In this document: piece after piece, positions 1 to 64,000 of the stretch
Numbering within the stretch: position 1 is the stretch's first letter
Layout: every line of letters starts with the position of its first letter
From: Ascidiella aspersa
Taxonomy: Eukaryota
Length of the DNA: 64,000 nt
Assembly (NCBI GenBank): GCA_963924565.1
Contig: OZ004609.1
Location: forward strand, 32,922,001-32,986,000
Direction: 5' to 3'
Notes under the pieces: generated by a model
Told to the model about the DNA's origin: nothing
Databases searched by the model: none
Seen by the model: the letters and a program-made list of their open reading frames with translations, nothing else
Position numbers and translations under genes: made by a program

Positions 1-19
1 CCCCCACACGGACCCTTAC

Positions 20-2884
20 CCCGCTGGGTGAAGTGTAGCTTGCAATGATACCCATCGGGTAAATCTAAAAAGAAACAAGGCTTCTTTTAGAGTTTTGTAA
101 TAAGCATACAACGGGCGGAAGTTTAACTCTTCAACACGTGAAGGGTTGTTAGTGTTACATCCATTTTCCAATAATTGCTGATTTTTATTAGAGTTAGACA
201 GTCGTGCGGCAATCGTTGTGAATTGACTAATTTTTTGGTCGTTCATTTAGTGCTGACCATTGTTGACGACGTTTTGTCGCTATTTTGTGCAAAAAGACAA
301 CATTTCCTGCATGAAAAGATCTTGGTGAAGTGAGTTTTACACATGTTCTGCGACCCTGATAACCTGTCAACAAGCAAAATGTAACTTCTGCCGGGGTTTA
401 CTGCGATGACCTAAGTCAGTCTTTCTCAACCAATGGGTAGCCGCTTAAATTTGTTTGGTTCACCGATTGCACACGATAACTTGATTTGATTTTTGTATAT
501 TTTTTATAAACATAACTTCTTCAAAGTTTGACACAATTGCGGAAGCAATATGAAGATATGAAAATCAAACTTAAAATTGTTTGTCCCAATTTTGTATTTG
601 TGTTTTGGTCACTTTAAGCTTACAAAAAGTTCTGGGTAGAGGATTGGGTCGCCAAATCTTGTCTGTATTCTTTCGCTTGTTAATTGGTTCGCCGCGAAAA
701 AGGTTTGAGAAACACTGGCCTTATAGTGGTTAATTCGCCCAAATTTAAATGACTTTTTTATGTGAGAACGTTTCTTAAAGTGTTTTTTATTACTTGTATT
801 GAAATGTGTTTAACCAAATATTTAATAGTTTCTTGTAATCGGAATAAATTATCAATTTTTGGCTCTCTAAATATGCCTTAACTGGGACTCGTCTTCAGTA
901 TTTCGGTTGTGACTTAATTGTTATATATTAAAAAATACGTGACTTGGATCCACGTTATTTTACAAACGTCTTGACTGAGTCTTAGATCATTTGAAAAATG
1001 ACTTGTTTACAACAGTGATTACTATATTATGACGTAATAGTGACCTGTCCATCCAATCCGCATCGTCTCGGGTGTCCGATGTTTCTGGTCACGTGCACAG
1101 AGAGTGTTCCCAAGCCGTTGAAGTCGGTAATCACGTTCTTGCTCATTTCCAGGGCGTCTTGGGGCCACGACAGGTACGGGTCGCACTGATTCTGTTGGGG
1201 CGAGACAAAAATCAAGCAAACAGGGCAAACGCGTGTTTCTGGCGGCAAAAATATCTGTTGGCGCATGAAAAAACAATAGTAGACAAGGCAAACATGTTTT
1301 TAGGAGCAAAATACAGACTGGTAAAAATAATTTTTATATTTTGTTTAGGACCACCTGTTATCAATTAAGTTGGAAAATTTAAGATCAATGCAAGTTTTCA
1401 TGTAATTTGAAAAATAGGGATAAAATGAAAGAACGTACGCAGTTTAAAACGATAGATTTGATTCGTTTTAAGTGTACTTAATATTTTTTGTTGCACAATT
1501 TTAAATTTAGATATTGCGAAACTCCCTGTTAATGCTGTTGTACGAAGCGCGTCTAAATAAAAATAAATTTTAGGCCAATTTTCACTTTTAATAGTTTCTG
1601 GACCGAAAATTGAAGGTATTTTAAGTTTACTTGTTCAATAACGTCATCTGTAAAAAAGACTTACGCCGATCCTGGTCGAGACAAACCAAAAAATTAAATA
1701 ATCTTAAATATTATCTAATGAATGATTATTACTTGTAACTTTTTGAGGGTCGCGTTTTGGGCTTTAGGCTGACGAAAAATGTGACAATTGTCGTCTGGCC
1801 AGGTTTCAACAATTCAGCATCGCACTGAATTTTTTTGTACTTTAAACCACAACAGAAGGAAGTGAATACAAGTGTCTTCTTGGTGGCATCATGCTATGGT
1901 GAAATTACTCAAAATAAAAAGTCGAGGATTCTCTACTAGCTATTTGACTGCTACGAAAAATTGGGCTTTAAACTTTTTTCTTCACTTTTGTAATTTTTAA
2001 ATCAGCGACGATTGTGATGGCGCTCATTACTTGGTATGTAAGTTTGTGTTTTTATAATTTACCTGGTTAAAGACAAGTATAATTTTGAAACGGGGCTAAG
2101 AAAAAACACTAAGCATTAATAAAACATTTGGAAACCATACTACATTTGTTATATTCTGACTGGCCAAAAAACTAAGGTTGTATCTTGATGGATCGAAATT
2201 ATCGGCAGAAATTTTTGTCGATCAATGCTAAGATATCATATGTGTCGCATAAGGGCAGCAACAGTTTCCTTATTCGAAAGTATTTCATAAATATTTTTTT
2301 AAGCAAACGTCCAATCAGGCTTTTCTCGGCAAGTTAAGTTTTAATTGTTCAAGTACACGTTAGCGGGTCAGTAACAGCAAAACATGAATGTTCTTCAATG
2401 TCTTCGTATCCATCAAAAGTAGATTCTCGTACTGATTGAAAAAATACGACGTAACACTGCATACGTTTCAATCGCAAAACACGCAGCAAAAAAAAAAAAA
2501 AAAGTTTATCCCAATGTTTTTTACAAACTAACCTTCGGGTCATAAACGCACTTGGTCTTTGAATTCGACTTTTTCACGGCACTTAAATCAAGCCTGGCTC
2601 CCTGAAGAGGCCTTCCGAAGCTAGTGACCAAGGTGGGAATCTTCCATGTTTGTCCTCGACTCAGGCGGTGGGTAAATTCACCCATCGTCTGCGAGTAAAA
2701 CTTTTAAGTTAAAAAACCTGCGATTATCTCGGTCAGAGTTGTGGTCCAGTCATTAACATAGAAAGCTAAAAACAAAGTGAATTCCATAAACATAATATAA
2801 AACAAGTCGCAATTGAAATATCCAAACTATAACAGACAATTGTATAGCACAATTACATTAATCCATGTATAGGGGTGGTAAATA

Positions 2885-2921
<37 letters not shown>

Positions 2922-5900
2922 CATGCGTCGGTATTCCGCCCTATGCTATTTGACCATGACGATTTACAGTGAGCGGCGGCCTTAGCGGTTGCGAAATTAC
3001 TTCTGCATAAGCGCACGTCACACACGGGTTTTGAGTAGTCTTATTAATCCGACTTCTGCCAAATTGACTGCATGACTCCGTCAAGTCGCGAGCCCGACTC
3101 TGACTCGGAAGCCCTGGTGTACACTTTATGAAACTTGGCGTACGAAATCACCTTAAAATTCAAACCGAACGGGTTTTCCAGTGCCACCACGTTGCACCTG
3201 CCCACACTGTTGCCGTTGTACTCGTAGCAGTGGTGTGGTAACATATCGCAAAGATCATAGCGGAGGCGCCGGCTACGGTCGGAAAATTCATTGGCCAAGG
3301 CGGAGCGGTTGACCAGGGCCACGCGGTGGTCAGTTAAGGCATCTAGGATTCTATCAGGTGTTCCATGAAGTGGCAGCTGTACTATCCCACCAAGATAGTG
3401 GTACCTTAAGATGAATAGCAGGTTTAGTACATGTCTAAAAATCGGTTGACCACTGTAAAAAAGAGATCGGTTGAAAACGTTGCTCCGTTAAAAGTGTGAT
3501 CAGGCAAAGGGGCTACTTTACGAGGCTATTCTATTCTGCTTACAGTTAAATTGTTTTTGATTAAAGTAGCTCGCAGTTTGTATTCGAATTTGAGACATGG
3601 CGTTTAAAAAAAACAAGTGTCATACTAGTGTCACCAAGTTGTGCTACAAGTGTTATTAAAACTAAAATATACAGCATTACTCTAAAAACTATATCTTTCA
3701 AGACAAAGCTTAGGATTAGAGGAATCGTCTCGTACGCTATTTATTTTTATGTACACAAACAGGGCCTTTAGGCGTGAAGGATACTCTACCAGTAGTCGTT
3801 CTGGTGGACACGGTCCAGAGCGCCTCCTGTGGTCATTAAATAAAAATGATAACCGCCGCAAGAGAGCGCTCGCGAGTAGCAGTCGTGGCCTTGGTCTTTG
3901 CAAAGGTCTCGATGCGTGAGAACGGCGAAATCTACGTGCTTCAGCGTTGAGAATTTGAAACCTTCGTTGAAGTTGCTTTTCACCACAAAAGACAGGTCGG
4001 CGACAATTTGCTGTGGAATGCAAGACAACTTTGGTAAATCCTGTAAGAAGGAAAATTACTGAAAACACATTTCGCTTTCCGAAGTCTTGGTTTCGTGGTT
4101 TTTAACTTTACAGCGCATGATTAGTAAAGTGCATCAAAAATGAAAAGTAACACAATATACCATATGTCTCTAAGTTAAACCGGTGATGTTTTTTTTACTA
4201 TTTAAAGTCAATGATGAAGAATGTCTGATTTTCATGGCCGTGTGGAATACATTTTAAAGTATTTACGTGGAAAATGAATAAAGAAATGTTCTAACGTTCA
4301 AAATCAAATATGCTGTAGCAACAAACCCGCACCATTTCCCGCAGGTCTAAGTTGAATGGGACTTCCCATTTGGGGTCCAGATTAGGCGTGTGCGTTCTCA
4401 TCACCCGACCACCCCAAAGATTGACCGGGTCGTCTGATGACGTCATCCCAATGGTGCCGGTCAACCGACCGCTCCTTAACTCGTACACGCTGAGTAAATA
4501 AAAAAAGTTACGTCATTTAAGTGTCTGAATGTATCAGTTTGGATTCGATATTCAACAATACGATATGGAATGCCAAAATATTTTTTCTTACACACAATTT
4601 TGGCAAATCCCAAATATCAAGCGGAACTGTAAATCGTTTTTATAGACATATGTCAAACTGTAGCTGTTTGGTTTATTGTAGTTGTATTAAATCAAATGTA
4701 TATGTTAAAACAAAGTTTACTCCGTAGTATAGGTATCGCGAATTTGCCGACTTTTGTTGTTAATTTCGAACAAACTAATTTCGAAACGCTACTATATTTT
4801 ACGTTTGCCAGCCTTAAGTTTCCAAACTTGGTATTATCAAGTTATAGCATATCGTAAACAAGCAGTCTTAGGCAAGTCACATAGTGACGTTCTCTTTCGA
4901 ATATAGCTTGTAGTTAATATATAAATTGTTGTTGCCAGGCATAATATTAAGCAAAAACAGCTCTTGTAATAATTATATTCTCCAACGATTCGCCACCCTA
5001 TTCAAGTTGCCTTCTTCAGTCTTATCGCGTTGTTGCTAGCGTATTTTCTTTTCGTTTTTTTTCTTTATGTTTTGTCATACGATAAGCGTTTGACGTCATT
5101 TATCCTGAAAGCGACTTGTATAGGTTTGCCAAGACGTTGAAAAGAAATCAAATCACAAGATGAGCTGCTTTTTTGAATAAAAGTTTGTATTTATTTATTT
5201 AAGCTGTGGTTCAAGCGGCAAAATGAAATCGCTAGAAAAACGAATAATAAAGAAAAAGAAGGGCGGTTACTTTCAGTACTAGTTTTATCAAGAAACTTAC
5301 AAATTGTCCAGTACAAAAGAGATCGAAAGGGAACTGGAATTCTTGAACTGGCTTTTATATTTGTCATTCAGCCATTCCACGTTCACCAACTTGCTCTTGA
5401 GGTTGGGGGACATTCCAAGATCCCCAGAACTGCAACGAAATTACGTCGGTGGTACTTAACCTTGTGAAAAAGGTTAAGAAAACAACGCAGTGCTGTTTTG
5501 AAATTACTAAAAGTGTCTTAAAGGTGCCACACGTGAGGAAGGAGGGGGGGGGTATTTTCTTTTTTCCGAAACGATCATTTTTTTTACACGGAACGATTGA
5601 AAATTTTTAGAAATGGCATCACAAAGTTAGCAAGTAATTTTGAGAAACCGCGATAACCCAATTTGCAACAAAATAATTAGAAGTAGAATAACGCCTTTTC
5701 AGCTTAGGCTACATTAACCACTATAGTCTTTTCATAAACATTATTCGAAAGTACTAAAATACAAATTTAGGGCTGCGAGCTTCCTACATTTTTTGGCAAT
5801 TTGCAATTAGGTGGAAAAACTGTTAGGGGAGTAAATTCCATTTTTCCATTTTCTTAGACTGAGCTAGGTTATCAAACCACGTTAATCAAAACACTCAAAA

Positions 5901-8900
5901 CTAAACTAAAAACAAATTGAACATGTTAAGTTTTCGTCAAAAAATGAAAAAAGCCGTACACAGGGTAACTCCAATTTTTTTCGTATCCACCATCGACAAA
6001 GACTACTTCGCGTCATTATAACTCCATGGCGTGACAAATACAATTTAGGCTGTTTCATATTTTGCAGAATTATAAGGCATTGTTTAAATGTGAAACTAGA
6101 GTAAATCTGGTCAAGAAAACTGCTGACGCAGCGGACTGACTTTAAGTCACCACATCCGTTTTATTGGGTGTCAGCTTAATGCCGAGTGGCACCGGCTAAC
6201 GGTAAAGCACACCAACAGGTCCCATGTATTGGCCGGGTCAGTGCTGGGACTTTAGCAGCCCAAATTGCATAACGCCATACAAGCAATGACAAGTACAATT
6301 AACTAATACTAAATGCCCGTTTACACTACAGCTGCACCGGGCGTGAAATTATTTTCACTACAGCTGCAGTGAGCTGCGCTCAGCGTAAAAATCGCTCCAA
6401 AACGAAACGTGTTTCAATAGCTGCCCTGGGCTTAAGTTTAGCAAATCGTAACTTTAAGCTAGCTGCAGCTGCTGTACCGGGCTTGAGTTTAGCAAAGCAT
6501 GAAACGCTCGCCACAATAGATTTTAAATGCAAATTACGCTTTGCTCAGCTCATTTCAGCTGTAGTTTAAGCGGGCCTTAACAGTACAAAGTAGCACCAAC
6601 CCGGTCAATAACTTGAACTTGATATTCTTACCCCGGAAAACGGTAAGTGTTGTAGTGAATCTGAGCGGGAAGCATCAGAGCTTTCAACACGCCGTCCACC
6701 ACTAGGTGGTATCCTATCACTTGGGATGCTTCTTGCCAATCAGGATCAAGATCCACCATCCGCCCATGGCTAACACCTGAGCGAAGAAGTCGAGAAAAAA
6801 TGTGGGTATTTTCGGTTTTCTTCCTATACTATAAGACCCAAGAAAACCCACAAAGGTTTAATTGCTGAACTACATTGAGCCTGAAGGATGCATTATGTCT
6901 GATTAAAAACTTTAATCTGTAAAACGGAAACTTAAACAGCTTCGTGCTGCTTTATCATTAATTAATCTCAGGCCTAATTTTGTTCAATAAAAAAGGTCAT
7001 TAAAATTGGTGATGTTCGATACTTGACATTTTAATCGGATCCCGGTATCCTCCTATCAAGACAAAACGAACGCGATCCGATCAGATATCCTAATGCTAAA
7101 TCAAACACAATTGTTTAAACTAAGATAATTTTTGTTCAGATTATATTAAGCCGAAGTTCGTTTTAGTATTAAGAAGTTTGAATACCATAAGTTGTTGTCC
7201 TCCTAGTTTTTTGATGAATTTACCTTTCAAGGCATAATTGCTAAATTGTGTGACAAATCAAATACCACTTCAGCCGATACCACCCTAGTACACGGACAAG
7301 TACCGATACTTCTAATTGGTATCGGCCAAGGTTCGATATTGTCGTACAAAGGTTTTTTTAAGGTTTGGTTTGGGTGAACGCTAAGTAGTTTTATGAGACC
7401 GCAAGTGTTTCATTTAAATACCAAAAAGAAGTCCAAAATTTGGGAAACCGCTGGAGAAATTTGTTTCGGTCCCCCAAAACACTTTAAAAAAAACACTGAT
7501 CGTACATCCCTAATTTAATTTCGATATGTTCCCCTTTGCAATGACGATAACTTTAATTTTTAAGGACAAATACCCCCCCAAAAGGTTTGGCGCAATTACT
7601 ACTCACCGCCTACTGAACGCATGGTCGCACCCCGGCACTTTTTCGTTGGCTCAAAGCACTCCGCAACTGTGTAGGTCTTTTCAAAATAAAAGTGCCCGTT
7701 TCCCATCGGATTGCCTGACATGGCATCATGCATGTAGAGCTGAAATGGATTAGTCAAAAGAAATTGAATTACCATATCGAAAATAATAACGTATCGAAAA
7801 AAGAGCAGCGGTATAGTTACTTTCAAAGAAGCGATTGAAAATCATTTAGCAAAGGTTTGGCAATATTCTTTGTGCTCGATACTTACCTGCTTACTAGAAA
7901 AAATGCAGCACGTTTAACTTTTTATTAGACGTTTAAAATAAATTATATCACGATAACTTTGTGTTATTTTGTCATTAAAGTTTCGCAAGTCTTAATTTGG
8001 TAATTTGTTTTAATAAAATGTTCAAGTGAATGATAAAAGCGATTAAAAACAAAAAATGGACAAAAGTAACAGGGAAAGAATGCGATGTATATAGGTCAGT
8101 CACAGTGTTGTAAAAAAGTGATTTTAAAATGACTTAAGTTCCAGTCGAATCCGTTTAAATAAATGACCATTCAAGTCCCAGTCAAGTCGTATTTAGACCA
8201 AGTCAACTATATGTCACGCCCTTCTCATAAAAATGCAAAGTTAAGCTATTAAGATTGTTAAACTCCTATGACTATAAGAAATAACTGAACTAAAAAATAA
8301 GAAAAACACATCATACAACAAGCAAATGTGCAAAAATTAGGATAAATAACACAATTTTATAAAAAGATACCTAATGAAAACATTTCATTTCAGCCCATTT
8401 ACCCAAAAGACTTGAGTCGAGTAAAGTCAGTTTGCCCAGAAGACTTAAGTCAAGTCAAGTAATTTGAAATCAGTGATTAAGTGCACTTTATTGACTTGTC
8501 ATTACAACACTGGTCAGTCAGTACCACTCGGATTACTTTGGTTACAATAGAAAAAAGAACGATCCAATGTGACTTTGTGTTCGAACTCACTCACATCGCC
8601 TCTATGCAATGCCATCCTCTGCCTGTATGTGTTGCAAGTCGGACAGAAGGCTTCCATGTTGAAGTAGCAGCGTATGTTGTTGGTGGTGGGCGTGCTGGCA
8701 ACAAACCGTCCGTAGAAGTGAATCCGGGGCCAGCCTAAGTAAGCTGTAAAACAGAGGGAGTTTCCTCAATTTTCCTGAATTCTTGAATTTGTAAAAACAG
8801 TTTTTCACGGGTTCGACTGTTTAGTAAGACTCGACTGTTTAGTAAGAAGCCATGTTGTTTTTCAAAGTCAAGTAAATACAACAAACATAATGATGGTACA

Positions 8901-11502
8901 TTTTTTAACCCAATTTAAATAAAATAAAATTATTTAGCGTTCATTTATCATAGAGCAGGGGTTGGCAATTATTATTGACAAGGGTCCGCATGGCTAGAAT
9001 AGAAATGTGTTGGCGGGCCGGATACGAAGGGAATTTAAAATACACAAAATATTCCCAAAACACGTGGACGTATTTCTGTTAAAAGTTTTTATAAAAAGTA
9101 AGTTTGCTTCGCGGGCCGGATTCTGCCTGTGGTTTGCCAGTTCTGCTTTGTGCAACAGCTGGAACCTTCGCTTCTTAAACGAATGTAAGTTGTTATGACT
9201 GTTGACTTTAGTTATTTTTTCAGCTTTTTGGCTATACAAGATAGAATTTATTTTTAACAAATCAAGGTGATCTGGCATAGTAAGCTGTTGCTTTTAAAGT
9301 CTAATGTTTAAACGGCGATTAGGATGTATGTGAATGTATTTAAAAAAAAAGACGAACTATCCTGACAAATGGCTCTGTTTCGGAAATTCAGCATAATAGA
9401 AATTTATTTAATGCTAAGTTTCAAATAGTTTAGAAAATTAAGTCATTGGCAAATGCTACTTTTACTTACTTTGAACAGTTCTAAGTTGTGAGCTGTTTAA
9501 CAGATTTAATTATCAACAGCAGAGTATCTGACTCTAATGAGCGGCGTTTATAATAAACCGCAGATTAAACTGCGATTCAAAAACCTGTTTCCTTATCGAG
9601 ACCATACATTTACAACAGCATAGTGTTAAGGACATATTTTGTTTCAATCAAACTTCCCTATCTCTATAGCTCAAGCTAACATAATTTTAAAACCACCTTC
9701 ACTACAGGCCAAAGCAATAAATAAATACCATACTAATATACGTTATTTGGACAGTTGTTGGACAGTCTGTATTTAAGTCTCTCTGTTTCTTAAACCTATA
9801 CAAATAGGTATACGAACAGGTTTTCTAAAATTAGGTAATATCTGCGGCTAAATGAGAATCTACAGTAAGAGACATCACTGGTTTAGCAACTACAGATACG
9901 GCTGACAAACAGTTTTCTTACAAGGACATATGGCGTCGTAACAATTCTTTTGTTTTTTCCATCCGCCTTTGCACCGGTGTTGTCCTACCATAAGGTGGCG
10001 GTAGCACGACCTCGTTCGAACCTGAATTCCCTTGTCACAAGAGGCGCTACAGGTACTCCATTTCGACCAACGCGACCAAGCTGAAAAAAGAAGTTATGCA
10101 GTTCTCTGAATCAGTCGAATTGCCTGATTTCTAAACATAGATTACCAGCTGTGTGTTTAGCTTAAAGCAGCGATTCTTCAACTTTTTTATCATGCGGACC
10201 CCTTATGATTTCTTGGCATATTGCCGGATCCTTATACCCTATTGGAATATTGGCGGTCCCCTTTATAAAAAAAAATAAAAATTTGCAGTAAAATAAGTAC
10301 TCTTAACAACCAGTTCGGTCATACTCACAATACTTTTTGTACACACGCTTACAAACGATTCATTATCAAAAGAATCCAATAACAAAATATTTTGGGAAAA
10401 AATATATGTATATTTTTTTTAGGCTTTCCAGGTTTTCGACCTTTCCTCACTGGAGATCTGGACGTTTTAAAGGTGCAAAATGTGTAAGTCGTAAAAAAGA
10501 AAACAATCGCGATTTGATGGTGTGAAAATGGTTAAATGCTTAGTTGCCATAGGACGCCCTAACTCAAGTTAAGGAATGCTGGGAATTCGCTTTTTTTAAT
10601 CTTTGTACAAATGAATATCAGAGATTTCTTACTCGGAAGTTTTTTTTTAAACAGTAAGTTTATTTTTATTTTGTAATATAACACCTAAACCAGGGGTCGG
10701 CAACCTACGGCCCGCGGACCGGATCCGGCCCGCCGATGTAATTCATCCGGCCCGCCGCCTCTTTGACAAATTAGACGCGAGTCTATTTTACAAACTCTTC
10801 TATAACTAATTGTGAAAAAAAATTCGCGAATGTTCTTTATACGTCCAGTGTGTTTAGGTTTATAGATGCTGCTTTTGAAAGTAGATCAGCGCTTCTTTAC
10901 CGTTGCGCCAGGAAAGGCTGCCAAGTGCGTCGCGCCAAAACGGAAAACGTATTAAAAAATATTGGACATATATTTTTTAACATATTTTTCCGCATTGCAA
11001 TAAAAACGTGTGAACTCGAATTTTAAACCAAACAAACGTTTTTTTTTCGCGCTTTGCGTCAACACTGCCTCTGTAAATGTAATTAACGTTTAAAGTGCAA
11101 AAAATATCCGTCTGATCCACAGTTGTTCTAACATTTAAATAACACAATTATGAGTTATCATTTTGTGCGGCCCGCAAAGACCTTTCTGAGTTTGGTTTTG
11201 GCCCGCGACTAGAAAAACGTTGCCGACCCCTGATCTAAACAAACTAATTTTCGGTTTACCAAGTTTTTCTGATTAAACTGAACAGTAAATTATTTAAAAC
11301 CTATGTTTTACTCCCAGACGCACTTAAAAAACGGCCATTTAAACCGGCTTAAAACGAATTGACTTTTTCTATTATGACAGAATAGGCTTCCAGCTTTTTG
11401 ACCTGGCCACTCACCGCTTGCGTTTGTTCCACTGGTGAACAATAGAGCTGCCAGCGTTGCGAGTGAAGCAATAGAAAGGAAAGACCGACAGACAATACGC
11501 AT
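20..11502 (-). CDS. Secreted protein: signal peptide + TSP1 repeat + VioB/RebD/StaD-like domain; 3' end lies beyond the left edge
   Basis: 13 GT-AG exons with matching phases: 11502-11415, 10080-9922, 8743-8595, 7739-7607, 6776-6632, 5429-5301, 4489-4333, 4040-3790, 3404-3152, 2688-2552, 1671-1665, 1191-1045, 64-20 (1800 nt, 600 codons, no stop). Exon 1 MRIVCRSFLSIASLATLAALLFTSGTNAS is signal-peptide-like. Exon 2 WSRWSKWSTCSASCDKGIQVRTRSC...C...C....CP is a TSP1 repeat. Downstream motifs YLGWPRIHFYGRFVASTPTTNN, GNPMGNGHFYFE, GRMVDLDPDWQEASQVIG, LTGTIG...GGRVMR, NDYWYHYLGGIVQLPL parallel VioB as I recall it. Confidence 0.85.
4918..5175. mobile_element. Degenerate fold-back element with decayed hammerhead-like cores (Penelope-like/retrozyme remnant)
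   Basis: Shares ccaggcat...aaaaacagctc...ccaacg and ttgtataggtt...acgttg...gagctg..tttttg with the element at 59527-59706; minus strand reads CTGAAGAAGGCAACTTGAATAGGGTGGCGAATCGTTGG. Confidence 0.5.
6313..6577. mobile_element. PIF/Harbinger (Tourist)-type MITE
   Basis: Terminal inverted repeats (TIRs) (a)tgcccgtttacactacagctg / cagctgtagtttaagcgggcct flanked by TAA on both sides; second copy at 55568-55823. Confidence 0.8.
8103..8512. mobile_element. hAT-type MITE rich in (agtca/gactt) motifs
   Basis: TIR cagtgttgtaa / ttacaacactg with 8-bp TSD gtcagtca at 8095-8102 and 8513-8520. Confidence 0.7.
10691..11232. mobile_element. hAT-type MITE
   Basis: TIR caggggtcggcaac / gttgccgacccctg; 8-bp TSD acctaaac / atctaaac (1 mismatch); internal cggcccgc motifs. 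Confidence 0.8.
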
Positions 11503-11951
11503 CTCCAAACCTCCTATTGGGGCCTATATCGGCACAACACGGACTAGTTTCGATACGAAAAAACTAAAAGTAAAACAATCATTAAAGTAGTTTTCTTGTT
11601 TAGGAAACAAACACTGGAAATAAAGGAAAAGTTTGGGATGTCACTTTGTTTTCTATTTAATTCGAAAATAATATATATATTTGTGACTTTAATTGAAATC
11701 AAATTGCGTTGACTTCAGCACTGTACAAGTCTGTTTGGAGCAGAGTTGACGCAGGATATGAGCAAGTAAAACCGACCGTTAATACAAGGGCGAGAACCAA
11801 AGGCTAGTCAGCAAAATAATTCTGGCAGATTATTTTACGCCCAAATAAACTTATTTAAATTTTACCAACGTCTCAATATGGCCTATATTTTTTAAATTAA
11901 AAAAAAATAAGTTTTGTTTTGGCGTTAAATATCTGCCATAAATGTTTTTAC

Positions 11952-12019
11952 GGGCTTAACAGTACTGTCAGCGTTGCGAGTTAAGCATTGGAAAGAAACG
12001 ATTGACGGACAATGCGCAT
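11952..12019 (-). pseudogene. Degenerate duplicate of the signal-peptide exon of the VioB-like gene
   Basis: Reads MRIVRQSFLSNA*LATLTVLL versus functional MRIVCRSFLSIASLATLAALL; TAA at 11983-11981; upstream sequence is also duplicated (11710-11810 vs 12218-12340). Confidence 0.7.
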
Positions 12020-14919
12020 CTTGGAACTTCCCCTAATAGACTATTTTGTACGCTACACGGCTTAGTTTCGAGTAAGGAATGTTTAGTATTTTAACACAGA
12101 AACAACGCAATCGGGGCAATTGGTAGACCTCTGCGTTTTGTAATGACTTTCAAATTTTAGTCTAAAGTCTATAGGGATAGACCATCTGCAACTTTAATTG
12201 GTCAGGGCATGGCACTGACTTAAGCACTGCGTTCAAGGGCACGCAAATTGCGTTTCCTGTTTCGAGCAGAGTTGACGCAAGATTGAACCAGCGCAACCCG
12301 CCAGTTAATAAGTTAGAGCAACGACGAAACAACTAGCGAACTTTGCGTTACTGCAAAATACACAGTAAAACTTTAAATAATCATATCTACAGCGGTTTAT
12401 CAATAATACCTTACAGTTAAAACCAACGACGTAATAAAACCAAATTCGCAAAATATGTGGGGCTTGGAGTTGGGTAATGTTCTGGCCGTTTAAGTCTTAT
12501 TCTGATTAATAGTTATTAACCCTGTTTTGATCTTATTCCGAACTGTGTTTCATTCCGACGTTTATGCTATTCTAATTTCGAATTTCATTTTCTGGTTCTG
12601 TAAACGACGTGCGCCTATCAGCACTGTTCGTTTTCCTATTCAACCTGTCTCAACTTTCTCTGTTATTTGCGTTTTTGGAAAAAGGAAAACAACCACGATC
12701 CTTTTTCGCTGTCATGAAGGTTAAGAGAGTTTTTACTGTAAACTACCTCAAGCCCAACTAATCTATACACAATGCTCTTATCGTATCGTGCACACTTGGA
12801 TGTTAGTTATTACACAGCCATAATATTGCTTTTTGAGGACTTCATTTAAAACTAAGCTGAACTGATTGGAGGGCAGAATTTTATTATCCTAGGCGAATTA
12901 GTTTTTCGTTTTCATGTCAATTGCCATCCTAACATCTCAGTTTCTAACTTGCGCAATCTAACAAAGGCCTTTTGTTTGTTGCATTACAGCTTCAGCGAAG
13001 GCTTTTGTGTTTGTTCTAAAAAACAACCTACATCTTGCTATTAAATTTGCTGTAGGAGTGGGCTACATAACAATAAACTGTAAGAACTTAGATGAACCGT
13101 AACCCTCATCTTCAGCGTTATTTCCTACAATACAGACTGATGGTGATTTAACAAAAGAACAAGATCCACAACAGTTTACGAGAAATGATGTTTAAAGTTA
13201 ATTTGTAATCTTGAGTTTTGGACGCCTCGTGAGTGACGATATTTAAATTGCATTATACGCATATTAAAAACGATTTTAAAGTTAGTTTGCTGACAACTGC
13301 GCTAATGTGACTGTCAAAGTTTAAGGCTACGATAAATAGTTTTCGAAATGTCCAAAGTATCAATCTATTTACTGCATTTTTTTTGGAAATAACACAATTT
13401 AGGAAGTCGTTCTATTCTAGCTTTTAAACAATTCATCTACAAATTGTTTCGACGCGTTTACTCGACTAATATTGTTGCTCAATTTGTCTTCGTAAAATAA
13501 AACCTGAATGAACTAAAATACATCTTTTGTAAATAAAATAAATATTCATAATAAAATCCACGCTTCTAATGATTGACTGTCTATCGCAGTCGAGCCTAAT
13601 TAACGGTAGTTGAGTAGCAGGCTATTTAGTAACTGCTCAAAAAAGCGCCATTCATTCAGTGTAATACACCGCCCAATAAACTACAATACAACGCATGCTT
13701 CCTTAACGAGGCGATACACACACTACACAGCCGATAGCACCATATGTCCAGCGTACTTTATCTCTACGTGTCGAATTAAGTCACCGAACATTTAAATTAT
13801 AGACAACTTTAAGCGGGCTGGCTGCGGCCCTTTTTCTAAAGTTGTTGATATCGAAGAATACTAAAGCAAAGCGTGTGAGTCATTGTCCGACGGCAGCGCG
13901 AATTTAGAATGGAGCAAAAGTTAATTTTGAGTTGTTTAGTCAATCAGCAGTGACAAGCGTTTGCAAGAAAAACGCAAACTGACAGGCTTGGTATGTTTTA
14001 ATAGCTCATAGCATTAGCTATATACACGATATATACACGAAAAAGTGGGGGACATAAGTCATTGTGGACAAAAATGTAAATTATATCTATTTAGGTTGGT
14101 CATAGTAAGTAAATAGTAAGTTCCACAAGTGACAGCATAGTAAGTGCTGTCACTTGTGGAATAGATACTGTTAGAATAGCGATCGCTCTGTGTTATGTAA
14201 GTGGACATGTTGGGAGCATTTTAAGTACGCTGTACACTACAGCCACTAGAAAGCCTGTAATCAAGCCCATCCTGTCGCTTTTGCCGGCATCTTGTCACGT
14301 CCGAGCCTTTTCCGCAAACCGCCCAATTCTGGCGGGACGTGACTTGTTTCGCTTCCCGCAAATAGGATGCATTTAACACCAACCGTCAGCTCTTGTTAAG
14401 CCCGTCAGCCCCGTTTCGGGCGGATCTATAATGTTGGAAAACACACAAAGCAGCGTATATAGGAAAACTTTCACCAGCGCCACTGTTGTTCTTATACCAG
14501 TGGTTCTCAAACTTTTACCGTTTACATAAGGAGATATGAATTTCGGGGTTTTATGTTACTTTTGTCGATAAAGTTACAAGTTGGTCACATTGGTGAAAAT
14601 AAATTTGCAAAGTTTGCGTTATTCAGAAATTTAACGAAACCTTAATTTGGGGTTCAAAAAACAGGCTAGCCTTTTCTTTTAAGGCTAAAATGACTATAAG
14701 AGAAAAAAAAAATTTTTTGACGGTTCTAGATCAGGCTCGCGTTCAGACCGTGAACTTGCTTGGACCCAAGGCTTTCCAAACTGGGGACGGCATCCCTGCA
14801 AGATTGAAGGAAACTTGCACCCATTTTTTTTTGGTGTGCAAATTTTAATACGGAACATAATTCCGTGCAGAAGCAGAAAACACGGGAAATATGTTGCCTA
14901 TCACCATTAAACACTAAAT

Positions 14920-15022
14920 CAGTGTTTCTTAACCTTTTTTACTTGGGGGCGCACCTAGTACCGGTATTTCTCTTAAATTGCCTGCTGGCAGCCTTCCATT
15001 GCGCACCGGTTGAGAAACGCTG
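14920..15022. mobile_element. Short hAT-type MITE
   Basis: cagtgtttcttaacc / ggttgagaaacgctg with TSD cactaaat / cactaaag. Confidence 0.6.
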
Positions 15023-16156
15023 CACTAAAGGATGGCGGCAAAGTTCAATAAACAAAATTAAAGTTTCAATATTCTAAACAAACGGCATACCGAAACGTTT
15101 AAGAAGAGCTGCTTAAGACTTGAGTTGCAAAACTTTTCAACTGATGTATTCTCAATAAAATAAGACGAGAAATGAACTTATAATTTTAAAATGGTTTTTC
15201 ATTTTGATGAATGCTTTCTATTTGAAATGTTTCAAGAATCTTCTGACGATTCGCATTTTTTTTTGTCAAATTTGTAAAATAAAGTTTATAAACATTATAA
15301 CTGAAGATGATACAAGCTCGTACCAAAACGTCTTAATCAAAATGATGTCGATCTACTCGACCTTTTTGGCTTTGCAAATCATTATAAAGTTACAAACATT
15401 GCAGTATCTTGGGATGTTTTTTCACGTATATTCGTATAATGGTCGGTTCGAACTTGCAAAGTAATACTAACTTGAGTAATATACATAATTAAAAGCTGTA
15501 TGTGACACTACATTTTGCAGTTAAATTGCCGAAAGGGCGATGTAATTCATCTGCATAAAGCGTCATTCTCAAAACCAGGATTTTGCAAAACGCCACAACG
15601 GCTAAAACTATAATCACAGGATTGTGAATTTTGCAGATGAATCGCCTCGTGTTGCACACTTTGGTGATAATGTGCAACATAGTTTGGGGTCTGGGTTTTG
15701 CTTTTTTTGCATTTGTACATCGAAAGTCGTTAAAAGTACAATTTATATAGGAGTAACACTAACGTGAAATTATTATGTAGCCCCATTCGCGTTTCTGAAA
15801 TTGGTCGCGCGACCACCAACATTTATAAAATAAAAAAAATTGGGTATCTCAATTTTTGCACGTAAAACAATTAGCTATATCTTCTTTTTTAGTTCAGTTA
15901 ATGCCTATAATTTGACTGGGATTTAAGTCCTTTTAAAATGTCTTTTAAAAATGTCATTTTTAAAATGTCACAACACTTATAACGTAAACCAAGTGTGGCC
16001 TAAGTGTAGTACAGCATGAACTCACTTCTGTACACGGTTACCAAATGTTTTAATGTTCAGTATATTGTCATCTTGTGGCTTGGTACTTAAATATACGTGC
16101 TCAAAGCGCGAAATCTAAAACCTCGTCTTAAAACTTTAGAATTTAAGGGTCATGGC

Positions 16157-16639
16157 CAGGGCTGGGGAGCCGGAGCCGGAGCTGGAGCCCGGAGCCCGGA
16201 GCTAAGCATTTTCTCTGGAGCCGGAGCCGGAGCCGGAGCAATTTTTATTATTTTTGTGGAGCTGGAGCCGGAGCCGGAGCCATTTTTATTATTTTTGTGG
16301 AGCTGGAGCCGGAGCTGGAGCCATTTTTATTATTTTTGTGTAGCTGGAGCCATTTTTCAATTTGTGGTGTTAAAGCTAAGAAATTATATTTTGTTCCATC
16401 TCCAACGTTAGTGAGACAAAAGCAATTTTTAAAACTTGCCATTGAATAAGTGACTGGTGGCACCGGAGCTGGAGCCGGGGTCATTGGGTGTATGTTTGAT
16501 GGCTCCGGAGCTGGAGCCGGAGCCAAGGGATATGAGTTTTACTACTCCGGAGCTGGAGCCGGAGCCATTTAATAATTGCCTGATGGCTCCGGAGCTGGAG
16601 CCGGAGCTAATGCTATTTTACGGTGGCTCCCCAGCCCTG
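16157..16639. mobile_element. hAT-type MITE built from GGAGCC/GGAGCT hexamer arrays
   Basis: Perfect 15-bp TIR cagggctggggagcc / ggctccccagccctg; exact 8-bp TSD gtcatggc (16149-16156, 16640-16647); inverted copy at 57643-58129. Confidence 0.9.
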
Positions 16640-18223
16640 GTCATGGCCCTTCCAAACTATATTTTTTTGCCTACTTTTACTATTTAAATGCAAAAAAGTT
16701 TTATTTTCTGGCATGTTTTATGATGTTTCAGGGATCTTTGCAGCCCAAAGGCGCCGTACATACCATGACATGTTGCGTCGTGTGAATTCTATTAGACTGC
16801 GATTTACATGCACATTGGCCTACGAGTTGTCCACAAACGGCTGTTTTTTATGATTAGTTTTTTTATGACGTCTAGTTATGACGAAAATTATGACGTCATC
16901 TCTGAACATTTTCATATCCTGTCAAATAAAAATCCTGGATCCGACCCTGTAAACGGCCACAGCCAATCTTGGTCCAACGATTGAATTGTGCTTCTCCTTG
17001 GTACATGCGGGTGGCACAATATTAAAAGGTGTGTGTTTTGTTACGTAGTTTTTGGCGTTATCTCATAGGCCGGGTAAAAATCAATAGGGTCTCAGCACTC
17101 ATAGACCGGTTGCAATGACCAAGGACATTTCGAATTTCGCCGTGACAAAGTAACCTCTCCCGTATGCTTTGTCATTGGTTCTTGGCGTACAATACTGTTG
17201 GCGTCCTGGTGTACTTTTGTACAAGAAGTTCCATTAAGAAAAGGGACTTTTGACACGCGGCTATCGTCTTACAAACGCTGTTGGAAGAAATTGTTTGTAA
17301 ACGAAAGGATAGGGTTTGAAGAGTAGGAACATAACCTTGTAATTCGTAACAGGCAATTTTTTTGGCTATACAAATTCTTAGGTAAAGCAAAAAGTTTTCC
17401 AATGCAAAGCAACTTATTTTAACAATATGCTCAGAGACCCTATGCCACTGCCTACTAACGCCAAAAGTGTTATGTTCAGTTTGAAAGGTCTGTACACTGA
17501 ACGCCGCAAAGCGACTAAAAACGAAGAATCGCTAGTCATTATTGCAACGCCGTCACCCGTAGCCTAAATGACGCAGCAAACAGCACAGTCTTGTCATACT
17601 GAGAAGCACCGCGCAGGCTTTTGCTAGGCTATATAGGCATAGCTGATATATACAGCGTAACAATAAACTGCTTCCTTTGGTTCAGTCGAAAGCCCGCAAA
17701 TCCAAAATAGCTGGTGCTGTTTCAAGTTTTAGCAATTGTCAATTAAGCATGCTGTAAGCTTTTAGATACCTACGCGTTTTTAAGGTGTTGTTTGCTGTAC
17801 AAAAGCGCACTGGTTTAGATTGCTTGTTGGCCGTATTTCTTGTTTTGAGAAGGTTTGTTTATTAGGGTGAAGTGTCATGCGAAACGTTATGCCAAAGGAA
17901 ATGACTGACGACATTTAGCAGTTCTTGCCTGTTTTACGCTTCACGGTACGTTAATGTATTGGCTTGACGCTGAGATGGGAGTGGTAATTTCCGAATAATA
18001 CCTATATGTAGTTTGCTATAAAATGATGCTTCTAATAACACTGTCAGCAATAATCAGGCAGGTTGAAAGCAAATTTTGGTGGCATGTCCATTTTAAAAAG
18101 TCATGTTATATTCTATCAACCCGTTTTAAAGTCGCACGCTGGATTGTTTTTTTTTTCGGTCAGGTCGCATTACAACTCAAACTTAGGTACGTTTTCCTTG
18201 TTCACTTTCTGCAGCAAACGACG

Positions 18224-21200
18224 ATGTCAAAGTTCGATATCAAGACTGCTATCAACGTGAAAGGAGAGTTTGTCAGAAAGGACTCGTCGTTTCGCAACGA
18301 AATTAAAGGTAAACGTCAAAGTGTTGCAGACTGGCACATGAGCTGTAAGTTTAGATTCATGATCAGGAAGTGGCTCTAACTCTAGAACTAGTTTTGATTT
18401 TAATACCGGTAGTGTATTAGTGATTGGAAACAAATATTGCATGAACAACATTAGGAAAATCACACACTTTTATACTTGTGTAAACCGAGACAGCTCAGTA
18501 ATGCCTCTATATTGCATATTGGCACTTAATTCAGTTCGACAGATATTTTTATTAAGTGAGTACGCCTAGACTTGAAATCCGGAAACACTAGTATATTTTC
18601 ACGTTTTTACGGGATGTTGTGCTGAAATTTGTGTATGCCGAACTTCAGAATATGTTAATCATGGTTGTCGTTTTGTTCAAAGAAAAACGAAAACGGTTAA
18701 AATCGTGATAAACGGTCTTAATATTTAAAAACAAAATACAGAAACCGGCAACATAACGTTTCTATGAGTCAAAATATGATTAGTCACGCCTCGCTGCAGG
18801 AGAAAGGAAACGATTCATTTTTTCTCAGCGCAATGTTTGCTTTGCAGTAAAATCTGTTTGTATAAAGGAGGTTGGTTATGTAAGCAGTAGTAGCAAACAC
18901 TAGCGTGTGGTGTGTGTGTTAGATGCTCGCTTCGAGATACCGACTAACTGCAGTTCTCAGCACTTCAATTCGCAAGTTTAAAGCGCCCGAAAGCCCTTCA
19001 CTGAAGCGATATATTTCGACTTCTTTAAGAGCTGTTTTAAACATGTCTGAGAAAAAGCATGTCGGCGTGATCAGCCTGGTGACCAAAAAGGGAGAGTTTG
19101 TCAGGAACCAATCTGTATTCAGAAACGAAATACAAGGTATATCTTTGCTCTCTGGTCAAATGTTATCACGATTGAACTGTTTTTTTTTTAGCTGACTGCA
19201 CCCTAATACAGTGGTTCTCAACCGGGGTGACGCGTCACTCTTGGGTGCTATTTATAATGCTCAAGGGTGCCGAGAGATATTTGAGAATTTTTAAGTATCT
19301 GATTTTTGCTTAACTCTTACAGCTTTTTGTGTAAGATTAGAGTGAAATAATTCCAATCATAACTTCCTACTTTGTGTAAAGTTGGTATGTGTTCTTCCAG
19401 TTCCAATATTGTGACATTCTAGTAAATTACCTACTGTAAAATTTTGTAGGGGTGCCGCAATTTATAAAAATATACATAAGTGCAGGCCAACTTAATCAAG
19501 CTAATTAATTATGACGACATATACAATTAATATACGCGCGTGCAAACCATCGTTTATAATTGCGGTAATGTTTAAGCCAGTGGTCGGCACCCTTTTATAT
19601 TGTTTGTTGTTTTTTCGGATGAGGTATAATATTTGTCAACATCGTGGCAAAAATCGTGATTTGAAAGTGCCGTTTACGTAAGGTTGAAATATTTGAAAAA
19701 ATACTGGGGCAGTTTTATTCATAACAACCACACTGAGAAATAATAGCCTCCCGTAAATCTTTCTGCATTTATTCATCAGACAAGTCATAGGGCGGCATTA
19801 AAAGAGCCATATATGGCTCGAGAGCCGCAGGTTACCGACCGCTGGTTAAGCCCTGGGGAGGAAAATTACCCTCCGTGCTGCCACTGCGGCCACATAAATT
19901 TAAGGTAAAAGAAAGTAGGTGTTAAATTGGAAATTTAACGTTATTTTAATGTTCAAGATTAATTGTCAGTAATGCTTACAAATTCAGGCCTACATAAAAC
20001 TATATGATTGTAATGCTATGTTGTATTCTATAAAACCAAAATCGGTACCACGTTTGCAAACAGGCCGAAAGTTTCCTCTGTTTTATGCGATAACAGATTA
20101 TCAGACAAGCCCATCGTTTGAGCAGTCGTGTCATAAATTCGTTTATGTTGTGTCGAAAAGTCGTTGATAATAGCTTTTTGTCGCACCAACAGAGCTTTGC
20201 TATGCTGATATGGCATAGTTAGAGTGCGCAACTTTAATTGTTGTTCATCAGTGTTTCATATTGCAATGGCTTGTTTGTGCTTGTAAAATACCTTAAACAA
20301 TTTCACGTTTTTAATGACCATGTGTTAAAATTTTATGCCGATTTTGAAAAAAAAAAAAAAACTAAACAAACTGCTAGTAAAGAAGCTAATGCTGACGATT
20401 TTGCCGAATCCCTCCGTGGTAATGTATTAGGAGTTAATTCGTAGTTTGCATAGTTATGTTAGAATAAAACTAAGTAGGCAAACTTTCCTCAAACAAAACC
20501 GAACGGTTGACAAATTAGATTTAGATTCGTGGACACGTTGAGCATTATTACATATTTTTTCGTCACGTATTTTTTCTTGTTGACAGAGGGCGGCGAATTT
20601 CCGCCAGAAAAGGGTCGCTATCACCTCTACGTATCACTGGCTTGTCCGTGGGCACATCGGACCCTTATCGTGAGAAAGTAAGTTTAACGAAGTAGTACAT
20701 TACACAAACAAACGCGTGCCCAATCATACTCACAACTGTTCAGTTTATATAACTATTGAACGTTGAAGGTTGATCATAAATTAAAATCAATTAAAAGATA
20801 TCGCGTAACTAAAAGTTTGAAGCCCTGAGTTATACGACATTGTTTTCTTTATGTTAGACGAAATTTCTTATATTAACCTTTCGGTTTCGTATGCGAGACA
20901 TACAGCAAACATGATGTTGCACATTCCGTACAGCCCGCGAAGTAAACGCCTACATATAACATATATATAGGCGTTGCGCGAAGTACCTTTGTTAACCTAC
21001 GACCTACGTAGGCGCTCCGACACGGTTACAAGGCTGTGGTATTTTGACATGACGCCAGTTACTTTCTTTGTGCAGACTTAAAGGTTTGGAGGACGTCATT
21101 TCTTTCACCGTCGTCGACTTTCTTATGGGAAGCAATGGTTGGAAGTTTAACGAAGAGGTAACCAGCGGTTTTGCTGGTTGGGTACAAGCTTGACACAAAA

Positions 21201-24200
21201 ATACGATGAGTCATGCCACCGCTGGCACCAGCGCTGATGAAGAATGACCATGCAGTTTTGTTGCGTGACAGTGCACTTTTCCTATATGTCTCTGACACGC
21301 ACTTGCGCTCTCTTTAATATGCTTGTATCATCACATTAAAAAAGGCACTTGAATAACAACCCATAAAGCAGGAAGATTCTAACAAAAAAAATTTAATGGT
21401 CGTACAATAGTTTGGGTGAACTAGAAAAACAACATGCGAAACAGTAAAAGTTAAATAATTATCTTTAAATTCGCCCAACATTCTGGCCCAAAGAAATTAT
21501 ATGGTTTTTCTTCATGAATTGGTGGAGGCGCCGACTTGAAAATAGTTTTGTTTATCCCGCAGTCATCTATTGTGGGAATGTAAGTTTTCTAAAGGAGCGA
21601 TCAAATTTGCCAAAGTTTCTCATAATTTGTTTTTTAAAGTGTTATTTGCGCAGGGATAAAAATAGTTTTGTTTAATTTGTGTTTCGGAAACAGTCAAATT
21701 TATCCAACGCTCTTTCAACCTGTACCCAATTATGTAAGTGGAACTAAAGGACATTTCATAATTTTTTATGTCGGACCCTTAAAAACATGTTTTTCGTGCA
21801 CCAGGGTCGGCATAATGTTTTTGAGATGAGGTCATATATTAACGTCATAATCATAAAACAAGTTGGCCTTAAGAAATTTGTTGTTTTCAGTCCAACTAAT
21901 GCGAAACTGAAATGAAGTATAACCCCATTAGGAGCATAAGGAGCATTAGGAGCGTTTTTTTCTCTTAAACTCTGTGAAAAATTATCATTTTTAAATTTAT
22001 ACAGCAAGACAAGATTTCAATAAGGCCTTCATGAACCCCTAAAGACCAATCCATGTACTCCCAAGGGTTTAAGATCCACTGCATTATGCGACAGCGCCAC
22101 TTAGAAGAACGATTTTTATTTTCATGTGCAAATCAAACTTACCTCCTTAATCATTCGTGATCGTCGAAAACAAATTACGAGACGAAAAAAGTACAAACAT
22201 TTACGTTCACAGTGTCCAGGATGTGAGAAGGACCCGATCTTCGGCGCGGAATACATGAGGGAAGTTTACCTGAAAGCTTCACCAGGTGTGTTTAAATTGT
22301 ACCTTGGCCGCACGTAAAAGTAAGGAAGTCAGTTTTTCTCGATAGCGATCCCTATTATTTTCGGCTAAAAGTTTCTCATTTCGACCCCATACCAAATCAC
22401 GTCATTACTTATGGCAAATAAAATGTTAATTTGATACAAAGGTAACAATTTTTAGGTCATTAGATCCAATTTTTGTTTTGCTTTATTTATCTTCTATTCT
22501 TTTCGGCACTAATACTATGAATAGCTGACAAGTGCCGACACTTCCATCAGGTATGGACGGGACCAAGTGTCGAACGAATAAAAAACGTTTTGCAGCACAT
22601 TCAACATGTAAAAAAAAAAAAATATTTATTAACATGGCACTGAAAAATACACAAAGAAAAATGTAACCTTTTTCAATTTAAAATAGACACCCGCACACTG
22701 GGGCACATCTAAAATGCGAAGAGAAAAATGTCCTGAAAATCAGTTTTTTGATTAAAATCCCTGCAGTGTTCATATGGGTTCTTTAAAATCACTTTATCGT
22801 TGTTACTTGACAAAAAAAGTTATATTTGCCAGAACGTCCTGTAAAAACTTGCGATAGGTCACCATGAGCCCTGGGTGTTTTGAACTGATTTACGTTTTGA
22901 AAAGTCTATAAGAACCCTACGTTTTTCCTAAAGTTTTTTGAAAAGTCCTTGAATTTATTTTATGTCCAGCTATGTTATGTATTTGGAAAGTGCTAAAAAC
23001 GCAATTAAAAAGTATATTTTTTACTGTTTTGTTTTCAAGTTATATTTAAAAAACATTTAACAATAATAACAATTGCGTCCCACCTTTTATAAGTGATGCT
23101 TAGATTTACTCAGTCACATCACGAAGCGTCTTAATCTAGATGATGTCGATTTACTGGACGTTTTTGGCTGTGAAATTCATTATCAAGCTACATTACAGAT
23201 CCGTGCATAGTGTAACCAAATATTTGCTAACCTTTTTTTAATGTATTTTTTTGGGAACACGCAATAAGACCTAAAAATTAACAATACTTAGAGCAGAAAA
23301 ATCTAAAAAAACAGAATATTAAGACCAAGACATAATACAGCCAAATACGTCGTAATATCCAGTACAAAACAATATCAAAATCGTCTGAATAATACCTAAA
23401 TCTGTCGCAATAAGGCCTAAATTTATCGGAATAAGGCCTAAATTCATCGCAATATGGCCTAAATTTACCGGAATAAGTCCTAAATTCATCACAAAAAGGC
23501 CTAAATGGCCAAAATAATGCCAGAACCTGTGGGTTAGAAGGTATGGGACGATCGGGGGCCATCTGTCTGGCATCGACCGTTTTGGTGACTACGTTTGGAC
23601 GCCCTAGTCTAACCGCGCTTCAGGGCGCCGCTGTTTTGACACCGGATTTTGGGTACTGTTTGAGGTTTACAACCCCGTGTATATGCTATCTCAAAACACA
23701 TCATGCTTTGATCTCAGGCTACGACGGTCGCGTTACTGTGCCGGTGCTCTTCGACAAGAAGACGAAGAAGATCGTCAACAACGAGTCGAGCGAGATCATC
23801 CGGATGCTCAACTGCTCCTTGAACTCGTTCTGCGCTTGTGACTCGCAGCGCCAACTCGACTTCTACCCGACCGAACTCAGACTGGCGATCGATGCAGTCA
23901 ACGAATGGGTTTACCCGTGAGTAGTCTTTTTAGTCTTTTAGTCTTCGTTTATAGTAATATCCTGGGCAGGGATGCAGAGTCGGACACTGGAAGCGGGAGT
24001 CGACATAGTCGGTTTGTTTTGCTGGAGTTGGACTAGGGGCTAGATGTCGACTACGTAATGTTGTATTCGTAGACGGTGTATTGCTCATGGGCGTAGAAGT
24101 AAAGTAGTATAAAAGAACGAAAAACACGCACGGTTTTGTAGGGGCGCCGAATGCAACCACCATCCCAACGCAAACCAAGAATTATTGCGCCTTAGGGACG

Positions 24201-27200
24201 CTAGCGAAATACCAACTCGAGTAACGTGCATGCTTCGCTACCTGAGTGCCGAGTCCGAAGTGCGCATGCGCAGTACCAAAATTAAAAAAATTGATAAGGC
24301 CGCAAACTGTAAAATATAAAGGTGTAATAGCGGATGTTGGAATATTTTTCAACCAACCTTGCGTGCTACTTGCATGCCAACCTGCAATGTATGATTTCAA
24401 CCACAAAAAAGTTTCGCGGCACACTGTTTGAGAATCATTGAACTTAGAGCAACGGTCTTGGTTAAGCTAACGCACATCTTTAAAGGTGTTTAACTCTGTT
24501 GCTTCTTATTAAGCGCTACGGATGTAGCAACCAGCTATATAGAAAACATTACTGCTATAAATACTTCATTTTCAATTTGCTTTTAGTCGCCTTCAAAACA
24601 ATACCTTATATGAACCATTGAAACCTTTGTCTAAAAACAATTTGAATTTTAACGTTTCAGCAACATCAACAACGGAGTCTACCGATCCGGCTTCGCCCAG
24701 TCACAAGAAGCTTACGACAAAGCTGTAACTGATCTTTTTACGCATTTGGACAAGGTGAGAAACTGAACTGAACTTCTATACTCGTAATTCTGTTATTGTG
24801 ATTGAAATACCAGCTTTAAAGAAGCAAATTGGTACTGATGACATGTTAACTTGGAGAGGCGATTTGAGGCAGCGCCCCTCGCTGGTTTAGCTGAATAGAG
24901 CGTTGTATATAAGTGTGTACGTAAACAATAAACATGTCTGTTTTGTTGCAGTCCAATTACGCAAACACATCCGTGGCGTTTTTATGATACGTTAAGTTTA
25001 ATGTATTATTTCAATTTGCTCAAATCAGCCCTGAAGTTTTGGATAACCTTATATTGTTACTTGTTAGTCAAATTGTTTGTAAATACCAAAGCTTTCAATC
25101 TTTCATTCAACAAAGGTTTTAGCTGACAACGCGTTTTCTTAACTTTATAACGCTTTGATTTACCGAATTGCGCTTTAGGCGGAAGAGGTTTTATCGAAAC
25201 AGCGCTACCTAGTGAGCAATCGTTTCACTGAGGCTGACATCCGAATGTTCACAACGTTGGTCAGATTCGACTTGGTCTACCACGGACATTTCAAGGTATA
25301 TTTTAAAGATCTGCATTTACTCGGCAAACCATGTAAATGTGTATTTACTTGGCAGCCATGCAAACCATGTAATTATGCTAAACCTTAGTTATGTTGAAAA
25401 GTTGTAACCATATGTATCAGGCACTTGTGACCTTTCGATTAATATTTTTGTTGAACAAAGTAAGCATACCATTTTATTTAGAAAAATAGTGAACTGAATG
25501 AAATCGTCGTTAAATTTGTTACTTCTTTGAGTTAGCTTTTGGTTGCCATCTCTGGTAATAATTACTATTAATTTATTTAAGGTAGCATGTCGCAGGCCGA
25601 AAGAATTAACCACCGGGGTCCGCATTAAGCCCACGACCTGGTTTAGTTACCGCTGGTTTAACCCAATGGGCAAAAGGATATCTGATACTTGATATTTTAT
25701 TCCGTAACCTGATATTTTTACAAAAACTACTGCGGTCTGATACGACCCCGAAATATGTCATTACTTTACCAGCAGAACAATTAAGTTCAAACGTTTGAAG
25801 GTTATTTTTTTCTTGGTTATAAGGCAAGAATTTGCATAAACGTTAAGAAGTTGAGTTACTCCATCTTTAAACTCATTATCTTCGATAAATTTACCTTCAA
25901 AGGTAAAATCACTTTGCTGCCTGGTATGCGTTATTTCCTGTATCGTATCGGCTCAATTGAATCTCTAGTATCGACCAGAAACCAAAACTACAACTTGTGA
26001 TCGGGTATTGGGCCACTCAATTCCAATTCCAATGCTATCGGACATCCATATCCGCAACGATGCTACTGTGGAATATTGAATTATCATCGAGCTTCATGTT
26101 TTATTTCTTGCAGTGTAACAAGAAGCGCATCATCGACTACCCCAACTTGTGGGCTTACCTGCGCGAGCTTTACCAGATGAGCGCCTTTAAGGAGACGACC
26201 GATTTCAATCACATCGCCAAGCATTACATGGTGAGTGGCAGGGATGGGGAGTCGGAGTCGAACTCGGGACTCGACCGATTCGGTTTGTTTTGCTGTAGTC
26301 GGTCTCGGGACTCGAGTAAGGCCACGTTAGACTACCCGAGTTCCGGGTCCGGTGTACGTATGCGCAGTACCAAATTTTAATCTGATAATGCCACACACTG
26401 TAAATTGTAAGGTGGGACATTTTCCAACCACATTTTGTGGGAATATGAGTTATATATATAACACCCGATGAATGGATTTCTTAAGGTCCATCTTAATTTG
26501 GTTACGTTAGTGGTCGGCAGACTATTGGCCGCAACCTAAATGTTGGCCCTTGTGCCACTTTTAGTTGGCCGCGGACTGATTTTTAATATTGCAACTTTGA
26601 CATTGAGTTGTACCGCGTAATAGCTGTAGGCCTACATTGCTTGTGCCGTATTTTTACGTGGTGTGGCTAAGAGTTTCTATTCAGGCTCCATTTTTACGTG
26701 CATTTCAGGGTTTAATTTAGTCTATTCGTCCAAAAGTACAATGCTTACTTGGTCATGTTGCATAGTGCCGGGCTATTTTTAACCCACTTCGCAGCCCTGG
26801 GTATGTGGGTTAACATTACTATAAGGCAGTGGTTCCCAAACTGTGGTACGCGTACCACCGGTGGTACGCGAGAGTCTTTCAGGTGGTACGCGACTAACTT
26901 CAGCATACGTATAAATTTCGAAAACGTTCAACTTTTTAAACTTTCAGATTGGGTAATTTGCCGTGCTGCGTTTTAGTTACCTTTAACTTGAGGTTTCGCA
27001 CGTTTATGACGTAACACTTATCTTGTTCAAGATAATAAAACGCTAATTGTTAGCTGGTTTAATATATATGTAGTAATAAACTAATAGTGAGCGGTGTAGT
27101 ATTGTAGTATGTATCGACCAGCTGGTGAAGAAAAAACAACTATCGCATTGAACCTTGGGTTTTGTTTAATTTATGGCTTCTTTGTCTTCCTGGTATGGCG

Positions 27201-28423
27201 TTTGGTAAAGTTTAATTCTGCTTAATTATTTTGTATAATATGCTAAAATAGTTAAAGCAGCGGTTCGCGGTTCTTAACCGGGGGGGGGCGCGCCCCCCTA
27301 GGGGTGCGCCAAGGAATTCTAAGGGGGGCGCGAGCTCGACTTTATATATTTTTAATTTTTGCAGTGATTTTAATGGTTTCGTTTGGGTTAGGCATAATTC
27401 CTACATACAAACTCTGTTTTTTGCCAACTTTAACATTAAAACTGCAAAAATTTTCGCGCTGCGCGCGAATCTTATAGTTCCCTTTTAGAAAATCCATGGT
27501 ATCACCGTCCTATTAAATTAACTTATAGATAAACGATAAAAGCTATCGCCCTTTCGGACTATTTTTCATCCATATTTTATATATGATAACAGGCTATAGC
27601 AACAGGGGGAGTCGAACTTTTTTTGCGCGAAACTATATTGTTTTTGCAATATTGCCGTTGTATTGTGTGTCGTTACATCTTTTGAAACACGATAACGCAA
27701 TGTTTAATATTTGTGCTTGACATTTTTTGCGCTCGACATAATAACTCTTACAACTGTGGAGTAAATGCCCTCGCAACACGTTTGTCAAAATCAGCTCGAT
27801 AAAATCAATTTGTCGAGCTCGCGCAATTTGTTGCGTGCCCAATGCGAAACGCCTCTTCGGTTGCAGTTTAGCCAATTCGACCAACTAAAACTCAAAATTT
27901 TTCGCGCTTCGCGCGACCAACAATCCCTTCCTTCACTATTTTCCTGTTTTCTCAGTGATATTTAATTGCAAAATGTCGAAATATTAGGGGGGCGCAAGGC
28001 ATGAGAAAATTACCAAAGGGGGGCGCGGCTGAAAAAAGGTTAAGAACCACTGAGTTAAAGTTTGAGATATTCTGGTAAGGTGTAACTTAGGTGGTACATC
28101 AACACTGTACAAAAGCTCAAAATGGTTCGCGAGAAAAAAAGTTTGGGAATCACTGCTATAAGGGATTAACAAAAATATGCATTATTTAGCAATGTGTGAA
28201 ACGCAAGCCAGCTTAAAACGTGGAATGGCCTGTATAAAACTCTTAATGAGTGAAATGCTCTCAAAGGTTTGCTTTTATCGCAGCGGAAAGAAACGTTTAA
28301 CAAATATTATTTACCACACAGATGAGTCACGTGAGCATCAACCCGTATGGCATCGTCAGCATTGGACCAGATCTCGATTTCGAAGCGGCCCATGACCGCA
28401 ACGCTAAGTTTCCGGTCGCTTAA
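18224..28423 (+). CDS. yqjG: Glutathionyl-hydroquinone reductase (YqjG/ECM4-like GST), about 319 aa using exon 1a
   Basis: Exons 18224-18308, 20587-20677, 21076-21157, 22213-22285, 23718-23916, 24661-24754, 25179-25295, 26114-26230, 28322-28423 (TAA), all phases consistent. Motifs [129 protein letters not shown]. Confidence 0.95.
18923..19136 (+). CDS. Alternative first coding exon (1b) of the glutathionyl-hydroquinone reductase, with a putative mitochondrial presequence
   Basis: [71 protein letters not shown]; ends AG|GTATAT in phase 1, the same phase and homologous position as exon 1a. Confidence 0.8.
23395..23505. repeat. Tandem repeat, about 21-bp unit, about 5 copies
   Basis: Recurring ggcctaaatt(t/c)atcg(g/c)aataa. 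Confidence 0.7.
26827..28155. mobile_element. hAT-type MITE interrupted by a nested element
   Basis: TIR cagtggttcccaaac / gtttgggaatcactg; exact TSD ctataagg at 26819-26826 and 28156-28163. Confidence 0.8.
27258..28052. mobile_element. Nested hAT-type MITE
   Basis: cagcggttc(gcggttc)ttaacc / ggttaagaaccactg with exact TSD agttaaag at 27250-27257 and 28053-28060. Confidence 0.8.
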
Positions 28424-30408
28424 TCGTACGGAAACTTGCCGATCAAATCTAAACTGTATATAATAACAACGTAATCTTTGCCGTGAACGTAGCACTCAAC
28501 ATTGGTTTAAAGGTGGATATGTACATAAAAACGCCTAAATGTAACCCCCCTTTAAAGAAACCCAAATTATTAAGGAGTACTCTAGGCAGCCTATATTACA
28601 TATGCCTAGCAAAGTTATTTTGTCAATAATTTTGCTGTTTTTGAAATTTGATTTAAAGCCTATGCAAGTTCCCCTTTTATCTCATCTAGAAAAAAATGCA
28701 AACGACTTATAGTTCCGAAACTAAAGTTCCATTAGAATTGTTTCTTAATACAGTCGCTACGACGTTTTTTTCCAACATTTTACAATGATCTATATAAATA
28801 TTGCACCAACTTTTCCATTTTTTTTCAAATTTGCACTTTATTTTACTTTAATCTTGCAGCATAATCGTATATACGGAGGAGTAAATATCACGTCCAGCCC
28901 ATATATAAACGAAAAGTGTCGGCTATGCCTACCTCGTATGTTAAAAATGCAGCAACTTTGTGAAATTAATTTTGTTGACCTCGCCCAACGTTACAGCAAC
29001 ATCAGCATTTATAACTAGACAATATATTGCATGCATCTTGTATAACAAGCTTAGTGGAAATGTGCGTATATAATAAAAAAAATTATATCGTCATTGCTTG
29101 TCTGTGTGTTAACTAATTAAACTAGAGAGGGCCTTTTTTCGATTCTGTAAAAGTTTTTTTGTAGATTTAGACTACAGTTTCTTGGAGCTAATGACTACAT
29201 GGTTCTGCGGCTTGAAAGTAACGTTCGGGATTTGTGGCGTGAAAAAGTCCCGGTCCAAAATAACGAACCCAAATAGTAATTGCGAACCACACCTAAAAAA
29301 CCTAAATATGTTTACTGCTAGGTAAAACCTACAAAGAAATAATACTGCGAAGATCGCTCGTAGTCACGGTTATACTTTTATGCTGTTTACGTGTTTCAAG
29401 ACAAATAGTGTATCTGGTTAATATAACTTATTATTTCAGTCCTTGCAAAATATTTTCCTGTTGTTTAAATTTTTACCTTTCACTGCCGCTCGAACACAAA
29501 TTTAAATGTCTTACTTGGTTTAGGCGTCCATCATTTCTTACAAACTTGGCGCTTGGCAAACAGTAAAAATAATACCTGCTGATAACACAAAAAAACACTG
29601 TGTAGACTACGAATTCGTTCGATTGTTCTTTTATTTTAGTTTTTTTATTTTAGAGCAAAAAAAAAATAATTTCACTAAAATTCCAGATCAAATATTAGTC
29701 GACGTAATCGCATTATCCTAAATCAGAAGAGAGTGGTTGTTCACAAAACTGGTCAAAGAGAAAATTGTAGTCATTTGGCACGGTATACGACAATAAAATG
29801 CATGTAGTAGCCTAGACTGTGAAAGTTGAATTAAATTTGTAATGTCATATATGGGCAGAAAGAGCGCAATGTTAAGCATATAAATATATCGTTTTTTTTC
29901 TTTCACTTATTGTTGTAAATAAGGTTTCTAAACTTGTTCAGTAAATCAGCACGCAGAAACGTGTCAAACGTGTACTTTTAAAACACACGTTCGGTTTACT
30001 GTCTGATGCCACGCTAACCTTTTTCCTTAAATTTATGAAGAGATGATTATAAAGGTTTATTAAGGTTAATTTTCGGTTTGTCGGTTTTAAATAGAATTTT
30101 TTGAATGGATGTTGGGATGTGGATTTGTAAATTGGTGAGTAGCTAAAAAAAAGCTTAAGATAGGAAGTGAAACCACGAGTATGAAGTGTAAAACTGTTAG
30201 AGAAGAGACAGATAATGCCATTGACAATCGTTCCGCGAGCTCCGGAAAAAAGATACATACCAAACTAAAGCCAAATTTGCCAACGCGTTGAAAGTACAAT
30301 TATTATTTGGGCTAATTCTTATCCATAAGACCGGTTGGCACCAAGCCCAGTTCCTCCGATCCAATCTTGCAAGATTTTACTAGCCAGGCCCAGAAAGAAA
30401 TTCTCCAA

Positions 30409-33400
30409 TCAATCTTCTAGAATCTTCTGCGAATGCGCAAAGTCCCAGTAGTGCGCCACCCCGTGTTTGAAAAAGAAGTCACGTGCTTCGGTGTCATTGG
30501 CGCACTGCTTGAAGGTCATGTTGCCGAAGTGGTTCGACTTGGTTTGCCCTTCCCAGATCAGCTGACAAGGGTGGTTCCCCTCTGCTGTGGCGACCGAATC
30601 GGCGTCTGAGGGGAAAAATTATTTGGGACATTTTATTTGAGAGAACGTTTCGATTGGAAGCCATTATTAGTGTACATTGGGTGAAAATAATTGTCTAAGC
30701 GTTATACTTCTTATTTAGTCAGCAGTAGTCCCTTTGCTATCCTTATAAAGCAGGGGTCACCGAACTACGGCCAGCTTTTGAAAATAATTTTTAATGTTTT
30801 CCTTGGTAAATAATCATATTTCAGACAAAAAAGTTGGAAACATATTTTAAATCCGGCCCGCGATCTTTAATCCTTACAGTTACCTGGCCTGCAATCACCA
30901 ATCGTTACAGTTACCTGGCCCTTTATAAAAAAGTTCTGTGACCACCGTTCTAAAGGATCGTCTTAGACATGCTATGCTATGTTCGGTTTCAAAATATTAC
31001 AAACTGATAAAATATCTCTTATAGTGGCACAAATTTTGATGGTCACAGAGCAAAATTGAGCCATTTAATATCACATTGGCAAAAAAGGTACTCATTTTCT
31101 AAAAGTTTAAAAAGATTTTACCTTTAATGACAAGTTTTTGTACCTATTGCTTTCCGGCATGCACAGGAAACATGAAAAGCGAAACACAGAATAAAACACA
31201 ATAATTATTCTGTTCCAAATACACGACGAAGGACATCGACATTTAACAAAAATTGCGGGCAGCGATTGAGAAGGTTTACAAAAATAGAGTGGAATAAAAT
31301 GCCTTGAATAAAAACAGGCAATTTATCACTCACCGTTCTTTTTTCCCTTCTTCTCTTCGTCCCACTTGATACGCACGTTCATGAGCCGGTTAAACTTGCG
31401 CTGAGACTTCGGACCTGGAAGCGAGAAAAGTACATATTGAAGAGATTTTATGATTTAAGAGATTTAAGGCTGCTCAACACACTCATTCGGTGCCTAAAGT
31501 GACCGCAAATATGGTACATTCAATATAATAAAGTGTCACGATTTTTTGCTTTGTTTACTTTACCAAGCAAATCACGCCTGTTTAATTATTGTGTAGTCTT
31601 TCACTTTTTTTCTTGAACGTTAACATGAGAATTTCAGCCCAATAGGAATGGCGCCGACAATAGATTTATGGACAAATACTGTTCATTCTTTATTGCATAC
31701 GTTAGTCAATCTTCCTATGATACACGAAAAGTTATTGACAAACAAACGCTGTTATCGATAAAGCAATCGTAGACATCCAGAAAAAAGGCAATACTTACGT
31801 AGGCCTGTTTACGTAGTTATGGTAACTATAGAAATTGTAGGACTTTTTATTAATCCATTTGTCCAACAAGTTGTTGCAGTTGCACAAGCGTGTATACTGA
31901 ACAGTGAGTAATTTTTAGAATGGTTGCCATATAAGTCAGTGTCGGCAAATCATTTGAGGCTGTTAGTGTTCAGCACAAGACCCACCTCCTTCAACGATGA
32001 CGATGGTTATGTCGGGGTGCAGAACGGTGCAGCCGGTCAGGTACAACTGCTTGCTGTTCATTTCGATCTTAAACTTCTTTGCGGGGTCGCGCAAACTTCG
32101 CACCCTGGATATTGACGTAAACAGCTTTTTATATAAAAGCTTGTAGTCAAGGTACGAGCGATTGGGCGCTATTTAATATATCTAATGACTTCGAACAAAG
32201 GTTATTCATTTTACTGCCAAGGTTAGTGCAAAATAATGTATTTTTTGTTTAATATTGACACCACATTTGTGTCAATACTGACACCAAGAATGTATATGTC
32301 GTACCTACAAGACTAATAAATTGATCCAATTCCTGTAAACGACAGGGAGCAGAAGAAGATTTTTTAAAACTCGAATTTGTTAAAACAACCATAGACATTT
32401 ATTTTCTTAGTTTCAGCTTTACTTTGTTTCCTTTTGGGGTATCAACAATTTTGAAAGACAATAAAACAGATTTTGAGGCTATTTTAACGAAAAAGTTCTG
32501 ACTTTTGAATTTTAATTCATATTAAGTGGTTATCGGGGTCCATGTCTTCCAAAATTTACACACATTTCAACATTTCTAGACCTCAAATAATTAATGGAAA
32601 TTTAACGAAAAATTACCAGGAACGCATTTTGCTTTCACAAGCATATATCAGTTTAAAGTGTAGCGTAAAAAAATATTACTTAGAAAAGTTTTTCGTTCGT
32701 ACCTGTACATTGCGACCTGTACGGCGTCGGACACGTCTTCCTTGAGTTTCTTGATGCGCTTCTCCTTGACTTGTTCTGCGGTGAGCTTCCGCGCCGCGTT
32801 GGCCTGCTCGTGAGCCTTCTGTCGCTTGGCCATCTGCTGACGCACGTGCTTCTCCACCTTGGTGGGATCCTGGACGGCGTCGGTGCCAAGCACGCGCATC
32901 AGGTTCGACAGTTTCACTGCGCGAGAAAGTTTGAAACAATATTGCATTTTTTTCAGGGAAAAATATATCAGTTTTCGTTGAAGGTCGTGATTCACACACT
33001 ATAAAGGGTTTTATATTTTTTCTCAAAAAATGCAATATTCTTTCCTGCATTATGCATAAAGATTACTGCATATTTTGAGAGAAAAAAATAGTTTATGCAT
33101 TAAATGCGATTATTCAAACTATACATGGCCGATTTGTGCAAAAAAAATACTTCATTTTTTTTTAGTTAAACTGAAAAAACAAATACTCCCTAAATGACGT
33201 GAATCGTGATTCGCGCAGTATTCATAGTTTAACCGAGGCAAATGTTTCGCTGTAGAAGATTCAACTTTATTTTTAAGAAAAAAAAACATCATAAATGTGC
33301 ATAAAATGTCTTGATTCGTTACACTAACAGTACCGCTACGGGAGGAAATGAAAAGAAAATTTCCAACAATTCCAACACATTATCTGTTTTAAGACGTAAT

Positions 33401-36400
33401 AAGAATGATCTTGAAAATGAATAAAGAGTTATTCGAAACGTCCAAAATGATACCTACTTCTGTATGGGCTTTGATATTCTTATTACGTCTTACTACAACC
33501 TCCAACCATTAAGCTCCAAAGATTATCTGTTTTAAATTGCGCAAAATCACTTTTCTACAACTTTAGTAGGAACTGCACTTTGTAGAAATACCAAGACAGC
33601 AATAGACCTACCTTTAGGTTCTGGGGCGGGTGCAAGTCCGAGCCGCACTTTTTCCTGTTCGTCTTTCAGCGCTTCTTTTCTGTTCATTCTCCTCAGTTTC
33701 TTGCGTTCCTTTTTTGTGAGGAAGGTGCCCAGAACCGGGTCCACGTCTTTGTCGCGACCTGCAACAAAATATAACAAATAACAAAAATTTTGCGCTAAAA
33801 TCATTGTTGAAAAAGTGTAATTTGGCAGAATAAAGGCCTAAACTGCCTTCTTAGAAATTAGGTTCGGATAATGATTAGTGCTATGTATTGAAACATGAGT
33901 TAGTGCTGCAATCGTGCTAAAACATTATTTTACTTTGAGCCACAATTACACTTCAGGGATTATATTCAACGTGCATAATGACCAATTTGGTGAAAACGAA
34001 ATATAATATATCTTTGTCATATAGACTTAGGTGGTGTGTCACATGTTGGTGAGCGTCTTAACATTTCTTTATCTGTACATGATACCTTTGTTAAATTTGA
34101 CACTTTAATAAAAAAAGGGTATTTGTTGACTTAGAATCTGTATTTGGCAATTGACAGAGCATTGTTAAGATTTTGTTTACCATGAACCCGAACAAATGCA
34201 ACAAAAATCATGTCTTGGTATAGTACAGGCCTAAGAAAACCATCCTAAAAATTAAACAGTTGGCCAGATAATGGTCCCCGTTTTTTAGCTTGTGGCAAAA
34301 AGATATGTTTTGTATTTAGTGATTGGGCATCTGAATTTGAACACACAGGACAGTACATTGCAAGATTCTCTATATTCAGTTAAAAGGTAGTGTCAACTAA
34401 AATATTACTTACCTGGGGCTTTTAGTTGGGCAGGGTGTTCAATGAGGTTTGTTATTACGTCAGGGGATATTACGCTTGGGGCACCATTCTCACTAGAAAA
34501 CAGAATAAAATAGACTTCAATAAAAAATCCGAATTTAAAAAAATCCAGAAATATCCAATCAAAACAAAAAGTCATTACAAAACGCCAGGTAAATTAGTTA
34601 TGCAAAAATATTTACCAAGAAAACTTTTTTTATTTATAAAAATTATGGTATAAAGTATATTTTGTAAATTACCAAATGACAGGTGTCAGTTGAAAAACAG
34701 TGAAAATAAAGTCCTGCTATAAAAAAAAGTTCAGATTTAACTATTCTGATCAACAAGCAAAATAAAAATTTTGGCAATAATTCCACCTTACCCGATTTTT
34801 TCAACGACATAGTTGTCCCACCACTCTATTTGTGGGATTAAATCGTATGACATGTCAAGACCAGGCTTTGGCATTATTAGAGCAAGTTTTGACGCCTGTT
34901 GGATTCCCGTGCGTTTGGCAGCTTGTGATATTTCGCTCTGAAGCTTTTCAAGTTGGGCCTGTGATAAGAAGGTGCATCAAAAGTTACTTATTAGTATATT
35001 TTTCACAACAGAAACAAAACGTTTGCGAAAAATAAAATGTTGCAATTCTTTTAAGTTGTTAGAAATCATTTATAAGTAGATTGAAATTTATGTTCAACAC
35101 ATGTATAATTGTATATGTATTATATAGTATGTACACTACAACTGTAACAGACTGTGATATACCTTTTTAACAAAATTATTAAGGATTTGTCCACTAATAA
35201 AATAAACTACACACTGATTGAAGTGTTAGGACTCTTAACAGAGTTCCAACAAAGTTTTAATTATAACAAGTTTTATTTTAATTGTATTTTCAAATGCGTA
35301 TGAAAAGAACAATGAAATGAGTACAAACCTTGGTACGGATTTTCTGAGCAATTTGTTCAAATTTTCCTCTTTCGTGAAACTTAAAATGCCGCCGTTGCCG
35401 ATTTGCAGTTTCAAGTTTGACTCTTGTGTCATAGAAATCGCTCGTACTGCTCGTCATGTCTGGCAACGGCTTCTCGTGCATTTTTTGCCGGAATTCTTCT
35501 TGCTTTTTGGCGCGGATGTTTGCCTGCAGACATTTAACCAACATTTACAAGAAGAAGGGGGAAATACTCTGTCACATTTCATAAAATTATGTGAACTCAA
35601 TTAATATGTCTAGGAAAATCTTATTTTAGATTGCACACTGGATATTAATAGCAAAAATATCAGATATGTTTTTTTTTATCACCCCTTTTGAAAAGGTAAT
35701 TTCAGGACATATATATATATTAATTGAAAACTATTTGACCATCAATCTATCAAACTTATTTTCAACACTTAGGTTTTAAACTACCATTAGGTTTAACACT
35801 GTTTTCAATTTGTTAAAACTGAGGCTATCACTCACTTTTAGTGTCGGAACACGACTTGGCATTTGCAAAAGGTGTCCAGATGAGTCCACAGTCCTGCCCA
35901 TGTCGTCCAATATAAGTGGCTTTGGGGCATGACCCTCTTTGCTCCTGCAATGTAAACACATCTTTATTATTTTTGGACCGAATTAAAATATTTATGATAA
36001 GGGATACTATATTTATGATAAGGGATACAGACACCAATACTTCTGACAAACAGTAAAGCTGTGTGATTTGATACCTAACGACGTTATGATTATTTAATGT
36101 CAAATAGAAAAATTAATAAATGTTCCAGGTTCCAGATTATTATATTCTTAATCTAGAGATTTTAACCAAAGCATCAAGAAGTTTAATTACTCATACTTTT
36201 TGGGAAATTTTCATTTAAAAATAAAAAATTGGTGCGTCACATCGCAAACCATGGCTGGAATTGCTAAATTGATAAAGTATTGGATGAGCAATGATACCCT
36301 AGTATCACAGAGTATCGATACAGCCGCTTGGCATTGGGTATGGTGCCAATGTAATATTGTTGAACATCCCTACATTGCATTCACCAACAAGCCAATGCTT

Positions 36401-38310
36401 TTGTATTAGGTAGTCAAAACAGTTTCTATGCTAAATTTGAACAACTTACTCCGTCTTTGCCATGTTGATTAGTTTGGCTTGAACACCAGGATGCTGGATT
36501 CCAGACAGTAACTCGGGCTTGGCCGCAAGTTTGGCTTGGATTTTTTTCTGCAGTTCTGCAGCCTTGGCCGCCTTGTCTACTGCTGTTCCCATTAAAGAGG
36601 CACTTTTCACGATCACTTGTGTGTCTATTGCGTTGGCCTGTTAATAAAAAAGTACTTCTATTGGCAATTTACAATAGAGACAAAATTTGTCACACTTTGC
36701 CAGCTTGTTGCACAACAAAAATTACAAAAATCAGCTGCACACTTTTCACAATACCACACTTTATACAAAACAAAGTTGCCTTACTGCCTTAACTAGAACA
36801 ATGAAGTAAGAAAACATCATATTATTGCCAGTTATATAATGGAAAGTGTGAATTAAAGTGTTGATTGATTATTATCTGCATGCCAGTTTGTAATTATCAG
36901 TCAATTTTTTAAATTACGGTTCAGCGGCACACTTAAATTCCTCTTAAGGCACACATCTGTGTGCATCCATACCCAATTTCATTGAGGTGGAGAATAAATT
37001 TGATTTTCAACACTTAAGCTGTTTGATCTAAATTTACCTGTGACTGAACTTTGGCAGACAGGAGATTAGGACTGATGTGTTTAATTTGCTCTTTTCTTTG
37101 TTCAATTTGTTGTCGGGCTTGAGCCATCATAAGCTTAATCTGTAAGTAGAAATACAAAGTTGAGTAGCTCTACTAAATAACAACTAAAGTGCAACTATCA
37201 TAATAAGAAAGGAAAAGTTCTATTCCGAAATAAATAGTAAACTACAACAAAATTATAAAAACATATTTAGAGTAAAACCTGCACGGCCCAACTTTGCTGG
37301 GCAATTTATTATTAAAATTAACAACATGCTCATCACACTACAATACCAAAAACTCTACTTTTCAACTAGAATGTATGTATAAAATTCTAATAAAGTAAAA
37401 TTACAAATTTGTTATGAAATTAAAACTATTGCAAGCAATGCAAAAAACAACAGTTTTAATTTTTCAAAATGAAAAAAAAATAGGAAAAACTGCGCTGCAC
37501 TTGCATCTTTTAAAGTAGACATCATAATGACCTCAGTAATGGTGTTGACAGATAGGTTATTATCAATAGATTTCAAAGTAAAACACTAGTTATAACTTAT
37601 AACCACTTTTTTTCAAAATAAAACAAGTAATAACATGTAACCTCATGTGTAGACAACACCGGGCTTTCTTCAGGTGCCTCCATTGGTGGCGGCTCTTCGA
37701 ACCTCCGTGATTTCTTCACAACATCCCCGACTCCATTGTCCTCCTGCAAAAGGTAACCTTGCAATGATAAAGGTAAATAAATTCCCAAACAATTTAGAGC
37801 CATTTTCAGTGATTTTTCATCCGTAATTGTTAAATTAAAATCGCCAAATGACAACACCAATAAATGTAACAAAACAGCTAAACTCATCTGAAGATCTTGA
37901 CGAAATATGGCAGGTGAATGGCCGTAAAAAAATTTGGGTGACCAGTAACAACCAAGGTCTAAGGGCACCCCGCTAGTAAACGAATGGAAAAATGAGGTAC
38001 ATATCCATTTGGGGGTGCAGGTTTAGTTTGTTAAAATGCTCGATAAAACTTGTCATACTTATAGGAGCAGATAAATAAAAATTGACCTACAAAGTTGTCC
38101 GGTTTTAGGATACACTCTGGTATGAAGGAAAGTGTATATTTAAACCTAAATTCCACAAAATATGTGGGTAATATTCTATAAAAAATACCCCAACATACTA
38201 ACCTAAAAAGTCGTTGTTCAGTATAGTTACAGAATCGGTCAACAAAAAACAAAATCCGATGTTAAATCAGCACATACCTTCCTCTTTCTTGGTGGTTTGA
38301 CATTTTCCAT
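30409..38310 (-). CDS. PRPF3: U4/U6 snRNP protein Prp3, about 577 aa
   Basis: 13 exons: 38310-38278, 37743-37642, 37139-37038, 36637-36450, 35944-35836, 35523-35329, 34958-34792, 34492-34413, 33758-33612, 32916-32703, 32104-31986, 31414-31334, 30605-30409 (TGA). Motifs [88 protein letters not shown]. Confidence 0.96.
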
Positions 38311-39171
38311 TGTGAAGTGTATTGTGAACCTTAAGTGTTATTGCCAAAAGCTGTGTTAGTTTAAAAAAACAACGTTGACGGCCTATAATACGTACAGCCG
38401 ACAGTTGCTGCTTTTTAACCAAAGCTATATTTTTAGACTTTCGTATATCGAACGTTTTATCTTCGTCCGGATCACTAGAATGCAGCTTTTTCGCTTGGTT
38501 GGTTGGTGATATTATCAAACAAGAACAATATAAAAAGCTAAGATTGATTAGATGAAAAATCATCAATATTGCAGTCAAATGTGTAATTATCCAAATGTTA
38601 CAATAATGATTTTGGGATATCTGCTTTAATGAGGAAACTTTATAATTACCGGCTTTGAAGTTATAATCTTTTTGATGCGCATGAACGAATACACACCAAG
38701 AGAACTATCGGTCCGTAGTTAATGCCATTTAGTTTTAGCAGGGTCAGTCATCGTTCATATTTCTACTATCTACTTAGTGTTTGTTCATAGTAAGAGTACA
38801 CCGCGAGAAGCTGGCAGACAGACAGAGCTGTTCGAAACAAGACGAATAACTAAAGTAAGCAAATCATTACAGGGTTTAGCAGTGTGTGTTTATAGTTTTC
38901 GAATTCCTGATCTGGCAAAATATCGTGGTAATATTTAATAACTTGCATAAGTAGGTTTAACATCGTATTGCAGTGGCTTTAGTTTTATTAATTTTTTATA
39001 CGCTTAAATAGTGATGTTTCACGTGATGTAAACCTTATCCTAAAACTTTATTATTTGAAGTTCCTTTATCTTTTACCATCCATATTTTAAAATTTGTACG
39101 AATACTATATTCTGAAAAAGGAGATATTTTTGTACACTTAACTGCTAACCAACATCTAAAATAGCCTTGCA

Positions 39172-42100
39172 ATGAATAAAATATTGTCCCTGCTTCTAAT
39201 TTGCTTGGTCGAACGTACTTTGGGCAATGGACCAGCACCTTCGCAACAGACTGCATTTCGACAGGCCCAGCTGACCTGTATGGTACCAGTTGATTCCTCC
39301 TCTAAAGAGTGCACAGGTCGGTGTCGTCCGGGAAAACGGGGTCCAGTTGGCCCAGTCGGCCCAGTCGGCCCTAAAGGAGACGCAGCCCCTGTCAATGATC
39401 AACTGGAAGAGAAAGTCAGACTTCTAGAGCGACAGATTTCTGTATTGGAAGGTAAAAAATTGTGTGCATTTAATAAATTAAAAACTTTCTCCGCGCGATG
39501 AACGGTCCTATAAAAATCAAAAACAAATTCTTTAAAACATCATGTCAATTTTAACTCACGATTTTTTATCGACTGGATGCTTATGTCCGATGATTCATTT
39601 GCCAAGTTTGTATTCGTTTTCTTTCCTCGTTTCCCTCTAACGAACGGTTGGACATTCAAAACTTATATAAAACAAATTAGGCTACTTATTTATACACAGC
39701 TAATCGGCTGCCTAGGAATTGCCAAGACGTCCAACGAACTACAAACATGAGTGGAGTTTTTACAGTTTACCCGTTTAACCCAAACTTCGGCAAAGGCCTC
39801 GAGGTCTTTTGCGACATGGATCACGGCCAGGGCGGATGGATGGTAGGTTGGAAGTGTTTTTAACACATTGAAAAACGGCTGTTCTTCCACTGTTTTGCTT
39901 AAATACATTTAAACTAATTTGTCTTCTAAACATAAACAGTTAGGTGTTTTGTTATCGAAGCGTTTTGGCCTTGAAACACCTCATTGAGATAACAATCCTA
40001 CGGTTGTTGAAATAAAAGCCAACAGATAAATATTTTAGCCCCAAATTCTGTTTATCAAAAATACGTTTTCGGTAGCCAAAATCCCGCCAATGCGATAGCA
40101 AGACACAAACACTTGTTGTTCATCTGTATTTTTGAAATGTGTTGACTTTTTACAGGTAATACAGCGCAGAATCGACGCCACAGTAAATTTCACCCGCGGT
40201 TGGGAGGATTACAAAAACGGCTTCGGTGACAAAAGTGGAAACTTTTGGATGGGTATAACAGAAGTTTGCGTTACAGCGTTGTACCGTAGGTAGTCTAATG
40301 CTTCGTTGGTCGTGGTACTCTTATAAATGCCTTATAATAGTAAACCCAGTGGTGAAAGTAAGGGCGAACGGTCAGGAACGGCAATCCGTTAAAAAAATTT
40401 TTTTCAAGATTTCACTTGTATATTGGTACACGACATCGAACCATAAGCTCAGGTTATCAAAAGTTTTGATTTTATACGTCCCGCTATGACGTAAATTTCT
40501 GACGTCATGTATGGAAATATTTGTGCGTATCAGTTATAAAATTATTCCACTTTCACCCCTTAAATGAGGAATAGTTGTTGTTTGAGACTTCATGTGTCGG
40601 GTGGTAAACACAATTGCTTCATTTGCAGTGCAGTAAAATTTAAAAAAAAATCGAGATGTTTTCTATAAATTGTCATATGAGTCATGTAAGCTGTCACGAT
40701 CAACGGGTGAAAACAGCAGTCCAAAATAGCGGAAGTCACGCCGCAATGACGTAATAGAGGATGCTTTGTCGGCAATGACAAGTTGTTTTCGTTCAAAGAT
40801 CTGTGGGTCGCTCGCTAAAACGACGCTGATATTTATTTACATAAAAGTTATTACAATACGCCAAAACAAGTTTGACAATGCATTCACCTGGGTTAATTAC
40901 ACATCATAAAATAGGCAAAATGTAGGTGGAATAGGCAAATGTGGTTAAACTGAATATAGTGTATGTATTATATTTCTACACGCTCGTTCCATCTCGACGT
41001 ATAGGTACCTGATCTATCTAGTAGCTTTTTTTAAGAGGTGTTAAAAATGATATGCCAAAGTTTACGTTACTTCAAAGGTTTAGAAAATCTTCGCGAGATC
41101 ATAACAGATCGATTTGAACTCCGAGTGGATTTGACCTCATTTGAAGACGTCAATAGATACGCCATTTACAGGTGTTCAATTTTACCTAAACACATCGATA
41201 GTTAAATGCTTCTACTTGGTGAAAATGTTCCTAAATACAAGTAACTTTTACAGAACATTTGAAATTGGACCGGAATCTAGAGGGTTTGTTTTGACTGTTG
41301 GTCAGTACAGCGGAAATGCAGGTAAGATGAAAGAAATATACAAACAACGATGTTAAATGAAAAACGATATATTGCTTTCACAACATTAAATATTATGCGA
41401 CCGACAGGAGTAGGGCTTGAGCTACGGGAAAATGCAAAAAAATTCGTAAAATGACATGGTTGACATTTGTTGAAACATTTTTGGAACCATTTTAAGCCAA
41501 TCTAGAGGGCGTGGCCGCAAAAATTTTCCGGGGGAGTTCCCCCGGACCCCCCAATATTTCGGCTCGCTACGCTTACCTGCGGTCTATGTTGCCCTTACCA
41601 AAAAAGTCGCCCCCCCTTGCCCTGAAATCGCTCCGGCGTCCCTGAATAACAATCAAGAAGGTAGGGCTGCGATAGGGTAAATTGTTTAAAATGCTTTTTG
41701 AAACCACCAATCTAGGTTTCATGGCTATAGTATTTTTTTGGAAATAAATAGCCTACGTCTCGCCTAAAAGCCTTGTTAAAAGTACAACCGAATAACTCGA
41801 AATGCGAAAAAGAGGACATTTGGGCATTTTTGAGCGTCCTCGGAGGCTCGGAGGACCATTCACTTTTTACGAAAAAAGAGGACAAATCCTCCTAAAATAG
41901 GACATATGATAGGCCTAAATTATATAAATAATTTGACTTCAACTTACGAATAAGACTTGACTCACAATAAATTCAAATGCTTTGTATGAACACATTTCAG
42001 TGAGATTGGTTTGTTTTTGTCAAATAAGTGTAAAAATCTTAACTTAAACGTTTGCTTCGTTTTTGATTGTTGCTATGCGAAATGTTGCTTGGAATGAAAC

Positions 42101-42923
42101 GCGGTTATCGGTTTTGATAGGATTGATGCTGTAAGTTACTTCGATTTGACTTGTTATAACAATAACTTGGACTGGGACTTCACTTGGTATTTGTAAAAAT
42201 ACCTTGACTTGAACTTAAGTCACTTAACACTGACAAACCCTGTTAAGTAACAAGGACATGACACTCGAACTGTATATCCGATGTTCGACTCAAGTCCAAG
42301 TCTTAAATCAAAAGTCATTTTGGTCAAAGACTTAAGTCAAGTCTAATTATTGAAAACAGTTACTTGAGTGCACTCTAGTCAATGCATAACTGGGGAAAGC
42401 CTTCTGTCTTCCCTTGCGTGTATTTATCAATTGATTTCGACTTCAAGAATACGTTTAAATTAATAAAAACCTTTGACATCACTTAAAAGTTTTCTACTTC
42501 ATCTATGGAATTAACCATACTGGGATGTAGCCTATACCGCATTTACCATCTTGATTTTTCTTTCAAACTTTAGTATATCAAATACCAACATTATATATCT
42601 AAAAATATCTGTCGAATTAAAGCGATGCATGTCTGATGTCCGTAGTCTTATTTCACGAACATCGTTTTACAGGCAACGCTTTAATTCACCACAACGGTTC
42701 GATGTTTACCACCTTCGACCGCGATAATGACGGTTCGTCACTTCGCAACTGCGGTGAAAATCACAAGGGTGGATGGTGGTTCGGCAGCTCATATTGTTTT
42801 TCGGGCTTTCTCAACGGCTTGTATCGAACTACGCAGATCGACGATTGGCGTGGAATCATCTGGAACGGTTTTTTGCACGGCAAATCTCTCAAAAAAGTCC
42901 AAATGGCAATCAGAAAATTATAG
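39172..42923 (+). CDS. Ficolin-like protein: signal peptide, short collagen, coiled coil, fibrinogen C-terminal domain (about 310 aa)
   Basis: Exons 39172-39451, 39700-39842, 40156-40252, 41078-41171, 41254-41321, 42673-42923. GKRGPVGPVGPVGPKGDA (6 Gly-X-Y); [64 protein letters not shown], LNGLY. Confidence 0.92.
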
Positions 42924-44196
42924 AGTGGCCATACGGTTTGTACTTTTAAGTAATAGCACTAGCAGTTGTGCGTTTTCAATTAAATTTTGTTTTATGACAC
43001 AGTAGGTCCGGCATGAAATATTGCAGTTGCATAAAAAGCTGTAGAAAATGTAAATATTTTGTTGAACGTATTGGTTTTAATAGTGTCCTAATTGCGGATT
43101 TTGTAAAAAGTTACGCTTTGCAAAGTTTTTACCCTATGTTTTACGTGAGTATCAATTCAGCGTAAAAATAAGAACTTATACAGAAAAGTTTTCACGTTTA
43201 GCACTAAAATTTAGATTGCTTTCTACAATGTTAATAAACTTGATAATAGGGAGTATTTTTTAAATTACATTGGTCAGACGTGACGTAAGTGCAGTTTTCT
43301 GCTTGCGATAAGCATAAGAATGTTTAATTTGTTTTTCATAGATCGTTAAAACAATGAATTCCGTGTTTAAAAGGGAATCAAGACAAATTAATTTTAAAAT
43401 TCTGTATTTTTTTTACTCAATTCAAATTTAACTGTTCCATACACAGAGCGTTTTGGTAAAAAATGTTACATGGTAACTTTAACTCGGGATTAAGTTTCAG
43501 ATTACCACATTTAGGCAAAACAGGGTATTTTTTATTTATCAAAGTAAAATTGACGCAGCAAAACGTTTGAGCTCAAAGTTTTCTAGCAAATATTTTTAAA
43601 CATTGGAATATTAAACGCAGACATCTCGATTATGAAAAGTGTGTGGCGCGCAGCAACAAAGTTTATTGAACTTCTTCTGCTAAAAGTTAGTTGCTTCATT
43701 TTGGATCGCTGCTTCCTGAAAAGAAAGAAAATTATTTCATATTATGAAATCTAGAACATTTTCTTTAATTTTTTTTAGATTTGTAGTTTAACAACAAAAA
43801 GACGAGCCAATGAACTGTTGTATCAAGCATCTTACAAAGAAATTGCTACCAACATTATAAAAAAGATGTGTCATGGAAACTTATATATATATTTTTGGCA
43901 AATGTAAATATTTAAACAATTTAAAACTTTTGGTCGAGGAATAACCGTCAAACAACCTAGTTTAAAATTCAGAGTGATGAGCTGTATGTTTTAAACCAAC
44001 ATAGCCAACAAGCTTTTTGTTTATTTCCTGACCTTGTTTAAACTAGCTTTTTTTTGATTTGTTTTTAATTTAGCAATAAAATTCAGAGCAATGTGTGTTC
44101 CATCGAAATTTACACACCATGTAAAATGTTATATATGATTGGTTTGACATTGAAACATACAGCTTATAATTTATTTAATCGAGTAGACTTACATTC

Positions 44197-44786
44197 TTAA
44201 CCCATGAAGTTTATGACAACCAAGTGCAGAATAACGTGGGCAAAAAGAAAATCGGCAAATGCTCTTTCAGGGGCAATGGAACGGAAGTCAGTAGAGTTTT
44301 CTGGGTTTACTTGCAATCGAAGATTCACTGAACAGTAAAACATTTTTTAAATTAAATTCTAATATAATATAATAAAATCAACCAATCAACCACTATAGCA
44401 ATTGAACATTAACAAAACAAAGCTAATAAAAAATTATAATTTATTCTTTTTAACTGGTCAGTAAGTGAACCAACAAAATACTAACCGGCAAGTACAAATG
44501 ATGCAACACAGGAAATAAATCCAGCCAGAAAGGAATTAAACGGGAAGGTTCCTACCAAGGCACAGTAAACAAATTGCAATATGCCAGTAATGAGAATATA
44601 CGTCAGGTATGAGTCTATGACCTGAAAACATTTTTTTTCATGCAAAATTATTCATGGAGATTTGTAAAATATTCAAAATGATATAAGAGTATTCAGTTGA
44701 AAACTAACCTTCAACTTTGCCGGTGTTCTGTGAGTGTAGTCTTTGAAAAAGTTGGAAATTACTGAAACAATATTTTCTGATGACAT
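44197..44786 (-). CDS. DAD1: Defender against cell death 1 (oligosaccharyltransferase subunit), 114 aa
   Basis: Exons 44786-44709, 44621-44486, 44327-44197: TPAKLKVIDSYL...[35 protein letters not shown]...[24 protein letters not shown]. Confidence 0.97.
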
Positions 44787-46779
44787 GCTGGTGTTTTTAT
44801 TTATAACTAAATAAATTGAAAATTTAATATCACTGGAATAAAATACATGGTTAAAAAAACATTTCACTTTGACGAGATTTACATTGTGCAGCGCCAAATT
44901 TTCAGGTGTGCAATTAAAGTTTCATGCACACTTAAGAACCCTAAGAAACCTTAGATTTTTCGGAAGCATTTGTGTGCAATTTACCAATTTAGAGTCAAAC
45001 AGAAATTTCGTTAAAAAAATGTCTGGTGTGCATCTGCCACAGGATGCAGACTGGGCTAAAACAACCACACATTGCAAGACATTAAGGATTTTAAGTTTTT
45101 AATTACTATCTAAGGGGCCAAAAGCAGATGAGTTTTACTTTTAGCTGAGCTGTACATTTCATGTAAAATCAAAGCGAAATGCTGCATTCAGGCATGCAAA
45201 AACTCTTTAAATTTTAGAAGTTTGGTTATGCAGGTGTGCACTTAACGTTTAAAAAACACCCAAGGATTCAGGTCACAACCCAATTTTTGTTATATAGGTG
45301 TGCAATTCAATTTTTAAACAAATTGAAAAACTAATCCAGAAGGTGGTAACATGGCTCAGAATGTTCATTGTTTACAACATATACCAGTGTAATTCTACTT
45401 GTCCCAAATAATTCCAGAATAGACACAAGTCACAGAATCCACATGCAGTACTCTAAGGATTCTGTAAGGTGGCAAACTAAAATTATTGTACACAGAAATT
45501 GATTGGAAATAATATTAGGTTGTACACACCACACAACGCGACTGTTCAACGGTTCGTGCAGTTTACAATGTAAAAACTTTTATAATTCCGTCTGCTGCCC
45601 ATAGCATCTTTAGCAATTTTATAAATATTCATATACAAGTTTTTATTCTCTGCATACTAGACGACCTGTTTTAAATTGTAAATTAAGTTTGTTTTGTTCT
45701 GTAAAATAAATTACTTTCAATGTACTTTGTTAAAATCATAAGGATTGATCTGAAATTCTGAAGCTTTTAATGGTTTGCGTATGTGGCTCACGTTAACTCG
45801 CTGTAGCGAAATTTCGGCATAACGTCACTGAATATAATATGGGAAATACCCAAAATAAATAAGATTTTTAAATACTGACAAGATTTCGAATGAAATAAAG
45901 TTGTGGATGTCAGGTCAATATTAAACATTTTCGATTAGACATCAGTTGCAGAACTGTAATTGATAATAAATCTTTTTTATAACTATACGGGTTTCCTAAT
46001 TTTAACAAAACGTTTGGATACTGGAACTGGATACCTCCAGGGCTCGGGCAAGTGCTTCTTACAAACCATTTTAAATGTATTTTATCAAAGTCCTTTGTTT
46101 TTTGAAAAGTCTAACACAAGTCAAGTTAAAAACTGAACAAGAAATACCCAAGTCCTACTGAAACAAGTCAAGCCTAATTTATAGCCATTTCGATGACCAA
46201 TCAAAACATGCCATTAGCATAAACTAATGTTAAACTGAAGCTAAAGAATGAGAAGCACATTGTACACTTGGTATGTTTTGGGAAATAAGCCAATTTTATA
46301 AAAATGGAGTTGTATGCCAATCTCAAGAATTAAGTTAAAAAGTAATATAACTATAAAAACTTACTGCCAGCCCTATAGGCTTTCAAACTACACCACATAT
46401 GGAAGTGGTATAGTTATAAAAAAAATATTTTGGTATTAGTTTGCCGAGTTCGATATATAAAGATCTGTGCTTGCTAAATAAAATAAATAATACTTCGGAA
46501 AATTTATGATATCTTCAAAGGCTTGAGCCATTTTTTTCTATATTAACTGACTCGTCGATCACATAACCAGGCGTACGTGATTAGAAAGGTTTCAATTGAA
46601 CTAAAACTGTTAAAAACACAAGCATTGCTTTCTATATCAGTTTCCAAAACACAATTTTTTAACAGCTTTAACCTCGTCTATTTTAAAGCAAAACGTATAA
46701 AACGCACTGCCGCGATATTGCTTTTATGACAAAACATGTTTCTAAAAGGCGGTAAAGAAGTGAAAACACTCGTAAACCA

Positions 46780-47877
46780 TCATCTGTACTCCGAGGCGAA
46801 AAGCGGCAAACCCTTAGTGTTGTAGAGTGGGTGGTGACAGCTCGAACCCAGCACTCTGGGCAAGTGCTTGCCGCCGCTTCGAGTCGGAACTCGATTCAAG
46901 CGACTGATAGAGGACTGCTTGACGCCCAACCTGTAGTTTCCATGCGTTATAGCGGTCACCATCGCCTGGGGCTTGCGCTTGACTTTGACTTCGAGGTTTC
47001 TTCTGTACAGGGGCGAGTCAGCGGCCCGGGTTCGCAGTATGGGAAGAATCGGACTCCAGCGCCAGTTGTGGCCTAAGTCGTTGGCTGATTTCTCGTCACC
47101 GTAACGTACCAAGTCCACCTCCTTGCTGCGCAGCGTTTTTAGGCGGTGAGGAACGCGCGGCTCGGTCTCGGGCGCGTTTTTTTGCACCAGGGAGGCCCAT
47201 TGCACCTGTAACGTGGCCTGCTTGGGCTTGATGGGCGGCAGCTTGACCACTTTGGCCGGTTTGTAGGCCAGTTTCGGGGTGGAGTTGCGGCGTCCGATAC
47301 GCAAGGACTTGGCGCTGGCGTCGACGCGAGTGGGATCTAGCTCATCGCACGATCTCCCAAGGCGAATGCGCTTCGGTTCCACAATGTTGGCAAGCTTGCG
47401 ACGAAAGAGCTTATTGTTCGCCTTTTCCTGCTCGCATTCCGACCAGAAGTTGATCGTGGACTTGGCCAGAAGTCGCTTCGAGCCGTCGTCGGGCGCTAAT
47501 TTGCGCGCGCGGCATTCCGGCTTCACCACCTCCGAAGTGCACACTGAAGAGTTTTCGATGGGCTTAATCGATACGAAGGTGACGGGCTTGACGTTTGTAA
47601 TTGCCGGGGACGAGTAGACGGTCGATATTTCCGATTTTTTTATTCGTTTCTTTTTCTGCTTTTGCGTTCCTTTGTCGCCGTCTTCGCAGTGCCGCGATTT
47701 GACGGTGCTCAAGGCACATGTGCTTGGTTTTAACTCGACTGGGGAGAACTGCGACCAGCCGGACAAATCTTCGTTTTTTCGGTCTTCGATGCTCTGCTCT
47801 GAGGCGTCGCTGAGACTACATAGAGTTGAGATAAGACCGATCTGGCGGTCAGAATTGTGGGGGGAAAGTATATCCAT
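46780..47877 (-). CDS. Intronless basic (K/R/S/P-rich) protein of unknown function, 365 aa
   Basis: Longest uninterrupted ORF in the window; markedly more GC-rich than its flanks, with the composition change at ATG and stop; no recognisable domain. Confidence 0.7.
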   Translation of the reverse strand: MDILSPHNSDRQIGLISTLCSLSDASEQSIEDRKNEDLSGWSQFSPVELKPSTCALSTVKSRHCEDGDKGTQKQKKKRIKKSEISTVYSSPAITNVKPVTFVSIKPIENSSVCTSEVVKPECRARKLAPDDGSKRLLAKSTINFWSECEQEKANNKLFRRKLANIVEPKRIRLGRSCDELDPTRVDASAKSLRIGRRNSTPKLAYKPAKVVKLPPIKPKQATLQVQWASLVQKNAPETEPRVPHRLKTLRSKEVDLVRYGDEKSANDLGHNWRWSPILPILRTRAADSPLYRRNLEVKVKRKPQAMVTAITHGNYRLGVKQSSISRLNRVPTRSGGKHLPRVLGSSCHHPLYNTKGLPLFASEYR

Positions 47878-49525
47878 TAAAAGAACAACCAGGAAAAAGT
47901 AAAACCTATTTTTTTGCGGCGTAATGCCATGTGTTTTATGCTACAAGGGACTTACATTTTAGTGTAAAGTTCTCTGTTAGCAAACATAAATATACCCTTT
48001 ATACATGCAGTGCCACCTGATTCCTCTATTTAGACTTGGACAAATACGGCCATATACAAAGATAAATATACGCGTTATTTACGCAACATTTTCTCAAAAA
48101 GGCTCAAAATTTTTTTTTAAGATGTTTTCATTCACAAAGTTTAAAAAATAAAACTCATTATTCTGTTTATTAAGCACACAAAAATATTATAAATATACCT
48201 TTTAACATAAATGCAAATTCAATATGAAGGTTTACCAATTGACAAATTTTTGAAACTTTAAAAAATAATCAACAAGGAATTTCTCTGGTTTAGAACTAAA
48301 CTAGCTTTGTTTAACATATTTATAAATATTGTATCTCGAACTACCAAACGGCTAATCAAAGGCATAATTTGTGTTTCGACCAAACGTAAATTGCACACGT
48401 CCATTTCAAACCTTTAACTATAAACACCTAATCTAACTGAGAGAAGCTGAAAAAACGAACCTAAAGTCCTAATCCAACAACTAGCATGTGTTGACAAAAG
48501 CAGTCTAGATTTTACACATTGGAATACACAGATAATAGCATTGTGACTTCAAAACGCGTTCATTGTTCTGCATCCACCCATAACTCTTTTGAAAAGGCGG
48601 GGTGCGCGCGTGTTTCTTTTAGAAACCAGCAGCAACAAAATTAACGACATAAAACTTTACAGTACATTACAGCAGTATACCATTGTTATGTTTCAATTTT
48701 TGAAACTCGTAATACCTTTCTTGGGTGATTGGTAAACAAGCGGGCGCACTTTTATGTTGAAGTTCTGACTACCTCGTGCCATTTAATAGCTATAAAACTA
48801 CGACTGCCTGGCTGTTGGACGGTTTTAACCAGTTGTCATTATTACTGGATACTAGTTACTAAAGAATAATAAAACATATTTCGCAAAACACTATAGCCTG
48901 GCTTGAATTTACCTTTTACCTTCTTACATTTTTGTTTCGCGCAGGCTGGTGTAATACTCGATTAGCATTTTTTAATATACCGGTAGTAACTTTCTTAACG
49001 ACTGACTAAATATTTTGTAAACTAAATCACCACCTAAAATATTATAAGAACAACAGGCAAAAACAAAAAACATAATAAATCCCCTTTGTCATAAGCTTTT
49101 CAAACAACAAATTGACTCTGCGGCACAGGATAAAAGTTTTAATTAAAGTACAATTTTGTCGCTTGTCAATTGACCTTTCAAAGGTCGCTTTACAGTTATA
49201 ATTTTAGCAAAAAATGTTATATTAAATAAATAAAAATAACATTTTTTATATCCGTTTTTTTTTTAAATTGTAATATTTACTTAAATCCCTAATCTATCAT
49301 TGTTTTTATGTATATTATATTTAGTAAAAGCTGGTCTTTCGATTTTTTTGTTTCGGTTGTTACAAATGTCGGTGAATTCATAAACACTATTATACTCTTT
49401 TAAGCAATTAAGTTCACAAGGATATTTTTACTTTATTTATTGGGTGAGATGTAAACTTGCAAAGATCACTGATAGGTTTGCAAAATTGTTCAGCGTCCTA
49501 TCTTTTCGATTGGCGGTCGTGGGAT

Positions 49526-49764
49526 ATGGCCGGTTTATGGAGTTACTTAATGGCTGTTGGTAAGCAAAGCTTTTAAAAGACAACTTTAGTTTTTTAACCA
49601 TAAACTTATATTTATTTGTTTTCTTAGGGCTTTTACTTGGCTTGGTGGCAGTACCTTCAAAAGGTTTGTATGACTAGTTTTTTAATATGATGATTTGTCT
49701 GAATATTATGTAAATTGTGTAGAACCTTTTACCATAAATTCGATTAACCCCAAAAGACTAGATG

Positions 49765-49801
<37 letters not shown>

Positions 49802-52800
49802 ATTGGTATATACATTTATTTTTTGTTTACAAACCCCTACACCTTAAATCATTGTGTGTGCAGTAACTGTACCCAGTCAGAGAATAGAAGCAAGATTGCA
49901 AAACATTATACTCACAATATAATAATAACTTCTGACAGGCGATGACGTCATACTGTCTTCGAGTACACAAGATGCATTTCTTTCTTTAACAACGACAATT
50001 GAAGGAATGCTTCATGGTAATTTAACAAATTTCTGGTTTACTCTTCTGTCCAGTGAGGATGTACAATGCAGACATTTTAATTTGATATCCTAAATTTGAT
50101 GCCGTCCACTGTTTTAGTTAACTAGGCCAATAAAAATTAGAAAAATCTAATAATTTTGTAAAGGGTTTAGGCCAAACTTGTAATGACATACAATGAATTG
50201 AATTTGCCAGAAAAAATTATCGTGTTATTGTATTATTCTTTGGTTTGCTTACTGTGGCTGACATACCTATACCACTGTTTAGGATTTTTTATAGCCTAGT
50301 ATGGGGCACTGACTATTATTGTTGGGCATCCAAGGTGTACTGCTAGGTTTTCCAAAGTTTTTATTTGCATTTGTGTCATGGTTACAATAGTCTTTATAGT
50401 TATCTGTAATGCTGATTGTTTGGTGCATAATACTCTTTTTAGATCGCGATAAAACACAGATGAGTATCAACCTGGCTGATAAGTTGATGCATGGATTTCC
50501 GCAACCTGATGGTGGTAAATGTTGTCTTTAAATTGATTGTTTTGTAAACTTATAAGTTTAACCTTGCATATTTGTTAAAGATAGAAAATCAATGACATGC
50601 TATGCCTGAAGTACAGTAGTCTGCTATTAAAGTGGTTGTGGTACAGCAGTGCCCTTTTATCCACACATCTTAGTAATATTGTTTAATTGATGTAAAGTCT
50701 GTTCTTATTAAAATCAGTTCAACTACTGTAACCTGGCTGTCATAGAGATGCATGTATGTAAAATAAATATTTTTCTTTTGTTGGCAGGCCCTACGTTTTT
50801 CCATAACGCCTCTGCTATTGAGCACCTTGAAAGTGTTGTTGCCACTCTTGGCCCTTTTGTGTGCCAGTTACCAAAGAAACATTCCCGAGATATTGGTAAG
50901 AAATAAATGCTTGTTTGTGAAGTGTGTAAACAATTATTCATTGAAATGTTGGCTTGTAAATGTAATACATAATAAATATTGTTTGTCATTCTTTTTTAGG
51001 GTACTTCGGAGCTGTGCTAGGTGGCCTTATTGGAAACATCATTGGTGATTTGGTTGCAGGTCAAACAGAAATTGCAAGAGGTAATATTTTGTTTGTACTT
51101 GGGTCGTACACAGTACATTAAAAAAGAAATGCTGTTGTGGTGTAACCTCAGATATTTTGTAGAACTTTCGCATTCCCTATCTAGGTCAAATGCAGTACCA
51201 TAACCAAGCCTGTAGTCGATTTTTTCGAACTATTAATTCAGTAGGGTAAAGTAAGCTGACCTAATCATTTGAGTCAGCAGTATACTTTTTAAAACAATTT
51301 CATTTTCTAACTGAGGATGAATATTAGTGCAATTAAATACTTATTTCAATATATACAGCCATCTTTGTTTGATGAAGTCTCTACCTCAACACTTTAAGTT
51401 GGCATATTGGCTGTGGTTGTCAGCTTATTAAACTTCTAACCTAGTCTTGGTCACATGAAGATTTATTTTAAAATTTACATCCCCCTTTTAAGTAAACTTA
51501 TTTGTTTGTTTTTTCAGTGTGTTCCGACTTACACAAACTAGCTGATGTCAGTTAAAAACAATGCTTTGTGTTTTATTTGCAGAAGAAAAATCTTTTTTAT
51601 CCGGGCTTGGGGGCATTGCTGGTGCAGTGGCAAGCATGTCTGGACCAATCAGTTTTAATGATAAAGGTTGGCAAAATGCATATATGAAAACACATTGCGC
51701 TATTGTCAGTTGAGACCATTGGCAATCTTGTAATAGCAATATAATTTTCACTGTGCACACACAGAAAGAAGATACACTACCCTTAACCAGTTGCCTGGTC
51801 CTATTGACACCTCTGATGTATCTTTACTGCTATGAAAAGTTGTCTTTGCATCGTAGGCGAATTCAATTTGAAAATGATGGGGATTCTTTTATTAACCAAG
51901 AAACAAGATGTCAAAGTTCTGAAAAGGATTTTGCTGGGAAGTTTTAAGCCACATCCCCAACTTCCTTGTAAGTACAAAATACAGGCATGACATCGACTTG
52001 GCTAATGGCATCATATTAGCTGTTTCTATTGTTTTGCAATTCTTTGGTTCTAAATACTTTTGGTCTGTGTCCCATAAAGAGCAGGGGTCACTAATTTTTT
52101 CTAATGGGAGAATGCAGTAAGGCCGGTTGATAATAGGCCGGATTACCATAAAAATGTAAATCAATGATTGCTAGCCAAATTTTAAAATTTGTTTTTAGCT
52201 AGACTCTAGTTAAGCTTCATAAACCTTCCGTTCAGTTCGAAATTTTATATAAATTTAGTTTGAAACTACATCCAATAACATTCAAACTGCCTTTGTTAGA
52301 GCAATATGCTGTTGGCTGATGAAATTTCCCTCCTATAGTTTGGTTGGCCTCAATTTACAGGTTTTATAATCTCTACAATATATAATAAAAGGTCAAAGTT
52401 TTAACAATCATTGTGAAATATCACCCTGTAAGACGTTCCTAACACTAAAGTACCTTAAATGCACAAATAATGTGCTTAGTTGTTTAAAACCCCCCTAATT
52501 TAATGTTTGTTTACAAGAAAAAAAATGTTGTGATACAAGAAAAATGTTCAATACAAGAACCCTAAGTAAAACTTTGTCAACTTATCAAATTGTTTGCAAA
52601 GACATTGAACTGAAGCATCATATTTCAAGTTTTCTGGACAACCTCGCCCCCTTTGTTCAAATGTTGGTGACTGAGATGGATGATCAAAGACCAATGGCCA
52701 GATCTACAAACCCTGATGTTACAGTACTTCAACCAAGTATGATTTACTTACACTTTATTCAAGAAATATTTTAAGTTTTAGTCTAATATTTTAACTTGCT

Positions 52801-55800
52801 TTATCCAACGTTTGGCTACCTATCCAGGGTTCTTCCATCAGGGAATGTAAAAACACCACACCCAACATGCCTTCATTGCCTGATGAAGACATCCTGGATA
52901 GGTAGCCTGAACATTGGACAAACAAATAAATACCAGAAGAACTCATTTTCAGTATATACTATGCCTGGCAGCAACAGCATGTTTATTTCAACTAACTTTG
53001 AAATATATACATTAATTAGTAAAACCTTTTTAAAAAATAAAAATATCATGATATTAAAAATGATCTGTATAAACTTAATTATGTTGAGCCACTTTGTTTA
53101 TCAGTTAAGACTTCTTTTTTAGTTAAATGTATGCTTGTACCCTTTGTAGAAGAAATATTTCCCCATGTGGACGATAAATTCCTAAAAATGTTGCGAAGCA
53201 CTTTGTCAATGTCTGGGCTGTTTGGTGGAATCATAAGTACCTATGTCTCCCAACAGTGTAAGTTCTGGTTTATTTATAAGGGCTCTAAATAACACCGAAG
53301 TGAAATGATTTTGTGCAGTAAGTCTGTAAATATTAAATTAAAAAAGCAGTTAACTTTCTATAAGTATTTAAAAAGTATTGTATTAGATTATGTTTACAAT
53401 TACCCAACAACCTTTTTAACATTTTCAATTTCTTTCTTATTAGCAACACAATAATTAACAATAAGACAAATTTGTTTTATCTCATAAGATAGCTAAAAAA
53501 GGGGCTCACTACTTGTGACTTTGAAATAAATATTCGCATTACAGTAAAACAAGTTGGTAGGAGTAAACCAACAAATGGTCTTATTTATTTCTTCAGATAA
53601 AGATGCAAAGCGTGAATTGAGAAATTCTTTGGGCAATGCCCTTCCTTATATGAGAAGGTTTATTCAACAACGCTCATTTTTATATCAAGGTATTCTGCAT
53701 TTTATGCCTATTTTCCATTGAGGTTAATGCACTAATTAACTTTTAGTACCAGGATTCTAACAAAGGCAGTACCCAGCTTTGCCCTGAAGAAAACATTGCA
53801 CATTTGTAAAACTTTCCAATAGAAATACATACTCAAACCCTAATAATTAGAAAAACATACTCAAACCCTAATAATTACAAAAACATACTCAAACCCTAAT
53901 AATTGGATAAGTTATTGTCTGCTGGTGTACAGTGTCTAAATGTTACTCAATGGATACCCGATTAGATTCATCATGGATTAACCATTCTGAATTAAACCCT
54001 CAAAGCATAAACAGTAGTTTATGTATATATTAGTGCTTTGTTTACCGTGTAATATTGTAAATGTTTTATATCATATTATTTTTTCTATCTACTTCTTTAG
54101 CTCAAATATTTGAAACCATCATTGACGACTTGATGTTAGCCACAGAAACCATTGGTTATCACTCGGGTATTTTTGGATTCTTGATGGGAAAGAATCTTCA
54201 AAGTTTTCCTCACATTGGTGTGTCTAAGTAGTAGCTAAATTATCTGGTGAAATAATTTTATAAATACTTGCTCTTTTCTGGTAAAATGATTTTGACTTGC
54301 AATCTTGTTACATGTATGTTTATACAAAAAGCCATTGTTGTTTTTCGTTATGTTAAACTGTGGTGTGTACACAAAGCTTAAATATATTATAAGAAATGTT
54401 TTTTACATTTATACATTATTCTCTAGACCCCAACACAATAATCAAAAGTGTGGCAAATGTTAGTTCAAAGGAAATCATAGAGATGGAAAGTACAATTATC
54501 AACAAAATGGAAGGTAATATGTTTTTGAATTGGTTTGTTCATCTTTAAGTTGTAGCTTATGTTTAATATTTCCTTGCCAAAACCTGTACTTCTAAAATAT
54601 AAAAACTACAAAAAAATCACACTGTGTTAAGGTTTCATTTTTTTGTGCATGCAAAACAAAATAAATATTGTATTTTTTTGTTATTATATTTTTTGGGATA
54701 CTGTGTGACGAAGGCTTAACATGTTTGTGAATCACCATACTTTTACAGCATGAATATTTATTCACTTGTTTTTCTTTAGATTCCATTGATGTACGAAGTT
54801 ATGGTGACAACACTGCTTTAATCTGCCTGAAGATAATGACAGACGGTCAGTTGGTGCAAAATGTTAAAAATTGTGGGACTTTACTGGTCATTTACTTAAA
54901 ATTGACTTGTGTACTGCACATTAGTGGGGCAACAGTTAGTGAGAAAAAACTGATATATAAGTAAGCTAAAGTGTTTCAGATGGTCATAGAGCTGAAATTA
55001 TGCACTTGATTTTTTGAATATTAAAATTTCTTCCCAATATTTATTACTAGTTTTATTACACACAATCTATTGCATTTTAAAAATATATAAATAAGCTAAT
55101 GTGAAAGTTGTCAAAAAGAAGTCTTTTAAAACTATTTCTGTTTCAGCCATAGTAAATAATTTGTATGTTTTTAGTTGTATTGTATTTTGTAGTAATTTGA
55201 ATAGACTTACCTGTCTTTGATACTGTCTACTAGTATTTTATTAATGTATTTTTTCAGCTCTTGGCAAACTCGGAATATTGCATCAGTTTGGTGACAGTTT
55301 GCCGGAAAATTTAAATTACAGGGCACCGTTTGGAGCAAATAGTTCACAGAGTAAGAAAAACTAACATTATTTAATGTTTGGTAAAATTTGATTGTGCAAT
55401 TATTTTAAAAATACATGACTTAGTGAATATCTGTTTGTTGCTAAAAATTCAATTCTGTACACTGCATTAAAGTATGATTCTTTTTTTTCTAAAATAGGTG
55501 GTAATATTAACGCTATATTTGCAGAGTGTTTCGCATGAGGATTCAATCTTCATATTTCAGTCGTTTAAGGCCCGTTTACACTATAGCTGCACTGAGCTGA
55601 GCAAAGCGTAATTTGCATTTAAATTCTATTGTGGCGAGCGTTTCACGCTTTGCTAAACTCAAACCCCGTGCAGCTAGCTTAAAGTTACGCTTTGCTAAAC
55701 TCAAGCCCAGTGCAGCAATAGATAAACGTTCTGTTTTGGAGCGATTTTTACGCCCAGCGCAGCTCACTGCAGCTGCAGTGAAAATGATTTCACGCCAAGT

Positions 55801-58800
55801 GCAGCTGTAGTGTAAACGGGCCTTTAGGCAGCGTTATTATTGCTGTAATGGCAATATGCAAGCACCATAACCACATAATGTATTTGTACCACACTTTACT
55901 CAGTGGCACCAAACAATAGAGTTTGTAAACTTTTTACGAACTTTCTTCAAATGGTAACCATGAATGCCAATTTGTTTGCTAATGATTTATAAATTGTTGT
56001 AACTCTAAACCTACGTTGTTCAATTAGTTTATTGGAAGTAGATTTGAAACAATGTGTGTTTTATATACCACTGAGTTTAAATCACTCAATTCCACTGGTC
56101 AACAAATTTTCACTTTTTTTCTAAACAAGAATTTGAGTATTTCATCTTTGATGTATTTTTTGCGCTGATTTCGAATATACCTTTAGTTTTACTCTAGCAC
56201 ATCACTTTTTGAAAATATCGTCAAATTTAAATTTTCCAAAAAAAAAACGCATTGCAAACAACGCACAACTGTTATACATGGCCCATAAAAACGGTTGACA
56301 TAAAACTTTTTTATACACATAACTCAAGTCATCACCATAGAACTTTTATAATGAAATCTGTAACTATTACCCTCTTCTAAAATCCTTGGTGACGGGGTTT
56401 TATTGCGTTACATACACACCCCATCTATATGCTAAGCAGATAATGAACACCGAACGGAAAATAATGCAGTTTGCATTTTCTAAAAAGTTCGCACACAGTC
56501 GCTAAATGCTAGCCAAGCGAGTAATTCCACCTTTTTACAATGTTCATCCTTTGGAATTTTACTAATATTTTGTTCCAGTAAGATTCTCTTCGTTTTGCTT
56601 ACCTTAGTAGTGAAATTTTAGAAGAGAAATGCTAAACATAGAACTTCATTCCCCGAGCAAAAAATTTTTTTAATAGGCATAGGCTATAACATTTGTGATA
56701 TCAGCAACTTACTGTTCTCTTATAGGCTTATAGTATCTTAGTAATGCAGTTGACAACGCGGCTGTTGTAGCAAAAAGGACCAACTGTAGGTTGTCTAAGT
56801 TTTATTTCCGTTATGTTCTTCTTCTTTCTTTTGGACGTTTTTGTCTCCAAGTTCATATGTCTGGGCAGTTTTCAACCAGCCAGCATTTCGTATCACAGTC
56901 CAGAATAATCAGACTGTTTATCCCGTTGGGATGTCGATAAACAGGGCATTCCGAAATAATGTGGTTAGCGGTCTGTTCCTCCGCGCTTATGTCTTGTACC
57001 ATATCAATCTCAACCAAGTTGTTTTATTTTAATCTTAATACAAGCAGTTCTGACTTTTCTTTTGAAAGAGACGCATCTCTAGAAGGCTGTTTCTGTCTGA
57101 AAAACAGAAGTGGTTTTGTACTTTCGTTTTGCTTATTAACTCTATTCAATGTTAAACTTTATCAGAAAGAATTCAAGGCTTTCATGAGGAGGAAGTGAAA
57201 CACGCATCGGTGTATTATGTGGTATAGGCCTCCTTGCTAAATCTAAAAGCTTCAGTAAAATTGTCCAACTTAATGATATCTGAAGTAATTCATTGCTTGT
57301 CGTTGGTCACTCAAATTTGAAAAATATATGTGACAACATTGCTGATTAAAATCTAGCATTACAAAACATTTATTCATTTTGATTTTTTCTTCTGTAGTGC
57401 TACGAAAACTTTGTTAAACAACATGTTAACTCCGCTCGGATGTTGTTTTTAAATCTGAACATTAACTCCTTAATTACAAAAATCGTTGATAAAAATCTTT
57501 TGTATATTGTTTGTTTAAGAGGTATCAGTAAATAAATAGTTAGAATTGTGTGTGAGTCACATTATAGTTGGATTATGTCACAGTGGACAATTTGCCTATA
57601 TTAATAGTACGGCAATACATTAAAAAAATTAACTGCGAATAGCAGGGCTGGGGAGCCACCGTAAAATAGCATTAGCTCCGGCTCCAGCTCCGGAGCCATC
57701 AGGCAATTATTAAATGGCTCCGGCTCCAGCTCCGGAGTCGTACAACTCAATCATTTGGCTGCGGCTCCAGCTCCGGAGCCATCAAACACACACCCAATGA
57801 CTCTGGCTCCAGCTCCGGTGCCACCAGTCACTTATTCAATGGCAAGTTTTAAAGATTGCTTTTGGCTTACTAACATTGGAAATGGAACAAAATATAATTA
57901 CAACACAAATTGAAAAATGGCCCCAGCTCCACAAAAATAATAAAAAGGGCTCCAGCTCCAGCTCCACAAAAATAATAAAAATGGCTCCGGCTCCGGCTCC
58001 AGCTCCACAAAAATAATAAAAATGGCTCCGGCTCCAGCTCCACAAAAATAATAACAATGGCTCCGGCTCTGGCTCCAGATAAAATGCTTAGCTCCGGGCT
58101 CAAGCTCCGGCTCCGGTTCCCCAGCCCTGGCGAATAGTTCAAAAACCTGATGTGCTAAAAAAAAACTGAGGTCATTTTCAGAATCAGCGCCGAAAACACA
58201 TTAAGAATCAATCTATCACATCCCAGTTTAAAATTTGCTGTTGACCAGTGTTATGAATTTATTTTATGGATTATTGGAGTATAACATTCAAACTTGTTTT
58301 TAAAGTTCATGGAGATAAAATTGACCGCCTTCCAAATTGGATGTTGGCCAATGGAGAAAGACTAACAAAATGGAATGAAATAATTGAAAAGTTTAACCCC
58401 AATGCAACAGAAACAGAATTTCAATTTAATCTTTCTGATTATAACAATTCATTTGGTAAGTTAATAATAAATATGCTTTAAAGATAGTTTTATGAGTAAT
58501 TTTCCTGTTTTGGATTTTTGCATGGCAAAAAATAAAAAAAAAACTTAACCTAATTTCTTTAAAGTTAGCTGCATTTAAAATTCATTTTGATTGCATATAT
58601 TTTGAATGTATCTCAATGATTATCAATTTAAAGTGCATTTTTAGACTTCACAGACAAAATGGATCCATTCGTTCTAGAGTAGTAAGTTTTCATTATTACC
58701 GTACATTTCTTTACTTTTTGTATTTAAAACAATATATTAATTATAGTCAAGAAAATTATGAGTTTAATACTGACTTTACTACATTGAGGTAAAAAAGCCT

Positions 58801-61800
58801 GGTCACTCAGCCAAGAAAACTGGTTACAATAGACAGTGCACTTCATTATTTGCTCAGCACTAATTGCTGTGCTGTAACAAATTTACTTTTATCATAGCGC
58901 TTTACGTTTGCTGTGAAAGATACAAGTTGAAAAGAATCAAACTATGGGTGTGATTAGTATAACCATCTATATAAATTTTAATGAGAGTGTGCATAATTCA
59001 TGCTCCAAATAAATTTGTAGTCATTGTTTTGTGTTGTTGCACATACTAAAATTTTATCCAATAAAGTGAAACTTTCATCTCTAGTTTTGCCACTCACCTT
59101 TTCTGTGACTGTTTTTATGCATTTATGATCTGTCTTTCTAATTTAGCATTGAAGAAGCAGTTCAAAATGAGGATATCAGAAAGACAGAGTTTTTAAACTC
59201 TACTTTGTTGGCAAGTGATTTGTCTCAACAAGAGTTGGCAGATATGCCCTTTTTAATACTGGCATCCTTAACGGTATTTTTCTAGCCTTGACCATTATAT
59301 ATTTATAGTTTTTTTGTAATATATTTGGACTGTATGCACTGCAAATTTTACTATACCACTTGCAAAAAAGGTTGTTACACTACCACTTTCTCTAAACATA
59401 TTTTGGTAACAAATTTATTTGCAAGATACACAACAAAACTTGTTTTCAACTTGTCATCAAATTCAGTATATGACGTAAATCCATAATTAGTTTTTTTTTA
59501 ATTCGTAGCAAAAATAGGCTTCAGTATATAAACTGTTGCTACCAGGCATGGTAATATAAATCAAAAACAGCTCCTCTGGTAATTGTAATTGTTAACCAAC
59601 GTTTTCGGACACTTAAGTGTCATTCACCCTGACGAAGGTGGCTTGTATAGGTTGCCGAAACGTTGGTTAACAATTACAATTACCAGAGGAGCTGTTTTTG
59701 ATTTATATAGGCTTCAGTACTTGATCCCTAAGATTTTGGATTTGAAATAAATTCTTGCATTGTATTTAACAGCCTTAAATTTATGACAATACCTTTCAAC
59801 AAATTTGTTTCAAAGAACTTTTGTTTAATCCTGTATGTTCTTTACAAGGTTTACATATTAATTATGTGTTTTTAATGGCCAGCCATCAAGGGTAAATGAA
59901 TTTGGTATGACCGAAATACAAAGTGTTTTGAACTCATCGGTTCCTTCAGAAGACCTGGCACACCTCACAGAATTTCTCTCCCAGCTAAGTCCCACTTTGT
60001 TCAACTTCACCGTTGATCATATCAATGTAAGTTTTAGGTATAAGCTGCATGTAAAATCTTAAATTAAATTGATTACAATATTAGTGCTTATTTGCAAATA
60101 AATTGGTTGATATTGTATGTTTACTGTGAAGCAAGGTTGGGGAGTCTGAGTCCAACTAGTGACTCAGGACTCCCAAGAAATTGGTCTATTACACTGAGTC
60201 TGATTTTTTACTTAAGTAAGGCTAATTGGGTCTCCATTCCTGACGCGCGCATTCATAGTAACAAATTTGAAACCTATAAGGCTGCACACTGTAAATTGTA
60301 AAGGTGGATTAGCATATGGTGTAGTATTTTGAAACCACGTATAGTGAATTGGTTGGTTGTATGACACACCTATGAGTGGAATGATGTAAATCCGTCTCAC
60401 TTTTGGTTCTTAATGGGTGGAATACTGGATGAGTTAAACTCAGAATGACCCAGCCAAGGTCTTCATGGAGTCAGACTTCAAGTATTTTTTTTCAGTCAGA
60501 GCCTGACTCCGGTTGTTTTTAACTATTGTGCAGCCCGCAGTCGGAGCCTGTATTTAAAAAAGTTGATATCTGTAAAAATGTTAATCTACTGAAATTAAAA
60601 TAAGTTCATTGTTTTAGGAAACTCTTGCAATTCAAGACTCTGCAGTGGCAGATGTAGTTTTGGAAGAGATTGAAGTCATGCACGGTTTTGAGGGAATACA
60701 GGAGCAGCTGTGCAACTTGGTTGAGAGTCTTGACGAGAAAACAATTTACAAATATGCAGTAGGAACAACCACCAGTGATCTGTGAATAGAAATTGTTAAT
60801 ATACATAAATGCTCGATGGTTCTTAGTAGCACAAAGCCATATATTCTTACCAAATAATTTGATTAAAATATATATATACAACGCTCAGTGTTTCAATAAG
60901 ACAGGACAGTGTTTTGTGAGTTTTTCACACAATAATTATTTAGCAGTGATTGACTAATATCACTTTTACAGATCGCTACTGACACCAATATCATTTACTT
61001 TTATTTGTATAAAAGCTATTTATATACCTGAAATATGCTCAAAATTTAAATTAATTGCAAATAAAATTCAAATAACATTTCAATTTAGCTACATTTATTT
61101 GTAAAACTCTTATTTTGCATGTTAACTTAGCATGATGCTAAACACAAACTTTTTTGGGCCCCAAAAAAACAAAAAATTGCTTGTTTTTTAGAAAATAAAT
61201 TATATCATATTTTAGTAGTGAAATAATGGCCAATATATATAGGCCAAACTTTAACGATATTGATAATATATCAGGCTATATATTATTAGTAAAACTGATA
61301 TATTGGTTTATTTTTATTGATTAGTACCCATTATAATCCTTATTTTTTTATTTCATGTCACTTCATCTAGGATTAAGTGCTTGTCAGACTACCACTATTA
61401 TTCACTGAATAAGACGCAGAGAGCTGCAATTGCCGGCTCTTTTGTCGCTGGCCATCAACCATCTTTTATGCTCTATAACTTGCTGGAAAATTTTTCCAAT
61501 GATGTTCCGTTGGATTTTCTCAACCAGTTGTCCCAAAAAGATGTAAGTTTCATGTATTATTAGTTTGCTTGATTATTTCACAAATTACATTCCTAAAGTG
61601 TGCATAAAGATATTAATTGAGCATCATATACAAATTAATCCTTAAAAATAAAAAAATAGATGTAGAATATAGGTCAACAGGAAATTAAGCTTAACAATTT
61701 TTTTGGTATTTTGTTTTTCTATTTTATAGGTGAGAGCAATGATATATGAAGGAAAGTTTGCAAACTATATTCCCTGCTTCAGTTATGAGGAAATGGCAAA

Positions 61801-64000
61801 CTTTTCTGACATGATTATTGTTGCTTTACAAAACACGACTTCACCATACAATATATGGGATGGTCTTCAGCAGTAAGTAACAGATTTAAGTTACATTTTA
61901 AGCAAAATATTAATAAAGATGTACTCAAGTACTTAGGTGATAAAGTGCCTCTTCGAAGGTGATTTTCACTCACCAAAACTGTTTTAAATTATTAATTCCT
62001 GAACATTGCCATTGGAGCATAATTTCTAGAGGTTGGTTCCCAAACTGGTTTGCACGAACCAACTGGGGTCCGCACAGCAGTTTTATACGGTCCGCAATGA
62101 GAATTAGTCTTAAGTTTTTTTTTTAACATTTGGCTTTAGCGATTGTTTTTAAATTAGTTTATGTTTTAAACATGATCTGTCATTATTATGGTCTTTAGTT
62201 ATGCTTTAATATTCGATAATATAGCGTGTTTTATGATGTCTCTTGTGATATCATAAAGCATCTATTGTGCTGTACCTGCTATCAGCGAATCATTCGCATT
62301 AGTTAGACTGTTGTTACATTAAAAAGAATCGTTACCGCACTAGTGTACTACAAGAATCATGGCTCAACTGACCCTTAATTTAAGTAATTTCAACGGGTCC
62401 ACCTGGCAAAATTTTTAGAAAAGTTTGGGAACCACTGTTCTAGAGGTTAAAGTTAGATACAGAAAGAATATCAAACACATTTAAGGATGTCAAAGTGTTA
62501 CCTACTTGGGCTAAACATTGCCTAGTCTTTAATTTATAGTAACTACCATGATAACCAATTCTTTTTAGACTTTCCCTATCACTCTGCATGATTTCTGACG
62601 AGGATGCCCAACAGGTTTTGTCCAAGTCTAATTATTCCTCATATCTAAATGTGAAATTTCAAACTTGCAGAAGTTTTGGTTTAGTCAAAGAGGAACAGTG
62701 TGAAATAGAGGTTTTTATAAGACATCTTGCATACATTAGCAATTTTCCACATTAAAAAGTTTATTGAAAATAAAACAATCTGTCTTGGTATTGTTTACAG
62801 ATCAGTTAATATATTTTAATGTATTGTTCCATGGTTTGTTATGAACGCATAAAAATAAGTTTCAGCTTGACATTTAATAGCAGGCTGTATTTACCAACCT
62901 AAAAAATGCCAGTAAGTTTTTATGATTAAAATTTTTAAAGAAATCTGTAATAAATTAACAACATACAAAGCTGAAAATGTAAAACAAGGCTGCTGTTGTT
63001 TTGCTTGGGTTTTTGATGAATGAATCACTAACCACAATAAACTTATTATAAACCTTGATATTGTTTTTTGTATCTAGACTTGTGGTTACATTTTTAAATC
63101 ATATAAGCCTAAAAAGATGAAATATTGGTAAATAAGAAACTATATGTGTAGAGGGTGATTTTTTTATAAACAAACCTTTTCTTTTTTTAAACACTTTTGG
63201 ATACAGAATGTTTTGTGCGAGGTTTTGACATTAACTATACCTAACTAATTTTTTCAACTGATCTCTAGTTTCATTTTGAAGAATTTGAAGAAGAAAACCA
63301 GCTGGATATTGAAATGGGCTTTTTGACATATGAAGATAACTTGGTAGGAGTAAAACAGTAGTTTATGTTTAGGGACACTTGTTTTCCAATTACGTTTTTT
63401 CTTTAAAATGTTGAGTTTTACTGAAGTTTTTACTAGTATACTGCCGTATTTAAAATAGGTACTTGTATAACCATTCTGTACCTTCCCAAGTACAGTATAT
63501 ACCCTTTCTCAACCTGTTTACGCGGTGACCCAAACATAGAGCGTTAGTTTACTGAAATCTTGCTCAGAACAAATCTTATTTAATCTAACCATGTAAAGTA
63601 CTTCGAACTGCAACCCAACTAACTTAAACAGCCCCCCAACTGTGGGTCGCAACTTGTGTATTAAGGAACACTGTGCTAAGACACTTTATTGATGTGTATT
63701 TCTACGATAAAAAGTTTTAAACTTAGCGGTTTAATTGTAATGTAAAACCTAGAAAATTGGTGTAATGCAAAATAAATTCTGTGTTTTTTTTGTAACAAAA
63801 AAAAAATGTAACAAAAAAACGAAAAATTGTCATTATTCTGAAGGCAAAGTTTGAAGAATCTCAAATGGCTTTGGAAGTTAATGAAATACACTTTGAAGAT
63901 CTCACTAGGGGTCGTTTTGCAAACATCTCAGATCTTGTTAGTGGCTTTACCTCTGGCCAACTTGACACTTTTCCACCTGAGTTAACCGTCCAGGTTCTCC
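49526..64000 (+). CDS. Large secreted protein of unknown function, possibly mesothelin/otoancorin/stereocilin-like in its later part; continues past the right edge
   Basis: Phase-consistent exons 49526-49559, 49628-49663, 49939-50016, 50443-50514, 50788-50895, 51000-51080, 51583-51666, 51857-51967, 52602-52736, 53150-53257, 53597-53689, 54101-54217, 54427-54513, 54780-54845, 55258-55350, 58306-58455, 58645-58681, 59147-59273, 59883-60026, 60618-60781, 61371-61542, 61730-61872, then less certain exons near 62569, 63269 and 63850-64000. N-terminus MAGLWSYLMAVGLLLGLVAVPSKG is signal-like; many N-x-S/T sequons. The gene model is well supported; the family call is weak. Confidence 0.75.
53823..53905. 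repeat. Tandem repeat, about 28-bp unit, 3 copies
   Basis: acatactcaaaccctaataatt occurs three times in tandem. Confidence 0.8.
55568..55823. mobile_element. PIF/Harbinger (Tourist)-type MITE, inverted copy of 6313-6577
   Basis: TIR aggcccgtttacacta / tagtgtaaacgggcct with TTA TSD at 55565-55567 and 55824-55826. Confidence 0.85.
57643..58129. mobile_element. hAT-type GGAGCC-array MITE, inverted copy of 16157-16639
   Basis: TIR cagggctggggagcc / ggttccccagccctg; exact TSD gcgaatag at 57635-57642 and 58130-58137. Confidence 0.9.
59527..59706. mobile_element. Fold-back element with a minimal hammerhead ribozyme motif (Penelope-like/retrozyme type)
   Basis: About 50-bp perfect inverted arms; 13-bp direct repeat ataggcttcagta at 59514-59526 and 59707-59719. 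Confidence 0.65.
59623..59670 (+). ncRNA. Putative minimal type I hammerhead ribozyme
   Basis: CTGACGA (59629-59635), stem II GGTGGC/GTTGCC, GAAAC-GTT (59657-59664) with palindromic ACGT stem III, and stem I acc/ggt. Confidence 0.55.
62032..62437. mobile_element. hAT-type MITE
   Basis: tggttcccaaac / gtttgggaaccactg with TSD ttctagag at 62024-62031 and 62438-62445. Confidence 0.65.

What the first reader, a model, noticed from the sequence alone, without database searches (positions are those of the whole stretch)
20..11502. Animal-encoded, secreted VioB/RebD/StaD-like protein fused to a TSP1 repeat
Seen: 13 exons splice into 600 open codons that the ORF track does not reveal. Five motifs occur in the same order as in VioB as I recall it: YLGWPRIHFYGRFVASTPTTNN vs ILDFPRIHFRGWARVNAPTANR; GNPMGNGHFYFE vs GYNAAGNNHFSWE; GRMVDLDPDWQEASQV vs ARWVDSDPTRRDAAQI; LTGTIG...GGRVMR vs MVGVVG...AGRLLR; NDYWYHYLGGIVQLPL vs QDYWTNHGIVDLPL. 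Established: VioB, RebD and StaD are bacterial heme enzymes that oxidatively dimerise indole-3-pyruvate imine in violacein, rebeccamycin and staurosporine biosynthesis; staurosporine-type compounds have been isolated from ascidians and are usually credited to microbes. Inference: this is a host gene (12 introns, MITE insertions, so not contamination) for an extracellular oxidative-coupling enzyme, perhaps in pigment, defence or tunic cross-linking chemistry. It may be closer to the uncharacterised bacterial VioB-like relatives than to VioB itself, so the substrate is unknown.
Basis: partly seen in the sequence, partly recalled or inferred. Interest (0 to 1): 0.9.

Follow-up and report, generated by a model that had tools for sequence, protein, structure and literature searches.

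The report
Sea-squirt secreted VioB-superfamily gene
This is a real, intron-rich sea-squirt gene for a secreted protein whose core is a distant relative of the bacterial pigment and alkaloid enzyme VioB, most likely acquired from bacteria and then given a signal peptide and an adhesion module, but its chemistry is unknown and it is not a true VioB.

Summary
On the minus strand, 12 exons in the window (about 613 codons, ATG at 11502) continue through 8 more exons left of the window. Together they encode about 1,300 residues: signal peptide, one TSP1 repeat, a roughly 600-residue beta-rich region, and a C-terminal PF12902 ferritin-like domain.

The model is collinear with Ciona LOC100180317 (45% identity). 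Orthologues occur in Ciona, Clavelina and Styela, and one jellyfish has a homologue.

The N-terminal region alone matches VioB by profile-profile comparison (97.7%, E 1.6e-12; reversed control 0.1%). It matches an uncharacterised bacterial family of about 900 residues much better (E 5e-53). The VioB equivalog model scores 15-21 bits against a cut-off of 1250, and the tree puts VioB/RebD across a long branch.

So this is a VioB-superfamily member, not a VioB/StaD orthologue, and nothing supports host-made indolocarbazoles. 43 of 46 superfamily-invariant residues are kept, including a bacterioferritin-like E-M-x-H motif. Ka/Ks against two paralogues is 0.21-0.25.

Expression is unproven: about one read pair and no junctions.

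The parts
11415..11502 (-). Exon 1: start codon at 11502 and a hydrophobic signal peptide of about 29 residues; donor GTGAGT, phase 1
   Evidence: Sequence read; Kyte-Doolittle 12-residue maximum 2.35, like the orthologues' N-termini; block conserved in both paralogues
9922..10080 (-). Exon 2: one thrombospondin type 1 (TSP1) repeat
   Evidence: PF00090 at 29.5 bits (cut-off 21.6) and PF19028 E 3e-8; acceptor TTTTTTCAG in phase with exon 1; matches Ciona P0003 residues 18-69
8574..8743 (-). Exon 3: start of the VioB-like core, carrying the conserved motif L-x-x-P-R-x-H-F-x-G...T-x-N-N
   Evidence: Bacterial-family HMM positions 2-44, i-E 6.6e-8; aligned to VioB residues 2-23; residues P, R, F, G, T kept
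7607..7739 (-). Exon 4: N-P-x-G-N-G-H-F motif region; 3' boundary approximate
   Evidence: tblastn to P0003 residues 132-160; tblastx to both paralogues; GTGAGT donor candidate
6632..6776 (-). Exon 5: V-D-L-D-P-x-x-Q motif region; 5' boundary approximate
   Evidence: Bacterial-family HMM positions 96-123, i-E 6e-5; aligned to VioB residues 136-150
6312..6578 (.). Intronic high-copy element with terminal inverted repeats (MITE-like)
   Evidence: Inverted repeats of 23-32 nt; DNA word depth of 16,000-52,000 against a baseline of about 45
5301..5429 (-). Exon 6
   Evidence: tblastn to P0003 residues 224-264 at 54% identity; GTAAGT donor; conserved in both paralogues
4333..4489 (-). Exon 7: G-R-x-x-G-T-I-G...R motif region
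   Evidence: Bacterial-family HMM positions 208-240, i-E 7e-4; aligned to VioB residues 266-290; G, G, R kept
3790..4010 (-). Exon 8, ending in ...N-D-Y-W
   Evidence: tblastn to P0003 residues 318-393; tblastx to paralogues at 67-69% identity
3152..3404 (-). Exon 9, beginning Y-H-Y-L-G-G-I-V; the only exon with RNA reads (about one pair)
   Evidence: phmmer found Ciona P0003 at E 5.5e-7 among 1.8 billion representatives; 69-73% identity to paralogues; RNA depth 0.24-0.92 in these bins only
2578..2688 (-). Exon 10; boundaries approximate
   Evidence: tblastn to P0003 residues 475-516 at 55% identity; conserved in paralogues
1045..1254 (-). Exon 11
   Evidence: Bacterial-family HMM positions 397-447, i-E 2.6e-4; 79-80% identity to paralogues
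1..64 (-). Exon 12, first 64 nt only. It continues to L007:9892 outside the window. Eight further exons (L007 about 9295-9435, 8352-8516, 7376-7561, 6473-6608, 5741-5950, 4962-5093, 3858-4685, 3081-3298) encode the linker and the PF12902 ferritin-like domain
   Evidence: tblastn to P0003 residues 577-1238; PF12902 hits in collinear order on four exons, best 46.7 bits, E 4.8e-12; splice candidates

Best explanation
This is one of three copies in this genome of an ascidian gene family that also occurs in Ciona, Clavelina and Styela, with a relative in a jellyfish. It encodes a secreted protein of about 1,300 residues: signal peptide, one TSP1 repeat, then a two-part core homologous along its whole length to bacterial VioB/RebD/StaD-superfamily proteins. 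The core has a beta-rich N-terminal region of about 600 residues that starts with the invariant P-R-x-H-F motif, followed by a PF12902 ferritin-like four-helix domain. The core descends from an uncharacterised, cytosolic bacterial subfamily of about 900 residues, most likely by ancient horizontal transfer. It later gained introns, a signal peptide and, in ascidians, a TSP1 module. These points are shown. The following is inferred. The protein is exported and held on extracellular matrix or cell surfaces by the TSP1 repeat. There it acts as a metal- or heme-dependent oxidase on a small aromatic or otherwise oxidisable substrate, by analogy with the heme-dependent oxidative coupling done by VioB/RebD/StaD. 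The redox centre would be built from the conserved ferritin-like residues (E...Y, E-M-x-H, E, G-E-G, H), and the beta-rich N-terminal region would hold the substrate. The substrate is unknown and is probably not indole-3-pyruvate imine.
For: Gene structure and collinearity with Ciona P0003 residues 18-1238. TSP1 above the Pfam cut-off. PF12902 on four downstream exons in order. Family membership: 42 hits including 5 Ciona, 3 Clavelina and 2 Styela proteins and one Sanderia protein. N-terminal-only hhalign, ascidian against bacterial 900-residue family: 100%, E 5e-53. Against VioB: 97.7%, E 1.6e-12. Against RebD-like: 96.3%, E 1.9e-9. Reversed controls: 0.1-0.3%. Whole-length VioB against family profile: 99.9%, E 2e-31, 784 collinear columns. 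13 exon segments hit the bacterial-family HMM in order. In the tree, ascidians are monophyletic (100*), with the jellyfish as sister (99*), among bacterial sequences and far from VioB/RebD. 43 of 46 superfamily-invariant residues are retained, including every candidate metal ligand. The E...Y and E-M-x-H motifs align with those of bacterioferritin and of ferritin-like 3hl1. Ka/Ks is 0.21-0.25 against the paralogues over 520-704 codons. Animal orthologues have hydrophobic N-terminal signal sequences, whereas in bacteria the P-R-x-H-F motif sits at residues 7-11 with no leader.
Against: No member of this animal family or of the closest bacterial subfamily has a known activity, so the chemistry rests on a distant analogy: a branch of 2.17 substitutions per site to VioB/RebD. 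Bacterial gene neighbourhoods gave no biosynthetic clue. No solved structure exists for any superfamily member, and the AF2 model's N-terminal domains only weakly resemble small beta-barrels and Ig-like sandwiches (Z at most 7.8, within the tool's stated background). Expression of this copy is not shown. Heme or iron binding is untested.
Confidence: 0.55

Rival explanations
1. It is a functional equivalent of VioB/StaD/RebD. The animal itself dimerises tryptophan-derived indole-3-pyruvate imine and so makes bisindole or indolocarbazole (staurosporine-type) scaffolds that are usually credited to symbionts.
For: Whole-length homology to VioB, with the five motifs aligned, and shared invariant residues. 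From general knowledge, not tested here: staurosporine-type compounds have been isolated from ascidians.
Against: The TIGR04492 VioB equivalog scores 15-21 bits against a cut-off of 1250 on the orthologues, and i-E is 0.25-0.7 on this gene's exons. The family lies across a long branch from the VioB+RebD clade and groups with an uncharacterised subfamily. The protein is secreted and matrix-tethered, whereas the known pathway is cytosolic and needs a partner L-Trp oxidase delivering an unstable imine. No partner gene was looked for or seen.
Confidence: 0.07
2. It is not an enzyme. It is a secreted metal-binding or matrix protein that uses the ferritin-like domain to bind or store iron or another metal, or serves structurally, with the TSP1 repeat as anchor.
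For: Ferritin-like domain with bacterioferritin-type E...Y / E-M-x-H residues; the TSP1 module is typical of matrix proteins; no catalytic activity is known for the nearest subfamily.
Against: The roughly 600-residue N-terminal region is conserved from bacteria to animals together with the ferritin-like domain, including invariant R, E and P-R-x-H-F residues. That pattern fits a composite active site better than plain metal storage. The only characterised relatives are enzymes. The bacterial homologues are single cytosolic proteins, not cage-forming ferritins.
Confidence: 0.2
3. It is a decaying or silent gene copy, or bacterial contamination, with no present function.
For: Almost no RNA reads in the one run sampled, and no splice junction seen. 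Searches reported stop codons inside the matches to the two paralogues, though these may lie in flanking intron sequence.
Against: The exons are open and collinear, with canonical splice sites. Ka/Ks is 0.21-0.25. 43 of 46 invariant residues are kept. The locus lies on a 39-Mb contig between animal-type introns carrying high-copy host repeats. Only about 6% of one RNA run of unknown tissue was read.
Confidence: 0.05

Closest known systems
Uncharacterised bacterial 'ferritin-like protein' family of about 900 residues (e.g. P0013, P0016 Roseivirga, P0026 Streptomyces, P0133 Chromobacterium sp.)
   Same: Same two-part core from the S-Y-L-x-x-P-R-x-H-F start to the end of PF12902. N-terminal-only hhalign 100%, E 5e-53. 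Its HMM hits 13 exon segments of this gene in order. It is the nearest group in both trees.
   Different: Bacterial proteins have no signal peptide, no TSP1 repeat and no introns, and the core motif sits at residues 2-11. About 25-29% identity to the ascidian proteins. Function unknown.
VioB / RebD / StaD (iminophenyl-pyruvate dimer synthase, chromopyrrolic acid synthase; NCBIfam TIGR04492)
   Same: Homologous over the whole core: 99.9%, E 2e-31, 784 columns. N-terminal region alone: 97.7%, E 1.6e-12. 46 residues are conserved across all groups. Same order of the N-terminal region and the PF12902 domain.
   Different: Separate clade across a branch of 2.17 substitutions per site. The equivalog model scores 15-21 bits against 1250. 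Pairwise BLASTP reaches only E 0.002. VioB is cytosolic and encoded in vioABCDE-type clusters, whereas this protein is a secreted animal protein with a TSP1 repeat.
Ascidian RefSeq models 'uncharacterized protein LOC100180317' and others (Ciona), LOC143461065 (Clavelina; UniProt auto-name 'Iminophenyl-pyruvate dimer synthase domain-containing protein'), LOC120337767 (Styela clava)
   Same: Same family and domain order (signal peptide, TSP1, core, PF12902). 36-45% identity and collinear over all exons.
   Different: The three copies in this genome form their own clade (100*), so they are lineage-specific duplicates and not one-to-one orthologues. None of these models has been studied in the papers I could search.
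Bacterioferritin (1nf4) and Caulobacter ferritin-like protein 3hl1
   Same: The first two helices of the C-terminal domain align with them (E 1.4e-3 and 3.9e-16). The E...Y and E-M-x-H residues coincide. From general knowledge, in bacterioferritin these are di-iron ligands and the heme-ligating methionine.
   Different: Here the domain is one part of a protein of 900-1,300 residues, with large insertions. There is no evidence of cage assembly.
TSP1-repeat matrix proteins (thrombospondin-1, properdin, ADAMTS, F-spondin)
   Same: One canonical TSP1 repeat with the W-x-x-W and C-S-x-x-C-G pattern.
   Different: Only a single repeat, attached to a core of bacterial type.

Membership tests
VioB equivalog (NCBIfam TIGR04492, iminophenyl-pyruvate dimer synthase) | Whole-protein score at or above the curated cut-off of 1250 bits | tested here: not met
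   Ascidian orthologues score 15-21 bits, E 4e-3 to 7e-5. This gene's exons against a VioB-clade HMM give i-E 0.25-0.7. The true VioB scores 1865 bits.
VioB/RebD/StaD superfamily (homology, not function) | N-terminal region homologous to that of VioB, independently of the ferritin-like domain | tested here: met
   N-terminal-only hhalign of the ascidian alignment against the VioB alignment: 97.7%, E 1.6e-12, 243 columns. Against RebD-like: 96.3%, E 1.9e-9. Reversed control: 0.1%.
VioB/RebD/StaD superfamily (homology, not function) | C-terminal PF12902 ferritin-like domain following the N-terminal region | tested here: met
   PF12902 on four consecutive exons, profile positions 1-34, 35-76, 80-107 and 126-220. 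Scores are 26.1, 46.7, 17.6 and 27.5 bits against a cut-off of 22.3.
VioB/RebD/StaD superfamily (homology, not function) | Retention of residues invariant across all clades | tested here: met
   43 of 46 retained. The three exceptions are S to A, D to T and M to Y, the last at a doubtful exon edge.
VioB/RebD/StaD (function) | Heme b cofactor and oxidative dimerisation of indole-3-pyruvate imine | not testable with these tools
   Needs purified protein. Only a bacterioferritin-like E-M-x-H motif was seen.
VioB/RebD/StaD (function) | A partner L-tryptophan oxidase (VioA/RebO/StaO) and downstream pathway genes | not tested
   No search of G000 for VioA/StaO/StaP-like genes was made. Contexts of the bacterial 900-residue family showed no such partner.
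TSP1 repeat (Pfam PF00090) | Score above the Pfam gathering threshold | tested here: met
   29.5 bits against 21.6, E 8.3e-7, profile positions 1-47 of 49.
Secreted animal protein | N-terminal signal peptide | tested here: inconclusive
   There is a hydrophobic stretch after the ATG (Kyte-Doolittle 2.35), as in 7 of 9 ascidian orthologues and in the jellyfish protein. No dedicated signal-peptide predictor was available.
Host (animal) gene, not contamination | Spliceosomal introns, chromosomal context and orthologues in related animals | tested here: met
   About 19 GT..AG introns. The gene lies on 39-Mb contig C3 with two paralogues. Orthologues are present in three other ascidian genera. Host high-copy repeats lie in its introns.
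Expressed gene | RNA reads joining the exons | tested here: inconclusive
   About 6% of RNA run X3 was read. Roughly one read pair fell on exon 9, none on the other exons, and no junction was seen.

The most novel reading that the evidence does not exclude
Ascidians, and at least one jellyfish, carry a bacterial-derived VioB-superfamily oxidase that was re-targeted to the outside of the cell and, in ascidians, tethered by a TSP1 repeat. There it would carry out heme- or di-iron-dependent oxidative coupling of aromatic metabolites or peptides. This would give the animal its own route to cross-linked tunic material, pigments or pyrrole/bisindole-type alkaloids now attributed to symbionts.
Probability: 0.25. 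Interest if true: 0.85.

Novelty: new variant of a known kind. Interest (0 to 1): 0.62.

Why it matters
VioB/RebD/StaD enzymes have so far been characterised in bacterial pathways, and no structure has been solved for any member. This work shows that an animal lineage holds an expanded, selectively maintained family of their relatives: 3 copies here, at least 5 in Ciona, and others in Clavelina and Styela. These relatives have been rebuilt as secreted, matrix-tethered proteins. That adds a substantial candidate to the short list of bacterial genes domesticated by tunicates. The family is absent from the 2026 Ciona HGT survey (PMC13390645) and from every paper I could search. It also offers a tractable model, Ciona, for finding out what the large uncharacterised bacterial subfamily does. 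Finally, it makes testable whether some 'symbiont' chemistry of ascidians is host-encoded. The conserved bacterioferritin-like E-M-x-H motif suggests where the cofactor of the whole superfamily might bind.

Tried and rejected
- **Pfam and NCBIfam on single N-terminal exons:** nothing except TSP1.
- **ESM Atlas and PDB sequence search with exon 9:** uninformative.
- **VioB-clade and RebD-clade HMMs directly on exon translations:** not significant.
- **Pairwise BLASTP of VioB against Ciona P0003:** marginal, E 0.002.
- **Foldseek and VIA-align of the AF2 model of Clavelina P0010:** only generic beta-sandwich and beta-barrel matches. TM is about 0.1 and Z is at most 7.8, within the tool's background. 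The similarity to dirigent, PloI4 and lipocalin-like barrels is a lead only.
- **Bacterial gene neighbourhoods (L015, L020):** no biosynthetic partners. L020 proved to be a different architecture, a GMC oxidoreductase followed by a stand-alone PF12902 protein.
- **RNA reads:** no splice junctions, so expression could neither be shown nor excluded.
- **Literature searches:** searches for VioB with tunicates, for PF12902 and for the Ciona LOC identifiers found nothing on this family. The two PF12902 mentions found are unrelated.
- **Joined spliced protein:** Exons were searched one by one by reference. The Ciona (P0003) and Clavelina (P0010) proteins served as full-length proxies.
- **Contamination and pseudogene readings:** rejected for the reasons given under the rival explanations.

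Full report
**1. What is in the sequence**

The window is G000:C3:32922001-32986000 of a 308-Mb, 75-contig assembly.

I compared the region with two paralogous loci on the same chromosome, near C3:31.30 Mb and 31.63 Mb, and with the Ciona protein P0003. Together these define about 20 coding exons.

Twelve exons lie in the window, the last only partly:
- 11415-11502
- 9922-10080
- 8574-8743
- 7607-7739
- 6632-6776
- 5301-5429
- 4333-4489
- 3790-4010
- 3152-3404
- 2578-2688
- 1045-1254
- 1-64, continuing left of the window

Eight more exons lie left of the window in L007 (C3:32912001-32922000). They end at a stop codon at L007:3078-3080. The gene therefore spans about 18.4 kb and encodes roughly 1,300 residues.

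Nearly every intron has a GT..AG pair in the right phase that reproduces the residue count of the Ciona orthologue. A few boundaries are approximate: introns 2-4, 8, 9, 16 and 17.

Exon 1 reads from the ATG at 11502 through a hydrophobic leader to a GTGAGT donor in phase 1. Exon 2 follows a TTTTTTCAG acceptor and completes that codon.

Exons were searched singly by reference, and full-length orthologues served as proxies.

**2. Domain content**

Exon 2 is a TSP1 repeat (PF00090, 29.5 bits against a cut-off of 21.6). The other in-window exons match no Pfam or NCBIfam model.

Four of the exons left of the window match PF12902 'Ferritin-like' in collinear order (profile positions 1-34, 35-76, 80-107 and 126-220). 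The best score is 46.7 bits, E 4.8e-12.

**3. Relatives**

A phmmer search of exon 9 against 1.8 billion representative proteins gave only three hits. One was the 1,254-residue Ciona intestinalis protein LOC100180317, P0003. P0003 has TSP1 at residues 22-65, then about 700 residues without a Pfam match, then PF12902 at 763-1083.

Searching with P0003 residues 70-760 found these proteins:
- five Ciona paralogues
- three Clavelina proteins, one auto-named by UniProt 'Iminophenyl-pyruvate dimer synthase domain-containing protein'
- two Styela clava proteins
- one protein of the jellyfish Sanderia malayensis
- bacterial 'ferritin-like proteins' of about 900 residues, at E 1e-29 to 1e-10 over about 95% of the region

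A profile search found 735 such proteins. The 120 listed are all of this bacterial or metagenomic type, including Acidobacteriota, Myxococcaceae, Chloroflexota, Streptomyces and a Chromobacterium species.

**4. Is it VioB-like?**

I obtained a true VioB from Chromobacterium vaccinii (L029:1501-4494, minus strand). It scores 1865 bits on TIGR04492, whose cut-off is 1250.

Against the family profile, VioB gives hhalign probability 99.9%, E 2e-31, over 784 collinear columns.

Because the shared ferritin-like domain could drive that result, I repeated the test with N-terminal regions only:

| Ascidian N-terminal region against | Probability | E-value |
|---|---|---|
| VioB clade | 97.7% | 1.6e-12 |
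| Cyanobacterial RebD-like clade | 96.3% | 1.9e-9 |
| Bacterial 900-residue family | 100% | 5e-53 |
| Reversed-sequence controls | 0.1-0.3% | 0.2-0.5 |

Tested directly on this gene's exon translations, the bacterial-family HMM hits 13 exon segments in strict order, spanning HMM positions 2 to 889 of 896, with i-E down to 5e-14. The VioB-clade HMM gives only i-E 0.25-0.7, though at the expected positions.

The VioB equivalog model scores the ascidian proteins at 15-21 bits. Pairwise BLASTP between VioB and P0003 reaches only E 0.002.

Homology to VioB is therefore established, but it is distant. The gene is not a VioB/StaD/RebD orthologue.

**5. Phylogeny**

A 56-protein tree was built with IQ-TREE (LG+C20 PMSF, quick search, SH-aLRT support).
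- VioB and RebD-like proteins sit on one side of a branch of 2.17 substitutions per site.
- On the other side are the main bacterial clade (30 rows, 99*), four ENA sequences of unknown origin, and an animal clade (99*).
- In the animal clade the nine ascidian proteins are monophyletic (100*), with the topology Styela,(Clavelina,Ciona). The jellyfish protein is sister to them, on a long branch that calls for caution.

A second tree used only the large C-terminal exon, which is a single exon and needed no joining.
- The three copies from this genome form their own clade (100*), inside Ciona+Clavelina+this genome (97*).
- The whole animal clade groups with particular bacterial sequences (95*).

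All outgroups and neighbours are bacterial. No other eukaryote appeared among the hits listed. The most economical reading is ancient bacterium-to-animal transfer followed by lineage-specific duplication. Whether ascidians and the jellyfish share one transfer remains open.

**6. Signs of function**

Across all clades, 46 alignment columns are conserved. This gene keeps 43 of them. The retained residues include:
- P-R-x-H-F-x-G at the very start of the core
- an R, an E and several G residues in the N-terminal region
- M-P-x-T-R-x-L-S in the linker
- in the ferritin-like domain: E...Y, E-E-M-x-H, E-x-P, G-E-G and H

The first two helices of that domain align with bacterioferritin (1nf4, E 1.4e-3) and with ferritin-like 3hl1 (E 3.9e-16), so that E, Y and E-M-x-H coincide. 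From general knowledge, these positions in bacterioferritin are di-iron ligands and the heme-binding methionine. This is a hypothesis for where the cofactor sits, not a result.

Ka/Ks against the two paralogues is 0.21 and 0.25, over 704 and 520 codons respectively.

Animal family members carry an N-terminal hydrophobic leader. Bacterial members and VioB begin directly with the core motif. This fits a move from cytosol to secretion.

An AF2 model of the Clavelina N-terminal fragment P0010 (pTM 0.78) is almost entirely beta structure. Its PDB matches are weak and generic.

**7. What is not shown**

- **Expression.** One RNA-seq run of the same species label, read to about 6%, placed roughly one read pair on exon 9. 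No read fell on another exon and no splice junction was seen. All other RNA signal fell on high-copy intronic repeats.
- **Cofactor, substrate and activity.** None can be tested with these tools.
- **Bacterial context.** Gene neighbourhoods were uninformative.
- **Indolocarbazoles.** Nothing links the family to this chemistry.

**8. Prior knowledge**

RefSeq and UniProt hold unstudied models of the orthologues. The searchable literature contains no description of them.

The 2026 survey of horizontally transferred genes in Ciona (PMC13390645) lists eight groups, none of them this family. Its BLASTP threshold (E below 1e-25 against a small landmark set) would probably have missed it.

I did not test that note. 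It suggests that attaching TSP1 repeats to bacterial-type domains may recur in this lineage.

**9. Verdict**

It is unsupported on chemistry.

I class this as a new variant of a known kind: an animal, secreted, TSP1-tethered branch of the VioB superfamily.

Noticed in passing
G000:C3:31296001-31326000 (L011-L013, minus strand) and C3:31622001-31652000 (L008-L010, plus strand): Two paralogues of the gene lie 1.3-1.6 Mb away on the same chromosome, 69-87% identical per exon. The three copies form a lineage-specific clade. Searches reported stop codons inside some matches, which may lie in flanking intron sequence; intactness was not checked exon by exon.
   Followed up: partly
window 6312-6578; also about 7200-7600 and 8200-8600: Intronic repeats of very high copy number: DNA word depth of 16,000-116,000 against a baseline of about 45. 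The first has 23-32-nt terminal inverted repeats (MITE-like). Nearly all RNA reads laid on the stretch came from these repeats.
   Followed up: partly
P0015 (EukProt, Sanderia malayensis, 1168 aa): A jellyfish homologue has a eukaryote-type signal peptide directly before the P-R-I-H-F core motif and no TSP1 repeat. It groups with the ascidian clade (98-99*) on a long branch. This could reflect one ancient transfer with many losses, two transfers, or long-branch attraction.
   Followed up: partly
L020:5981-9008 (Chromobacterium vaccinii) and L025:6221-9452 (Colwellia): A different PF12902 architecture. In L020 a GMC-family FAD oxidoreductase of 632 aa is followed, with overlap, by a stand-alone ferritin-like protein of 378 aa, next to an aerolysin gene and a radical-SAM gene. 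In L025 only the two ORF sizes (587 and 491 aa) are known; its first ORF was not run against Pfam.
   Followed up: partly
L015:8001-10955 (Chloroflexia MAG): Here the 900-residue family member appears split into two ORFs of 624 and 346 aa. This is either a natural split or an assembly frameshift.
   Followed up: no
Family alignment; Ciona P0003 residues 770-806; this gene L007:7438-7461 and 6584-6598: The invariant E...Y and E-M-x-H residues of every VioB-superfamily clade coincide with bacterioferritin's di-iron ligands and heme-binding methionine. This may indicate where the heme of VioB/RebD/StaD binds, which to my knowledge has not been established.
   Followed up: partly
P0039, P0041, P0042, P0044 (ENA, contigs up to 1.28 Mb): A third, deep-branching group of 1,027-1,118-residue family members of unknown organism.
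   Followed up: no
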